DNA of 48,907 nucleotides from Promethearchaeati archaeon. Its GTDB lineage: Archaea; Asgardarchaeota; Heimdallarchaeia; JABLTI01. Position numbers and translations under genes: made by a program. The stretch is from NCBI GenBank assembly GCA_013166835.1, contig JABLTI010000044.1, forward strand, positions 1 to 48,907, given 5' to 3'. Positions 1 to 48,907 of this stretch are shown piece after piece; position 1 is the stretch's first letter; each line of letters starts with the position of its first letter. Under the pieces are notes generated by a model that saw only the letters and a list, made by a program, of their open reading frames with translations, was not told the origin of the DNA and searched no databases.

Positions 1-18
1 ACACACGTAAATATCACA

Positions 19-123
19 GCACAGGTTGTCTAGCGGTTGGGCGGCGGACTGCAGATCCGCTTTACGTGAGACATGCTGGGTAACTCCCTTCATGCACGAA
101 TTCGAATCTCACCCTGTGCTCCA
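19..123 (+). tRNA. tRNA-Cys(GCA) with 30-nt intron in the T arm and encoded CCA
   Basis: Acceptor stem GCACAGG(19-25)/CCTGTGC(113-119), discriminator T120, CCA 121-123; anticodon arm GCGGA-CT-GCA-GA-TCCGC (44-60); T arm GTGAG(66-70)/TTCGAAT/CTCAC(108-112) restored by removing 71-100. Confidence 0.95.
71..100 (+). other. tRNA intron at position 53/54 with bulge-helix-bulge-type splice motif
   Basis: Central helix CGTG(65-68)/CACG(95-98), 3-nt bulges AGA(69-71) and AAT(99-101), intron helix CATG(72-75)/CATG(91-94); cutting after the second bulge nucleotide on each side gives a perfect T arm. Confidence 0.9.
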
Positions 124-158
124 CTTATTTCTAAAAATTGCTAATGGGTGAATGATGA

Positions 159-656
159 TTGACTGAAACACAAGAACTCATGGATTTGACTCAAAAAGTT
201 CTCGATGAGCTTACTATTCGAGATTTATCTCTTGCTATTGCTGAAAGCTGTACAGGTGGTTTAGCATCCTCTATTTTAACCGATCTCGATGGTTCTTCCG
301 ATGTTCTTTTGTATAGTATTGTTGCCTATAACTCTGAGGCTAAGGAAGAATTTCTCGGTATTCCTCATTATGTTTTACAAGATTTTGGTACTATTTCTCT
401 TGCCTGTGCTAAAGTTATGGCTGAAGGTGCTTTGCTATATGGTGCTGACATTGGTTTAGCCACTACTGGTGTTATTGGTGAATCTATTGAGGATAAGTTG
501 AAGGGAACAGCTTTTGTTGCCATTGCTGTTGCTGGTCAGAAAACTTTCGCTCGAGAGTTAGTTCTTGATCCTAAAAAATCCCGTCATGAATTAAAAGTAG
601 ATATTGTCATGAACTTATTTGAATCTTTAATCGCTGCACTTGAATCTGCTTACTAA
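159..656 (+). CDS. CinA C-terminal domain / PncC-like NMN deamidase family protein
   Basis: AESCTGG motif, AYN...K..FLG, ATTGVIG; TTG start. Confidence 0.85.
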   Translation: MTETQELMDLTQKVLDELTIRDLSLAIAESCTGGLASSILTDLDGSSDVLLYSIVAYNSEAKEEFLGIPHYVLQDFGTISLACAKVMAEGALLYGADIGLATTGVIGESIEDKLKGTAFVAIAVAGQKTFARELVLDPKKSRHELKVDIVMNLFESLIAALESAY

Positions 657-703
657 GAAACCATTTTCTTCCTTTTAAAAATAAAGAAATGTAAGAGGGT
701 GTC

Positions 704-1447
704 TTACTGTAATAGAACTTCGATTTTGATGTACACACCATCTTTCATTGGGATATTAGGATTCTCTGCTAATTTTTCTCGTAGGTTTACTGGTGCGATT
801 GCTTCCAGGATATCTTTGTTGTGGTGTGTTCTACTTGGTATGATTATTGCTCCAACGGTTCCATCTATGAATCTTGCTTTGTAACACATAACATCTCCGA
901 AGTATCGTCCTTTCTTCTCGAATCCATGTATTATGTATGGTTCTGATTGTCTTATTTGTGCGATCTTTTTCAAGTCATCGATATTTAGTATTCTTAGATT
1001 TAGTGTTCCTGGGAATGGAACGAATCCTAAGACTTCTTCAAATTGCGAAGAATATTCTTCTTGAGATATGTACCAGGCACCTTCTCCTAAACCGCTTTCA
1101 AGTTCCCCATAAATAGTGGCTGAGCGTGTTTGTGAATACAATGCTTTTGTTATCATAATGCTGAGATTTTCTAGCAGTTCGCGACCAAGTTTGGTTATTT
1201 GGACTGCTTGTCCTCTTGATGTCCTGGTCCTTTCTATTAGATGGTTTTTCTCAAGTTCTACTAAATATCTTGCTGCTGTTTGTTGTGACACCCCTAAGTA
1301 TCTTCCTAACTCACTACTTGTTATATCAATAGGATTGTTAATTGCTCCATAAATTCCTAATTTCAATACTACTGCTAATTGCTTACTATCAAAATCAACA
1401 TCACTCCCAAATAGGAAGCTTTTGTGTTCACTCTTTGCTTTTGTCAT
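704..1447 (-). CDS. ribK: CTP-dependent riboflavin kinase with N-terminal winged HTH (RbkR-like)
   Basis: HTH (SSELGRYLGVSQQTAARYL), then GLGEG, PFPGTLN, P.RTHH, E.IAP.NLR motifs of archaeal riboflavin kinase. Confidence 0.92.
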   Translation of the reverse strand: MTKAKSEHKSFLFGSDVDFDSKQLAVVLKLGIYGAINNPIDITSSELGRYLGVSQQTAARYLVELEKNHLIERTRTSRGQAVQITKLGRELLENLSIMITKALYSQTRSATIYGELESGLGEGAWYISQEEYSSQFEEVLGFVPFPGTLNLRILNIDDLKKIAQIRQSEPYIIHGFEKKGRYFGDVMCYKARFIDGTVGAIIIPSRTHHNKDILEAIAPVNLREKLAENPNIPMKDGVYIKIEVLLQ

Positions 1448-1638
1448 ACTTTTCCATTCCTATTTCATACATGCATTATGAGTCGTTATTTAGAGGTAGT
1501 TCACTTATTTTTCCAAGAAAAATTCTTTTCTTAAAAAAAATATTTATTCATACTCATATTTCAAATTTGCTACTTATTTCTGAGAATCAGTTTTTAATAA
1601 ATATTATCATATGAAACGAATGAAAAAAATGAGAAAAG

Positions 1639-1661
1639 GGATCTATAATCAGTATAGATCC
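1639..1661 (-). terminator. Hairpin followed by T-rich tract downstream of 1681..4038
   Basis: GGATCTATA-atcag-TATAGATCC perfect 9-bp inverted repeat; T-rich run follows on the minus strand. Confidence 0.55.
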
Positions 1662-1680
1662 TTATTTGTTAATGTATTCT

Positions 1681-4038
1681 TTATTTTAGTTCTCTGGAAA
1701 TAGACAAAGCTTGTCTGCCTAAGGTTTCACCAATTACTACATTCTTGAATCCATCAGATGTTGACAGGATTCCTACCCAGTCTTTTTCTGTTTCATCTTT
1801 GAATGCGATGAGCATTTCTTCGCCACCGTCTCTGTCGAAAGCAATGTATTCTGAGAAACCAACCATATCTTGCATACCAATCTTTCTAATCTTTACGCGT
1901 TCCAAAGCATCTGTAGCTTTTATATCGTCTATGATATTCTTGTTAGCGATTTCATCAATCTTTGATATGATAGTCATCTTAGCTTGTGCCTTTACTTTAC
2001 CCAAAGTCTTTGTTGGAATGTCAGATGGATCTGGGATAACCATTGTTACGTTTGATTTTATTCTCTCGGTTAACATATCGTCTAACCGATCGAAAACTGC
2101 ATCCTTACTGTAGAGAATTGCTGTCTCGATTTTTGGTCTTGGGTAGATTACAACAGCGTTTAGAAGACTTTCATGTTGACTCTTGAAGTCCATTAATAAA
2201 CTGGAAATCTTCAAAGCATCTTTAGCGAATCGTTTGTAGTAATCATCAAATCCGCCTTTTACTGCTTCAATTTCCTTTCTAACGGATGTTTCCACGACAC
2301 TGGTGATTTCTTCAATAGCGCCAATAGCTGTTTCCTCATTATTTCGGATTCCTGTGTTTGCCTGACTTGCTGTTTCGGTTAAAGTTGTTGTTGCTGTAGT
2401 GCCCATTGTTTCAACACTACTATTAGAATCAGAAGCGATTTTTTGCTTAGCTTTCTTGGCACTACTCATTAGTGCACCTTTGGTTTCAGCTAATTGCTCT
2501 TTAGCACCTGTAACTTGAGTGTCTGTAGAAGTCTTAATTTCCTCAGTTTGTTGGGTTGCAATGTTAGTAGCATCACTTGAATTTCCTGTTGTTAGGGTAT
2601 CAAGTTTACCAATAATGGCTGTCTTTGCAGTTTCATACTCATCCTTGGTTTCTGTCACAGCTCCATCAATTGCTGTATGCATTGAAGTTATTGTTTCATC
2701 GACTTTTGAATTCAAATCACCACTATAATTAGCTTTTAGCAAAGTAATGCTAGAGTTTAGGCTCTCAGTAGATGAGCTAATGACTCCCAAAGCTTTTGTA
2801 TTTTGCTCGTTAACTTTGGAAAGCATGGAAGTTGTTCCGTCTTCTACTGCTTTATTATCTAAATCAACATTAGCTGCAATTTCTTCATTGTGTTTATTAA
2901 CTAAATCACTGACAGAAGCAGTTGCTTCCTCGCATAATAAACCAATATCGGTTGCAGTTGTTTCAGTAAGGTCATCTATTTGATTCTTAAACTTTTTAGC
3001 AATCTTTGAAAGTTTGTTGCTGAATTTGCCTTTGAACTCTTCGAGGTCCTGAGTAAAATCACCTTTGACTTTCTCAAAGCTGTCACCTAATCCGGTTTTG
3101 AATTGAAGATTCATATCAATTCTGTTCTTTTTAGCTTCTTCTGTGGTTGATTTGATACTTGCTCCTTGATTATTAGTGACACTGGTTAATGTCTCACTTA
3201 GACTGTTAACATTCCCTTCTGATTCAGCTACAAAGTTATCAAGACCAGTTAGAATATGGTCTCGTGTCCCATTCAATTTTTCTTTAGAATCACTTTTTAG
3301 GGTGCCAGCCAATGCATCAGCTTTTGAAGCTATGGTACTATGAGTAGACTCCAATGAACTTGAGCCATCAGCTAGGAATGCATCATTCTTTGCTGTTATA
3401 CCATCTTTCATATCAGTAAGTGTAGTTTCAGCTTCCTCTTTTAGATTAGTAGCAAAAGTATCCAAGTTCTCATTTGTACTAGTCTCATAAGTATCAGCAG
3501 TTTCTGTTTGATTTTTTAAGAAGCTATTAGCAGCGCTAGTTATACTCTTCTTTGTTGAATCCACAGTTGATGTAATAGTTGCTGATGATTCTCCTAGTTT
3601 TGTATCAATAGCTTGTCTGTTTTCCTCACTGTTCTGAGAAACTTTATCAGAGCTTCGTTTCTTTTCACTTCGAACGTGTGCTTCAGTGTCCTTCATCACT
3701 TGATCAAAATGCGCGATCATCTCAGCCACGTAGCTTTTGAGTTCAGTAACGAGTTGATCTATTTTCTCGGAATCCTTACCTGCTTCTGCTGCAATCTCTC
3801 TAAATGGGTATAATCCTATTGCTTTATCGACTAACCCTTCAATGTTGTAAGCATAATTTCTTTCAATTAGTGCTGCAGTAGTTGCTTTAATTTTAGAGAT
3901 GGGTTTTATCTTAGTATACTTAGATATTTCTCCAGCAGTTAAAGGTCCAAGAGCAAGTAATGAAACATACACTTTCTGCTCATCTTCACTTAAACCAATC
4001 CTTTCCAGGAACGGTAATTTAGGAATTTCTGTAGACAT
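1681..4038 (-). CDS. TrmB-like winged HTH + ~550-aa helical rod + TrmB-type C-terminal domain protein
   Basis: N-term LERIGLSEDEQKVYVSLLALGPLTAGEISKYT is TrmB-like; long proline-free Ala/Thr/Ser/Lys/Glu helical middle; alpha/beta C-term with DRDGGEEML motif. Confidence 0.75.
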   Translation of the reverse strand: MSTEIPKLPFLERIGLSEDEQKVYVSLLALGPLTAGEISKYTKIKPISKIKATTAALIERNYAYNIEGLVDKAIGLYPFREIAAEAGKDSEKIDQLVTELKSYVAEMIAHFDQVMKDTEAHVRSEKKRSSDKVSQNSEENRQAIDTKLGESSATITSTVDSTKKSITSAANSFLKNQTETADTYETSTNENLDTFATNLKEEAETTLTDMKDGITAKNDAFLADGSSSLESTHSTIASKADALAGTLKSDSKEKLNGTRDHILTGLDNFVAESEGNVNSLSETLTSVTNNQGASIKSTTEEAKKNRIDMNLQFKTGLGDSFEKVKGDFTQDLEEFKGKFSNKLSKIAKKFKNQIDDLTETTATDIGLLCEEATASVSDLVNKHNEEIAANVDLDNKAVEDGTTSMLSKVNEQNTKALGVISSSTESLNSSITLLKANYSGDLNSKVDETITSMHTAIDGAVTETKDEYETAKTAIIGKLDTLTTGNSSDATNIATQQTEEIKTSTDTQVTGAKEQLAETKGALMSSAKKAKQKIASDSNSSVETMGTTATTTLTETASQANTGIRNNEETAIGAIEEITSVVETSVRKEIEAVKGGFDDYYKRFAKDALKISSLLMDFKSQHESLLNAVVIYPRPKIETAILYSKDAVFDRLDDMLTERIKSNVTMVIPDPSDIPTKTLGKVKAQAKMTIISKIDEIANKNIIDDIKATDALERVKIRKIGMQDMVGFSEYIAFDRDGGEEMLIAFKDETEKDWVGILSTSDGFKNVVIGETLGRQALSISRELK

Positions 4039-4274
4039 AATATTTTCCCCTCATAATTCAATATTGTACAATATGACTTTTAATTTCACATAATATCGAC
4101 ATAGTAATTCGATACTTTTCGGACTGCTAATAACACTCCGAAGTTTGCAAGTAAAACAAAAATACCTTATGCTTTTTAATTTAATTATAGAGTCATGTCT
4201 AGGGAAATTCGCTAAATTCAAAATCAATTATTTCATTTATTGATTTGGGAAAAGAAAAAATGGTTAAAAATGTC

Positions 4275-5024
4275 TTACAATGTTCCTTCTTCTATTGCTT
4301 TGATATCTAAGAAGGATTCAAGGATGCCTTCGTAAATTTTACCGTCTATGATTGTTAATGGGCGCTTTGCTTGAGATGCTATGGTATCTTCGTGAGTTAC
4401 GACTATTAGTGTCACATTTTCTTCTTCGTTGATTTTAACTAAATAATCCATAATCTCTCGAGAAGTATTACTATCTAATTGTCCTGTGGGTTCATCGAGA
4501 AGAATAACTTCTGGTTTATTTGCAAGTGCACGAGCAATAGCAATTCTTTGTCTTTGCCCACCACTAAGCTCCATTGGAAAGTGATTTCCTCTATCAGGCA
4601 GCCCAATTATCTCGAGAAGTTCTTGAACTCGGTCTTCACGTTCTCCAGCAGGGGTACCATTAATAATCATTGGAAGAGCAATATTTTCAGATGCTGTCAG
4701 AATTTCTAATAAATTAAAAGCTTGAAAAACAAAACCAACTTTAGTTCTTCGCAAATCTCTAACCTCTGCTCCAGTCATCTCAGAGATTTTTTTACCATTA
4801 AAGATAATCTCTCCTGAAGTTGGGGTATCAATGGATCCGATTAAGTTTAGAAAAGTTGTTTTCCCACTACCTGAAGGTCCAACAATAGTTGCATAATCTC
4901 CTCTCTTAATAGCAAAATCAATACCATTGATAGCTTTTATGGTAGTTTCACCAAAGGGATATTCCTTTGTTAAACCGGTAGTTATGATTACATGATCTTC
5001 TTCTGACAGAATACTCACTTCCAA
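4275..5024 (-). CDS. ABC transporter ATP-binding protein (LolD/MacB-like)
   Basis: Walker A GPSGSGKT, GFVFQAFNL, signature LSGGQRQR, Walker B ILLDEPT, VVTH. Confidence 0.93.
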   Translation of the reverse strand: MEVSILSEEDHVIITTGLTKEYPFGETTIKAINGIDFAIKRGDYATIVGPSGSGKTTFLNLIGSIDTPTSGEIIFNGKKISEMTGAEVRDLRRTKVGFVFQAFNLLEILTASENIALPMIINGTPAGEREDRVQELLEIIGLPDRGNHFPMELSGGQRQRIAIARALANKPEVILLDEPTGQLDSNTSREIMDYLVKINEEENVTLIVVTHEDTIASQAKRPLTIIDGKIYEGILESFLDIKAIEEGTL

Positions 5025-5106
5025 TTAACTTACCCAAAGTTTCTAGCTGTAAAAAGCATTTCGAATAATCTTAATTTAATGAGTTATTAAACAAACAATA
5101 GTTTAA

Positions 5107-5427
5107 TTATTCGGGTTCTAGAGGGATTACTGCAGCCATGATAAGATAAACAATTGCTATTGTGCTGCCCGAAACAAAAAAGGCGATAACCCAAAGGATT
5201 CTCATTAAATCAACTTCCATATCGAAATATTTAGCTAACCCAGCAGCTAAACCAGTTATCATCTTGTTCGTGCGGGATCTATATAGTGTTTTCTCAGAAG
5301 TTTGAGCAGATCTATTCTTCTTATCTGCTTTCTTCTCTCTTTCTATTGTGAGATTTTCTCCACAACCTACACAAAATTCTGCTGTTTTTTTATTTGCTAC
5401 TCCACATCTAGTACAATATTCTGGCAT
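5107..5427 (-). CDS. Zinc-ribbon + PspC domain membrane protein
   Basis: CTRCG...FCVGCG ribbon; PspC signature LYRSRTNKMITGLAAGLAKYF...RILWV...YLIMAAVIP. Confidence 0.88.
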   Translation of the reverse strand: MPEYCTRCGVANKKTAEFCVGCGENLTIEREKKADKKNRSAQTSEKTLYRSRTNKMITGLAAGLAKYFDMEVDLMRILWVIAFFVSGSTIAIVYLIMAAVIPLEPE

Positions 5428-5567
5428 GAAACAATAACACCTTTTAATTTGACATATTTTTATTGGGTGATTTGCTTTTAAAACATTATCAAACGAAACT
5501 GTTAGGATTCGTACTTAGTGTTATTACTCTATCAATTCTAGCATTCTAATAAGTGAGATAGAGGTAG

Positions 5568-7505
5568 TCACTTCCTTCTTCTAATGACGACTGGAACTAT
5601 TAACAGAATAAGACATATCAAAGGTGAAATCGCTGGAAATTGTAAAGTAACTCCTCTTATTGTTAAGGTTAATGTATAGTTAGTCGGGAACTGAGCTATA
5701 CCATCAATTTGTGTATTCTGAATCAAAATGATGAATCCACCTGCATCACTGATAGAGTAGGTAACAGATTCTTTAGATGTTTGTGATTCACTTTTACCCA
5801 AGATCTCAGAGGGGTCCCCTGAATAATCATTGGGAAGAATATACAAATCCAAATCAATGTGTGTATTATCAAACTCTATTTCAACAATGAAATTGGTTCC
5901 TTCTTCAACTGAAATCTTGAAGTAGTCAAAATCTGCGTAGATTAGGTCATAAGTGGAGTTAAGTATATCCAATGAAATTGCTTCTTCAAAAATGTCATTC
6001 TCCTCGTAGAGATCATCTTCGATTTCCCCTGGATAAGTAGTTACAATTAATGAATAGTTCGTAATCAACAGACTTTGGTAACTTTCACTGATTTCTATGA
6101 AATAAATGCCTGTATATGGACACTTTATGTTTACTTCTCCTCTAACTGCAAGGTTCCTTTCACGTTTTAATATAGCTTCATTACTAGCATAAATACTCAC
6201 GTCAATAATATAGTCTTCAGAAGCAGTTAGAATGGTTACATTAAGATGATAAAATCTATGAGCTTCTACCATGAAATAATCATAATCTAGACAAGCAAGA
6301 TTATACCAAGTATCGAGAGAAATAGTCTTAGCATAGTCAAAATCATCATTCTCTTCCAGATAATCATCATCAGGAAAGTTTGGGAGACTAAACTCAGTCC
6401 AGTTGATTTCCGCTTTAGTTACTAAGGGGTAAGGATCTTCAATATCTGAGATACTATTAATGATATACGAACCAATTCCTGACCAATCAGACCAGAAATT
6501 ACCTTTGTTAATCTGAGAGTTATACCATACATTTGTTAGGCTTTGATCAGTAGCTTGACTTGAGTTATCATTATTATTTAGAAAACTATTTTGATGAATG
6601 ATATTCTGTGTACAAGATGGAGTTTTGATGTAAATACCAGAAGATGAACAATTAATTATTTCGTTAAAGCAAATCTCATTATAAGAAGAATCCTCAAGGC
6701 GTATTCCAAATTCAGTTTGTTGACAAGAAATAAGATTGTTGACAATTTTAGATTGCCAGACTTCAATAAAGTCAAATACTGCAGCATTGTCTTGAATAGC
6801 ATAACATGTGTTGTTATAAATCTGAATGTGAGAGGTGTAAAACAATCTAAAATTAGTAGCCCAACCAGAACAAGTGTTATTTGCTATTTTTATGAATCTA
6901 CAATCAAACATTTCCATCGTACTAACATAAGAAGTAACTGGCAAGCTATTAGTAAAAAGATTATTAGAAATTTCTACATATCTACACAAGTAAGTATGAA
7001 TACCAATTATACAATCTACAAAGGTATTATTAGCAATAATAAAAATATCACACTCAGAAATAGAAACACCATTAATCCTACAATCAGAAATTGAATTGTT
7101 AATAACATCTACAGAACTGTTAATTGAATTATGAAAAATAATGCCAAAATCTCGTGCAACTAATTCGCAACTTTGCACTACAAAATGAACTTCAAACATG
7201 TCAGAAATACTAATCGCAGCATATGTTGTAGGTTCGTTTATACTCAAATTTTCAATCCGATAAGGATCCTCTCTCGTTCCAGAACCAGGCAAACCATATG
7301 TAAGAATATCCTCTTCAGAATCAATGTTAATTGGTTCATGTGATAAAGAATTGATTATTGAATTAGAGGGATTTTCCTTATTAATGGAGAAATTCTCTGA
7401 TACCAGCAAAGTTGAATTAAGACAACAACTAGTTACAAAAATTGAACATAATATAAAGCTAATAAGAAATCCCTTAATCTTCACAGTAGACTCCCATATA
7501 ATCAT
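5568..7505 (-). CDS. Secreted/anchored right-handed beta-helix (NosD/CASH-like) protein with two PPC-like domains
   Basis: Hydrophobic N-term; GSGT..DPY.IENL and repeated I.NN motifs; GNFWSDW; two DDxxEENDxFxxA motifs; C-terminal TM helix + RRRK. Confidence 0.8.
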   Translation of the reverse strand: MIIWESTVKIKGFLISFILCSIFVTSCCLNSTLLVSENFSINKENPSNSIINSLSHEPINIDSEEDILTYGLPGSGTREDPYRIENLSINEPTTYAAISISDMFEVHFVVQSCELVARDFGIIFHNSINSSVDVINNSISDCRINGVSISECDIFIIANNTFVDCIIGIHTYLCRYVEISNNLFTNSLPVTSYVSTMEMFDCRFIKIANNTCSGWATNFRLFYTSHIQIYNNTCYAIQDNAAVFDFIEVWQSKIVNNLISCQQTEFGIRLEDSSYNEICFNEIINCSSSGIYIKTPSCTQNIIHQNSFLNNNDNSSQATDQSLTNVWYNSQINKGNFWSDWSGIGSYIINSISDIEDPYPLVTKAEINWTEFSLPNFPDDDYLEENDDFDYAKTISLDTWYNLACLDYDYFMVEAHRFYHLNVTILTASEDYIIDVSIYASNEAILKRERNLAVRGEVNIKCPYTGIYFIEISESYQSLLITNYSLIVTTYPGEIEDDLYEENDIFEEAISLDILNSTYDLIYADFDYFKISVEEGTNFIVEIEFDNTHIDLDLYILPNDYSGDPSEILGKSESQTSKESVTYSISDAGGFIILIQNTQIDGIAQFPTNYTLTLTIRGVTLQFPAISPLICLILLIVPVVIRRRK

Positions 7506-7762
7506 TAAATTAAAGAAATTAAAATTTATTCACTCTACAATTGATAAAGTCATCTTTTTAGTCATCTTCATTGTCTAATAAACAAAATCCATCATACCTC
7601 TTTTTACTGGAACTTATTTATTTAAATTAAGAATCTCACAAACGAATAAAAATTATATAACTGAAGCTAAGAGTTACCAAAATTTCTATTTTTTCTATCT
7701 CTCAAAAAACAATTATTAATTTTCGCGTTGGAGAAAAAATATAAGTTTCTATTTTATTAGAA

Positions 7763-9011
7763 TTAACTGTTGTTATTTAATAAGTGTGAATACTCACTTT
7801 TAATATATTTATTAATTTCATCATCAACTTTTCTACATGCAATTTTTAAGAGTGCATTTTTAGTTTTTTCATCTTCTATACATACTAAGAAATCAATTGC
7901 TAAATCAAAATTTATTGGATTTTTTAAAATATACTTGTAAAGATAATCAATTACTTTTGGAATAATTGATGAATTTTTTATTTTTTCTATAACGGGTTCT
8001 GCAAACCCATAAATCTTCAAACGGTGATCCTAAGTAATCTTCAAACATTCTTTGAATTAAGCTAAAATAATATTCTTCTTCAATAATTCCATTTTCCTTG
8101 AATGTTGTATCTATTAATTCTAGCATTGATTCATCATATTCTGCTTCCCATCCTTCAATTTCCACATACATATATTGACATCTATAATGTCTATCATAAA
8201 ATCCCCATTTAATCAAGATTAAAGTATGAATGCTATTTCTATCCTTTATTTTTCCTAATGCTTCAATCGCTTTTCTTTCTAAAATATTAATACTACCTCT
8301 AACAATTTTGTTGAGAATTGGAATTGCATCTTTTTCTTGCTTTTTCAAAAGTATTTCAATTATCCTTTGACCCGCAATTGCTTCAATACTATCATCAGCT
8401 AAAACCCATTGATCATGATAATAATCATTTTCTGCTACAGAAATAAACTGAATAAATTGTAAAATAAGAATTAGATGTTGTATAGCATAATCAACTAAGT
8501 TTTTTTCTTCAATAACATTAATTACCTCTAAAACAAGTTCACCTTTGATTAGACGAAAATTCCCATCTCCATTGACTTCTTTGCTTATTTCAAATAACAA
8601 ACTTGTTTTCTTTTCATTACTAATATCAAATTCTTTTAATTTTGATAAAATTCTTTTCTGACAACCATAATCAGATATTTCTGTTAAAATATATTTATCT
8701 AATTTCAAATAATACTCGATAGCTTTAGCTTGTTCCTTTTCAGACAATATTTCTATAAACAAAAGTATCTGATTAATTATACCTTGGCTAGTTTCATAGT
8801 ATCTATAATGCCAACGAAAATTATTAAATAGATAATCAATTAATTTTTCGATATCTTGTTTCCTCTCAGCAACAAGGTTCATGAGTCCTTGTATTATTTT
8901 TTTATCTTCCTCATATTTTGAAAGTAGAAATTGATCTGATTGTATATCTTTTTGATATTTTTTATCAACAGCAACTATTTTCTCATACAAATCATCTTTG
9001 CAAAAAGACAT
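7763..9011 (-). pseudogene. HEAT-repeat-like helical protein, split by an apparent 1-nt frameshift (ORFs 7947..9011 and 7763..8020)
   Basis: PBS-lyase HEAT-like segment AIPILNKIV...ERKAIEALGKIKDRNSIHTL; overlapping ORFs join as ...FEDYLGSPFEDYGFAEPVIEK if one base near 8010 is removed. Confidence 0.55.
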
Positions 9012-9367
9012 TGTTTTTCCCTTGTAAAGAACTACCTTAATAACCTATAAAAAGTTCTAAAATACTAATAGCTTTTAAATCCATGTTTAATATACAAGCA
9101 TGATAGACAAAGAGTAAGTTTTTATGTTTTTAATATGGAAGAGATGAATTACTTGTACATATTTCTGTAAAACGGGCACAATGGGAAAAATACAAGTACA
9201 GAGAAACAAAAAACGACCAAAAATTTTAAAGCAAACACGGGGAACCACTAAAATGCAGATTAAGTTCTGGAATTAGAAATCCATACAAAACAATTATAAA
9301 CATAGAATTCTGCAAAAAAGAAACATAAACAAATCAAAAGATAATGAAAATTTAGGTGTAAACAAAA

Positions 9368-10840
9368 ATGGCCGATGATAAACCCCATCTAAACCTAGTC
9401 GTGATAGGACACGTTGATCATGGCAAGTCGACTATGACCGGGCATATGCTTTTCAAAGCAGGTGCCGTTGATAAACGTTTGATCGACAAGTACGCAGAGG
9501 AATCTGAGAAGATCGGCAAACCTTCATGGAAGTATGCTTGGGTCTTACAAAAACTCCAAGAGGAACGTGAAAGAGGTCTAACCATTGACGTTTCTTTCTT
9601 CAAGTTTGAGACCAAAGGTACTGTCTTTACAATTATTGATGCTCCTGGTCACAGGGATTTTGTAAAGAATATGATTACTGGTGCTTCTCAAGCTAATGCT
9701 GCTATTCTTGTCGTTTCTGCTGAAAAGAACGATCTTGAAGCAGGCCTTGCTGAGGAACGTATTGAGAAGACAGCTAAAGGTGATCGTCGTATTCCTGGTG
9801 GTCAGACTATTGAGCATTTAACACTAGCAATTACACTTGGTATTAACCAAATTGTCGTTGCTGTTAACAAAATGGACCTCGTAGGCTTCAAAGAAGCTTC
9901 TTACAACGCAGTTGTTGAACGAGTTCAAGCACTTATTGCTGGTTTTGTTAAATCAAAACTAGTAACACCTGAACGTGTTAAAGGCATTAAATTCGTACCA
10001 ACCAGTGGTATGACAGGTGATGGTCTTACTGATGTAGGTGAGAAATTGTCTTGGTATAAAGGTCCATCTTTAATGGCAGCCCTTAATGATTTCAGCGCTC
10101 CAGAAAAACCAACTGGTAAACCACTCAGAATGCCTATACAAGACGTATACGCAATCAAAGGTGTCGGAACAGTACCGGTAGGTAAAATCGAAAGTGGTGT
10201 TTTAAAGCCTGGTGACGAAGTTATCTTCCCAATTTCAAAGAAGAAAGCAAAGGTACAATCCATTGAAATGCATCATGAACAACTACCAAAAGCTGAACCT
10301 GGTGACAACGTTGGATTCAATATCAAAGGAATTCCTAGAAACGAGATTCTGAAAGGTGACGTAGTTGGTCATCCTGGTCCTACCGAACCAAAACCAGTTG
10401 AAACTTTTGTTGCAACAACCTTCATTTTGAAGAACCTTTCCAAACCAGGTGCAAATCAACCTACAGGAATGGCAAAAGGTTATGCTCCAATCGTTCACCT
10501 TGGTCAAGCAGCACAAGCTTGTCAAATTGAAAATTTCAAAGTTCTAGCTAAATCAGCTCAACGCAAATCCCTCGTCAAAACTGGAGAGTATGATCCAGAC
10601 ATTTACTTACTTCAAGGTGACCTTGCTGAAATTACCTTCAAACCATTTGCTCCATTCATCTGTGAAAAATTCTCCGACTTTCCATCATTAGGTCGATTCG
10701 CAGCTCGTGATATGGGACAAACTGTTGCCGTAGGCGTTATTAAAGACGTAAAAGCTGCTAAACCAAAAGTTGCAAAACCAGAAGCTGCTAAACCAGAAGC
10801 TGCTAAACCAAAAGCAGCTAAATCAAAAGCTAAGAAATAG
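9368..10840 (+). CDS. tuf: Translation elongation factor EF-1alpha with insertions and Lys/Ala-rich C-terminal tail
   Basis: GHVDHGKST, ERERGLTID, DAPGHRDFVKNMITGASQA, NKMD, PLRMPIQDVY, EMHHE, GRFAARDMGQTVAVG. Confidence 0.93.
   Translation: MADDKPHLNLVVIGHVDHGKSTMTGHMLFKAGAVDKRLIDKYAEESEKIGKPSWKYAWVLQKLQEERERGLTIDVSFFKFETKGTVFTIIDAPGHRDFVKNMITGASQANAAILVVSAEKNDLEAGLAEERIEKTAKGDRRIPGGQTIEHLTLAITLGINQIVVAVNKMDLVGFKEASYNAVVERVQALIAGFVKSKLVTPERVKGIKFVPTSGMTGDGLTDVGEKLSWYKGPSLMAALNDFSAPEKPTGKPLRMPIQDVYAIKGVGTVPVGKIESGVLKPGDEVIFPISKKKAKVQSIEMHHEQLPKAEPGDNVGFNIKGIPRNEILKGDVVGHPGPTEPKPVETFVATTFILKNLSKPGANQPTGMAKGYAPIVHLGQAAQACQIENFKVLAKSAQRKSLVKTGEYDPDIYLLQGDLAEITFKPFAPFICEKFSDFPSLGRFAARDMGQTVAVGVIKDVKAAKPKVAKPEAAKPEAAKPKAAKSKAKK
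10751..10825 (+). repeat. Five imperfect 15-bp tandem repeats encoding KAAKP-KVAKP-EAAKP-EAAKP-KAAKS
   Basis: aaagctgctaaacca / aaagttgcaaaacca / gaagctgctaaacca x2 / aaagcagctaaatca read directly. Confidence 0.9.
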
Positions 10841-10867
10841 AATTTCTCAATTCTATTCCTTTTTTTC
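10836..10867 (+). terminator. Hairpin + oligo-T after EF-1alpha
   Basis: AATAGAATT-tctc-AATTCTATT followed by CC and T8. Confidence 0.6.
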
Positions 10868-10990
10868 TCTTTTTCTTATTTCATTCTATATTTGTACTAG
10901 GGTAAATTGAAACCAATAAATATTATAAGGTACATATTCTTTCTTGTATAGTGAAAATATATCATATCATGCTTATATCGTTGTGAATTC

Positions 10991-11662
10991 ATGCCAGAAA
11001 AGAGTGAGAGTGTTAATCCAAACGAGACTAACACTCAAGAAAATATTGGTCACGAGCTCCTTACGGGTTTAACTCAGTTACTGATATTGCTTATTTTGAA
11101 GCATGGTCCTCAACATGGTTATGAACTAGCAAGTCGATTAGAGCCAATATATGGGCGTCGTCTTTCCCCAGGAACAATCTATCCTTTACTTCAACGAATG
11201 GAGAATAAAGAGTATATTCAGAGCACTACAATGATAGTTTCCGGACGCAAAAGGAAAACTTATGTCAACACTCGAATGGGTCGTATTGCAATGGATAATG
11301 CCCAAGAAACACTTCAAAGCATTATTGATATAAAAAGCCCAAAAATAGAAGCCGATGCTCCAGGAATTGAACTTCTTAAAAGCTTAGCTCAATTCAGAAT
11401 TCTCCTGATACTCGAGCAATCCCCTCTTCATGGTTATGAGTTAGTCGAAAAATTGGATGATTATTTTGGGCAAAAAATCGCTTTAGGTACAATCTATCCT
11501 TCACTTCATAGACTTGTTGAGAAAGGATATATTATTAGTAAATCTAAATGGGATGGTGACCGAGAACGTAAAGTCTACGAACTTACATCTCAAGGCAAAA
11601 CAGCTGTTAGAAATGCTCATGATGAAATTAGTCAAATTGCAGCAGATACCATCTTTGACTAA
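10991..11662 (+). CDS. Tandem (double) PadR-family transcriptional regulator
   Basis: Two copies of P.HGYEL...GTIYP.L.R....Y...RK.Y..T..G. Confidence 0.9.
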   Translation: MPEKSESVNPNETNTQENIGHELLTGLTQLLILLILKHGPQHGYELASRLEPIYGRRLSPGTIYPLLQRMENKEYIQSTTMIVSGRKRKTYVNTRMGRIAMDNAQETLQSIIDIKSPKIEADAPGIELLKSLAQFRILLILEQSPLHGYELVEKLDDYFGQKIALGTIYPSLHRLVEKGYIISKSKWDGDRERKVYELTSQGKTAVRNAHDEISQIAADTIFD

Positions 11663-11792
11663 AACCTAAAAATTGTTCTTTATTTATCATTAGAAATCAT
11701 CAAGTTTAACCTTACGAAAATGCTTTAATTCTTATCTAATTAGTTATATTCCTCAAGAACTGTAAGGAAACCAAAAAATTGATGGGAAAAAA

Positions 11793-12254
11793 ATGCGAGA
11801 CAATCAACACACCTGGTTCATTGTAAGCGGAATTACTGGATTTCTCTTTATTATATGGGGTAGTATAGCCAGCGATGCTAGACCGTTAATTCCTGGTGAT
11901 CATTGGCTAGTTGTTCCAGGTTGTATGTTACTCATAATCAGTATTTCCGGAATTCTTGAAGGAATGATTACTGATATGCGTATACTGAAATATTTCTCAG
12001 GTTTAACAGTTAAAGAAATCAATGTTACACAAGCAGCAGAAGATTTGAATATGGATGTTGACTCATTTCGACAAAGAATTCTTGCATTAAAGATGAATGG
12101 AAAATTAGCAATTTCTTTTCTTCCTGCGACTGGAGATATTGTGAAATCTGATTTGATGAATGAACAAACTTGTTCATTTTGTGCTAATCCAACAGTAACT
12201 AAGGATTTCTGCCCAGTTTGTGGAACAAAGAAATTGGTTAACAAAACAAAATAA
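11793..12254 (+). CDS. Two-TM membrane protein with winged-helix (PCI-like) segment and C-terminal zinc ribbon
   Basis: Two hydrophobic helices; INVTQAAEDLNMDVDSFRQRILALKMNGKL wHTH-like; CSFC...CPVCG. Confidence 0.6.
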   Translation: MRDNQHTWFIVSGITGFLFIIWGSIASDARPLIPGDHWLVVPGCMLLIISISGILEGMITDMRILKYFSGLTVKEINVTQAAEDLNMDVDSFRQRILALKMNGKLAISFLPATGDIVKSDLMNEQTCSFCANPTVTKDFCPVCGTKKLVNKTK

Positions 12255-12298
12255 ATTATAAACTACAAAATTCAAGATATATGAAGAGATGATAAGGA

Positions 12299-13270
12299 AT
12301 GGGTAAGAAATTCAAAGGAATTGGTTGCCCCTGTGTAACACCTTTTGACGAAGAGGAATCACTTGATTTAGCAAAGCTTCGTGAACTCGTTGATTTCCTA
12401 ATTAATAGTGAGATAAACGCAATAATTCCTGCTAGTAATTGCGGTGAATCCTACTCATTAACTGATACTGAATATCATCAGCTAATCGATACGGTAATTG
12501 ACCAAGTCAATAATGACGTTCCAATTTATGTTGGTTTACCAACAGAATCCAATACTCATATACTCTCCATTGCTAAATACGCAACAGAAGCGGGGGTAGA
12601 TGGTTTAGTTTTATATCCTCCAAGAATTCCAAGTTTAACTATACAAGAATTGGTTAATCATTTCGAGTTCATTAGTTCTAAAGTTGACAGCAATTTACTT
12701 GTAGTAAACGATCCCGATCATTGTAAACTCGATTTATCAGTGGAGTTGATAAGTAAGATCTCTAAATTCGATAATGTCGTAGGACTTGTAGAGCTTAGTA
12801 GTGATTTCAAGAAGATCCCACTAATAAGTGCAAAAGTTAGCGATGGATTTTTGGTTTATACTGGTCGAGGATTGCTAGTTCCCCAAGCAATAAAAGAAGG
12901 TGGAGTCGAAGGTGCTATTGTACCTAGTGCTAATGTTGTTCCAAATCTTTTAAGTGAATTATATGAAGCTTACAATGTAGAAGTGAAAGATCGTTTTGAA
13001 GAAATACAAACAATGCTAATTCCTTTAGAAATTGGTTTGAAACTTGGATCATTTCCAGCTGCAATAAAAGCTAGTTTGAACATGCTAGGTGTTAATGTTG
13101 GCAATCCAAGAAGTCCCATATCCTCTTTATCTGAAGGAGATCTCGAGAAATTGCGTAATATTCTGATTAGTGCTGGTTGTATACGTCCTCCAATACCTGA
13201 GGAGGAAACTGAAAGCACTAATAGTGGAAAAGAAAGTAAGAAAACCAATGCGAAAAAGAAAACAACTTGA
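12299..13270 (+). CDS. DapA/N-acetylneuraminate lyase family fold protein lacking catalytic residues
   Basis: VTPFD, (SNC)GES..LT, GVDG, IKA.L..LG..VG.PR.P typical of the DHDPS family; Schiff-base Lys position reads VVGLVE. Confidence 0.85.
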   Translation: MGKKFKGIGCPCVTPFDEEESLDLAKLRELVDFLINSEINAIIPASNCGESYSLTDTEYHQLIDTVIDQVNNDVPIYVGLPTESNTHILSIAKYATEAGVDGLVLYPPRIPSLTIQELVNHFEFISSKVDSNLLVVNDPDHCKLDLSVELISKISKFDNVVGLVELSSDFKKIPLISAKVSDGFLVYTGRGLLVPQAIKEGGVEGAIVPSANVVPNLLSELYEAYNVEVKDRFEEIQTMLIPLEIGLKLGSFPAAIKASLNMLGVNVGNPRSPISSLSEGDLEKLRNILISAGCIRPPIPEEETESTNSGKESKKTNAKKKTT

Positions 13271-13301
13271 TTATCTGTCATAAAGAAATGAGTGTATAAA
13301 A

Positions 13302-14582
13302 ATGACTTTTCTCGATGTCTATGAAATTATTGTTCCGATTTTAACAATAGCCGCTTTACTTTACGCAGGTATTGAAGATCTTTTGTTTCGCGAAGTTCGC
13401 AGAGAAATTGTATGGATATTGATGATAGGAATAGGTGTTATTCTTGATATTCTCTACATTGTCTTTTTCGTAGGTGATTATTCATTTTATGAACCACTAG
13501 CAGAAGTATTACTCACCATAGTTATTGGGTTCATATTTGGTTTTGTTTTATTCTATTTTGGTGTGTGGGGTGGGGCTGATACAAAAGCGCTTTGGGCTCT
13601 CGCAGTTCTAACTCCTGTGCATCCTTTTGGTGGAAATATATTAAGTGTAGACATTGGGCAAGAGATTCTAATAATAAACTCATCAGTATTTTCAATTCTT
13701 ATTAATTCAGGATTAATAGCTCTGTTTTATCCTCTTTTTCTGATGATTGTTAATACTGTAACAGCTGCCAAAGGTTCATTATTCAATGAAGTAAGGGGTT
13801 CAACTTCAGAAAAAATACGTTGCTTTATGTTTGGATATAAGAAGAAGGTAAGTAAGATCAATTATGATAGAATGCATTTCGATTTTCTTGAAGAATTACC
13901 AAGGAAACAATTTCAAGGCAAGTTCACAGGGAATTTTGAGGGAAAGGTTGATGGGAAATTTACAGGGATTTTCCAAGGAAAAATCAATGGTGAATTTACA
14001 GGAACAATTATTGGTAAATTATTCAAATCATTTGATAAATCAATAAATGAATTGAATGCTGAAGAAGTCATAAAAGACGCTAAGAAAATGACTGAAGCTC
14101 ATTCTATTGAATCAGATGATGAAGATGAGAAACCAAACCTAGTTCTGCTAAAATATCGTGAATTATTCACTAAAGAGAAGAAAGATCTTCAATCTGCTGA
14201 TAATGAAACAATAATCTTTAGTGAAGGAATATTTCATGGGCCGATCGAAGGAATATTTATTGGAACAATTGATGGATTTTTCACTGGAAAGTTTAATGGT
14301 GATTTACTAGGTTTGCTCGAGGGGGGAACCTCATCTAAAGGAAAATTGTCAGGAGAAAAATCAGTTGCTGAAAATGAGTGGCAACTAAAGCTTCGTTTTG
14401 GTTTGGATGAGGAGGATGTGATGGAAAGGAGACAATTACGTACTTTGTGGCAATTACAATCTCATAAAAAAGAAACTGTTTGGGTCACTCCAGGGTTACC
14501 CTTTGTTTCCTTCATGTTAATTGGCTACATACTGTATCTGATATTTGATAATCTAGTTATCTTTCTGTTCTCTCTAGCTTAA
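13302..14582 (+). CDS. A24 prepilin/prearchaellin peptidase (FlaK/PibD-like) with Gly-repeat insertion
   Basis: Catalytic-type Asp in AGIEDL and GGADTK; C-terminal VWVTPGLPF motif; multiple TM helices. Confidence 0.85.
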   Translation: MTFLDVYEIIVPILTIAALLYAGIEDLLFREVRREIVWILMIGIGVILDILYIVFFVGDYSFYEPLAEVLLTIVIGFIFGFVLFYFGVWGGADTKALWALAVLTPVHPFGGNILSVDIGQEILIINSSVFSILINSGLIALFYPLFLMIVNTVTAAKGSLFNEVRGSTSEKIRCFMFGYKKKVSKINYDRMHFDFLEELPRKQFQGKFTGNFEGKVDGKFTGIFQGKINGEFTGTIIGKLFKSFDKSINELNAEEVIKDAKKMTEAHSIESDDEDEKPNLVLLKYRELFTKEKKDLQSADNETIIFSEGIFHGPIEGIFIGTIDGFFTGKFNGDLLGLLEGGTSSKGKLSGEKSVAENEWQLKLRFGLDEEDVMERRQLRTLWQLQSHKKETVWVTPGLPFVSFMLIGYILYLIFDNLVIFLFSLA

Positions 14583-14674
14583 AAATAACTGAAAAATAGA
14601 AATGTGATGAGAAATTAAAAAAACTAACGAAGGTTTTTTTATCTGGTAAATAAATAAAATCAAGGTAAGAAACA

Positions 14675-16057
14675 ATGGATGATTTTGTTATTGTTGGTGC
14701 AGGTCCCGCTGGAATTTTTTGTGCACTCGAATTGCTAAATCAAGGTTATAAGAAAATTACTTTAATTGATCGAGGGAAGGAAGTTTTCAAGCGTAGATGC
14801 CCTAGAAGAGAACAAAATATTGAGTGTACCGCTTGTAAAATTTGCGACATTACAAGTGGCTTTGGAGGATCTGGTGCATGGTCAGATGGGAAAATAACAA
14901 AAGATGTGACTGGTAAAGTTGGAGGGTGGATGAGTGATTTTCTTACTCTAGATGAATTAGCTGAATATACTGAATATGTAGATCAAAAGATTCTTTCCTT
15001 TAGTAATGGCAACGATAGATACTTTAGTCCAGATCCTGAATTCGTAGAACAAATGGATAGTAAATGCCGTAAAGAGAATATGCGTTTGATTACTTATCCA
15101 ATTCGTCATTTAGGAACTGATAACGCTGCTGCCATTATGGATAATTTTTACAAGTATTTGAAAGACAAAATTAACATTGTATTGAAAACCAAAGTTGATA
15201 AAATTCTAGTTGAAGATGGTAAAGCAATTGGCGTTTCAACAACCACTGGCAAAGTGTATAAAGCGAAAAAAATTGTCATGGGTGTTGGTAGAGGTGGAAC
15301 CAACTGGTTAAAATCTGAATGCGATCGGTTGGGGATATCTTACTCAAACAATGCAGTCGATATTGGTGTTCGGGTTGAAACTTTGAAGGAATATTGCGAT
15401 GAATTTACAGATAATCTCTATGAGTTTAAAATTGAATATGTAACAAGAACTTACGAAGATAATGTCAGAACATTCTGTGTTTGTCCTGAGGGCTATGTCA
15501 CAACAGAACGATATGATGAAAGTACTTGTGTGAATGGTGAGAGCCGAACTGATATTAAGAGTCCAAATACAAATTTTGCTATTTTAGTTACCTGTAATTT
15601 TACAGAACCATTCAAGCAACCAATACAATATGCAAAGCATGTTGCTAATCTAGCAAACATGTTATCAGGTGGAAACTCAGTTCTGATACAAAGATTCGAG
15701 GATCTCAAAAATGGTCGACGCTCAACCGATGAAAGGTTATCTCGTTCAGTCATTAAACCTACTCTCGAGAGTGCGGTTGCTGGTGACATAAGTTTTGCAA
15801 TGCCTTCTCGAGTCATGAGTGACCTGAGGGATTTCTTAACTCATTTGAATAGAATCATGCCTGGAATTGATGGTCCTAATACTTTGTTTTACGCTCCTGA
15901 AATTAAACTTTATAGTATCCGTATAGATTTAACTAATGATCTTGAATCTAAGGACGTGAAAAACATTTACTTTATCGGAGATGGTGCGGGAATTACTCGA
16001 GGAGTTATGCAAAGCGCTATTTCGGGTGTTGTTGTTGCTAGAGCAAATAAGAAGTAA
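14675..16057 (+). CDS. FAD-dependent oxidoreductase (uncharacterised FAD-dependent dehydrogenase family)
   Basis: IVGAGPAG Rossmann motif, Cys cluster C-x8-C-x2-C-x2-C, GGSGAWSDGK, RTFCVCP.G, GDGAGITRG. Confidence 0.85.
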   Translation: MDDFVIVGAGPAGIFCALELLNQGYKKITLIDRGKEVFKRRCPRREQNIECTACKICDITSGFGGSGAWSDGKITKDVTGKVGGWMSDFLTLDELAEYTEYVDQKILSFSNGNDRYFSPDPEFVEQMDSKCRKENMRLITYPIRHLGTDNAAAIMDNFYKYLKDKINIVLKTKVDKILVEDGKAIGVSTTTGKVYKAKKIVMGVGRGGTNWLKSECDRLGISYSNNAVDIGVRVETLKEYCDEFTDNLYEFKIEYVTRTYEDNVRTFCVCPEGYVTTERYDESTCVNGESRTDIKSPNTNFAILVTCNFTEPFKQPIQYAKHVANLANMLSGGNSVLIQRFEDLKNGRRSTDERLSRSVIKPTLESAVAGDISFAMPSRVMSDLRDFLTHLNRIMPGIDGPNTLFYAPEIKLYSIRIDLTNDLESKDVKNIYFIGDGAGITRGVMQSAISGVVVARANKK

Positions 16058-16078
16058 TTTTTCATAGAAGAGATTTTT

Positions 16079-16948
16079 TTATTTCTTTTTTCTTTTCATT
16101 TCTTCCTCGAAAGCTTGACGTGCTTCTTGTAATTGTCCTATTGTTCCAATTAAAACTCCATCAAGTGTAAAAACCTCTGCATTGTCAAAATCGATGCCTT
16201 CTTTCATTAGAACAATTGAATTAAAGAATTTACCATCTACTGAGTACCCATCTATATATCGATTGAAGGCTGGCAGAATAATATGAATTCGATCTTGTTT
16301 CTTTTCACTTTGTCGCCACTTTGCTTTAACCCATACTTTTTCAGTTATTTTTGTACCAATCTTTTCTCTGAAAGTGTAAGCTGGATGCGCGTGAGCAGAA
16401 ATCGTGATATCAGCTGAAATAACATCTAATGCTGGATTAGCATGTCCATGCCAGAGTCCAATTGTTTTCCCAGAAGTTCTATCTTTAATACATAACCCTG
16501 TGGATGGAATTACCTCGACATTTTCCGGTAATAATTCTTCTATTTTACCATCATGATTGCCTTTTATGATTGTCACTCGTGTTAATTTCAATATTTTCTG
16601 CAGAAAATTCCAAACCCTTCCAGCCAGAGGATGAGAGGATCCAAAAATCTCGTTTTTAAAATCACCAACAATAATGACTCTTCTTGGCTTTTGGAGCTTT
16701 ACAAGCTCAAGAAGATCCTCTTCTGCTTGTTTTGAAACTGGAATAATAATTCCTTTCTTATTTTGATCGTAGACATAACCCATATGTAAATCTGAAATAA
16801 CTAATGTTTTCCCATGCTTTTTCTCAATCAAAAGAATGGCAGGTTTTCCGGGAATCATTAAAGAGGTCGTTGCATTGTTCTTTGAATCAGTAATTTTTTC
16901 ATCCATGCAGTAAAAGCTCCTTGGCATAACAACAATTACACCAAGCAT
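16079..16948 (-). CDS. Calcineurin-like (ICC-like) metallophosphoesterase; true start possibly 16906
   Basis: SDLH.G, VGD, KGNHD, WHGH, AHAHP, LPAFN motifs. Confidence 0.88.
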   Translation of the reverse strand: MLGVIVVMPRSFYCMDEKITDSKNNATTSLMIPGKPAILLIEKKHGKTLVISDLHMGYVYDQNKKGIIIPVSKQAEEDLLELVKLQKPRRVIIVGDFKNEIFGSSHPLAGRVWNFLQKILKLTRVTIIKGNHDGKIEELLPENVEVIPSTGLCIKDRTSGKTIGLWHGHANPALDVISADITISAHAHPAYTFREKIGTKITEKVWVKAKWRQSEKKQDRIHIILPAFNRYIDGYSVDGKFFNSIVLMKEGIDFDNAEVFTLDGVLIGTIGQLQEARQAFEEEMKRKKK

Positions 16949-16950
16949 TC

Positions 16951-18030
16951 TTAAAATATTGCAATTAATTTAACAAAAAGCAGATCAATAAGTAGTTCTA
17001 ATCCCTCTCTCTTTACACCTACTACTTTGAAAAATTCGGATAACTTCTTACCATCAAGCTCAACATTTTTCAAACAATAAATCCAGTCTCCATGAGTTTC
17101 CTTCATTTTTTCATATTGTTCGTCAAATATTTCCGTTTTAAATTCAGTAATTGTGAAATTATCCATTGATACCAAATACTGTAAGAAAGGAAGATAATAT
17201 TCAATATCCACTTTTTCATCAAATAAACGATCTAAAAATTCAACAGCTACAAGTAATCTTTCATTAAAGATTTTATTTGCAGGAAGAGTTTCAAAAATTC
17301 TTAACAAAATATCTGCTCCACGTTCTAGTCCTTTAGGAGCATCATATTGTAGGTCAACTAAAATCGTGTATCTACTGGACTCCCAAGCAAATTGCCGCCC
17401 AACTAAATCATTTACTTTACTGAATCCTTCGACTAAAGATACTATTGTTTTGGTTTTATTTTCTTTGTCTATTAAAGTTACTTTATTAAAAACGCGTAAT
17501 TTACTACTCATTAGTAAGAATTGTTTTTCTTGTGATATGTCATTGACATCTGTGTTTTCCTCCTCTTCGAGGAGTAGCATCTGTTTTTGTTTCGTCTTTG
17601 ATTTTTTCAGTAAATTTTCTTTTACAACAGTAATGTATGTTGGAAAACTCCCTATCGTTTGTAATAATCCACTCAACATCTTAAAATATGGTTTTCCATC
17701 ACCATCTTTCTTACAATGATCAATAATTCTATCGAGTATTAACTCAGCTTCATCTAGTTCAATGGTTGTTTTAGTAATTAATGCAATACCAAATTGTCTT
17801 TTTTTTCGAGCAAAATTTGGATCTCTTAAAGCTATGTTTTTTGCATACACAGTTTGTTTCTCAATCTTCCGAACAGAGAATTCAGAAGCCCGAATTATCC
17901 ACATTAAAAACTGTTCCAGCTCTAGATTTTGGGGAAACTCGTAATTCATTGGTTGTTTCTTTCGTAAAACCGGTCCCTTCGTGGAATCAAACTCAACTAA
18001 TAAAGCAGTAGTGTTTTTACCTTGATCCAT
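16951..18030 (-). CDS. Longin/uDENN-domain protein (FLCN/NPRL2/SMCR8-like N-terminus)
   Basis: LLVEFDSTKGPVL...P start motif and DPNFARKKRQFGIALI segment typical of uDENN/longin domains. Confidence 0.7.
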   Translation of the reverse strand: MDQGKNTTALLVEFDSTKGPVLRKKQPMNYEFPQNLELEQFLMWIIRASEFSVRKIEKQTVYAKNIALRDPNFARKKRQFGIALITKTTIELDEAELILDRIIDHCKKDGDGKPYFKMLSGLLQTIGSFPTYITVVKENLLKKSKTKQKQMLLLEEEENTDVNDISQEKQFLLMSSKLRVFNKVTLIDKENKTKTIVSLVEGFSKVNDLVGRQFAWESSRYTILVDLQYDAPKGLERGADILLRIFETLPANKIFNERLLVAVEFLDRLFDEKVDIEYYLPFLQYLVSMDNFTITEFKTEIFDEQYEKMKETHGDWIYCLKNVELDGKKLSEFFKVVGVKREGLELLIDLLFVKLIAIF

Positions 18031-18090
18031 TCTATTACACCTTGTTGTTTATTATTTTCTTTGGAAAGATTTCTACCCTCATTTCCTTCA

Positions 18091-19068
18091 TTATTCCTTG
18101 TAATCAGTATATGCTATCTTTAGTTTCTGCAATCCTTTTTTGTTTACTAATCTAGTCATTCCAATATTTGCTAATGGATTGCCAATAAAGAGAGCTAAAT
18201 AATCTCGCTTAGAGCAATTTATGCGAGAGATTAAATTATATCCCTTCTCATTCTCCTCTTCTAATATTACAATCTTTACCCCATCAACATCTAAATCCTC
18301 TTGGAAATCTTCTGTTGCAGAAAAAATTTTGGCTACGTATGCAGCATAAATAATGGTATTTTCTTCTCCGGTAAATGACTCCCCTATTAATAATCCATTT
18401 GAATCAGTTATTAATACAATTCTAGCCCTTACTTTATCTCTTATCCATTCAGCTAATCGATCAAAATCAATTCGTATGGTACCAACGTGTTTTGCTATTG
18501 CTTTAACAAAGGGCTCATGAATGGTTTCAGGGTGAGTAATTGTTGTTTCAAAAATCTTGAATTGTACAATAATGCCAGGAAATAATTGTTTTAGTGGTTC
18601 TAGAATCAGTTCTTTTATCCTCATACTGTCAACAGCATCTTCCATATCTTGCTTATGAGCAAAAATCAAGAAATTCCTGCATTCTGGGGAGAGGTCTAAT
18701 AAATCTTCGATTGATCGTAACAATTCTGCTTGTGCTTCATCAAATCGAGAAGCATCTGAAGAATCAATTACAAAAATAAAGGAACTAACATTGCTAAAAT
18801 ATTCATTTCGCATAGAACCATGGTATTCATTTATTCGTAAGTCTTCTTGTCCTGGTGGGATGAAGAACACATACTGCTTCTTTAGGAAATCCTTGTTAAA
18901 GATCTCAATATCTTTACTAGGCACACGACGCATTGCTGCTTCTATAGGTGTATGTCTTAAGATGTCTTGTATTGAACTTTTTCCTGCATTATCCAGTCCA
19001 GCAATAAGTATTTTTTCGGTTTCCAATTCCTGATTTCGAACTTGCACTAACGTATCCTTCCAATTCAA
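18091..19068 (-). CDS. Rag/Arf-like small GTPase with C-terminal roadblock-like domain
   Basis: G1 GLDNAGKS, degenerate G3 IPPGQE, FIFVIDSSD, G4 HKQD, G5 ETTI; C-term IVLITDSNGLLIGES...IYAAYVAKIF is roadblock-like; TTG start. Confidence 0.82.
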   Translation of the reverse strand: MNWKDTLVQVRNQELETEKILIAGLDNAGKSSIQDILRHTPIEAAMRRVPSKDIEIFNKDFLKKQYVFFIPPGQEDLRINEYHGSMRNEYFSNVSSFIFVIDSSDASRFDEAQAELLRSIEDLLDLSPECRNFLIFAHKQDMEDAVDSMRIKELILEPLKQLFPGIIVQFKIFETTITHPETIHEPFVKAIAKHVGTIRIDFDRLAEWIRDKVRARIVLITDSNGLLIGESFTGEENTIIYAAYVAKIFSATEDFQEDLDVDGVKIVILEEENEKGYNLISRINCSKRDYLALFIGNPLANIGMTRLVNKKGLQKLKIAYTDYKE

Positions 19069-19579
19069 TTTAGTTTTTCATTGGAAATCTTCGGTGAGAA
19101 TTTCCACGAATTTTCACAAACAGATTATAGTAATCACTACTATTATCTAAAGAAGACATTAAAAATCCCCGATTTTTTTCAGATTGATAGAAAAATATTT
19201 GACTAAGTTATTTTTTATATAAATAAGAAAATAATATAATGTGTCAATGTCAAAAAGTCGATATCAGGGGATGAAAAGTAGAAATATTCGTGTCTTTAGT
19301 CGAGTTAAATTCGTCGGTCAAAGTCCATATTCGTTCTCATTAGTGCATTATTCAAATTAAACCACAGGTTACATCATCATTTACTGATATATTACATGCT
19401 GTACATAGCATACAGATAGTAGGAAACACTAAAAGAATAAAATCCGTACCTCGTAGTAATATTTAAAAGAGCATAATGAGCGAAATGTCTGTGTCGCTCT
19501 TCCAGCTGGAAATAAAAAAAATTATCTTTTTGACATGAAAAAATCGTCCTAGAGGACTGTGTCAGTGAGGCAAAACTGA

Positions 19580-22500
19580 ATGTCTGAAACTGAAAAAATA
19601 ACAATAGAAGATAGATGGATTCTAATAGAAGCAATGGTTAAGGAATTAGGTCTTGTTCGACAACACCTTGACAGTTATAATGAATTTATCCAAGTGGGTA
19701 TGCAAAATGTTGTCCGAGAAATTGGTAGCATAAAACCAGAAATTCCAAGCTATTATGTTAGAATCAATAAAATTGAAATGGATCCACCAAATATTCGAGA
19801 AGCAGATGGATCTCTGAATGAAATTTATCCAAGTGAAGCTCGAATAAGGAATTTGACTTATACTGCACCATTATATCTTGAGATGACTCCTATTCGTATT
19901 GATGATGCCGGGAATGAAATACCTCGTGAAACATCTAGAGTTTTTGTTGGTAGAATGCCTATAATGCTGAAATCGAAAGTCTGTCCATTAAGTCGTATGA
20001 CTGATGAAGAATTGATTAAAGCAGGTGAAGACCCTAATGATCCCGGAGGATATTTCATTATTAATGGAAGTGAAAGAGTCTTAGTAACCCAAGAAGATTT
20101 AGCTCCAAACCGTATTTTAATCGAAACAAAAAAAACAGGTAGTACAACAAGCATGGCTAAAGTTTTTAGCACTGCTCAGGGTGTTCGAGCTCCTGTAACC
20201 ATGGAACGGTCAAAAGACGGGAGTTTGAATATTAGCTTCCCATCAGTGCCAAGAAAGATTCCATTCGCAGTTTTAATGAAAGCATTAGGTCTTGCATCGG
20301 ATAAAGCAATTGTAGAAGCTGTCTCAGATGATCCCGAAGTAAGAAAAGAATTAGTTCCTTCTCTCGAAGAAGCAGAAGAAGTAACTGATGAAGAAATGTC
20401 ACTTGATTTCATAGGAAAGAGGGTGGCTGTCGGGCAAACAATGGATTATCGAATTAAGCGAGCTCGTGAGATCTTGAATAGGTATCTTTTACGTCATATT
20501 GGAACAAAAGAGGAGAATCGTATAGGTAAAGCCTTTTTCTTGGGACAGATGGCTCAAAGATTACTTGAACTTGAATTAGGAAAAAGAAAGGTAGATGATA
20601 AAGATCATTACTCAAATAAACGACTTAAATTATCCGGTGAGTCATTAATTTCACTATTTCGTGTTGCTTTTATGAGTCTCTGCAGAGATATCAAATATCA
20701 ACTTGAAAGAACTGCTGTTAGAGGTAGAACTCCAAACATAAAAACAGCAGTACGAGCTGATGTCATTACTGAACGATTAAGACATGCATTAGCAACTGGA
20801 AACTGGGTAGGAGGTAAAGCTGGTGTTAGTCAGCTTCTTGACAGAACCAACTACATTTCCACCCTAAGCCATTTGCGTCGTGTTGTCAGTCCATTAAGTA
20901 GAAATCAACCACATTTTGAAGCTAGAGATCTTCATCCAACTCATTTTGGTAAGATTTGCCCAAGTGAAACCCCTGAAGGACCAAATTGTGGTCTTGTCAA
21001 GAATTTAGCAATGGATGCTTACATTAGTGTAGGAATCGCAGAAAAAGGAGTTGAGGAATTCCTTTACAGCTTAGATCTCAATGAATTGAATAAAATGCAA
21101 TCAACTGATATTTGTAAAGTATTTCTCAATGGACGATTACTTGGGTCTCATCCCGATCCTAGGAAATTCGTAAGCGATATTAAGAAAGCTAGGAGAAAAG
21201 ACATTATAAGTTCGGAAGTAAACGTGAATTATTACCCTGACATCCAAGAAATCCAAATAAATTGCGATCATGGTCGAGTTAGAAGACCAATTATAGTATT
21301 AGATAAAGGGAGAGTTAAGCTGGAGAAAAAACACGTTGAAAAAATTTCCTCTGGTGCTTGGAATTGGACAGATCTAATCAGAAAAGGTATAGTTGAATAC
21401 ATTGATGCAGAAGAAGAAGAAAGCTCATATATCGCTATGGAACCAGAAAATCTTGAACATGACACTACTTATTCTCATTTAGAGATAGCCCCAAGCGCAA
21501 TTCTAGGAATCTGTGCATCACTTATTCCTTTTGCTGAACACAACCAATCACCAAGAAATACCTATGAAGCAGCAATGGCAAAACAAGCACTAGGAATGTA
21601 TGCAGCTAATTATCGATTAAGGGTGGATACTCGATCACACATTTTATTCTATCCACAAAAACCTCTTGTAAAAACACATGGAATGGATATAGTTAATTTT
21701 GAAAAAAGACCTGCTGGTCAAAATATGGTTATTGCTCTCCTAAGTTATGAAGGTTATAACATGGAAGATGCAATTATTTTCAATAAGCATTCCATAGAGC
21801 GGGGTCTTGCTCGTTCAGCTTTCTTCCGTCGGTATGAAGCAGAAGAAAGACGATATCCTGCAGGACAAGAAGATAGATTTGAACGAATGAGTAAGGACGT
21901 TCGAGGTTTTAGGCCCCCAGAGGCTTATGTTCATTTGAGTGCTGACGGTATTGTTGAACCTGAGAGTCACATAAAAGGTGATGAAGTAATTATTGGACGA
22001 ACTTCTCCACCAAGGTTTCTAGAAGAATATAGTGAATTCGAAGTTCGAGCACCAATTAGACATGAAACAAGCATTAGTATGAGACATAGCGAGGAAGGAT
22101 TTGTAGATACCGTATATCTCACAGAAACTAGTGATGGAAACAGACTTGTCAAAGTAAAAATGAGAGACATGCGTATTCCAGAACTTGGAGACAAATTCGC
22201 ATCACGACATGGCCAAAAAGGAGTTATTGGTTTGATTGCTCCTCCAGAAGATTTACCATTTACTTCAGAAGGAATTGTTCCTGATATAATTGTAAACTGT
22301 CATGCTATTCCTTCGCGTATGACCATTGGTCAAATCCTTGAGACTATGGCAGCAGTTCTTGGTTCAAAGCAAGGTAAAGTTATAGATGCAACTCCTTTTG
22401 AAGGAATCTCTTCTGATGATCTAGTAAAACACATGAAAGATTTAGGCTTGAATTATTATGGAAAAGAAGCTATGTATAATGGTCTTACTGGAAAGAAGTA

Positions 22501-22924
22501 TGAAGTAGATATTTTCATGGGAATAGCCTATTATCAGAAATTACACCATCTTGTGAAGGATAAAACCCACGCAAGATCAAGAGGACCTGTGCAGATTCTC
22601 ACAAGGCAACCAACAGAGGGTCGTGCAAGAGAAGGTGGTCTTCGTTTCGGAGAAATGGAACGAGACTGTCTTGTAGGTCATGGTGCAGCTCTCCTCCTAA
22701 AAGAGCGTTTACTCGAAGAGTCAGACAAAACCTCCATCAATGTCTGTGGAACGTGTGGAGTGATAGCAACCTATGATCGAAACAAAGACAAATACTTCTG
22801 CCCTGTATGTAAGGGAGAAGCAGAGGTGTCAACGGTAATAATGAGTTATGCCTTTAAACTCCTATTACAAGAATTATTTTCACTTGGTATGGCACCCAGA
22901 CTAGTATTAAAGGATCAAGCATAA
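19580..22924 (+). CDS. rpoB: DNA-directed RNA polymerase subunit B (Rpo2, unsplit)
   Basis: GYFIINGSE, CPSETPEG.NCGL, GYNMED, GDKFASRHGQKG, RFGEMERD, C-terminal Zn motif. Confidence 0.99.
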   Translation: MSETEKITIEDRWILIEAMVKELGLVRQHLDSYNEFIQVGMQNVVREIGSIKPEIPSYYVRINKIEMDPPNIREADGSLNEIYPSEARIRNLTYTAPLYLEMTPIRIDDAGNEIPRETSRVFVGRMPIMLKSKVCPLSRMTDEELIKAGEDPNDPGGYFIINGSERVLVTQEDLAPNRILIETKKTGSTTSMAKVFSTAQGVRAPVTMERSKDGSLNISFPSVPRKIPFAVLMKALGLASDKAIVEAVSDDPEVRKELVPSLEEAEEVTDEEMSLDFIGKRVAVGQTMDYRIKRAREILNRYLLRHIGTKEENRIGKAFFLGQMAQRLLELELGKRKVDDKDHYSNKRLKLSGESLISLFRVAFMSLCRDIKYQLERTAVRGRTPNIKTAVRADVITERLRHALATGNWVGGKAGVSQLLDRTNYISTLSHLRRVVSPLSRNQPHFEARDLHPTHFGKICPSETPEGPNCGLVKNLAMDAYISVGIAEKGVEEFLYSLDLNELNKMQSTDICKVFLNGRLLGSHPDPRKFVSDIKKARRKDIISSEVNVNYYPDIQEIQINCDHGRVRRPIIVLDKGRVKLEKKHVEKISSGAWNWTDLIRKGIVEYIDAEEEESSYIAMEPENLEHDTTYSHLEIAPSAILGICASLIPFAEHNQSPRNTYEAAMAKQALGMYAANYRLRVDTRSHILFYPQKPLVKTHGMDIVNFEKRPAGQNMVIALLSYEGYNMEDAIIFNKHSIERGLARSAFFRRYEAEERRYPAGQEDRFERMSKDVRGFRPPEAYVHLSADGIVEPESHIKGDEVIIGRTSPPRFLEEYSEFEVRAPIRHETSISMRHSEEGFVDTVYLTETSDGNRLVKVKMRDMRIPELGDKFASRHGQKGVIGLIAPPEDLPFTSEGIVPDIIVNCHAIPSRMTIGQILETMAAVLGSKQGKVIDATPFEGISSDDLVKHMKDLGLNYYGKEAMYNGLTGKKYEVDIFMGIAYYQKLHHLVKDKTHARSRGPVQILTRQPTEGRAREGGLRFGEMERDCLVGHGAALLLKERLLEESDKTSINVCGTCGVIATYDRNKDKYFCPVCKGEAEVSTVIMSYAFKLLLQELFSLGMAPRLVLKDQA

Positions 22925-22942
22925 GGAGACGGAGGAAGAAAC

Positions 22943-25621
22943 ATGGCATTTAAGTTACCAAAAATTATCGATGCTTTACAATTCGGTCTCTTATCTCCAG
23001 ATGAGATAAGAAAAATGAGTGTTGTCAGAGTAATAACCGCAGACACTTATGATGAAGACGGAACAGCAATTCCCTCTGGATTAATGGATGGTCGTTTGGG
23101 CACTATTGATCCTGGTCAACGTTGTAAAACATGCGGCAATAGAGTTGGCGAGTGTGAAGGCCATTTTGGTCATATAGAACTTGCTCGTCCGATTGCTCAT
23201 GTAGGTTTTAACAAGAAGATATACAAAATTCTCAGAGCAATTTGTCGTGAATGCAGTAGAATTCTTCTAACTGAAGAGGAAGTCTATGAAAACAAACAAA
23301 AAATTCTCAAGTATGAGAAACGATGGGAACAAGCTAATACAGATCTTATAAATGAAATTCTCAAGAAAGCTGCAAAAGCTGATACTTGTCCACATTGTCA
23401 AGCTCTACAATCCAAAATAAAACTCGAAAAACCAACAACATTCTTTGAAGAAATTAAAGCAAGCAAAAAGAGCAAAGTGATTGAACGAAAGAAATTATCC
23501 CCTACAGATGTTAGAGATCGGATGGAAAGAATCTCTGATGATGATTGCTTATTACTTGGGATAAATGCTAAGCATGCTAGACCAGAATGGATGGTTTTGA
23601 CTGTCCTACCCGTTCCACCAGTTGCTATGAGACCAAGTATTACTTTGGAATCAAGTATTCGTTCTGAAGACGATTTAACACATAAACTAGTTGATATTAT
23701 TAGAATTAATCAGCGATTAAGAGAGAATATAGAAGCTGGTGCACCCCAACTTATTGTAGAAGATCTTTGGGAGTTGCTTCAGTATCATGTTACCACATAT
23801 TTCAATAATGAAGTATCTGGAATCCCTCCTGCAAGACATCGTTCTGGAAGAGCATTAAGAACACTCACTCAAAGACTGAAGGGTAAAGAAGGTCGTTTTA
23901 GAAGTAACCTTTGTGGTAAACGTGTTGACTTTTCATCCCGAACTGTTATTTCTCCAGATCCTAATCTAAGTATCAATGAAGTTGGTGTTCCACAAGAAAT
24001 TGCTATGCAATTAACAATTCCTGAAAAAGTTACAGAATGGAATATTGAAGAATTAAAAGAATTAATAATGAGAGGTCCAGCTAATCATCCAGGTGCTAAT
24101 TATATAATTAGACAAGAAGGATTACGTATCGATTTGCGTTTCGTAAAAGAGAAACGAAATGTTGCTGATTCTTTGGAACCTGGTTTCATAGTTGAAAGAC
24201 ATTTAAAAAATGGTGATATTGTCCTTTTCAACAGACAACCATCACTTCACAGAATGTCAATTATGGCTCATAAAGTCAAAGTAATGCCATATAGGACATT
24301 TCGTTTGAATTTATGTGTTTGCCCTCCCTATAACGCAGATTTCGATGGAGATGAAATGAACCTTCATGTTCCTCAAAGTGAGGAAGCTCAAGCAGAAGCG
24401 AGAACCCTTATGTTAGCACAAGAACAAATTTCTTCACCAAGATATGGTGGCCCACTTATTGGAGCAAATTGGGATTATATTTCAGCTTCTTATCTTCTAA
24501 CAAAGAAAGATTCATTCTTCTCAAGGAAAGAAGCTATGCAATTCATCATCTCTTCCGGATTCAACAAAGACTTACCAACACCCGAAATCACAGAGCCAGA
24601 AGAACTTTGGAGCGGCAAGCAAATATTCAGCTTATTTATACCTGAAGATACTCACTATACTAATACTGCTAAAATCTGCCAAAAATGTGCTGAATGTTTA
24701 GAAGAAAAATGTGAACATGATGCATATGTAACAGTAAGAAATGGTGTTCTTAAAACAGGCGTTATTGATAAAAAAGCAATAGGTTCACAACAAGAAGGAA
24801 GTCTCTTAGGTAGAATCCTCATTGACCAAGGGACCGATGTTGCCAGAGAATTCTTAGATGCCATTACAAAGTTGTTTATTCGTGTTCTCTCTTACAAAGG
24901 CTTCACAGTCGGCTTTTGGAATGTTGATATTCCTAAAGAAGCGAAGACGCGAATTGATGAGATTCTAGATGACGCTGAAAAGGAAACAAGAGATACAATT
25001 GATGCTTATAGACAAGGCATACTTGAAAGATTACCAGGAAGAACAGAAGACGAAACACTGGAAATGAAGATTATGGAAATACTCTCTATGTCTAGATCAA
25101 CTGCAAGTGATGTTGCTGGTGAGTATTTAGGAATGGAAAATGAAGCAGTAATTATGGCTAAAACCGGCGCTCGAGGTAGTATGTTAAACTTAGGGCAAAT
25201 GGCGGCTTGCTTAGGACAGCAATCCGTTCGTGGTGCAAGAATTAAAAGAGGATTTAGAGATAGAACATTACCGCATTTCAAACCAGGAGCTCTAGATGCT
25301 CCTTCAAGAGGTTTCGTTAGAAATAGTTTCAGACGAGGATTAACTCCGATAGAATTCTTTATGCATGCTTGTGGTGGCCGTGAAGGTCTTGTTGATACAG
25401 CAGTTCGTACTTCCACGAGTGGTTATATGCAGAGACGGCTTATACATGCTTTACTGGATATCAAAGCTGAATATGATGGTACTGTAAGAGATGCTAATGG
25501 TGAGATTATCCAATTTATTTATGGTGATGATGGTATTGATCCTGCCAAATCAGAGCATGGAAAATCAGTTAATATTGATGCTGTCATTGATAGAGTCCTA
25601 AAAACAACAGTAGAGGAATAG
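22943..25621 (+). CDS. rpoA1: DNA-directed RNA polymerase subunit A' (Rpo1N)
   Basis: CEGHFGHIEL, GKRVDF, NRQPSLH, catalytic YNADFDGDEMN, GREGLVDTAVRT; GGAGG RBS upstream. Confidence 0.99.
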   Translation: MAFKLPKIIDALQFGLLSPDEIRKMSVVRVITADTYDEDGTAIPSGLMDGRLGTIDPGQRCKTCGNRVGECEGHFGHIELARPIAHVGFNKKIYKILRAICRECSRILLTEEEVYENKQKILKYEKRWEQANTDLINEILKKAAKADTCPHCQALQSKIKLEKPTTFFEEIKASKKSKVIERKKLSPTDVRDRMERISDDDCLLLGINAKHARPEWMVLTVLPVPPVAMRPSITLESSIRSEDDLTHKLVDIIRINQRLRENIEAGAPQLIVEDLWELLQYHVTTYFNNEVSGIPPARHRSGRALRTLTQRLKGKEGRFRSNLCGKRVDFSSRTVISPDPNLSINEVGVPQEIAMQLTIPEKVTEWNIEELKELIMRGPANHPGANYIIRQEGLRIDLRFVKEKRNVADSLEPGFIVERHLKNGDIVLFNRQPSLHRMSIMAHKVKVMPYRTFRLNLCVCPPYNADFDGDEMNLHVPQSEEAQAEARTLMLAQEQISSPRYGGPLIGANWDYISASYLLTKKDSFFSRKEAMQFIISSGFNKDLPTPEITEPEELWSGKQIFSLFIPEDTHYTNTAKICQKCAECLEEKCEHDAYVTVRNGVLKTGVIDKKAIGSQQEGSLLGRILIDQGTDVAREFLDAITKLFIRVLSYKGFTVGFWNVDIPKEAKTRIDEILDDAEKETRDTIDAYRQGILERLPGRTEDETLEMKIMEILSMSRSTASDVAGEYLGMENEAVIMAKTGARGSMLNLGQMAACLGQQSVRGARIKRGFRDRTLPHFKPGALDAPSRGFVRNSFRRGLTPIEFFMHACGGREGLVDTAVRTSTSGYMQRRLIHALLDIKAEYDGTVRDANGEIIQFIYGDDGIDPAKSEHGKSVNIDAVIDRVLKTTVEE

Positions 25622-25634
25622 ATTGAGGTCGTAA

Positions 25635-26864
<1,230 letters not shown>

Positions 26865-26975
26865 AAAGATGAGTAGACTTCACTTTTCAATCGAAGGGAA
26901 TAATTTAAATTCCCCTTTTATTGGGATATGAATAAAATCGTTACTTTGAGAAAACAATTGTTGGAGAAAAGTAAT

Positions 26976-27284
26976 ATGTCATATGATTTAAACAGAGAAA
27001 TACAAATAATTGCCAGAACTGGCAAAAAGGATTATGGAATAAATAGAGCTATTAAAGCAACAAAGCTTGGTAGAGCTCAACTAGTTATTTTAGCCAATAA
27101 CTGTTCTGAAGATAAAAGAATCCAAATTGAGTATTATTCTAAACTAGCAAACATTCCTATTGTAATATACACAGGAACTGGTTATGACCTTGGTGCTCTT
27201 TGTGGGCGTGGACATGTCGTTTCAGCAATGTCAGTTTATGATCCCGGAGACAGCAAAATAATTAGAATGCTGAAGAAGAAATAA
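26976..27284 (+). CDS. rpl30e: 50S ribosomal protein L30e
   Basis: RTGK...G, LVILANNC, IEYYSKL, DLG.LCGR, DPGDS.I; operon position; start chosen at in-frame ATG 26976. Confidence 0.95.
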   Translation: MSYDLNREIQIIARTGKKDYGINRAIKATKLGRAQLVILANNCSEDKRIQIEYYSKLANIPIVIYTGTGYDLGALCGRGHVVSAMSVYDPGDSKIIRMLKKK

Positions 27285-27322
27285 AAATCAATTTTGATTT
27301 GAATTGTAGGTCGTGTTATAAA

Positions 27323-27766
27323 CTGTCAAGTGGGATTAGACTTTCTATCGATGAAATGAAAACTATCAACGTCTTTATTAGTGTTACAAAGATTAGCCCA
27401 AAAGATTGCATAATTGATAAGAAACTCGATAGGATTATTTTCTTAGTTGGTAGAGGATCAGTTGGTACAGCTATCGGACGACAAGGATTACACATTAAAA
27501 AACTGAAATCTATTCTTGCTAAAGATATAGAAATCGTTGAAGACGATGAGAAACCTGAACGTTTCATAAAGAACTCCCTTATACCTGCAATTGTGGAAAA
27601 AGTTGTAGTAGTCAGAAGAAAAGACAAGCATGATTTAGCATTCGTTACAATAAAACGTGGTCAAAGAGGATTAGCAATTGGTAAAGATGGTCGCAATATA
27701 GAGCGCGCTCGATTGCTTGCGAAAAGACATTTCGATATTGAGAACGTTATTATTAGTGATCAATAA
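27323..27766 (+). CDS. nusA: Archaeal NusA (two KH domains); start uncertain (CTG 27323 or TTG 27299)
   Basis: AIGRQG and AIGKDGRNI KH motifs; position after rpl30e. Confidence 0.93.
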   Translation: MSSGIRLSIDEMKTINVFISVTKISPKDCIIDKKLDRIIFLVGRGSVGTAIGRQGLHIKKLKSILAKDIEIVEDDEKPERFIKNSLIPAIVEKVVVVRRKDKHDLAFVTIKRGQRGLAIGKDGRNIERARLLAKRHFDIENVIISDQ

Positions 27767-27868
27767 TTTCTTCACCCAAATTTTTTTTGATTTTTTTTTG
27801 AGAAACCATAAGAATACTTTCGGTTAACTCTTTTCCTTTTCTTTTTATAATGAAATACTCATATTAAA

Positions 27869-28007
27869 CCATAGATGAAGGACGCATTTACTTTTGGGTT
27901 GATACCTCGGCAATGTCATCTCCTCGGCAAGAGAAAAAACTAAAAGCGTTCTTCCATCATGTGCACTCGGCACGCACTTTGCTACCATGTATGGGGGCCC
28001 CTTTTTT
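27869..28007 (+). ncRNA. Candidate structured non-coding RNA / leader with three CUCGGCA-loop hairpins
   Basis: Nested complementary segments with G-U pairs on the + strand, CTCGGCA at 27906, 27923 and 27966, TTTTATAA at 27843-27850 upstream, oligo-T at 28002-28007. Confidence 0.55.
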
Positions 28008-28059
28008 GCCCCTTATACTTTCTTAAAGAAAACGACCCTATATATGTGAGGATAAATGA

Positions 28060-29466
28060 ATGCAGAAAATAGATAGAAAAATTGTTCCTCGAGGATACCA
28101 AAAGCTCATACTCGATCTAATAAAATTACACACTTCTAAGAAGAAAAGTGTTTTACTTGAACTTGATTGTGGTATGGGGAAACGTGTCATTACGTATGAA
28201 ATATTAACTACACTTTTTCCTGAGAAACGCATTCTCTTAGTAGTATTATCCTCTTCTTCTCTTCATGAAACCAAAGATTTTCTGCAAAATGAATATGGTG
28301 GGGTTGAGGGATTTAATTGGATAGGACCTGGTATTAGTAATTCATATGCACAAAAAATCCTGAAGGAATCAAGAGTGATTCTTTGTACTCCACAAAAACT
28401 ATCAAATGTAATAAAAAGAGCTCCTAAAGATTTTGAAGATACTTTTGATATTATTATAATAAATGAAGTTGACAAATTGATAAGACGTATGGGATCTAGG
28501 AGAGTTCTTGTTTATCCTTGGACTGATTTAATAACCCAGCTTGGTTCTTCATTATACATTGGAATGTCTGGTACACTCAGAGATTCTCATTATGTATTGG
28601 ATCAAGATCAATTGGAAATAAGAAAAGAATTAGACACATTAGTTGAATTCATTCCGGATGTTGAGCTTATTTTCATGGATTATCTTGCGGGAACTGATGT
28701 AACGAAGTTTACAAAGGAAACCGAAATAGAAGCAGTTCCTGTAGAGGATCCTGCTATATCTCAGATTTCTGAAATTATTGGTCAGCAACTCAGAGAAGCA
28801 TATGCAGCTATCGAGGCGGAACTAAGAGAAGAAGCTCCTGAATATTTAGGACAAGTGAAAAAAACTGGTCCTCAAGCATTACTCCAAGCCCCTGTTTCGG
28901 AATCATTGCGTGGCAAGGCACAATCTCTTACTTTGACAAGAAAATATTTGTTCTCAATGATGCCCGCACAATTGAAAAAATTTCTTTGGAAACTTCCTGG
29001 TGTGGAAGAAAGTATGTTACCAACAACGCCTCAAAAAGTAATCAAAGCAGTTGAAATTGCAAAAAATACAAACAAAACTGTTATTCTATGTTCATATATA
29101 CGAACAGCAAAAACTATTGTTTCTCATTTAACAAAAGTAAACATAAAGCCATTCCTACTCACAGGACAAATATTTGATAAAAATGCTGTTTTGCAAAGTT
29201 TTCGGAAATATGATGGAAAAGCAGCTATAATAATGTCTCCAGTAGGAGAACGAGATATTGATTTGCCAGAAGCAGACAAACTAATAATATTTGATTGTGT
29301 GAGAACTACAAAAACAGTTTATCAGCAGCTGAAAAGGATAAGAGGGGGGATCGGTGTCTTTCTATATTACAATAATTCCTATGAAGGAAAGAAAGTTCAA
29401 TCTGTGATCTCAGATATTTTAGAACGATATCCTTGGAGTACAAAATTAGCGACGAATAAAAAATAG
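28060..29466 (+). CDS. SF2 helicase-like protein (Hef/FANCM-like core) with degenerate motifs
   Basis: Q motif PRGYQ, motif I LDCGMGKR, TPQ, motif II INEVD, motif III GMSGT, motif V SPVGERDIDLP, motif VI QQLKRIRG. Confidence 0.75.
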   Translation: MQKIDRKIVPRGYQKLILDLIKLHTSKKKSVLLELDCGMGKRVITYEILTTLFPEKRILLVVLSSSSLHETKDFLQNEYGGVEGFNWIGPGISNSYAQKILKESRVILCTPQKLSNVIKRAPKDFEDTFDIIIINEVDKLIRRMGSRRVLVYPWTDLITQLGSSLYIGMSGTLRDSHYVLDQDQLEIRKELDTLVEFIPDVELIFMDYLAGTDVTKFTKETEIEAVPVEDPAISQISEIIGQQLREAYAAIEAELREEAPEYLGQVKKTGPQALLQAPVSESLRGKAQSLTLTRKYLFSMMPAQLKKFLWKLPGVEESMLPTTPQKVIKAVEIAKNTNKTVILCSYIRTAKTIVSHLTKVNIKPFLLTGQIFDKNAVLQSFRKYDGKAAIIMSPVGERDIDLPEADKLIIFDCVRTTKTVYQQLKRIRGGIGVFLYYNNSYEGKKVQSVISDILERYPWSTKLATNKK

Positions 29467-29471
29467 AAAAG

Positions 29472-29493
29472 AAAAGGTAAAAGATTACCTTTT
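29472..29493. terminator. Bidirectional hairpin between convergent genes
   Basis: AAAAGGTAA-aaga-TTACCTTTT flanked by A and T tracts. Confidence 0.55.
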
Positions 29494-29502
29494 TTCAAAA
29501 AA

Positions 29503-30825
29503 CTAAGAATCTTTCTTTTCTTCTTTGTCTTTATCCTCATCTTTGTCAAAATCAATTTGATTTGGAATATCACCAATTAATTCTAATTGCAGCTGTAGTA
29601 GTTTATTCCAAGATTTTGCGTTTTGAATTGCACCAGCTTCAATAAATCCATCAGTTTGATCTACAAGTTGTTCAATGATATCAAATATTTTAGCAACAAC
29701 TTTCTTACCAGCTTTTCCTGCCGCAGGTAGGACTTTTTCTTTAGTTTTTTGAATATTATCTTTGATAATGTCAAGTTCCATAATTATCTGGTCTTGTTCT
29801 TTTGTACTAAGAGTTGAAAAGGCAATTGGACTTACAGTTAGTGTTTGACGGAGATTCTTTGAATCTGAAAAGCTTAATCTTGCAGAAATATTTATCTGTT
29901 TACTCTCTTCGATAAGATCTTTTGCTTTTACAATACATCGCCATGTTAATGCTGCAGATGCACCTGGTGCTAAATCATTTGCTTTTAATTTACTAAATTC
30001 TCTAACAATAGTTACTTCTTTTAGAGGAACCATTTCAAGCTCAATATTATAAGCAGTATCTTCTCCAGAATTTTTTATCATTACTTCAATGTCAAAGGCT
30101 TCATCAACTTTCACTTCACCCTTCATCTTTATATCATAATCTATCACAGGATATTTCTGGGTAGCATTGATGAAATTTTCAACACCTAGAATTGTTCTTT
30201 CGATATAAGATGCGAATTCAGATAAACCACTATTGGTTAAAGCAGGTATTAGACTTGAATAAACCATAGTTTTAACGTTATTCAATAAACGTATGTCAAG
30301 GTTATTTTTTGCATGCATGAGTTGTATAGGCAATTCCATCAATGAATTTGCAGTGGAGTCATGACGTAGTGCATCGAGTCTTGTTCTTACTTGACTGATT
30401 ACTTGATGAGCTTTCTCTTCTTGAGAAACCAGCACAAATAATATTGATGATGTAGCATAACATACCCCAGCACCAACAGGCTGTTTCCAAACAATATATT
30501 CGTCACCTGCTAAAGCTAAATCTTGTGCTGCAAGATCAATTGCTTGAGCAGCTTCAGTATCAATACCTAATTTACTGAAAATATCCGCAGCAAATACTAG
30601 TGATTTTGCTGAATTCTTATGAGTTCTATTCTCTCTTTGGAATTTTGACCATTCGAGAAATAATCTGGCGGCTTCAATCCAGGATTCTCTGGCTTTTTTA
30701 GCATCACCAATTTCCTCATAATGATTAGCCATTTGCTCAGCTTTCTCGACTGCTACTGTATAATCCTTTTCATTAACTGCTGCTCGTAATTCCTCTCTAA
30801 GCATTCTCTCGTTGTTTTCAGACAA
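29503..30825 (-). CDS. Alpha-SNAP/TPR-like solenoid + Ig-like (CARDB-like) domain + helical tail protein
   Basis: Ala-rich helical repeats (KAEQMANHYEEIGDAKKARESWIEAARLF); V.IKNSGEDTAYNI...DLAPGASA Ig-like motif; AGGAGGT RBS precedes TTG at 30825. Confidence 0.6.
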   Translation of the reverse strand: MSENNERMLREELRAAVNEKDYTVAVEKAEQMANHYEEIGDAKKARESWIEAARLFLEWSKFQRENRTHKNSAKSLVFAADIFSKLGIDTEAAQAIDLAAQDLALAGDEYIVWKQPVGAGVCYATSSILFVLVSQEEKAHQVISQVRTRLDALRHDSTANSLMELPIQLMHAKNNLDIRLLNNVKTMVYSSLIPALTNSGLSEFASYIERTILGVENFINATQKYPVIDYDIKMKGEVKVDEAFDIEVMIKNSGEDTAYNIELEMVPLKEVTIVREFSKLKANDLAPGASAALTWRCIVKAKDLIEESKQINISARLSFSDSKNLRQTLTVSPIAFSTLSTKEQDQIIMELDIIKDNIQKTKEKVLPAAGKAGKKVVAKIFDIIEQLVDQTDGFIEAGAIQNAKSWNKLLQLQLELIGDIPNQIDFDKDEDKDKEEKKDS

Positions 30826-31003
30826 ATTGCTTACCTCCTTATGAAACAGGTGTGGAATAAATTCCCACTGTTCTAAAGGCAAATATGTTCTTATCTAGAT
30901 ATAAATGGTTAAAATCCCTTTTTAGATGTTTTTTTGTAGGAAAAACAGAAACTAAGAAAAAAAAGTAGAGGAAAAAGGAGGAATTTTTCTATTAAAAATT
31001 GGT

Positions 31004-31345
31004 TCAACTCAAATAAGCAGATATTTCTTTAGCAATTTCTTCTCTTAGTCTAGCAACATCACGAATTTCTAGTTCCTCAGCTTGTTTAATTGCTTCTTTC
31101 AACTGAACTACGCCGCCGACTGTAGAAATGGAATCCATTGGTATTTGAAATTCAACATCTAATCCTTTAATTATAACATTAATCTTTGCAGGTGGAAATG
31201 TTAATTTTACATTTCGAACTACACCAATTTTCCTTGCAGATGCATCAATAACCTCTTTACCAATTAATTGGCCTGGAATACTTAATTCGTAGAGCTCAGC
31301 CATCATACTAGCTGATTCACTGGATTTCTCGTTCTTTCTGGGCAT
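31004..31345 (-). CDS. PRC-barrel domain protein with short C-terminal helix
   Basis: LIGKEVIDASARKIGVVRNV...IPMDSISTVGGVVQL is the PRC-barrel pattern. Confidence 0.8.
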   Translation of the reverse strand: MPRKNEKSSESASMMAELYELSIPGQLIGKEVIDASARKIGVVRNVKLTFPPAKINVIIKGLDVEFQIPMDSISTVGGVVQLKEAIKQAEELEIRDVARLREEIAKEISAYLS

Positions 31346-31637
31346 CTTTTATTTCCTCCAACTAACAAATACATAGTAAATACTCTATTTTCAATAATCA
31401 GTGAACTATAACTAATATATAAGCTCTGTTGTTATATGGATGATAGTTAACTAATACCCTTTTATATAATTTTATCAAGAAAATTGATTAAGATTAAAAA
31501 ATTTGTAATTAGTTAAAGTTTCTGTATTTTGGCAATGTAAATTAATTTTGATTAACTATCACATATAGCAGTTAAAGAGTTCATTTAAATACAATATCCA
31601 GAGTAAAGTAATAATCAACAAGTAATGAGGATTCAAG

Positions 31638-32415
31638 ATGATTTACGAATATCCACAGGAAAAAAAGGGCTGAACTTCTTCCATTATTCCAAGGAATTGA
31701 ATATTTAGAATCGTTAGCTTTAGGTGTACTCCTTTCTGATTTAGGCAAGGTATATGCTGATGATTTAGATAAACCAAAAAATCTAATGTTGGTTTATGAA
31801 GAAACGATGCTTGTTGTTTTTGGTGGTTCAGGGGAAGGAACAACTGCTAAAGAGTTATTTTCAAAAATAACAAAAAGTGCTGCTTTCATTTATCCAAATA
31901 AAAAATGGGAACAATTAATTAAAGAGAACTATGGAGATAAATTAAGATTCCAAACAAGAACAAAAGTTTCTTCAGCTAATTTAGATCTTGAGTATATAAG
32001 AAAATTAAAAAATAATGTTCCAGATGGATATGAAATTGTAAAAATAAAAAACGAAATAATTGATAAGTTCGAGGAAAATACAATACAAAAAATAAATCGT
32101 TTTTGTGGATCTATAGATAATTTCAGAAAAGATGGATTTGGTTTTTGTGCTTTATATGATGGTAAAATAGCGGCTGAAATAACTAATGCTGGAATTACCT
32201 ATAAGAATACCTTTGAGATAGATATCGAAACTCATCCTGACCATCGTAGAAAAGGATTAGCAACTGTGCTAGCTGCTTTTATGATAGAATATAGTTTAGA
32301 AAATGGTTTGGATCCTAGATGGGATGCAGCTAATGAACCATCGACAGTTTTAGCATTTAAATTAGGTTATACTGATCCAGAAGAATATGAGTTTATGATT
32401 TATATTGAAGAATAG
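31638..32415 (+). CDS. GNAT acetyltransferase, N-terminus out of frame at an A7 run (called ORF 31786..32415)
   Basis: GFGFC, EIDIETHPDHRRKGLA, PRWDAAN..S..LA.KLGY; ATG 31638 with GAGG RBS joins the ORF if one A of 31660-31666 is removed. Confidence 0.8.
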
Positions 32416-32450
32416 AATGTAATATATAGAAAAATCAAAAAATAAAAGCC

Positions 32451-34391
32451 TTAAGATTGGAAATCTTGAGCTTTCATTTTTGCAAAAACGTTCTGATTTG
32501 TTAGATCAAAGAATATCTTGAAGAAATCTGGATTTGTCGTGTAAAAGGCAACATTCTTTTCCGGATGTATTTTTGGAGCATATATTATTTCTTCATTATC
32601 TCTAATCGCAATCCAATAATCCATTCCTTTGTAATTCATGGTACTGACATTTCCTCTTTTCACCAATGAAGTGAGAAGTCCTATATCTTCTTCTCTGAAG
32701 TTTGATACAATCTGATAATTAGCTACTTGTGGTTGTTTTTCTATTTCATACAAGTATTCAGTATTAATTGATGGTGAAATCAAGATTAGTTCTTCTTTCG
32801 TACGAAGTAACATGTCTCTCATAGATCTTTCAATGCTTTCATTACCATAAATGAACTCTATTTCTAATTCATCAACTGGCATGACTTTTTCTGACATATC
32901 AAGCATATCATCAAATGTTTTTTGGGAATTATCTAAAAGATAGAGTGTATTTCCTAATGTGTTCTCAAGCTGTGTACCGGCATTAGTTAGTAATTGAGCT
33001 ATTTGCTCAACTTTTGCTGAATTCTCATTGATCACGTTCTTAATTAGAGTTTGAATAATATCCTCCATTTCCACTCTCGAAAGATTTAATGCATCTTTTA
33101 CCTCGAATTTTGCTAGCTCAACACGTTCTTCACTTCTTGTCATTCGTTCAGAAATTGAAGCCTTAGCAACACCATCTTGTTTAAGTGCTTCTTTTATAAT
33201 ATTCTCACTAAAAAGAACAATATCTTGAGTAATATCTCCCTTCATTTTTTCAAGCTCTTTAAAAGGATCAGTTATTTTTTGATCAATGAATCTAGCAGAT
33301 TCATCACGACTCTCCTCAAGATGATTTGTGACGATATCTAAAACCTCTGGAACAGAACCATCAACCAAGCTATTTACATGCCTGACAAATTTAGAAACTT
33401 CATCAGAATTATCCTCAAGTAGTGTCTCCAAGGTTGTTTTTACTTCATTCTGTAAGAAATCAAAGGTTCTAAAGAGAGGTCCTAAGGAATTATTAATCAT
33501 TTGTGCAGTTTCAGTACTAATATCTCCGGGCATCTCTCGAGCGAGAACAATAACATTCCTAATAAGACCACTGATTAATTCAGCAGCACTCTCTCGAGCA
33601 GAAATATCTTTTTCATCTAAATTAGCACTATAACTAGATGAAGTAGCGAAATTCTTTTTCACAATATTGTCTCGCAACTCTGTAATTGAATTATCAATAT
33701 CTCCTTTCAATTTCTCTAAACATTCAGCAACGAGTATTTTGTGATGAATAGTTGCTTTTTCGAGTTTATCTCGAATATCTCTGGAGTCAATAACAAGAGA
33801 ATCTGCGTACTTCGAAATAGCAGACACAAAGGTGTCTTTACTTTTGCTTAAATCTTCCGCAAATGCTGGTATAGTTTTCTCTATACTCTGAGTTGGCCAA
33901 GTAGAAATTGTATTAGCTAAATGCTGAAGTTGGAGATAGCTGTTATCAATCATTTGGTTGATAATTTCCTCTAAGCGATCCATTTTTTTCCAAGATTCAC
34001 TAACCCGGACAGTTTTTTCTCTTTCACAAAAATCTGCAAGACCAGGAACTATTGTTTTAACCTTGGTATCAAATTCGCTTGCTTGAGTTTGAAAATTATC
34101 TCGAATCTTAATTAAACCTAATTTTACTTGAGAAGTAACTTGAGCATAATTCTTTAGGAATGGTTCCATAGCAATATATCTTGGAACCTTGCCTGGAATT
34201 TGTTTAATATACCCAATTTCTTCTAATTGTTTAATTTGAATATAAATTTCAGGTAGTTCCATTTTAATGGCTAAATTAATCTCTCCAATTGTTGCACTGC
34301 CTAAGCCAAGAACAGTTGAATATACTTTTATTTCCATTTCACTTAAATCTCTGGCACGCAAATAATCAGAACTAACCGCTTTCTTTGACAT
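32451..34391 (-). CDS. Second TrmB-like HTH + long helical rod + TrmB-type C-terminal domain protein
   Basis: DLSEMEIKVYSTVLGLGSATIGEI...LEEIGYI...PRYIAMEP; helical middle; IYGNESI...MLLRTKEELILISP...AIRDNEEII. Confidence 0.78.
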   Translation of the reverse strand: MSKKAVSSDYLRARDLSEMEIKVYSTVLGLGSATIGEINLAIKMELPEIYIQIKQLEEIGYIKQIPGKVPRYIAMEPFLKNYAQVTSQVKLGLIKIRDNFQTQASEFDTKVKTIVPGLADFCEREKTVRVSESWKKMDRLEEIINQMIDNSYLQLQHLANTISTWPTQSIEKTIPAFAEDLSKSKDTFVSAISKYADSLVIDSRDIRDKLEKATIHHKILVAECLEKLKGDIDNSITELRDNIVKKNFATSSSYSANLDEKDISARESAAELISGLIRNVIVLAREMPGDISTETAQMINNSLGPLFRTFDFLQNEVKTTLETLLEDNSDEVSKFVRHVNSLVDGSVPEVLDIVTNHLEESRDESARFIDQKITDPFKELEKMKGDITQDIVLFSENIIKEALKQDGVAKASISERMTRSEERVELAKFEVKDALNLSRVEMEDIIQTLIKNVINENSAKVEQIAQLLTNAGTQLENTLGNTLYLLDNSQKTFDDMLDMSEKVMPVDELEIEFIYGNESIERSMRDMLLRTKEELILISPSINTEYLYEIEKQPQVANYQIVSNFREEDIGLLTSLVKRGNVSTMNYKGMDYWIAIRDNEEIIYAPKIHPEKNVAFYTTNPDFFKIFFDLTNQNVFAKMKAQDFQS

Positions 34392-34496
34392 CGTAGTAAA
34401 TCCTCAATAGGAATATGATTAATTAGCTCAAAATTATTTCGGTAGGGAACAAGAAATGAACAAAAAGGAATTTACTCGATAATAAAAAAAGTATGT

Positions 34497-34530
34497 ATGA
34501 AAAAAGAGTCAAAAAAGACTCCTTTTTCAT
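34497..34530 (-). terminator. 14-bp hairpin downstream of the surface-protein gene
   Basis: Minus strand ATGAAAAAGGAGTC-tttttt-GACTCTTTTTTCAT (one G-U pair). Confidence 0.6.
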
Positions 34531-34547
34531 CGTGAAAGACTCGAGGG

Positions 34548-37462
34548 TTATCTTTTCTTACCATTAGCTGTGAAGTAAATTAAAACAGCTACACCAGTAA
34601 CTGCAATCACACCAGCTCCAATGTAGATGAAGCTCATATTAAATCCACTTTGGAAAAGCAGAGATAAACTATCTGAATATGAACCCCAAAAATGGATGTT
34701 TCTAGAATATTTTCAACACCACATGCTACAGCAAAGCTTTCAGGAACTGTTGCTTCATCTGAAATCGATGCAGTGTTTGTTTCCTCATTGATAGCATTAG
34801 TTTCAGGTAATTCGTATTCACTTCTATATCGAATTTCTGCGGGGGGTAAGTACACTTCTCCTGCACTGTTGACTTCAACATTAAATTCAACAATTAAAGT
34901 CTCATTTACTGCAAGTGGGACTCCATAAACATCACCACGACGCCAATCAACGTCTTCGGATAATACTGCAAACGGCATTCCAATAACAACTTCATTTACG
35001 AATGTAACCGAATAATCTGTTACTTCTACACCATCAATTGTGATATTTACCTCATCTGCTGGGGTGGTTGGTTTTAGTAGCATTCGATTTGTTTCTTCAT
35101 TTATTGGGAATCTTTGCAACATAATGATGTTTGTGTCTTCATCGCCGACATTGGTTATGTTATATCTGATTAGTAATTCATCACCCACTTCAGTGACTTC
35201 GGGAATGTATCCAAGAACCTCCATAACAACTTCTACTTCAGGAGTTGGATACGTGGCTTCTTGTCTATCCTCTTTGTCTGCGGGTGGCAAAACTATGCCA
35301 AAATCCATGCTGCTAGTAACTGCAGGATGACCAACTTGACCAAAGATATTGTACTTTGGATGAGCTGCTTCATCACTTGTATAATTAAATATAGCAAATA
35401 CTGGATGTAATCCAACATTAGTTGTAACAGGTTGTTCGTGTTGTATCACAACTGTTTCATCTGGTTCAATAAGTGGAATAACTCCTTCACTTCCAGGTAT
35501 GAGATTGATATAAGATAAAGTGAATTCATCTGTAACGAAAGCATGGCCAAAACTGTAATTTACATTGGTTGCATTAGCATCGCCAACGTTAGTTAATTCA
35601 AGAGTAAACGTAGCATTTTCACCAAATCTATAGACGTCTTTGTCCAGAGTTACTTTTCCAACAAGAACTGCTTCATCATCATAAAATTGAATGACTAAAC
35701 CATTCGTTATGCCCATGAATTCTGTGCCATCTGCATCTTCGTAAACAAAAGCAGTGCCCATTACAGGTTCAAGGAATAAATGTGTCCAAGTTAGTTGATC
35801 CTCTGGAAGATGAAGTGTTGAACCTAGAATTTGTAAATAGTCAACAATGGTCATATTTACAACTTGAATATTAGTTAGATTTGTTGGAATTGGGATATAG
35901 ATGTATTCTGTGTCACTTGGGAAATTTCTAATGGCAAAGCTTAAGGTAACATTTTCACCCGGATTAAGAACTGGTATTGTTGCATTGAGACCGATTTTAT
36001 CATCAGATAAATCAAATGTGGTAAAGTCCATGGAATCAAGCTCTAAGTAAGTTTCATTCTTTAGAATTAACTCATCTATCTTGTCCATTTCTTCGCCTGT
36101 AAATACTTGATTGTTGCCAACCCAATCACTAGCAGTTGTGTTGAAAAACCATCCTTCAATTGTAACGATTCCTGGTCCTGTAGCGAAAGTATCTGAAAGT
36201 ATGTCAGTATTTGAATCATAATACATGATTTTGTTAACGTCAAAAGTCAATCCTGCCTTTGCATAAGGCAATTGTACCCCAAGTGTTTCATTTTTTAAGA
36301 ATTCACCGTAAACAACATCTATGTCATAAGCAGGCTCATTGCCAACATTTTCAAAGGTGAAATTATACATAAGGTCATCACCTTCCATAATTGGTAGATT
36401 TGATGCTATTGACATCTCACCTATAACTTGTGGATAGTATTGCAGATTGATCAGATTAAAATCATATTTCACATGAATGTCAGAATAGGAATGATCTATT
36501 GATATATTGAATAATGGTAGATCCATTTTCACAACCCATTCAAAGTAGCCCTTCAAGTGAGGATACATATTATCTGTGCGAGGAACAACTTCGAGAACCT
36601 CTACAACATAAGGAAGTTTCATTGTAATAATACTAGCATCAGCATAAGATGCTCCTTCAACAGGTGAAAAACTTGGCATTATATTAGACAAGTCCATATC
36701 TACTTCAGTCCCAACCTTGACTAATCCATCTGGATCAATCCAAGCTGCACTTAACATAGGTATCCATTCAGTGAACAAACCTAATGCTGGAAATCTTTCA
36801 TGTAAAACTCCGATAGACATAGCTGTAATAGGAGACTCTAATAAAACTGATGAAGTTAATCCTTCACCAAATCCATCATTTGGCACATAACTGACATATT
36901 CATCAACAAAGGATGCATAAGCTCCTTCTGAAACTTGTCCATGGTAAACAAACATAGCCACCTGTTTGCTGTTATCCCATTCTCCAAAAATTAAATGGAG
37001 ATTGAAACCATATATGTTTTCCAAAGCACTCTTGGTGTTAAACGCTGCAACTCTAGCATTTTGAAGAGTCAAACCTCTAAAAACGAGTAATAATGTTGCA
37101 CCATCAGGAACATCCCAAAATCTTCTTTGGCTATGTTGTCTCCAAGCTTTTTGGTTGGAAACGACAAGTTGTAATCCGACAAGATTTGTCAAAGCTGATA
37201 AATCAAAAGGTAGATTTACATTTCCACCTATAAGATCCATATTAATTCCCACTGCTTGACTTCTCATTGGATGAATGTTAATTGATTCCACATATCTGGA
37301 AGCATTATATGTCCGGGGATCATCAATAGCCTGAATGGCTAGGGATCCTGTTTCCAAAGATGAACTTTTTAATTCAGCTGTTGAAACACTAGACATTATA
37401 AATATTAATGAGACGAACAAAGCAATTGAGAGTTTCAAAGTCTTGCTTTTCATTTTTTTCAC
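34548..37462 (-). CDS. Large acidic cell-surface (S-layer-like) protein with Ig-like domains; TM anchor lies in the -1 frame (called ORF stops at 34634)
   Basis: Signal peptide; repeated xNVGx.xA Ig-like motifs; many N-x-S/T sequons; -1 frame after ~34690 reads WGSYSDSLSLLFQSGFNMSFIYIGAGVIAVTGVAVLIYFTANGKKR*. Confidence 0.7.
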
Positions 37463-37681
37463 TTTTTTTCGTTTTTATAATCTTAAGTTCACGATTAAGT
37501 CTATTTACTTAGATAATCATCTTACTATTTAAGCATTTATTTTAAGTAATCTTGAACCTGTAGTTCAAATTTTCTTGAACTGATAAAAATCGATAAAAGT
37601 TCGGCACAATAGAAAGACTTTAGTTAAGAAAAATGGTCATTAGCGATGAATACATGCGACCCAGCGGCACTAGTGGTTTAG

Positions 37682-39073
37682 ATGTTAGATAAAATTAAAC
37701 ACATTCTAGAGAAACATAGTTTTAAAACGGGAGATTTTGCCGATATCAGATTACAGAAGGGTTATGGGACATTAATTACAATACAAAATGGTAGACCAGA
37801 ACAAATAAATTACGAAAAAGAAATTGGAGTGGGAATTAGAGCATTAATTGATGGTGGATGGGGGTTTGTATCAGTTGTTAGTTTTGGCTTAACCGAAATC
37901 GAAGAAGCATTACAGAAAGCCATAAAGATTGCTCGAGCAACCGCTAAAAAAACAACAGAAAAAGGTATGATGATTGAAGATTTTGCAGTTGTAGGGAAGC
38001 ATAAAGTAAACTATAAAAAAAATCCTCGAGATATATCGATTGAACAAAAGTATGAAGTTGTCCAAGAATATGAAAAAGTAACTCGAGAGTACTCAGATAA
38101 AATCGTTTCTACAAATGCTTCAATGAAGGAATGGTTTCAGAAAGAAACTATAGTGAATACTTTAGGAACCAAAGTAGAAACAGAATATGGAAATCTCAAT
38201 CTTGCTTGCATGGCTACTTCGAGAGAAGGAGATACAATGCAAAATGTGTACTCCGCTATGGGTACTACCAATGGATGGGAGGAAGTTGAAAAACTTAATG
38301 TTACAGAAGATGGATTGCAATTAGCAAAAAGAGCTATTGAGCTTTTGAAGGCCAAAAAACCTCCAAGTGGGAAAATGGATATTGTTATGGATCAATCTTT
38401 GGTCGGTGTTTATGTTCACGAATCTTTTGGACATGCGGAAGAAGCAGATGCTATTTTAGCAAAGGATTCTATTTTAGAAGGCAAAATGGGAAAGAAAATT
38501 GGTTGTGAACTGATCAATATTTATGATGATCCAACGTTACCTGGTTTACGTGGTAGTTATTTATATGATTCTGAGGGAACCAAGGCAATAAAAAGAGACT
38601 TAGTAAAGGATGGTGTGCAAACTGGTTATTTGCACTCACTTGAAACGGCTGCAAAAATGGATGCAAAACCAAATGGTGCAGCTCGAGCTATGAATTTCAA
38701 TTATCGTCCAATTGTAAGAATGGGAAATACCTACATAGATGCTGGAGATTCATCTTTTGAAGAATTGCTTGAATCAATTAAAAACGGCGTTTATCTCGAG
38801 AAATCTTATGGTGGCTATGTAGACACTGCAAAAGGTGAATTCTATTTCTCAGCACAAGGTGGACATATTATAAGAAATGGCGAGCTTGCTGAAGCAATTC
38901 AAAATGTCAGTATGAGTGGATTATGCTTAGAAGTCTTGCAGAGAACTGTTGCTGTAGGGAAAGATCTGCGTTTTGACTTTCCAGGATCTTGTGGTAAACA
39001 ATCACAATGGATTCCTGTTCATGCGGGTGGTCCACCTATAGCTGTAAAGGAAATAGTTGTTGGAGGGCAATGA
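37682..39073 (+). CDS. tldD: TldD metalloprotease subunit
   Basis: GVGIRA..GWGF, HESFGH (HExxxH), YDSEG, RMGNT, GSCGK, GGP. Confidence 0.92.
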   Translation: MLDKIKHILEKHSFKTGDFADIRLQKGYGTLITIQNGRPEQINYEKEIGVGIRALIDGGWGFVSVVSFGLTEIEEALQKAIKIARATAKKTTEKGMMIEDFAVVGKHKVNYKKNPRDISIEQKYEVVQEYEKVTREYSDKIVSTNASMKEWFQKETIVNTLGTKVETEYGNLNLACMATSREGDTMQNVYSAMGTTNGWEEVEKLNVTEDGLQLAKRAIELLKAKKPPSGKMDIVMDQSLVGVYVHESFGHAEEADAILAKDSILEGKMGKKIGCELINIYDDPTLPGLRGSYLYDSEGTKAIKRDLVKDGVQTGYLHSLETAAKMDAKPNGAARAMNFNYRPIVRMGNTYIDAGDSSFEELLESIKNGVYLEKSYGGYVDTAKGEFYFSAQGGHIIRNGELAEAIQNVSMSGLCLEVLQRTVAVGKDLRFDFPGSCGKQSQWIPVHAGGPPIAVKEIVVGGQ

Positions 39074-40409
39074 AGACTTGGGAAACATCTATCACAAAGC
39101 TATAAACTATGGTTTGAAAAAGGGAGCAGATCAAGTAGAATTATTTGTGATAGAAGGATATTCTGATGTTATACAATTAGAAAAGAATGCTATTAAAGCT
39201 TCAGAGAGTAAATCTGTAACTGGTTTAGGTGTTAGAGCTTATACAAAAAAGGGTCTTGGCATTGCAACAACATCACTAATTGATGAGGATTCAACAAAAG
39301 ATATCGTTAACAAAGCTGTAAAACTTAGTAAACTCTCACCACCAGATAAATTATTCAAAACATTACCAGGTCCTTTTGAAAAATATCCCGCAATTGATGG
39401 ATTATCAAATGAGGGAGTAAGTAATCTATCAGCTGATAAATTAACTGAAATGGCTATTCATGCTATCGATAGTGCACTGGAAAAACATGATGTAGTAGTT
39501 AGCGGAAATCTTACGCGATCACATGCAACTGAAACAATCTATAATAGCTTAGGAGTTGAGGTTACACAAAATCTCAGTTCATTATCTGGAGTAATATTTG
39601 TTAAAGCAGAGAAAAAAGATGATATTGCCACCTCATGGGATTATCAAAAAACTAGATCAGTAAAGGAATTTGATCCGGAACGAATAGGTCGTACTGCATC
39701 TGAAAATGCTATTTCTCTTTTAGGTTCAAAGAAGATTAGAAGCCAAGAATTACCAATTATCTTGGATTCCAGAGGTTCTCTTGATACTCTTTCCTCAATA
39801 ATTAGCGCTGGTTTAGATGCTTTTGAAGTTATTTTGGGTACTGCATATTTCAAAGATAGATTAGGGGAGCAAATAACAAACGAAGAAATCACATTAATCG
39901 ATAATCCATTGTATCCAAGGGGAGTTGGTTCTGCGAATTTTGATGATGAAGGTGTTCCACATAATGAATTAACCTTGATTGATGGAGGTGTTGCGAAAGC
40001 TTATTTTTCAAATTCTTATTGTGCAAATGTCTTAGGTATAAAAAATACTGGTCATGCTTCAAAAGGAAGTTTAAGTAGTAAACCACATCCAGATTTAACC
40101 CAAATCCAAATATCTCCTGGGTCATGGTCTGTAGATGAAATAATATCTGAAACTAAGAAAGGTTTGTATTTGAAAGATAGCTCACTTGAACCCTCATCTG
40201 GATCACCAAATATTTCTGTTTTAATAGATCAAGGATTTATAATCGAGAAAGGAGAAATTAGCCATCCATTAAAGGAAACAATGGTAGGGACAAATATATT
40301 CGATCTTTTGAAAAACATAAACGCAGTATCTAAGGAAGTAATCAATGAATCAGGGTCAATCTCACCTACAATACGAATTTCGAAAGCAAAGATTGCTGGT
40401 GGAGAGTAA
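39057..40409 (+). CDS. pmbA: PmbA/TldE non-catalytic partner (start may be TTG 39078)
   Basis: GADQVE, GLGVRA, FDDEG.P, TGHA; lacks HExxxH; coupled to tldD. Confidence 0.88.
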   Translation: MLEGNEDLGNIYHKAINYGLKKGADQVELFVIEGYSDVIQLEKNAIKASESKSVTGLGVRAYTKKGLGIATTSLIDEDSTKDIVNKAVKLSKLSPPDKLFKTLPGPFEKYPAIDGLSNEGVSNLSADKLTEMAIHAIDSALEKHDVVVSGNLTRSHATETIYNSLGVEVTQNLSSLSGVIFVKAEKKDDIATSWDYQKTRSVKEFDPERIGRTASENAISLLGSKKIRSQELPIILDSRGSLDTLSSIISAGLDAFEVILGTAYFKDRLGEQITNEEITLIDNPLYPRGVGSANFDDEGVPHNELTLIDGGVAKAYFSNSYCANVLGIKNTGHASKGSLSSKPHPDLTQIQISPGSWSVDEIISETKKGLYLKDSSLEPSSGSPNISVLIDQGFIIEKGEISHPLKETMVGTNIFDLLKNINAVSKEVINESGSISPTIRISKAKIAGGE

Positions 40410-40494
40410 CTCAATATCTACTTTTAAACACCAATTCTTTATATGAGATATTAGTTACACTATTTGTAGTAATAATAAAAGGTGGAATTACTTT

Positions 40495-41187
40495 TTGACA
40501 GATGATAGCGTGTTTAGACTTCTGGGTCCTGTGATGTGCGGACCTTCAAGTTCGCATACAGCTGGTGCTGTGAGAATAGGTAGAACTGCAAGACTGCTTT
40601 ATGGTAAACAACCTAAAGAAGTAAATGTTTTCTTTCACGGATCTTTCGCTGATACTTGGCGAGGTCATGGAAGTGACAAAGCAATAATTGGTGGATTATT
40701 GGGTTTTAAAACATTTGATGAACGATTAAAAGAAGCGGATAAATTTGCAGAAGAAGCTGGATTGAAAATCCGCTTCAAAAAAATCAATCTTGGCAAACGT
40801 TATCATCCTAACAGCATCAAAATTGTTGTTAAGGATGTTAAAAAAGATCCAATTTATGTTATTGCAGAATCTGTGGGTGGTGGAGACATAGTTATTCGAG
40901 AGATTATGGGTTTTAAAACAGAGATTACGGGTGAAAATGTAACTATCATCTTACAGCATGGTGATCTTGTTGGTGCTCTTTCAGATATTACTAGGATAGT
41001 GTCCACTTTTGGATTAAATATTCTCTCTCTAAAAAGCAAAGACCTACCTGAGAAAGAAGAAGCATTAACGATAATAGAGATTGAAGAAGCTGCTCCTGAA
41101 GAATTAGAGTCGAAACTAAAACAGATCAAAGGAATGAAAATGGTTAGAATATTACCAAGTTTAACCGAAGGAGAAGAAATGTTTTGA
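40495..41187 (+). CDS. sdaAB: Fe-S L-serine dehydratase beta subunit with ACT domain
   Basis: GPSSSHTAGA, GSFA.T..GHGSD.A, HPN, S.GGG, C-terminal ACT-like domain. Confidence 0.95.
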   Translation: MTDDSVFRLLGPVMCGPSSSHTAGAVRIGRTARLLYGKQPKEVNVFFHGSFADTWRGHGSDKAIIGGLLGFKTFDERLKEADKFAEEAGLKIRFKKINLGKRYHPNSIKIVVKDVKKDPIYVIAESVGGGDIVIREIMGFKTEITGENVTIILQHGDLVGALSDITRIVSTFGLNILSLKSKDLPEKEEALTIIEIEEAAPEELESKLKQIKGMKMVRILPSLTEGEEMF

Positions 41188-42077
41188 CAGTTGACAGTGT
41201 GATACCTTTCTTAGAAAAAGCGAAAAAAGAAGAAAAATCTCTTGGAGAAATCATGATTGAACATGAGGCAGCTGTTCAAGAAACGAGTGCTAAAAATGTT
41301 GTTTTTGGAATGAAACGTATTTGGGAAGTCATGGTAAAATCAATAGAAGAAGGCATTAAAATAACAAAGAGATCTCCAAGTGGTATGAGTGGTGGAGATG
41401 CGAAAAAAATACTTGCTAAATCAAAGAAAGGAAAATCCCTTGCAGGTAAAAATATCTTGAAAGTAGCTGCTCGAGCAATAGGAGTTGCAGAATATAGCTC
41501 TTCAATGGGTATCATTGTTGCTTCGCCTACTGCTGGTTCTTCTGGTGTTGTTCCTGCAGTTGTGTTTACCGCTGCTGAAATCTGTGATGCAACTGAAGAA
41601 TCAATCATTAAAGGCTTATTTGCTTCTGGTCTCATAGGTTTGGTGTGTGATGCAAAAGCATCCACAAGTGGCTCTGAACACGGGTGCCAAGCAGAAATTG
41701 GTGTATCAGCTGCTATGGCTGCTGCTGCTGCAGTTGAAATAACCGGTGGAACTGCAGAGGAAGCTGTTAATGCTGCTGCTATAATGCTTAAGAATTCTTT
41801 AGGCTTAGCTTGTGATCCTGTGGCTGGCTTAGTTGAAACTCCTTGTATTAAAAGAAATGGTATGATGGCTGCTGAGGCTCTTCTTGCTGCTGATATGTCT
41901 CTTAGCGGTGTTAAAAGTAATATTCCATTTGATGAAGTTGTAATAGCTATGGATGACATTGGTCAAATGATGCCTTGTGAAATCAAAGAAACTTCTGAAG
42001 GTGGCTTAGCGAAAACTAAAACAGGCAAAGCATTTAAAATAAAACTTAGATCTAGTGGAACTCGAAAATTAGAGTAA
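41184..42077 (+). CDS. sdaAA: Fe-S L-serine dehydratase alpha subunit
   Basis: PTAGS.GVVP, GCQAE, GLACDPVAGLVE.PC.KRN, ETSEGGLA; 4-bp overlap with the beta subunit. Confidence 0.95.
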   Translation: MTVDSVIPFLEKAKKEEKSLGEIMIEHEAAVQETSAKNVVFGMKRIWEVMVKSIEEGIKITKRSPSGMSGGDAKKILAKSKKGKSLAGKNILKVAARAIGVAEYSSSMGIIVASPTAGSSGVVPAVVFTAAEICDATEESIIKGLFASGLIGLVCDAKASTSGSEHGCQAEIGVSAAMAAAAAVEITGGTAEEAVNAAAIMLKNSLGLACDPVAGLVETPCIKRNGMMAAEALLAADMSLSGVKSNIPFDEVVIAMDDIGQMMPCEIKETSEGGLAKTKTGKAFKIKLRSSGTRKLE

Positions 42078-42119
42078 TCAAAGGGTTAAGAATAACTCAT
42101 TAAGAGTATTCTTTTCCTT

Positions 42120-43382
42120 TTACAATTTTTCTTTCAAGTAAAATCCACTTACTTTGTTGAGAATATGACTTAAATCAAAATATTTTTCATTATGGATTTT
42201 ATCCATCAAAACTGAATAGAAATCATTTACTTTACTATCACCATATTCAATCTTTTTGAGATATTGAGAGATTTCAAACAGTATGTTACAGAATTCTTTA
42301 GAAACATCTCTTACCTCTTTAGCGAATTTTGTTATTTCTTTTTGGAGATTTATAATATTCTTAGTTTTATCTTCCTCTAAGAATCGATTCACAATGTCCT
42401 TCAAATCCTTCATAGCTTGTTTCTCGGACATTACTTTGAGGTTGAATCCCTTAATTCCGGAATATAAGAATTCAATTTGTTTAAGGTTTTCATACTTGGT
42501 TAATTCAATTGTTTCAATTGAATTTATTGCATGTTCTTTTATCATTCCATTGACTTTCATTTTCTTTAAGTCTTCAAGCAATTTTTCTTTCAAATTATTC
42601 AAAAATGCTTCTTGAGTGTCCACTTCCAATGAGTTAATCAACAAAGCAATATATTTCACGATACAATCTTCAATTCTGTTTTGCCAGTGAAGCATGTCAG
42701 TAGTTGATGTTGCAGTTTTTGATTCAATTTCTAGATGTCTTAACCCAATCTCGAAAAGAGCATCTATTGCTGCGCTAACCAAATTAATTTCTTTCAACTT
42801 TACTACTTGAGCAACGCCAATTCTTGCAAAGTTCCAGAGAATTCTTAGAAATGCCTTTTCTTGATTTAACTTGTCAACAACAATTTCTGGGGGAACTCTA
42901 TTTTTCAGCTCAGGTTTTAATTCACTAACTTGGAAAGTTGTTTTCACAATGAAATCCTGGGGAGTCTTACCTGCGAGTTCAATACCTCTAATCAATCCCA
43001 ATGCTTCATGGTAAGAAATTGTTTTTGGTGTAATTACCCTGTTAAGAATGTCAAATTCAAAATGCTGTAGAGCTTTCTTGATCTCCTTACTCATCAGATG
43101 ATCAATTATAAGTTCTATTCCATTGTAAGTCATTTCTTTTAAGTCATCAGTTGCTCCTTTAATGAACTTCTCAGCTTCAGGTAAAAGTTCAGCACTTTTC
43201 TTTTTGAGAATTCTACCAGATGTCTCAATATCTTTTATTAGAACTAAATCCAATGCAATGGAATCTGAATTGACTAATTCAAGTCGTGCTAGGTTTTCAG
43301 AATAAACTTTCTTAATTACTCCTATCTCTGCGCCATTTTTATCTAGAATAATTGTACCACTATCAGCTTTTATTTGACTCAT
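42120..43382 (-). CDS. Hypothetical protein, possible N-terminal PRC-barrel-like domain plus helical region
   Basis: GTIILDKNGAEIGVIKKV resembles the PRC-barrel start; remainder helical and charged. Confidence 0.5.
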   Translation of the reverse strand: MSQIKADSGTIILDKNGAEIGVIKKVYSENLARLELVNSDSIALDLVLIKDIETSGRILKKKSAELLPEAEKFIKGATDDLKEMTYNGIELIIDHLMSKEIKKALQHFEFDILNRVITPKTISYHEALGLIRGIELAGKTPQDFIVKTTFQVSELKPELKNRVPPEIVVDKLNQEKAFLRILWNFARIGVAQVVKLKEINLVSAAIDALFEIGLRHLEIESKTATSTTDMLHWQNRIEDCIVKYIALLINSLEVDTQEAFLNNLKEKLLEDLKKMKVNGMIKEHAINSIETIELTKYENLKQIEFLYSGIKGFNLKVMSEKQAMKDLKDIVNRFLEEDKTKNIINLQKEITKFAKEVRDVSKEFCNILFEISQYLKKIEYGDSKVNDFYSVLMDKIHNEKYFDLSHILNKVSGFYLKEKL

Positions 43383-43537
43383 GTGTTTCTACCTCATTGT
43401 ATTTCCGTTAATCTCTTGAAGGAGTGTTAAAGATATTATGAATCCTAGTACACTTAAGAGTTAGTTTTCATCGTTTGAAAATCCTAAAAAACCTTTCTTT
43501 AGCTTCTAATTGTAGAGCTAAAAAAGCTATTCCTATA

Positions 43538-44296
43538 TTACTCATGTTGTATACCTATAAAGAAATCAACATCTTTTTCATACTTATCCTTCAGCTGTTT
43601 CAGTTCTTGCAGTTTTTCTATTGCTGAATTTTTTGATTTCTCAAGAATTCTCAGATACTTTTTTTGGTCATCACTCAAGTTTGTTGTTGCTAATAATTCT
43701 AGAGCCATCGATAGAGATTGTAAATCATTAGCGAAATCATGTCTCATTCGCTTTGTGATTTCTTTTAATTCATTGTTTTGCTTTTGCATATTTTCTTGGA
43801 AGAGAAAATGACAGACATTATAACTAACAAGATGTCCTATTGTCTCAAAAAGTATAATTTCATTCTCTGAAAAAGTGTAATCAGTGGTTTCCCCAATAGT
43901 AATAAAACCAAATATCTGTTTATTGGAAAATAAAGGAATTAGTAGAACTGATTTTATTAGATCGGATTCAAAAAAGATAACTTGGAGTTCTTTCTCTTCT
44001 TGCCAATTTTTAATCTGCATTACTCCTTTTCCTTGAAGGATTTCTGTAAGTGATTTTATGTTATCCAATGATTTAGAAGGTAAATGTCTGAATGTCTTAA
44101 TTCCTGTTTTTACCTTTTCTTGCATCTTTTTGGTAAAATCAATAACAAAGATAATTATTGAATCATAAGTAAAATTACTCTCAAAAAAAGTCATTGTTTT
44201 CTTGAAAATTTCATCAAGTGAATTTGCAGTTCCTAATGTTTTTGAAAAACCGCTGAATAAATCGAGTTTGTTAATAGCTTCACCTTTAATTTTCAA
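43538..44296 (-). CDS. GAF domain + HisKA (DHp) protein without ATPase domain
   Basis: KSVLLIPL...FGFI.I...FSENEI.LFETIG GAF pattern; H-box MRHDFANDL; ORF ends shortly after the second DHp helix. Confidence 0.75.
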   Translation of the reverse strand: MKIKGEAINKLDLFSGFSKTLGTANSLDEIFKKTMTFFESNFTYDSIIIFVIDFTKKMQEKVKTGIKTFRHLPSKSLDNIKSLTEILQGKGVMQIKNWQEEKELQVIFFESDLIKSVLLIPLFSNKQIFGFITIGETTDYTFSENEIILFETIGHLVSYNVCHFLFQENMQKQNNELKEITKRMRHDFANDLQSLSMALELLATTNLSDDQKKYLRILEKSKNSAIEKLQELKQLKDKYEKDVDFFIGIQHE

Positions 44297-44396
44297 TTAA
44301 TACCCTCTAATTTCATGCTGTTCATCAATGTATATGTACTTTACATCAAATAACTTTGTGTTGTTCAAAATTTTTTAAATTAAAAATGGTGTAATA

Positions 44397-45767
44397 TTAA
44401 ATGGAATCCTCTGTTAAGTTTAACTGCTCAAAGAAATCATCTGGTTTGACAAAAATGAACATTAAGATTACAGTAATAATATAAAATCCTAGAGCAATGA
44501 GACCACAGTAAGCGAAATTTTCTGATAAATTCCAAACAAAAGTAGCTATTAGAGCGTTTGCCATTAATAGACTAATTTGTCCAAAGGCATTATTTATTGC
44601 TACTGCTGTTCCTTTAGATTTTGGAACAACTTGAGTAATAAAAGCATTATAGCTTCCCATTGAAATTCCAGCAAAGAAATTTACTAGGATTATACCGCTA
44701 ATTGCTAAAGGAATATTGCGTGTTATTTCTCCCAAAAATGGGAAAAGAATTATGGATATACCTGTAAGGATTGTACCAGTTATGATAATTTTTCGTTTTC
44801 CAATTTTATCAGCAATATAACTAAAAACTGTATTACTAATTAATGCTGCAATACCTCCTCCTAAGAAAACCAACCCTATTTGGGTTTTACTCAGACCGGT
44901 AGCGTAACCATTCCAAAACAGATCTTGATCTAGCCATGTCGATAATAAAGTAATCATACCAAATAATCCTCCCCTTTGAAAAAGTGTAATAAAGAACACC
45001 CCGCGTGCATATTTATTCTGAAGTACAAGTTTCATTCTTGAAAAGTAACTTGGAATCTCTTCATTATCTGGTATTACTTCACTTTTTATTTCTTCTTGCT
45101 CAGGTATCTTTTCATTATTATTAGTAACTGGTTTAATTCCCCTACCTTTTATTCTGGGAACGATTAGCATTATTAGTACAAAAACAATAAAGCTTAAAAT
45201 TGCCATAATGCCTACACCCCATTGCCAAATTAATTTCTCAGCAACAAGCGCAATTAATGGTACAGCAACGATTGTCGCCACATAAAACGAAGACATAATT
45301 AACCCAATCGCTGTTGAAAGTTTCTTTTTTGGAAAATAGTCTCCTGCATAAGCAATAGCTGCAGGACCAAATGAAGCTCCACCTATTCCTGCAAGAGCTT
45401 GACTAAAAGCCATAAGCCAGAATTTTGTTGCTATAGCTAAAAGCATTATTGCTACTGCAAAAGTAAACATGCCAGCATACATTACAATTTTATACCCAAT
45501 ACGTTCTGTAAGAGGTCCAACAAGTAATGAAAAAACTGCAGCTGTTGCACTATAAACTATAAACATTATAACAATTATTTCCACTGGTTCGCCAATGGAA
45601 TCACTAATATAAGGAACAAACATTTGAAGAGCTGTTACTGTTGATCTCGTTGTAAACATGATTAGAAATAATACCCCTAAAACTAGATACATTTTCAAAA
45701 AGCTCTTCCAATTTTTCTCTTTAGCAAATGAATTTTCGTTTTCGGAAGATATTTCTAATTCAGTCAT
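44397..45767 (-). CDS. MFS transporter
   Basis: About 12 TM helices; motif A-like GPLTERIGYK and IADKIGKRK. Confidence 0.92.
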   Translation of the reverse strand: MTELEISSENENSFAKEKNWKSFLKMYLVLGVLFLIMFTTRSTVTALQMFVPYISDSIGEPVEIIVIMFIVYSATAAVFSLLVGPLTERIGYKIVMYAGMFTFAVAIMLLAIATKFWLMAFSQALAGIGGASFGPAAIAYAGDYFPKKKLSTAIGLIMSSFYVATIVAVPLIALVAEKLIWQWGVGIMAILSFIVFVLIMLIVPRIKGRGIKPVTNNNEKIPEQEEIKSEVIPDNEEIPSYFSRMKLVLQNKYARGVFFITLFQRGGLFGMITLLSTWLDQDLFWNGYATGLSKTQIGLVFLGGGIAALISNTVFSYIADKIGKRKIIITGTILTGISIILFPFLGEITRNIPLAISGIILVNFFAGISMGSYNAFITQVVPKSKGTAVAINNAFGQISLLMANALIATFVWNLSENFAYCGLIALGFYIITVILMFIFVKPDDFFEQLNLTEDSI

Positions 45768-45776
45768 TAATCTAGC

Positions 45777-46163
45777 TCATCCTGAAGGTGGAAAGGGATG
45801 TAAGAAGTATTGGATTTCTATAGTTATACCATTGGGATCTTCTGCGAAGAAATTGTATATCTTAAACTTCTTGTTTTCTGCTGGGGGGTTTTTCACTTTT
45901 ACATTTTTTGCTTTTAGGTTCTCAAACCATTGATCCACTTCTTCTGTAGAGTTACACACAAAAGTCAAACAAACTGTGTTTTTATCCTTATCAAGGAACT
46001 TATGTGAACAAAAACCAAGATAAGAACCCTTAGAAGTTTCATATATACGACATTGCCCTTGATCAACAATTATTTTGCATTTCAACAAATCAACATAAAA
46101 TTCAGTTGTTTTCTCAAGATCATCTGTTTGTAGAAAAGTAATTGTTGAACTGAAGTCTTTCAT
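45777..46163 (-). CDS. VOC/glyoxalase family protein
   Basis: DDLEKTTEFY..LL and FFAEDPNG..IEI motifs. Confidence 0.9.
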   Translation of the reverse strand: MKDFSSTITFLQTDDLEKTTEFYVDLLKCKIIVDQGQCRIYETSKGSYLGFCSHKFLDKDKNTVCLTFVCNSTEEVDQWFENLKAKNVKVKNPPAENKKFKIYNFFAEDPNGITIEIQYFLHPFPPSG

Positions 46164-46225
46164 AGTTTATTCCAACTATTCGTATTAATTAGTTTTTTCA
46201 AGTAAAGGAAAAAGAAGAATTTTCT

Positions 46226-46600
46226 CTATATTTTCTCCGTGTTTTCCTTAGTTATGAATGATCCTTTTAATGGTGCCCATTTGATGTATGGGTTTGCTAG
46301 TATTACTAAAATAAACAAGAGTGAAAATCGTAATACAATAAAGATGAAAAACATAATATCGTTTAACCAAAGGAATGTGTTTAATCCTACAAAAACAAGT
46401 ACTAATACTGCTAGTATTATTACAAGAATAGACCAGATAATCTCTCGCTTTTGAGTTGATTCCAATTTCACCCATCTGACTATAGCATAAATAGCTGATC
46501 CTCCAAAGATGAATGGACAAAAAGCATAAGAAACTATATGTGTTGTCGGATCGATTAATTCCCCAAGAACCATTAAGATTGCAGTTATAGATTCAAACAT
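46226..46600 (-). CDS. Small multi-pass membrane protein of unknown function
   Basis: Three hydrophobic segments; GGAG RBS upstream. Confidence 0.6.
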   Translation of the reverse strand: MFESITAILMVLGELIDPTTHIVSYAFCPFIFGGSAIYAIVRWVKLESTQKREIIWSILVIILAVLVLVFVGLNTFLWLNDIMFFIFIVLRFSLLFILVILANPYIKWAPLKGSFITKENTEKI

Positions 46601-46718
46601 ATTTTATTATCTCCAAACTAAAGATATAGTTCAATAATCTTCATAATCTATTTAATTTTCGATATAAAAAGTAAAGATTACAAGATGAACACTTAATTAT
46701 AATTCCAACAGCTCAGCG

Positions 46719-47654
46719 ATGGAAAATTATGTTGTGAGAAAATTGAATGTAACATATATTGAACGCAATTGTAAAAGCATTCTCCATAAAATCGATAATC
46801 CAAGATTACCGTTTAATTGGGGAGCAAATCCTTATCGAGGTTGTTTGCATTCTTGTATTTACTGTTTTGCTAGGTACACACATAGTTATTTAGAATTGGA
46901 TCCCGAGCATGAATTTGAAACAATGATTATTGTAAAGAAAAATGCTGCAAAGATTCTCCGCAAGGAGTTAGCGAACCCTAAATGGAAAAATGAACTTGTA
47001 AATTTAGGGTCAGTATGTGATCCATATCATCCAATAGAACGAAAGTATAAAATTACACGTGAAATGTTATTAGAGTTTCAAAGATACAAAACACCCCTTA
47101 CAGTTGCTACAAAGTCGAATTTAGTTACTCAAGATAAAGATATTCTTGCTGAGATGTCTCAAGACTCACACGTTGATGTCGTCATTTCTATCTCCTCTAT
47201 AAATGATCAAATTAGAAAAAAAGTTGAACCAAGAGCTTCATCTACTCAGAAAAGATTAGAAGCTATAAGTGAACTTCGAGCAAGTGGTATTAATGTTGGA
47301 GTTTTACTAATGCCAATTATACCATTCCTGAATGACTCAGAAAATGAAATCGAGGAATTATTCAAAGCAGTGAGTGAAACGGGAGCTAATTACGTAATTC
47401 CCGGGATTCTCTACTTAACTGGAACAACTAAGAATCGCTTTTTTGAGTTTATTGAAAAACACTGTCCAGATTTAGTTGAGAAATACAAATTATTCTATAA
47501 AAGAAGATCACCACCAAAAAATTACCGTGAGAAAATTAATCTATTATTTAGACAATATAGAGGAAAATATAATTTAGATAAATTTAGTCCTGGGCAGTGG
47601 AAATCGAAAAAAGACACTCAAAGCGTTCTTGATTATTATGTAGAGAAAAAGTGA
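46719..47654 (+). CDS. Radical SAM protein, Rv2578c/spore photoproduct lyase-like family
   Basis: NPYRGCLHSCIYCFAR (CxxxCxxC), DPY.P.E, TKS, EPRA, PIIPFLND. Confidence 0.9.
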   Translation: MENYVVRKLNVTYIERNCKSILHKIDNPRLPFNWGANPYRGCLHSCIYCFARYTHSYLELDPEHEFETMIIVKKNAAKILRKELANPKWKNELVNLGSVCDPYHPIERKYKITREMLLEFQRYKTPLTVATKSNLVTQDKDILAEMSQDSHVDVVISISSINDQIRKKVEPRASSTQKRLEAISELRASGINVGVLLMPIIPFLNDSENEIEELFKAVSETGANYVIPGILYLTGTTKNRFFEFIEKHCPDLVEKYKLFYKRRSPPKNYREKINLLFRQYRGKYNLDKFSPGQWKSKKDTQSVLDYYVEKK

Positions 47655-47667
47655 AAAGAACTACCAA

Positions 47668-48708
47668 TCATTGTTGGTAGTTATTGGATAATAATGCTTT
47701 ATCTCTAATCACTGGTTGCGATCCTTCAAAACCAATCATTTTTTCAATCTCTTCAATTGAATAATCGACTTTTTCAATATCAAGATCTTTACCAGCAATA
47801 TATCGATACACTTCATCGAAATCATAAGTTAAGTTGTATTCTCTTTCAAAGTATTTTCCAATTGTTCCTATATCTTTTCGAAGCACTTGTAGGTTTTTTT
47901 CCCGTATATGAGTATATCGTGCCGTAACTAAGCTTATATCAATTGCTTGTGGGAAATCGATGATTACAGGTTTACCATTGTGTAGAAGAATATTGTACTC
48001 TGAGAAGTCTCCGTGAATAAGCTTTGCTTTTCTGTACATGATTCTTATTTGTTCAATAATTTCATCAAAGACTTCTTCTGGTTCCTCAATAGTCGAATTT
48101 CTAAGTTGAGGTGCAGGTTCCCAGTCAGAACCGATGAAACTCATGATTATGATATTATTGATTTTTCTTGCAGGCGTTGGCACTCTCATTCCAGCATTGA
48201 AAGCACGAGTCAGTCGATCATATTCAGCTTGAGCAATGTTTGCTGCCCTCATTTGAGGGTTACCTTTTGATCTGTTATGGCAAGTATTTTGTAAACGAAA
48301 GGATTTGACGATTACTGGAGCACCTCTTAAATGAGCAACCAAGATAGTAGCTTCTTTACCTGCATTCACTTCTGCAACTAAATCGCTGATTATCCCGTAT
48401 TTTTTCAGCTCATCTCTAAGTAGCTTATAGGTTATCTCCTTCGTTTGCATACTGAGAAACCCCGGATCGAATGTATGTCTGTCGAATTTTGTAACTGCTT
48501 CTTTTGGATCTCTTTCTGTGGCTTGGGTAACTCTTTTTGTACCTTTAATCTTCTGAGTTATCTTTACTCTTTCAGCGTTTTCGAGATCATCCGTACGTAA
48601 TTGATCTTCTTGTAAGGATTCAGCATGTAACTCTAATTCATCTTCTATTTCTTGATTTTTCTTCAACAATTTATCTGATTTTTTATTTGCTTTTGTTATT
48701 TTTATCAC
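47668..48708 (-). CDS. RIO1-family atypical protein kinase
   Basis: AGKEA, VKSFR, P.P, M.FIG, HGDFSEYNIL, IIDFPQA. Confidence 0.9.
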   Translation of the reverse strand: MIKITKANKKSDKLLKKNQEIEDELELHAESLQEDQLRTDDLENAERVKITQKIKGTKRVTQATERDPKEAVTKFDRHTFDPGFLSMQTKEITYKLLRDELKKYGIISDLVAEVNAGKEATILVAHLRGAPVIVKSFRLQNTCHNRSKGNPQMRAANIAQAEYDRLTRAFNAGMRVPTPARKINNIIIMSFIGSDWEPAPQLRNSTIEEPEEVFDEIIEQIRIMYRKAKLIHGDFSEYNILLHNGKPVIIDFPQAIDISLVTARYTHIREKNLQVLRKDIGTIGKYFEREYNLTYDFDEVYRYIAGKDLDIEKVDYSIEEIEKMIGFEGSQPVIRDKALLSNNYQQ

Positions 48709-48907
48709 CTTATGAATTTTATAGGAGTAATTGAACTGGATAATGAGTTCTCGTTATCCTTCTCTAGTTATGATAATTACAACATGCAATTTGAAGCGCA
48801 AAGAAATAAGCAGCATAAACCTACCAGAAAGTTCTCGTTCAAAATGTCTAAAACAGAAGCAAAATTAAGAAAGAATCAAGAGCTCAATTTGAGCTAAGAA
48901 TAGACTT

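Follow-up and report, generated by a model that had tools for sequence, protein, structure and literature searches.

The CsrB/RsmZ sponges carry many GGA motifs in hairpin loops and work with a CsrA/RsmA partner, and the bacterial sRNAs RNAIII and RsaE of S. aureus present repeated C-rich motifs, similar to an anti-Shine-Dalgarno (anti-SD) sequence, in unpaired regions. The Y RNA/Ro60 (Rsr) pair is a non-coding RNA (ncRNA) module that in Deinococcus is associated with the response to radiation and DNA damage. In S. islandicus, according to the available part of the report by Sun et al. 2018 (PMC6061795), Orc1-2 binds the DDRE, a 20-bp element with the consensus AATAGTTTCRGWDTACTCWS and the core ANTTTC. 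In the window, by which we mean the whole 48,907-nt stretch of Heimdallarchaeia (Asgard) DNA analysed here, the + strand appears to hold an unannotated, structured and conserved small ncRNA gene of ~135 nt with its own predicted promoter, at about 27874–28007. Judged from sequence, the RNA probably represents a new family of damage-induced regulatory RNA. Tentatively, and with something short of even confidence, we read it as a DNA-damage-induced, trans-acting small RNA made from a promoter with an Orc1-2-type DDRE.

The gene is flanked by nusA and an ERCC4-type helicase gene (neighbouring genes were identified with Pfam), and both genera of its family, f1, show the same order nusA–element–helicase. 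Past the nusA stop codon (27766), runs of T8 and T9 (27781–27799, + strand) are likely the terminators of an rpoA1-rpoA2-L30e-nusA operon, oligo-T being an established archaeal terminator signal, so that the RNA would form a separate transcription unit. The TATA box, TTTTTATAAT at 27842–27851 (+ strand), occupies the same alignment columns and is A/T-rich in 10/10 genus sequences, bearing out the TATA-like box pointed to in a preliminary description of this DNA, all of whose listed strings were found where it had placed them; in the f1 genome G011 the box reads TTTAAATAG. Counting the usual archaeal spacing from the TATA box places the transcription start site (TSS) at 27873–27875, and sequence conservation of the gene begins at 27873 in the alignment. 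Both ends are predictions, the predicted RNA running on the + strand from this TSS to a T6 run (27874–28007), and covariance-model matches cover 27869–28017.

The 3' end probably lies at a GGGGC/GCCCC hairpin (27994–28012, + strand; 88.6% of cells paired), which is present as described before and holds the U6 run (28002–28007) in its loop; some transcripts may continue past T6 and through 28012. In G011, a T8 run comes 3' of the terminal hairpin, as opposed to the in-loop run of the genus, and this placing of the run within the loop makes the 3' end and the level of read-through into the helicase gene uncertain in the genus. Four metatranscriptome contig sets cover nusA at 27450–27644 and the helicase gene from 28048 and leave 27645–28047 uncovered, though contigs cannot show absence.

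We inspected by eye an alignment of 14 homologues, comprising 13 genus-level sequences and G011. The principal helix, P1 (+ strand), pairs GAUGAAGGACGC (27874–27885) with GCGUUCUUC, a bulged C27955 and AUC (27946–27958), as seen in the alignment, in covariation and in the minimum free energy (MFE) folds of 13/14 homologues; 94% of its cells are paired, and 5 of its 11 pairs are altered on both sides. It takes in and lengthens the stem AAGGACGC/GCGTTCTT proposed earlier, whose compensatory changes uphold that proposal. The outer stem CCATA-G-ATG/CAT-G-TATGG, suggested together with it, fared worse: it shows no compensation, it competes with the covarying GAU/AUC extension of P1, and its 5' arm starts before the predicted TSS (about 27874, as judged from the TATA box). 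P1 encloses an A/U-rich region of roughly 60 nt, home of both conserved motifs described below. The 5' end has its partner in the middle part of the RNA, and there is no 5'–3' end stem. The inner stem UUUUGG/CUAAAA sets a U-run against an A-run, which makes covariation uninformative there.

Across all helices, 93.3% of cells are paired, compared with 45–58% when the partners are slid, and seven pairs change on both sides (five of them in P1) versus 2.6 in shuffles, with 0/500 shuffles reaching seven; these pair counts come from a model-fitted alignment and are biased towards the model's structure. Read from the opposite strand, the G-U pairs of three helices would turn into A-C mismatches, in agreement with the + strand orientation assigned at the outset. 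The MFE of the element is unexceptional (z = -1.17; 24/200 shuffles are as stable). A further hairpin, P3 (GUGC-ACUCG-GCAC, 27961–27973, + strand), has five pairs with 95.5% of cells paired and tolerates the loops ACUCG, ACCCG, ACCCA, AUUCA, ACCAA and ACCUC; it is missing from G011. Its GUGC-N5-GCAC form is the part of the third hairpin of the preliminary description that is conserved, whereas the distal GCAC arm drawn there occurs in 7/14 sequences. Beyond P3 lies a single-stranded stretch, ACUUUGCUACCAU (27976–27988, + strand), near-invariant among the 13 genus-level sequences and lacking from G011.

Three identical CUCGGCA loops had been noted, and CTCGGCA is indeed found at 27906–27912, 27923–27929 and 27966–27972. 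Counting both strands, the string occurs only 48 times in the entire 3.56-Mb assembly, with no other two copies less than 1 kb apart, so that three within 67 nt are far beyond chance. Just two of the three sites are conserved, as CCUCGGCAA spaced 17 nt apart. Copy 1 (27905–27913, + strand), preceded by GAUA, keeps CTCGGCA exactly in 13/14 sequences; copy 2 (27922–27930, + strand) lies within the 15-mer UCAUCUCCUCGGCAA (27916–27930), invariant in 14/14. The third site is degenerate, exact in only 4/14, with one half in the P3 loop and the other in the stem. Both CCUCGGCAA motifs are predicted to be unpaired across 14/14 homologues, with unpaired probabilities of 0.50–0.86 for copy 1 and 0.50–0.85 for copy 2 against a mean of 0.38–0.51 for the RNA. 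The proposed design of constant loops on variable stems applies only to this genome and its nearest relatives, and the small stems do not covary: hairpin 1 (UGAUA/UGUCA) is intact in 9/14 with no compensatory change, and hairpin 2 (UCUC/GAGA) is otherwise invariant and broken in 1/14. The check on conservation and covariation came out in favour of conservation within the family and of P1, but not of the small hairpins.

Searched with Rfam 15 at the gathering threshold, the whole window yielded only a tRNA at 19–120, in line with the earlier remark that no known family could be recognised. At E up to 10, the region 27700–28100 gave five weak matches (8–19 bits vs. gathering thresholds of 45–100), and the only one overlapping the element was DLEU2_2 (27831–27910, - strand), which has no base pairs. 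Guide RNAs of the C/D type carry the boxes C (RUGAUGA) and D (CUGA), and those of the H/ACA type an ACA box 3' of a pocket hairpin. By eye, 27874–28012 contains no CUGA and no UGAUGA; no ACA is conserved after P3 in the 14-sequence alignment, and no Rfam snoRNA match overlaps the element. Neither CsrA (PF02599) nor Ro60/TROVE (PF05731) was found in the 85%-complete assembly of the genome of the window (G000). Identity with Y RNA was dropped, given the missing TROVE gene and the pairing of the 5' end with the middle of the RNA.

BLAST located the RNA gene in 10/11 other genomes of family f1 and in 0/29 genomes of other families. Covariance model R1 recovered the same 10/11; its sole match among 71 other genomes of the class, in G067, falls inside a 557-aa ORF and was discarded as false. 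In a sample of 151 genomes across the phylum, only its two f1 genomes matched. Model R2 returned the same distribution, with weak matches (E 0.014–0.064) in G067 at the same place as R1, in G015, in G051 and at a second place in G004. Among 12 metagenome loci scanned, seven are further members of the RNA family, and the other five (L166, L169, L171, L172 and L173), in GC-rich, coding-like sequence, match by chance. The pattern CCTCGGCAN{5,14}CCTCGGCAA, scanned over genome contigs, proved too loose, giving at least 120 chance matches in unrelated, mostly GC-rich bacteria. By these searches the RNA gene is restricted, among the Asgard genomes covered, to one Heimdallarchaeia family, a narrow distribution that limits its general importance.

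The preliminary description did not mention a conserved box upstream of the TATA box, through which the gene may be linked to a damage regulon. This DDRE-like box, AATACTTTCGGTTAACTCTT (27813–27832, + strand), lies 10–11 nt upstream of the TATA box; as an invariant box it measures 18–20 bp, and its sequence AATACTTTCGGT is unchanged in 10/10 genus sequences and also occurs in G011. It agrees with the S. islandicus DDRE consensus, as given in the available part of the source, at 17/20 positions and carries ACTTTC, fitting the core ANTTTC reported there. At up to two mismatches, the box was counted 17 times vs. 0–7 for 10 shuffled motifs, and a listing at this threshold in the genome comprised 30 sites, 24 of them intergenic. 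DNA repair or replication proteins are encoded by 10 of the 20 downstream ORFs scanned (RPA, Rad50-like, two UvrA, a Cdc6 paralog, RadA, two DinB, Nre and GINS), and one more has a weak TFIIB match. Upstream of RPA the box is found in G011 too, and G022, a member of another family, has it before RadA; a quick enrichment test was positive for families f1 and f4 and negative for f2 and f3. These observations suggest that the promoter of the RNA gene contains an archaeal DDRE-type element common to DNA-repair genes of this genome.

The genome encodes three Cdc6 paralogs. The one on contig C253 is initiator-like (1e-104 to 2V1U), and that on C23 is very divergent. The third (G000:C106:26528-27727), whose gene has a DDRE upstream, matches 1FNN, 2V1U and 2QBY_A (4.5e-50 to 1.7e-41) better than it does the Orc1-2-type 1W5S (7e-20).

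In the mechanism that we propose, DNA damage would cause an Orc1-2-like Cdc6 paralog to activate the RNA promoter, the damage induction being inferred from the motif match to a distant archaeon. The RNA would be stabilised by its fully paired 5' end and its G/C-rich, U-tailed 3' end, and would act in trans through the two exposed anti-SD-like motifs. The most likely mode would be pairing to purine-rich ribosome-binding sites (RBSs) of the form (UU)GCCGAGG(AG), leading to a block of translation, and one candidate target would be a family-specific, DDRE-controlled gene, G000:C176:19837-20709 (hereafter the C176 gene).

Since the 16S rRNA is unassembled in G000, the 16S tail was taken from the genus member G010, in which the 3' end reads GGAUCACCUCCU. 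The segment AUCUCCUC of motif copy 2 is similar to the 16S 3' tail GAUCACCUCCU, with CCUC matching the tail, and GCCGAGG does not occur in the G010 rRNA locus. The sole GCCGAGG at an RBS-like position in G000 is that of the C176 gene. Its RBS is complementary to motif copy 2 over 9 nt in G000, 11 nt in G003, 9–10 nt in G004 and 11 nt, with one G-U, in G007. Such a site (9–11 nt) is present in 4–5 of 10 genomes, and the target duplex reaches z-scores of -1.6 to -2.8 in 5/10, the other five being no better than shuffles. In G005, G001, G008, G010, G009, G006 and G011 the site has decayed or is lacking altogether, even though the RNA motif is invariant there.

Near-perfect complements of the two 15-nt motif regions number 67 and 65, vs. 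10–85 for shuffled 15-mers, and a seed-plus-duplex scan placed no RBS among its top 25. Exact and one-mismatch complements of the 9-mer form no RBS pattern, no near-complement of the 3' single-stranded stretch falls at an ORF start in the genome, and long-window duplex folding against the 5' regions of DDRE genes was uninformative. For the 291-aa candidate target or partner protein, sequence searches of Pfam, NCBIfam, PADLOC, PHROGs and PDB returned nothing usable, and a protein-atlas search gave non-specific helical or TPR-like leads only. We regard the C176 gene as one candidate target, family-specific and apparently within the damage regulon, its site being kept in part of the genus only. 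A more far-reaching version of the proposal strikes us as rather improbable: the RNA would be the post-transcriptional arm of an Orc1-2-type damage response common to Asgard and Sulfolobales, a counterpart of SOS-induced sRNAs, and its two anti-SD-mimic motifs would silence selected SD-led mRNAs, including a co-evolved, family-specific gene of the regulon.

The same two 9-mers, predicted to be single-stranded and at the top of a long stem, could offer tandem binding sites to a dimeric or two-domain RNA-binding protein, which the RNA, as a sponge, decoy or scaffold, would titrate or recruit during the damage response. We hold this to be doubtful. In its favour, UCAUCUCCUCGGCAA and ACCUCGGC stay invariant throughout the 14 sequences although their flanks change, folding predicts that the motifs are accessible, no motif-complementary target is kept across the family, and two identical 9-mers fit a protein site equally well. 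NusA, encoded directly upstream and possessing two KH domains, the products of two LSm genes and several DDRE-controlled proteins without family assignment would be candidate partners. However, 9–15 invariant bases are long for a typical single-domain site, the 85%-complete assembly offers neither of the two partners searched for, CsrA and Ro60/TROVE, and protein binding would make coincidences of both the anti-SD resemblance and the RBS match of the C176 gene.

Action in trans also has to be weighed against control in cis, in which the element would be a damage-inducible promoter and 5' leader of the ERCC4-type helicase gene, with termination or translation controlled in read-through transcripts from about 27874. 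The helicase is a plausible repair gene whose only DDRE is the box upstream of the element, the gene order is kept in both genera, the T5–T6 run inside a hairpin loop would be a weak stop, and other DDRE genes have gaps of 171–232 nt between box and start codon. Nevertheless, a TATA-like box conserved in the genus, CTTATACTTT (28012–28021, + strand), stands right after the element and about 40 nt before the helicase ATG (28060), which is preceded by the SD sequence GAGGA (28048–28052, + strand). It resembles CCTTTATATAC and CCTTTAAATAC upstream of the helicase gene at 17 f2 loci, and the RNA and the DDRE are upstream in 0/17 of these, so that f2 helicase genes have a similar box without a leader. 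The T8 run after the hairpin in G011 and, as a weak hint, one RNA contig beginning at 28048 point the same way, and Rfam contains no riboswitch or leader family matching the element. The regulatory leader, one of the options of the preliminary description, is less likely and, in our view, improbable, given the helicase gene's own TATA-like box and the f2 orthologues with a similar box but without the RNA or the damage box.

We assign a very low probability to the view that a transcription factor uses the CCTCGGCAA repeats as operator sites in double-stranded DNA, the RNA structure being incidental. The reverse complement TTGCCGAGG does stand just after TATA-like boxes on G000 C42, G011 C3 and G010 C41, and copies other than the element's own exceed a reversed-pattern control in G010, G011 and G001. 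No such excess exists in G000, G006 or G008; most other copies are inside open reading frames, and even the subclade shows no conservation of the C42 site by the TATA box. Relative to the start of their own transcription unit, the sites would also be at +32 to +57, and P1 covariation, strand-specific G-U pairs and promoter geometry favour a transcribed, folded RNA. A small protein gene, as a 22-codon + strand ORF whose ATG (27875) sits at the predicted TSS in the manner of a leaderless mRNA or as a 47-codon - strand ORF (27845–27988), has a negligible chance of being correct and was rejected on the alignment. This genome does contain the two ORFs, but in G006 translation would meet an in-frame TAG after four codons, the ATG is missing from G008 and G010, a single nucleotide is inserted between the motifs of G009, and indels of 1–5 nt break both frames.

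If the reading as a damage-induced, trans-acting small RNA is true, this would be a damage-regulated ncRNA in archaea, in the lineage closest to eukaryotes; a keyword search of open-access main texts found no earlier report of one. The DDRE box, as defined for Sulfolobales in the available part of the source, appears nearly unchanged in a Heimdallarchaeia family, so that a damage response based on Orc1/Cdc6 may be far older, and far more widely distributed, than Sulfolobales. The box provides a direct, testable handle on DNA-damage signalling in Asgard archaea.

Among the systems introduced above, CsrB/RsmZ are likewise small RNAs that expose several copies of a short motif, but the motif here is CCUCGGCAA and not GGA, only two copies are conserved, and Rfam gives no match. 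The resemblance to Y RNA extends to a structured RNA of roughly 100–130 nt with a U-rich 3' end, the damage association being inferred here; the differences are the lack of a TROVE gene, of a 5'–3' end stem and of an Rfam match. In contrast to RNAIII and RsaE, with which it has no sequence or structural homology, the RNA belongs to an archaeal host and has a longer motif (9–15 nt), motif hairpins without covariation support and a candidate pairing that is not family-wide. Like those sRNAs, it has more than one copy of a short C-rich core, CCUC, at sites predicted to be accessible; this core is the complement of GAGG, the SD core, and fits the RBS of one candidate target. The host is an Asgard archaeon, of another phylum than Sulfolobales, and the damage link is suggested here by the motif match. 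The Sulfolobales Orc1-2 regulon, as presented in the available part of the source (PMC6061795), features ups, ced and tfb3, with no ncRNA member found there or by the keyword search, whereas the genes following the box here include RPA, RadA, UvrA, DinB and GINS. In both, the box is located upstream of TATA, here before repair genes, and the Cdc6-paralog and weakly TFIIB-like genes behind it in this genome recall the orc1-2 and tfb3 genes of Sulfolobus (PMC6061795).

The element lies in a 293-nt gap between nusA and a helicase gene on contig C103 of a metagenome-assembled genome of 3.56 Mb (85% complete, 6.8% contaminated, 33.7% G+C). Relatives of the helicase at 74–95% identity carry the source label 'Candidatus Heimdallarchaeota archaeon', which places the source organism among the Asgard archaea, in the class Heimdallarchaeia. 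Pfam annotation identified rpoA1 (22943–25621), rpoA2 (25638–26864), L30e (26928–27284), an archaeal NusA with two KH domains (27299–27766), and a superfamily-2 'ERCC4-related' helicase (28060–29466); T8 and T9 runs lie 3' of the nusA stop codon (27781–27799). At the window's start, Rfam scored a tRNA at 19–120 (+, 32.5 bits), which probably contains an intron, since the match spans 102 nt; ARAGORN reported no tRNA over the window and nothing at the element.

The element is a real, novel small-RNA gene restricted to one Heimdallarchaeia family, f1, and the RNA is outside every described family. In agreement with the preliminary description, which recognized no known family, Rfam returned no match for the element at gathering thresholds across the window or at E values up to 10 for 27700–28100. 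BLAST recovered it in 10 of the 11 other f1 genomes, namely 9/10 within the genus (77–99% identity) and the single genome of the second genus, and in 0/29 genomes from the other families of this class. Covariance model R1, derived from the ten genus sequences, found the same 10/11 genomes; its one match among 71 other class genomes, within a 557-aa ORF, was false, and matches in a 151-genome phylum sample were confined to the two f1 members. With the other genus included (model R2), the distribution was unchanged, and other matches all had E > 0.01. G001, the sole f1 genome lacking the RNA, is 64% complete. Scanning metagenomes with a 22-base pattern yielded 12 loci, comprising seven true members and five rejected as chance matches in GC-rich sequence. 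The conserved block runs from ~27873 to ~28012 (alignments A1, A2 and A5). Minimum free energy was not exceptional on either strand (z = −1.17 and −1.24). Two coding readings were rejected: a 22-codon ORF on the + strand is interrupted by an early TAG in G006, has no ATG in G008 and G010, and is shifted out of frame in G009, and a small − strand ORF is broken by indels of non-multiple-of-three length.

The long stem P1 is well-supported. On the + strand, GAUGAAGGACGC (27874–85) pairs with GCGUUCUUC-C-AUC (27946–58) in alignments A1, A2 and A5. The preliminary description had proposed a covariation test, and 5 of the 11 P1 pairs indeed change on both sides; three are invariant, two vary on one side, and one departs just by unpaired cells. 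Among the homologues, G-C gives way to A-U at the inner end, and at the outer end GAU/AUC is replaced by GUU/AAC and UAA/UUA; the second genus gains an additional A-U pair. With all helices counted together, 93.3% of cells are paired, compared with 45–58% when partners are slid, and seven pairs change on both sides, compared with 2.6 in shuffles, a count reached by 0/500 shuffles; these counts come from an alignment fitted to the covariance model. When the ten genus sequences were aligned independently with MAFFT, RNAalifold gave 3 compensatory pairs among 29, and single-sequence folding placed P1 in the minimum-free-energy structure of 13/14 homologues. The outer stem described earlier did not hold: its 5' side starts upstream of the predicted transcription start, it shows no compensation, and it conflicts with the outer end of P1, which does covary.

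All strings in the preliminary description are present in the sequence, including three CTCGGCA copies within 67 nt; the whole assembly holds 48 copies on both strands, with no second pair within 1 kb elsewhere. Of the three identical CUCGGCA loops claimed, two are conserved. Copy 1 (CCUCGGCAA, 27905–13) keeps CTCGGCA exactly in 13/14 sequences, and copy 2 (CCUCGGCAA, 27922–30) in 14/14, within an invariant 15-mer, UCAUCUCCUCGGCAA; the third site is exact in 4/14. What is kept there is the hairpin GUGC-N5-GCAC (P3, 27961–73) with a variable loop, whose variants (ACCUCGCA, ACCCGGCA and others) look like a decayed third copy, and the distal GCAC arm originally drawn occurs in 7/14 sequences. The conserved motifs in the RNA are two, not three. 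The hairpins proposed to display them fared less well, the first being intact in 9/14 with zero compensatory changes and the second lacking any variation and broken in one sequence. Both motifs are predicted to be unpaired with probabilities of 0.50–0.86 across 14 homologues, against RNA-wide means of 0.38–0.51. Further 3', a single-stranded stretch, ACUUUGCUACCAU (27976–88), is conserved within the genus. The loop of the terminal GGGGC/GCCCC hairpin contains a T5–T6 run, which in the second genus is replaced by a T8 run 3' of the hairpin. As noted earlier, G-U pairs favor the + strand: those of P1, P3 and the terminal hairpin are compatible with that strand only.

The RNA is probably transcribed as a unit of its own. 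The TATA-like box reported upstream is A/T-rich (27842–51) and aligns column for column across the genus sequences; usual archaeal TATA spacing would put the transcription start at ~27874, the first base of P1. The helicase gene has a second conserved TATA-like box, CTTATACTTT (28012–21), ~40 nt before its ATG. In this region (28012–28060), the box overlaps the terminal hairpin of the RNA at its 3' arm. The RNA terminator and the helicase promoter appear to be interleaved, and transcription of one could therefore affect the other. A comparison with sister family f2 (17 of the 19 loci retrieved, all but L209 and L210) speaks against the alternative that the element is a cis leader of the helicase: there the helicase orthologue is ~40% identical, has a different upstream neighbor and follows a 70–90-nt spacer, in which CCTTTATATAC or CCTTTAAATAC resembles the box seen here; neither the RNA nor the damage box lies upstream of it at any of the 17 loci. 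One metatranscriptome contig begins at 28048, just 5' of the Shine–Dalgarno (SD) sequence GAGGA, a weak hint that does not bear on the RNA itself.

A further box, GAATACTTTCGGTTAACTC, lies 10–11 nt upstream of the RNA's TATA box; AATACTTTCGGT is invariant in 10/10 genus sequences and is also present in the second genus and metagenomic members. In Saccharolobus islandicus, strongly induced DNA-damage promoters are reported to share a 20-bp consensus, AATAGTTTCRGWDTACTCWS, with the core ANTTTC (PMC6061795); this DNA-damage-response element (DDRE) is described as bound by the Orc1/Cdc6 paralog Orc1-2 and required for NQO induction (PMC6061795; PMC12490963). The box AATACTTTCGGTTAACTCTT (27813–27832) agrees at 17/20 positions with that consensus.

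In the source genome, the box occurs 17 times at up to two mismatches, versus 0–7 times for ten shuffled versions. One further degenerate position gives 30 sites, 24 of them without an open frame on either strand, and most are followed 4–15 nt downstream by a TATA-like box. A Pfam scan covered 20 ORFs of at least 90 aa downstream of box sites, and 10/20 encode DNA replication or repair proteins: RPA, a Rad50-like SMC ATPase, two UvrA-like proteins, a Cdc6/Orc1 paralog, RadA, two DinB-type polymerases, Nre and a GINS subunit. Their boxes, ATACTTTCGGTnAnCTC, lie at C106:19255–19271(−), C106:26430–26446(+), C19:21094–21110(−), C23:4314–4330(−), C30:20072–20088(−), C114:6814–6830(+), C252:9030–9046(−), C117:5464–5480(+), C253:81385–81401(−) and C94:9360–9376(−). 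Apart from one weak match to TFIIB, the other scanned ORFs encode a TPR protein, an Mrp antiporter subunit, a GH57 enzyme, a glyoxalase, a radical-SAM protein and four proteins of no assigned family. Copies of the box were also seen upstream of RPA in the second genus and of RadA in one genome of another family, and a rough tally shows enrichment in f1 and f4, not in f2 or f3. Box ATACTTTCGGTnAnCTC marks a DNA repair and replication regulon in f1, and the promoter would place the RNA in a regulon of this DNA-damage type. The DDRE-bearing promoter and its DinB gene occur in nearly identical form on two contigs (C114:6814–7956 and C252:7835–9046), either through duplication or perhaps because the assembly, with 6.8% contamination, mixes strains.

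The genome encodes three Cdc6/Orc1 paralogs, any of which could be the Orc1-2-like regulator: C106:26528–27727 (+) has a DDRE in its own promoter; the clearly initiator-like C253 paralog (L257:1429–2664, −) adjoins the DDRE-preceded GINS gene; and the very divergent C23 paralog (L259:1399–2580, −) lies ~3 kb from radA. A 352-aa protein (C106:35035–36090, −; L182) behind a DDRE box with one mismatch weakly matches TFIIB (53 bits versus a curated cut-off of 384) and may be a divergent TFB paralog; if so, it would recall the damage-induced TFB3 of Sulfolobus.

The predicted anatomy, with the 5' end locked in a 12-bp stem, a G/C-rich, U-tailed 3' end, and an apical region that is A/U-rich except for two identical, exposed C/G-rich 9-mers, would suit an RNA that is stable and acts in trans. 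In sequence, the motif copies are GAUACCUC and AUCUCCUC, each complementary to GAGG; the 16S rRNA 3' end in a genus member is GGAUCACCUCCU, and each copy therefore resembles the anti-SD tail. GCCGAGG occurs 29 times in the genome, with a single copy 3–11 nt before an ORF start (ORFs of at least 80 aa). That ORF (C176:19837–20709, −; L191) encodes 291 aa and lies behind a DDRE; the DDRE-like box is kept, by eye, in genus orthologues (L260–L270). Complementarity between its ribosome-binding site and motif copy 2 is 9 nt in the source genome, 11 nt in G003, 11 nt with one G-U pair in G007, and 9–10 nt in G004; it is degraded in G005 and absent in G001, G006, G008, G009, G010 and G011. Duplex energies are better than most shuffles in 5/10 genomes (z −1.6 to −2.8), not in the rest. 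The protein found no match in Pfam, NCBIfam, PADLOC or PHROGs, its family counts 31 representatives among 1.84 billion proteins, and within the class the query detected it only in f1 (11/83 genomes); co-occurrence with the RNA is weak evidence because these genomes are close kin. The 5' region of the gene contains a conserved GAGACAATGGATTTTTATT.

As genome-wide searches turned up no further convincing target, we place anti-SD-type antisense action first, though only modestly ahead of a protein-binding role. The helicase cis leader and the reading of the motif repeats as DNA operators rank after protein binding. Separately, part of the genus conserves an intergenic region (C42:8971–9191, −; L029:1380–1600) in which a TATA box is followed by TTGCCGAGGGTTTTGTAG, reverse-complementary to the RNA motif; the region also has a repeated TTTTGTAG(T)AAGACGAAAA element and lies upstream of the gene for a basic coiled-coil protein of 203 aa. 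Its motif part is not conserved. A look-alike in the second genus has TATA plus TTGCCGAGGGTTTTATAG upstream of a small GTPase gene.

Two known RNA types were rejected: a CsrB-type sponge, as the motif has no GGA and no CsrA was found in the genome, and a Y RNA, as no Ro60 was found and the RNA has no terminal stem. Keyword searches of the open-access literature turned up no account of a DDRE in Asgard archaea or of a damage-regulated archaeal ncRNA. In its working, the RNA would most closely resemble bacterial sRNAs with repeated C-rich anti-SD motifs, or else protein sponges. Its promoter, judged by sequence, has the features of the Orc1-2/DDRE regulon as described for Sulfolobales, and this DNA-damage-type regulon would connect Heimdallarchaeia with the Orc1-2 system of Sulfolobus.
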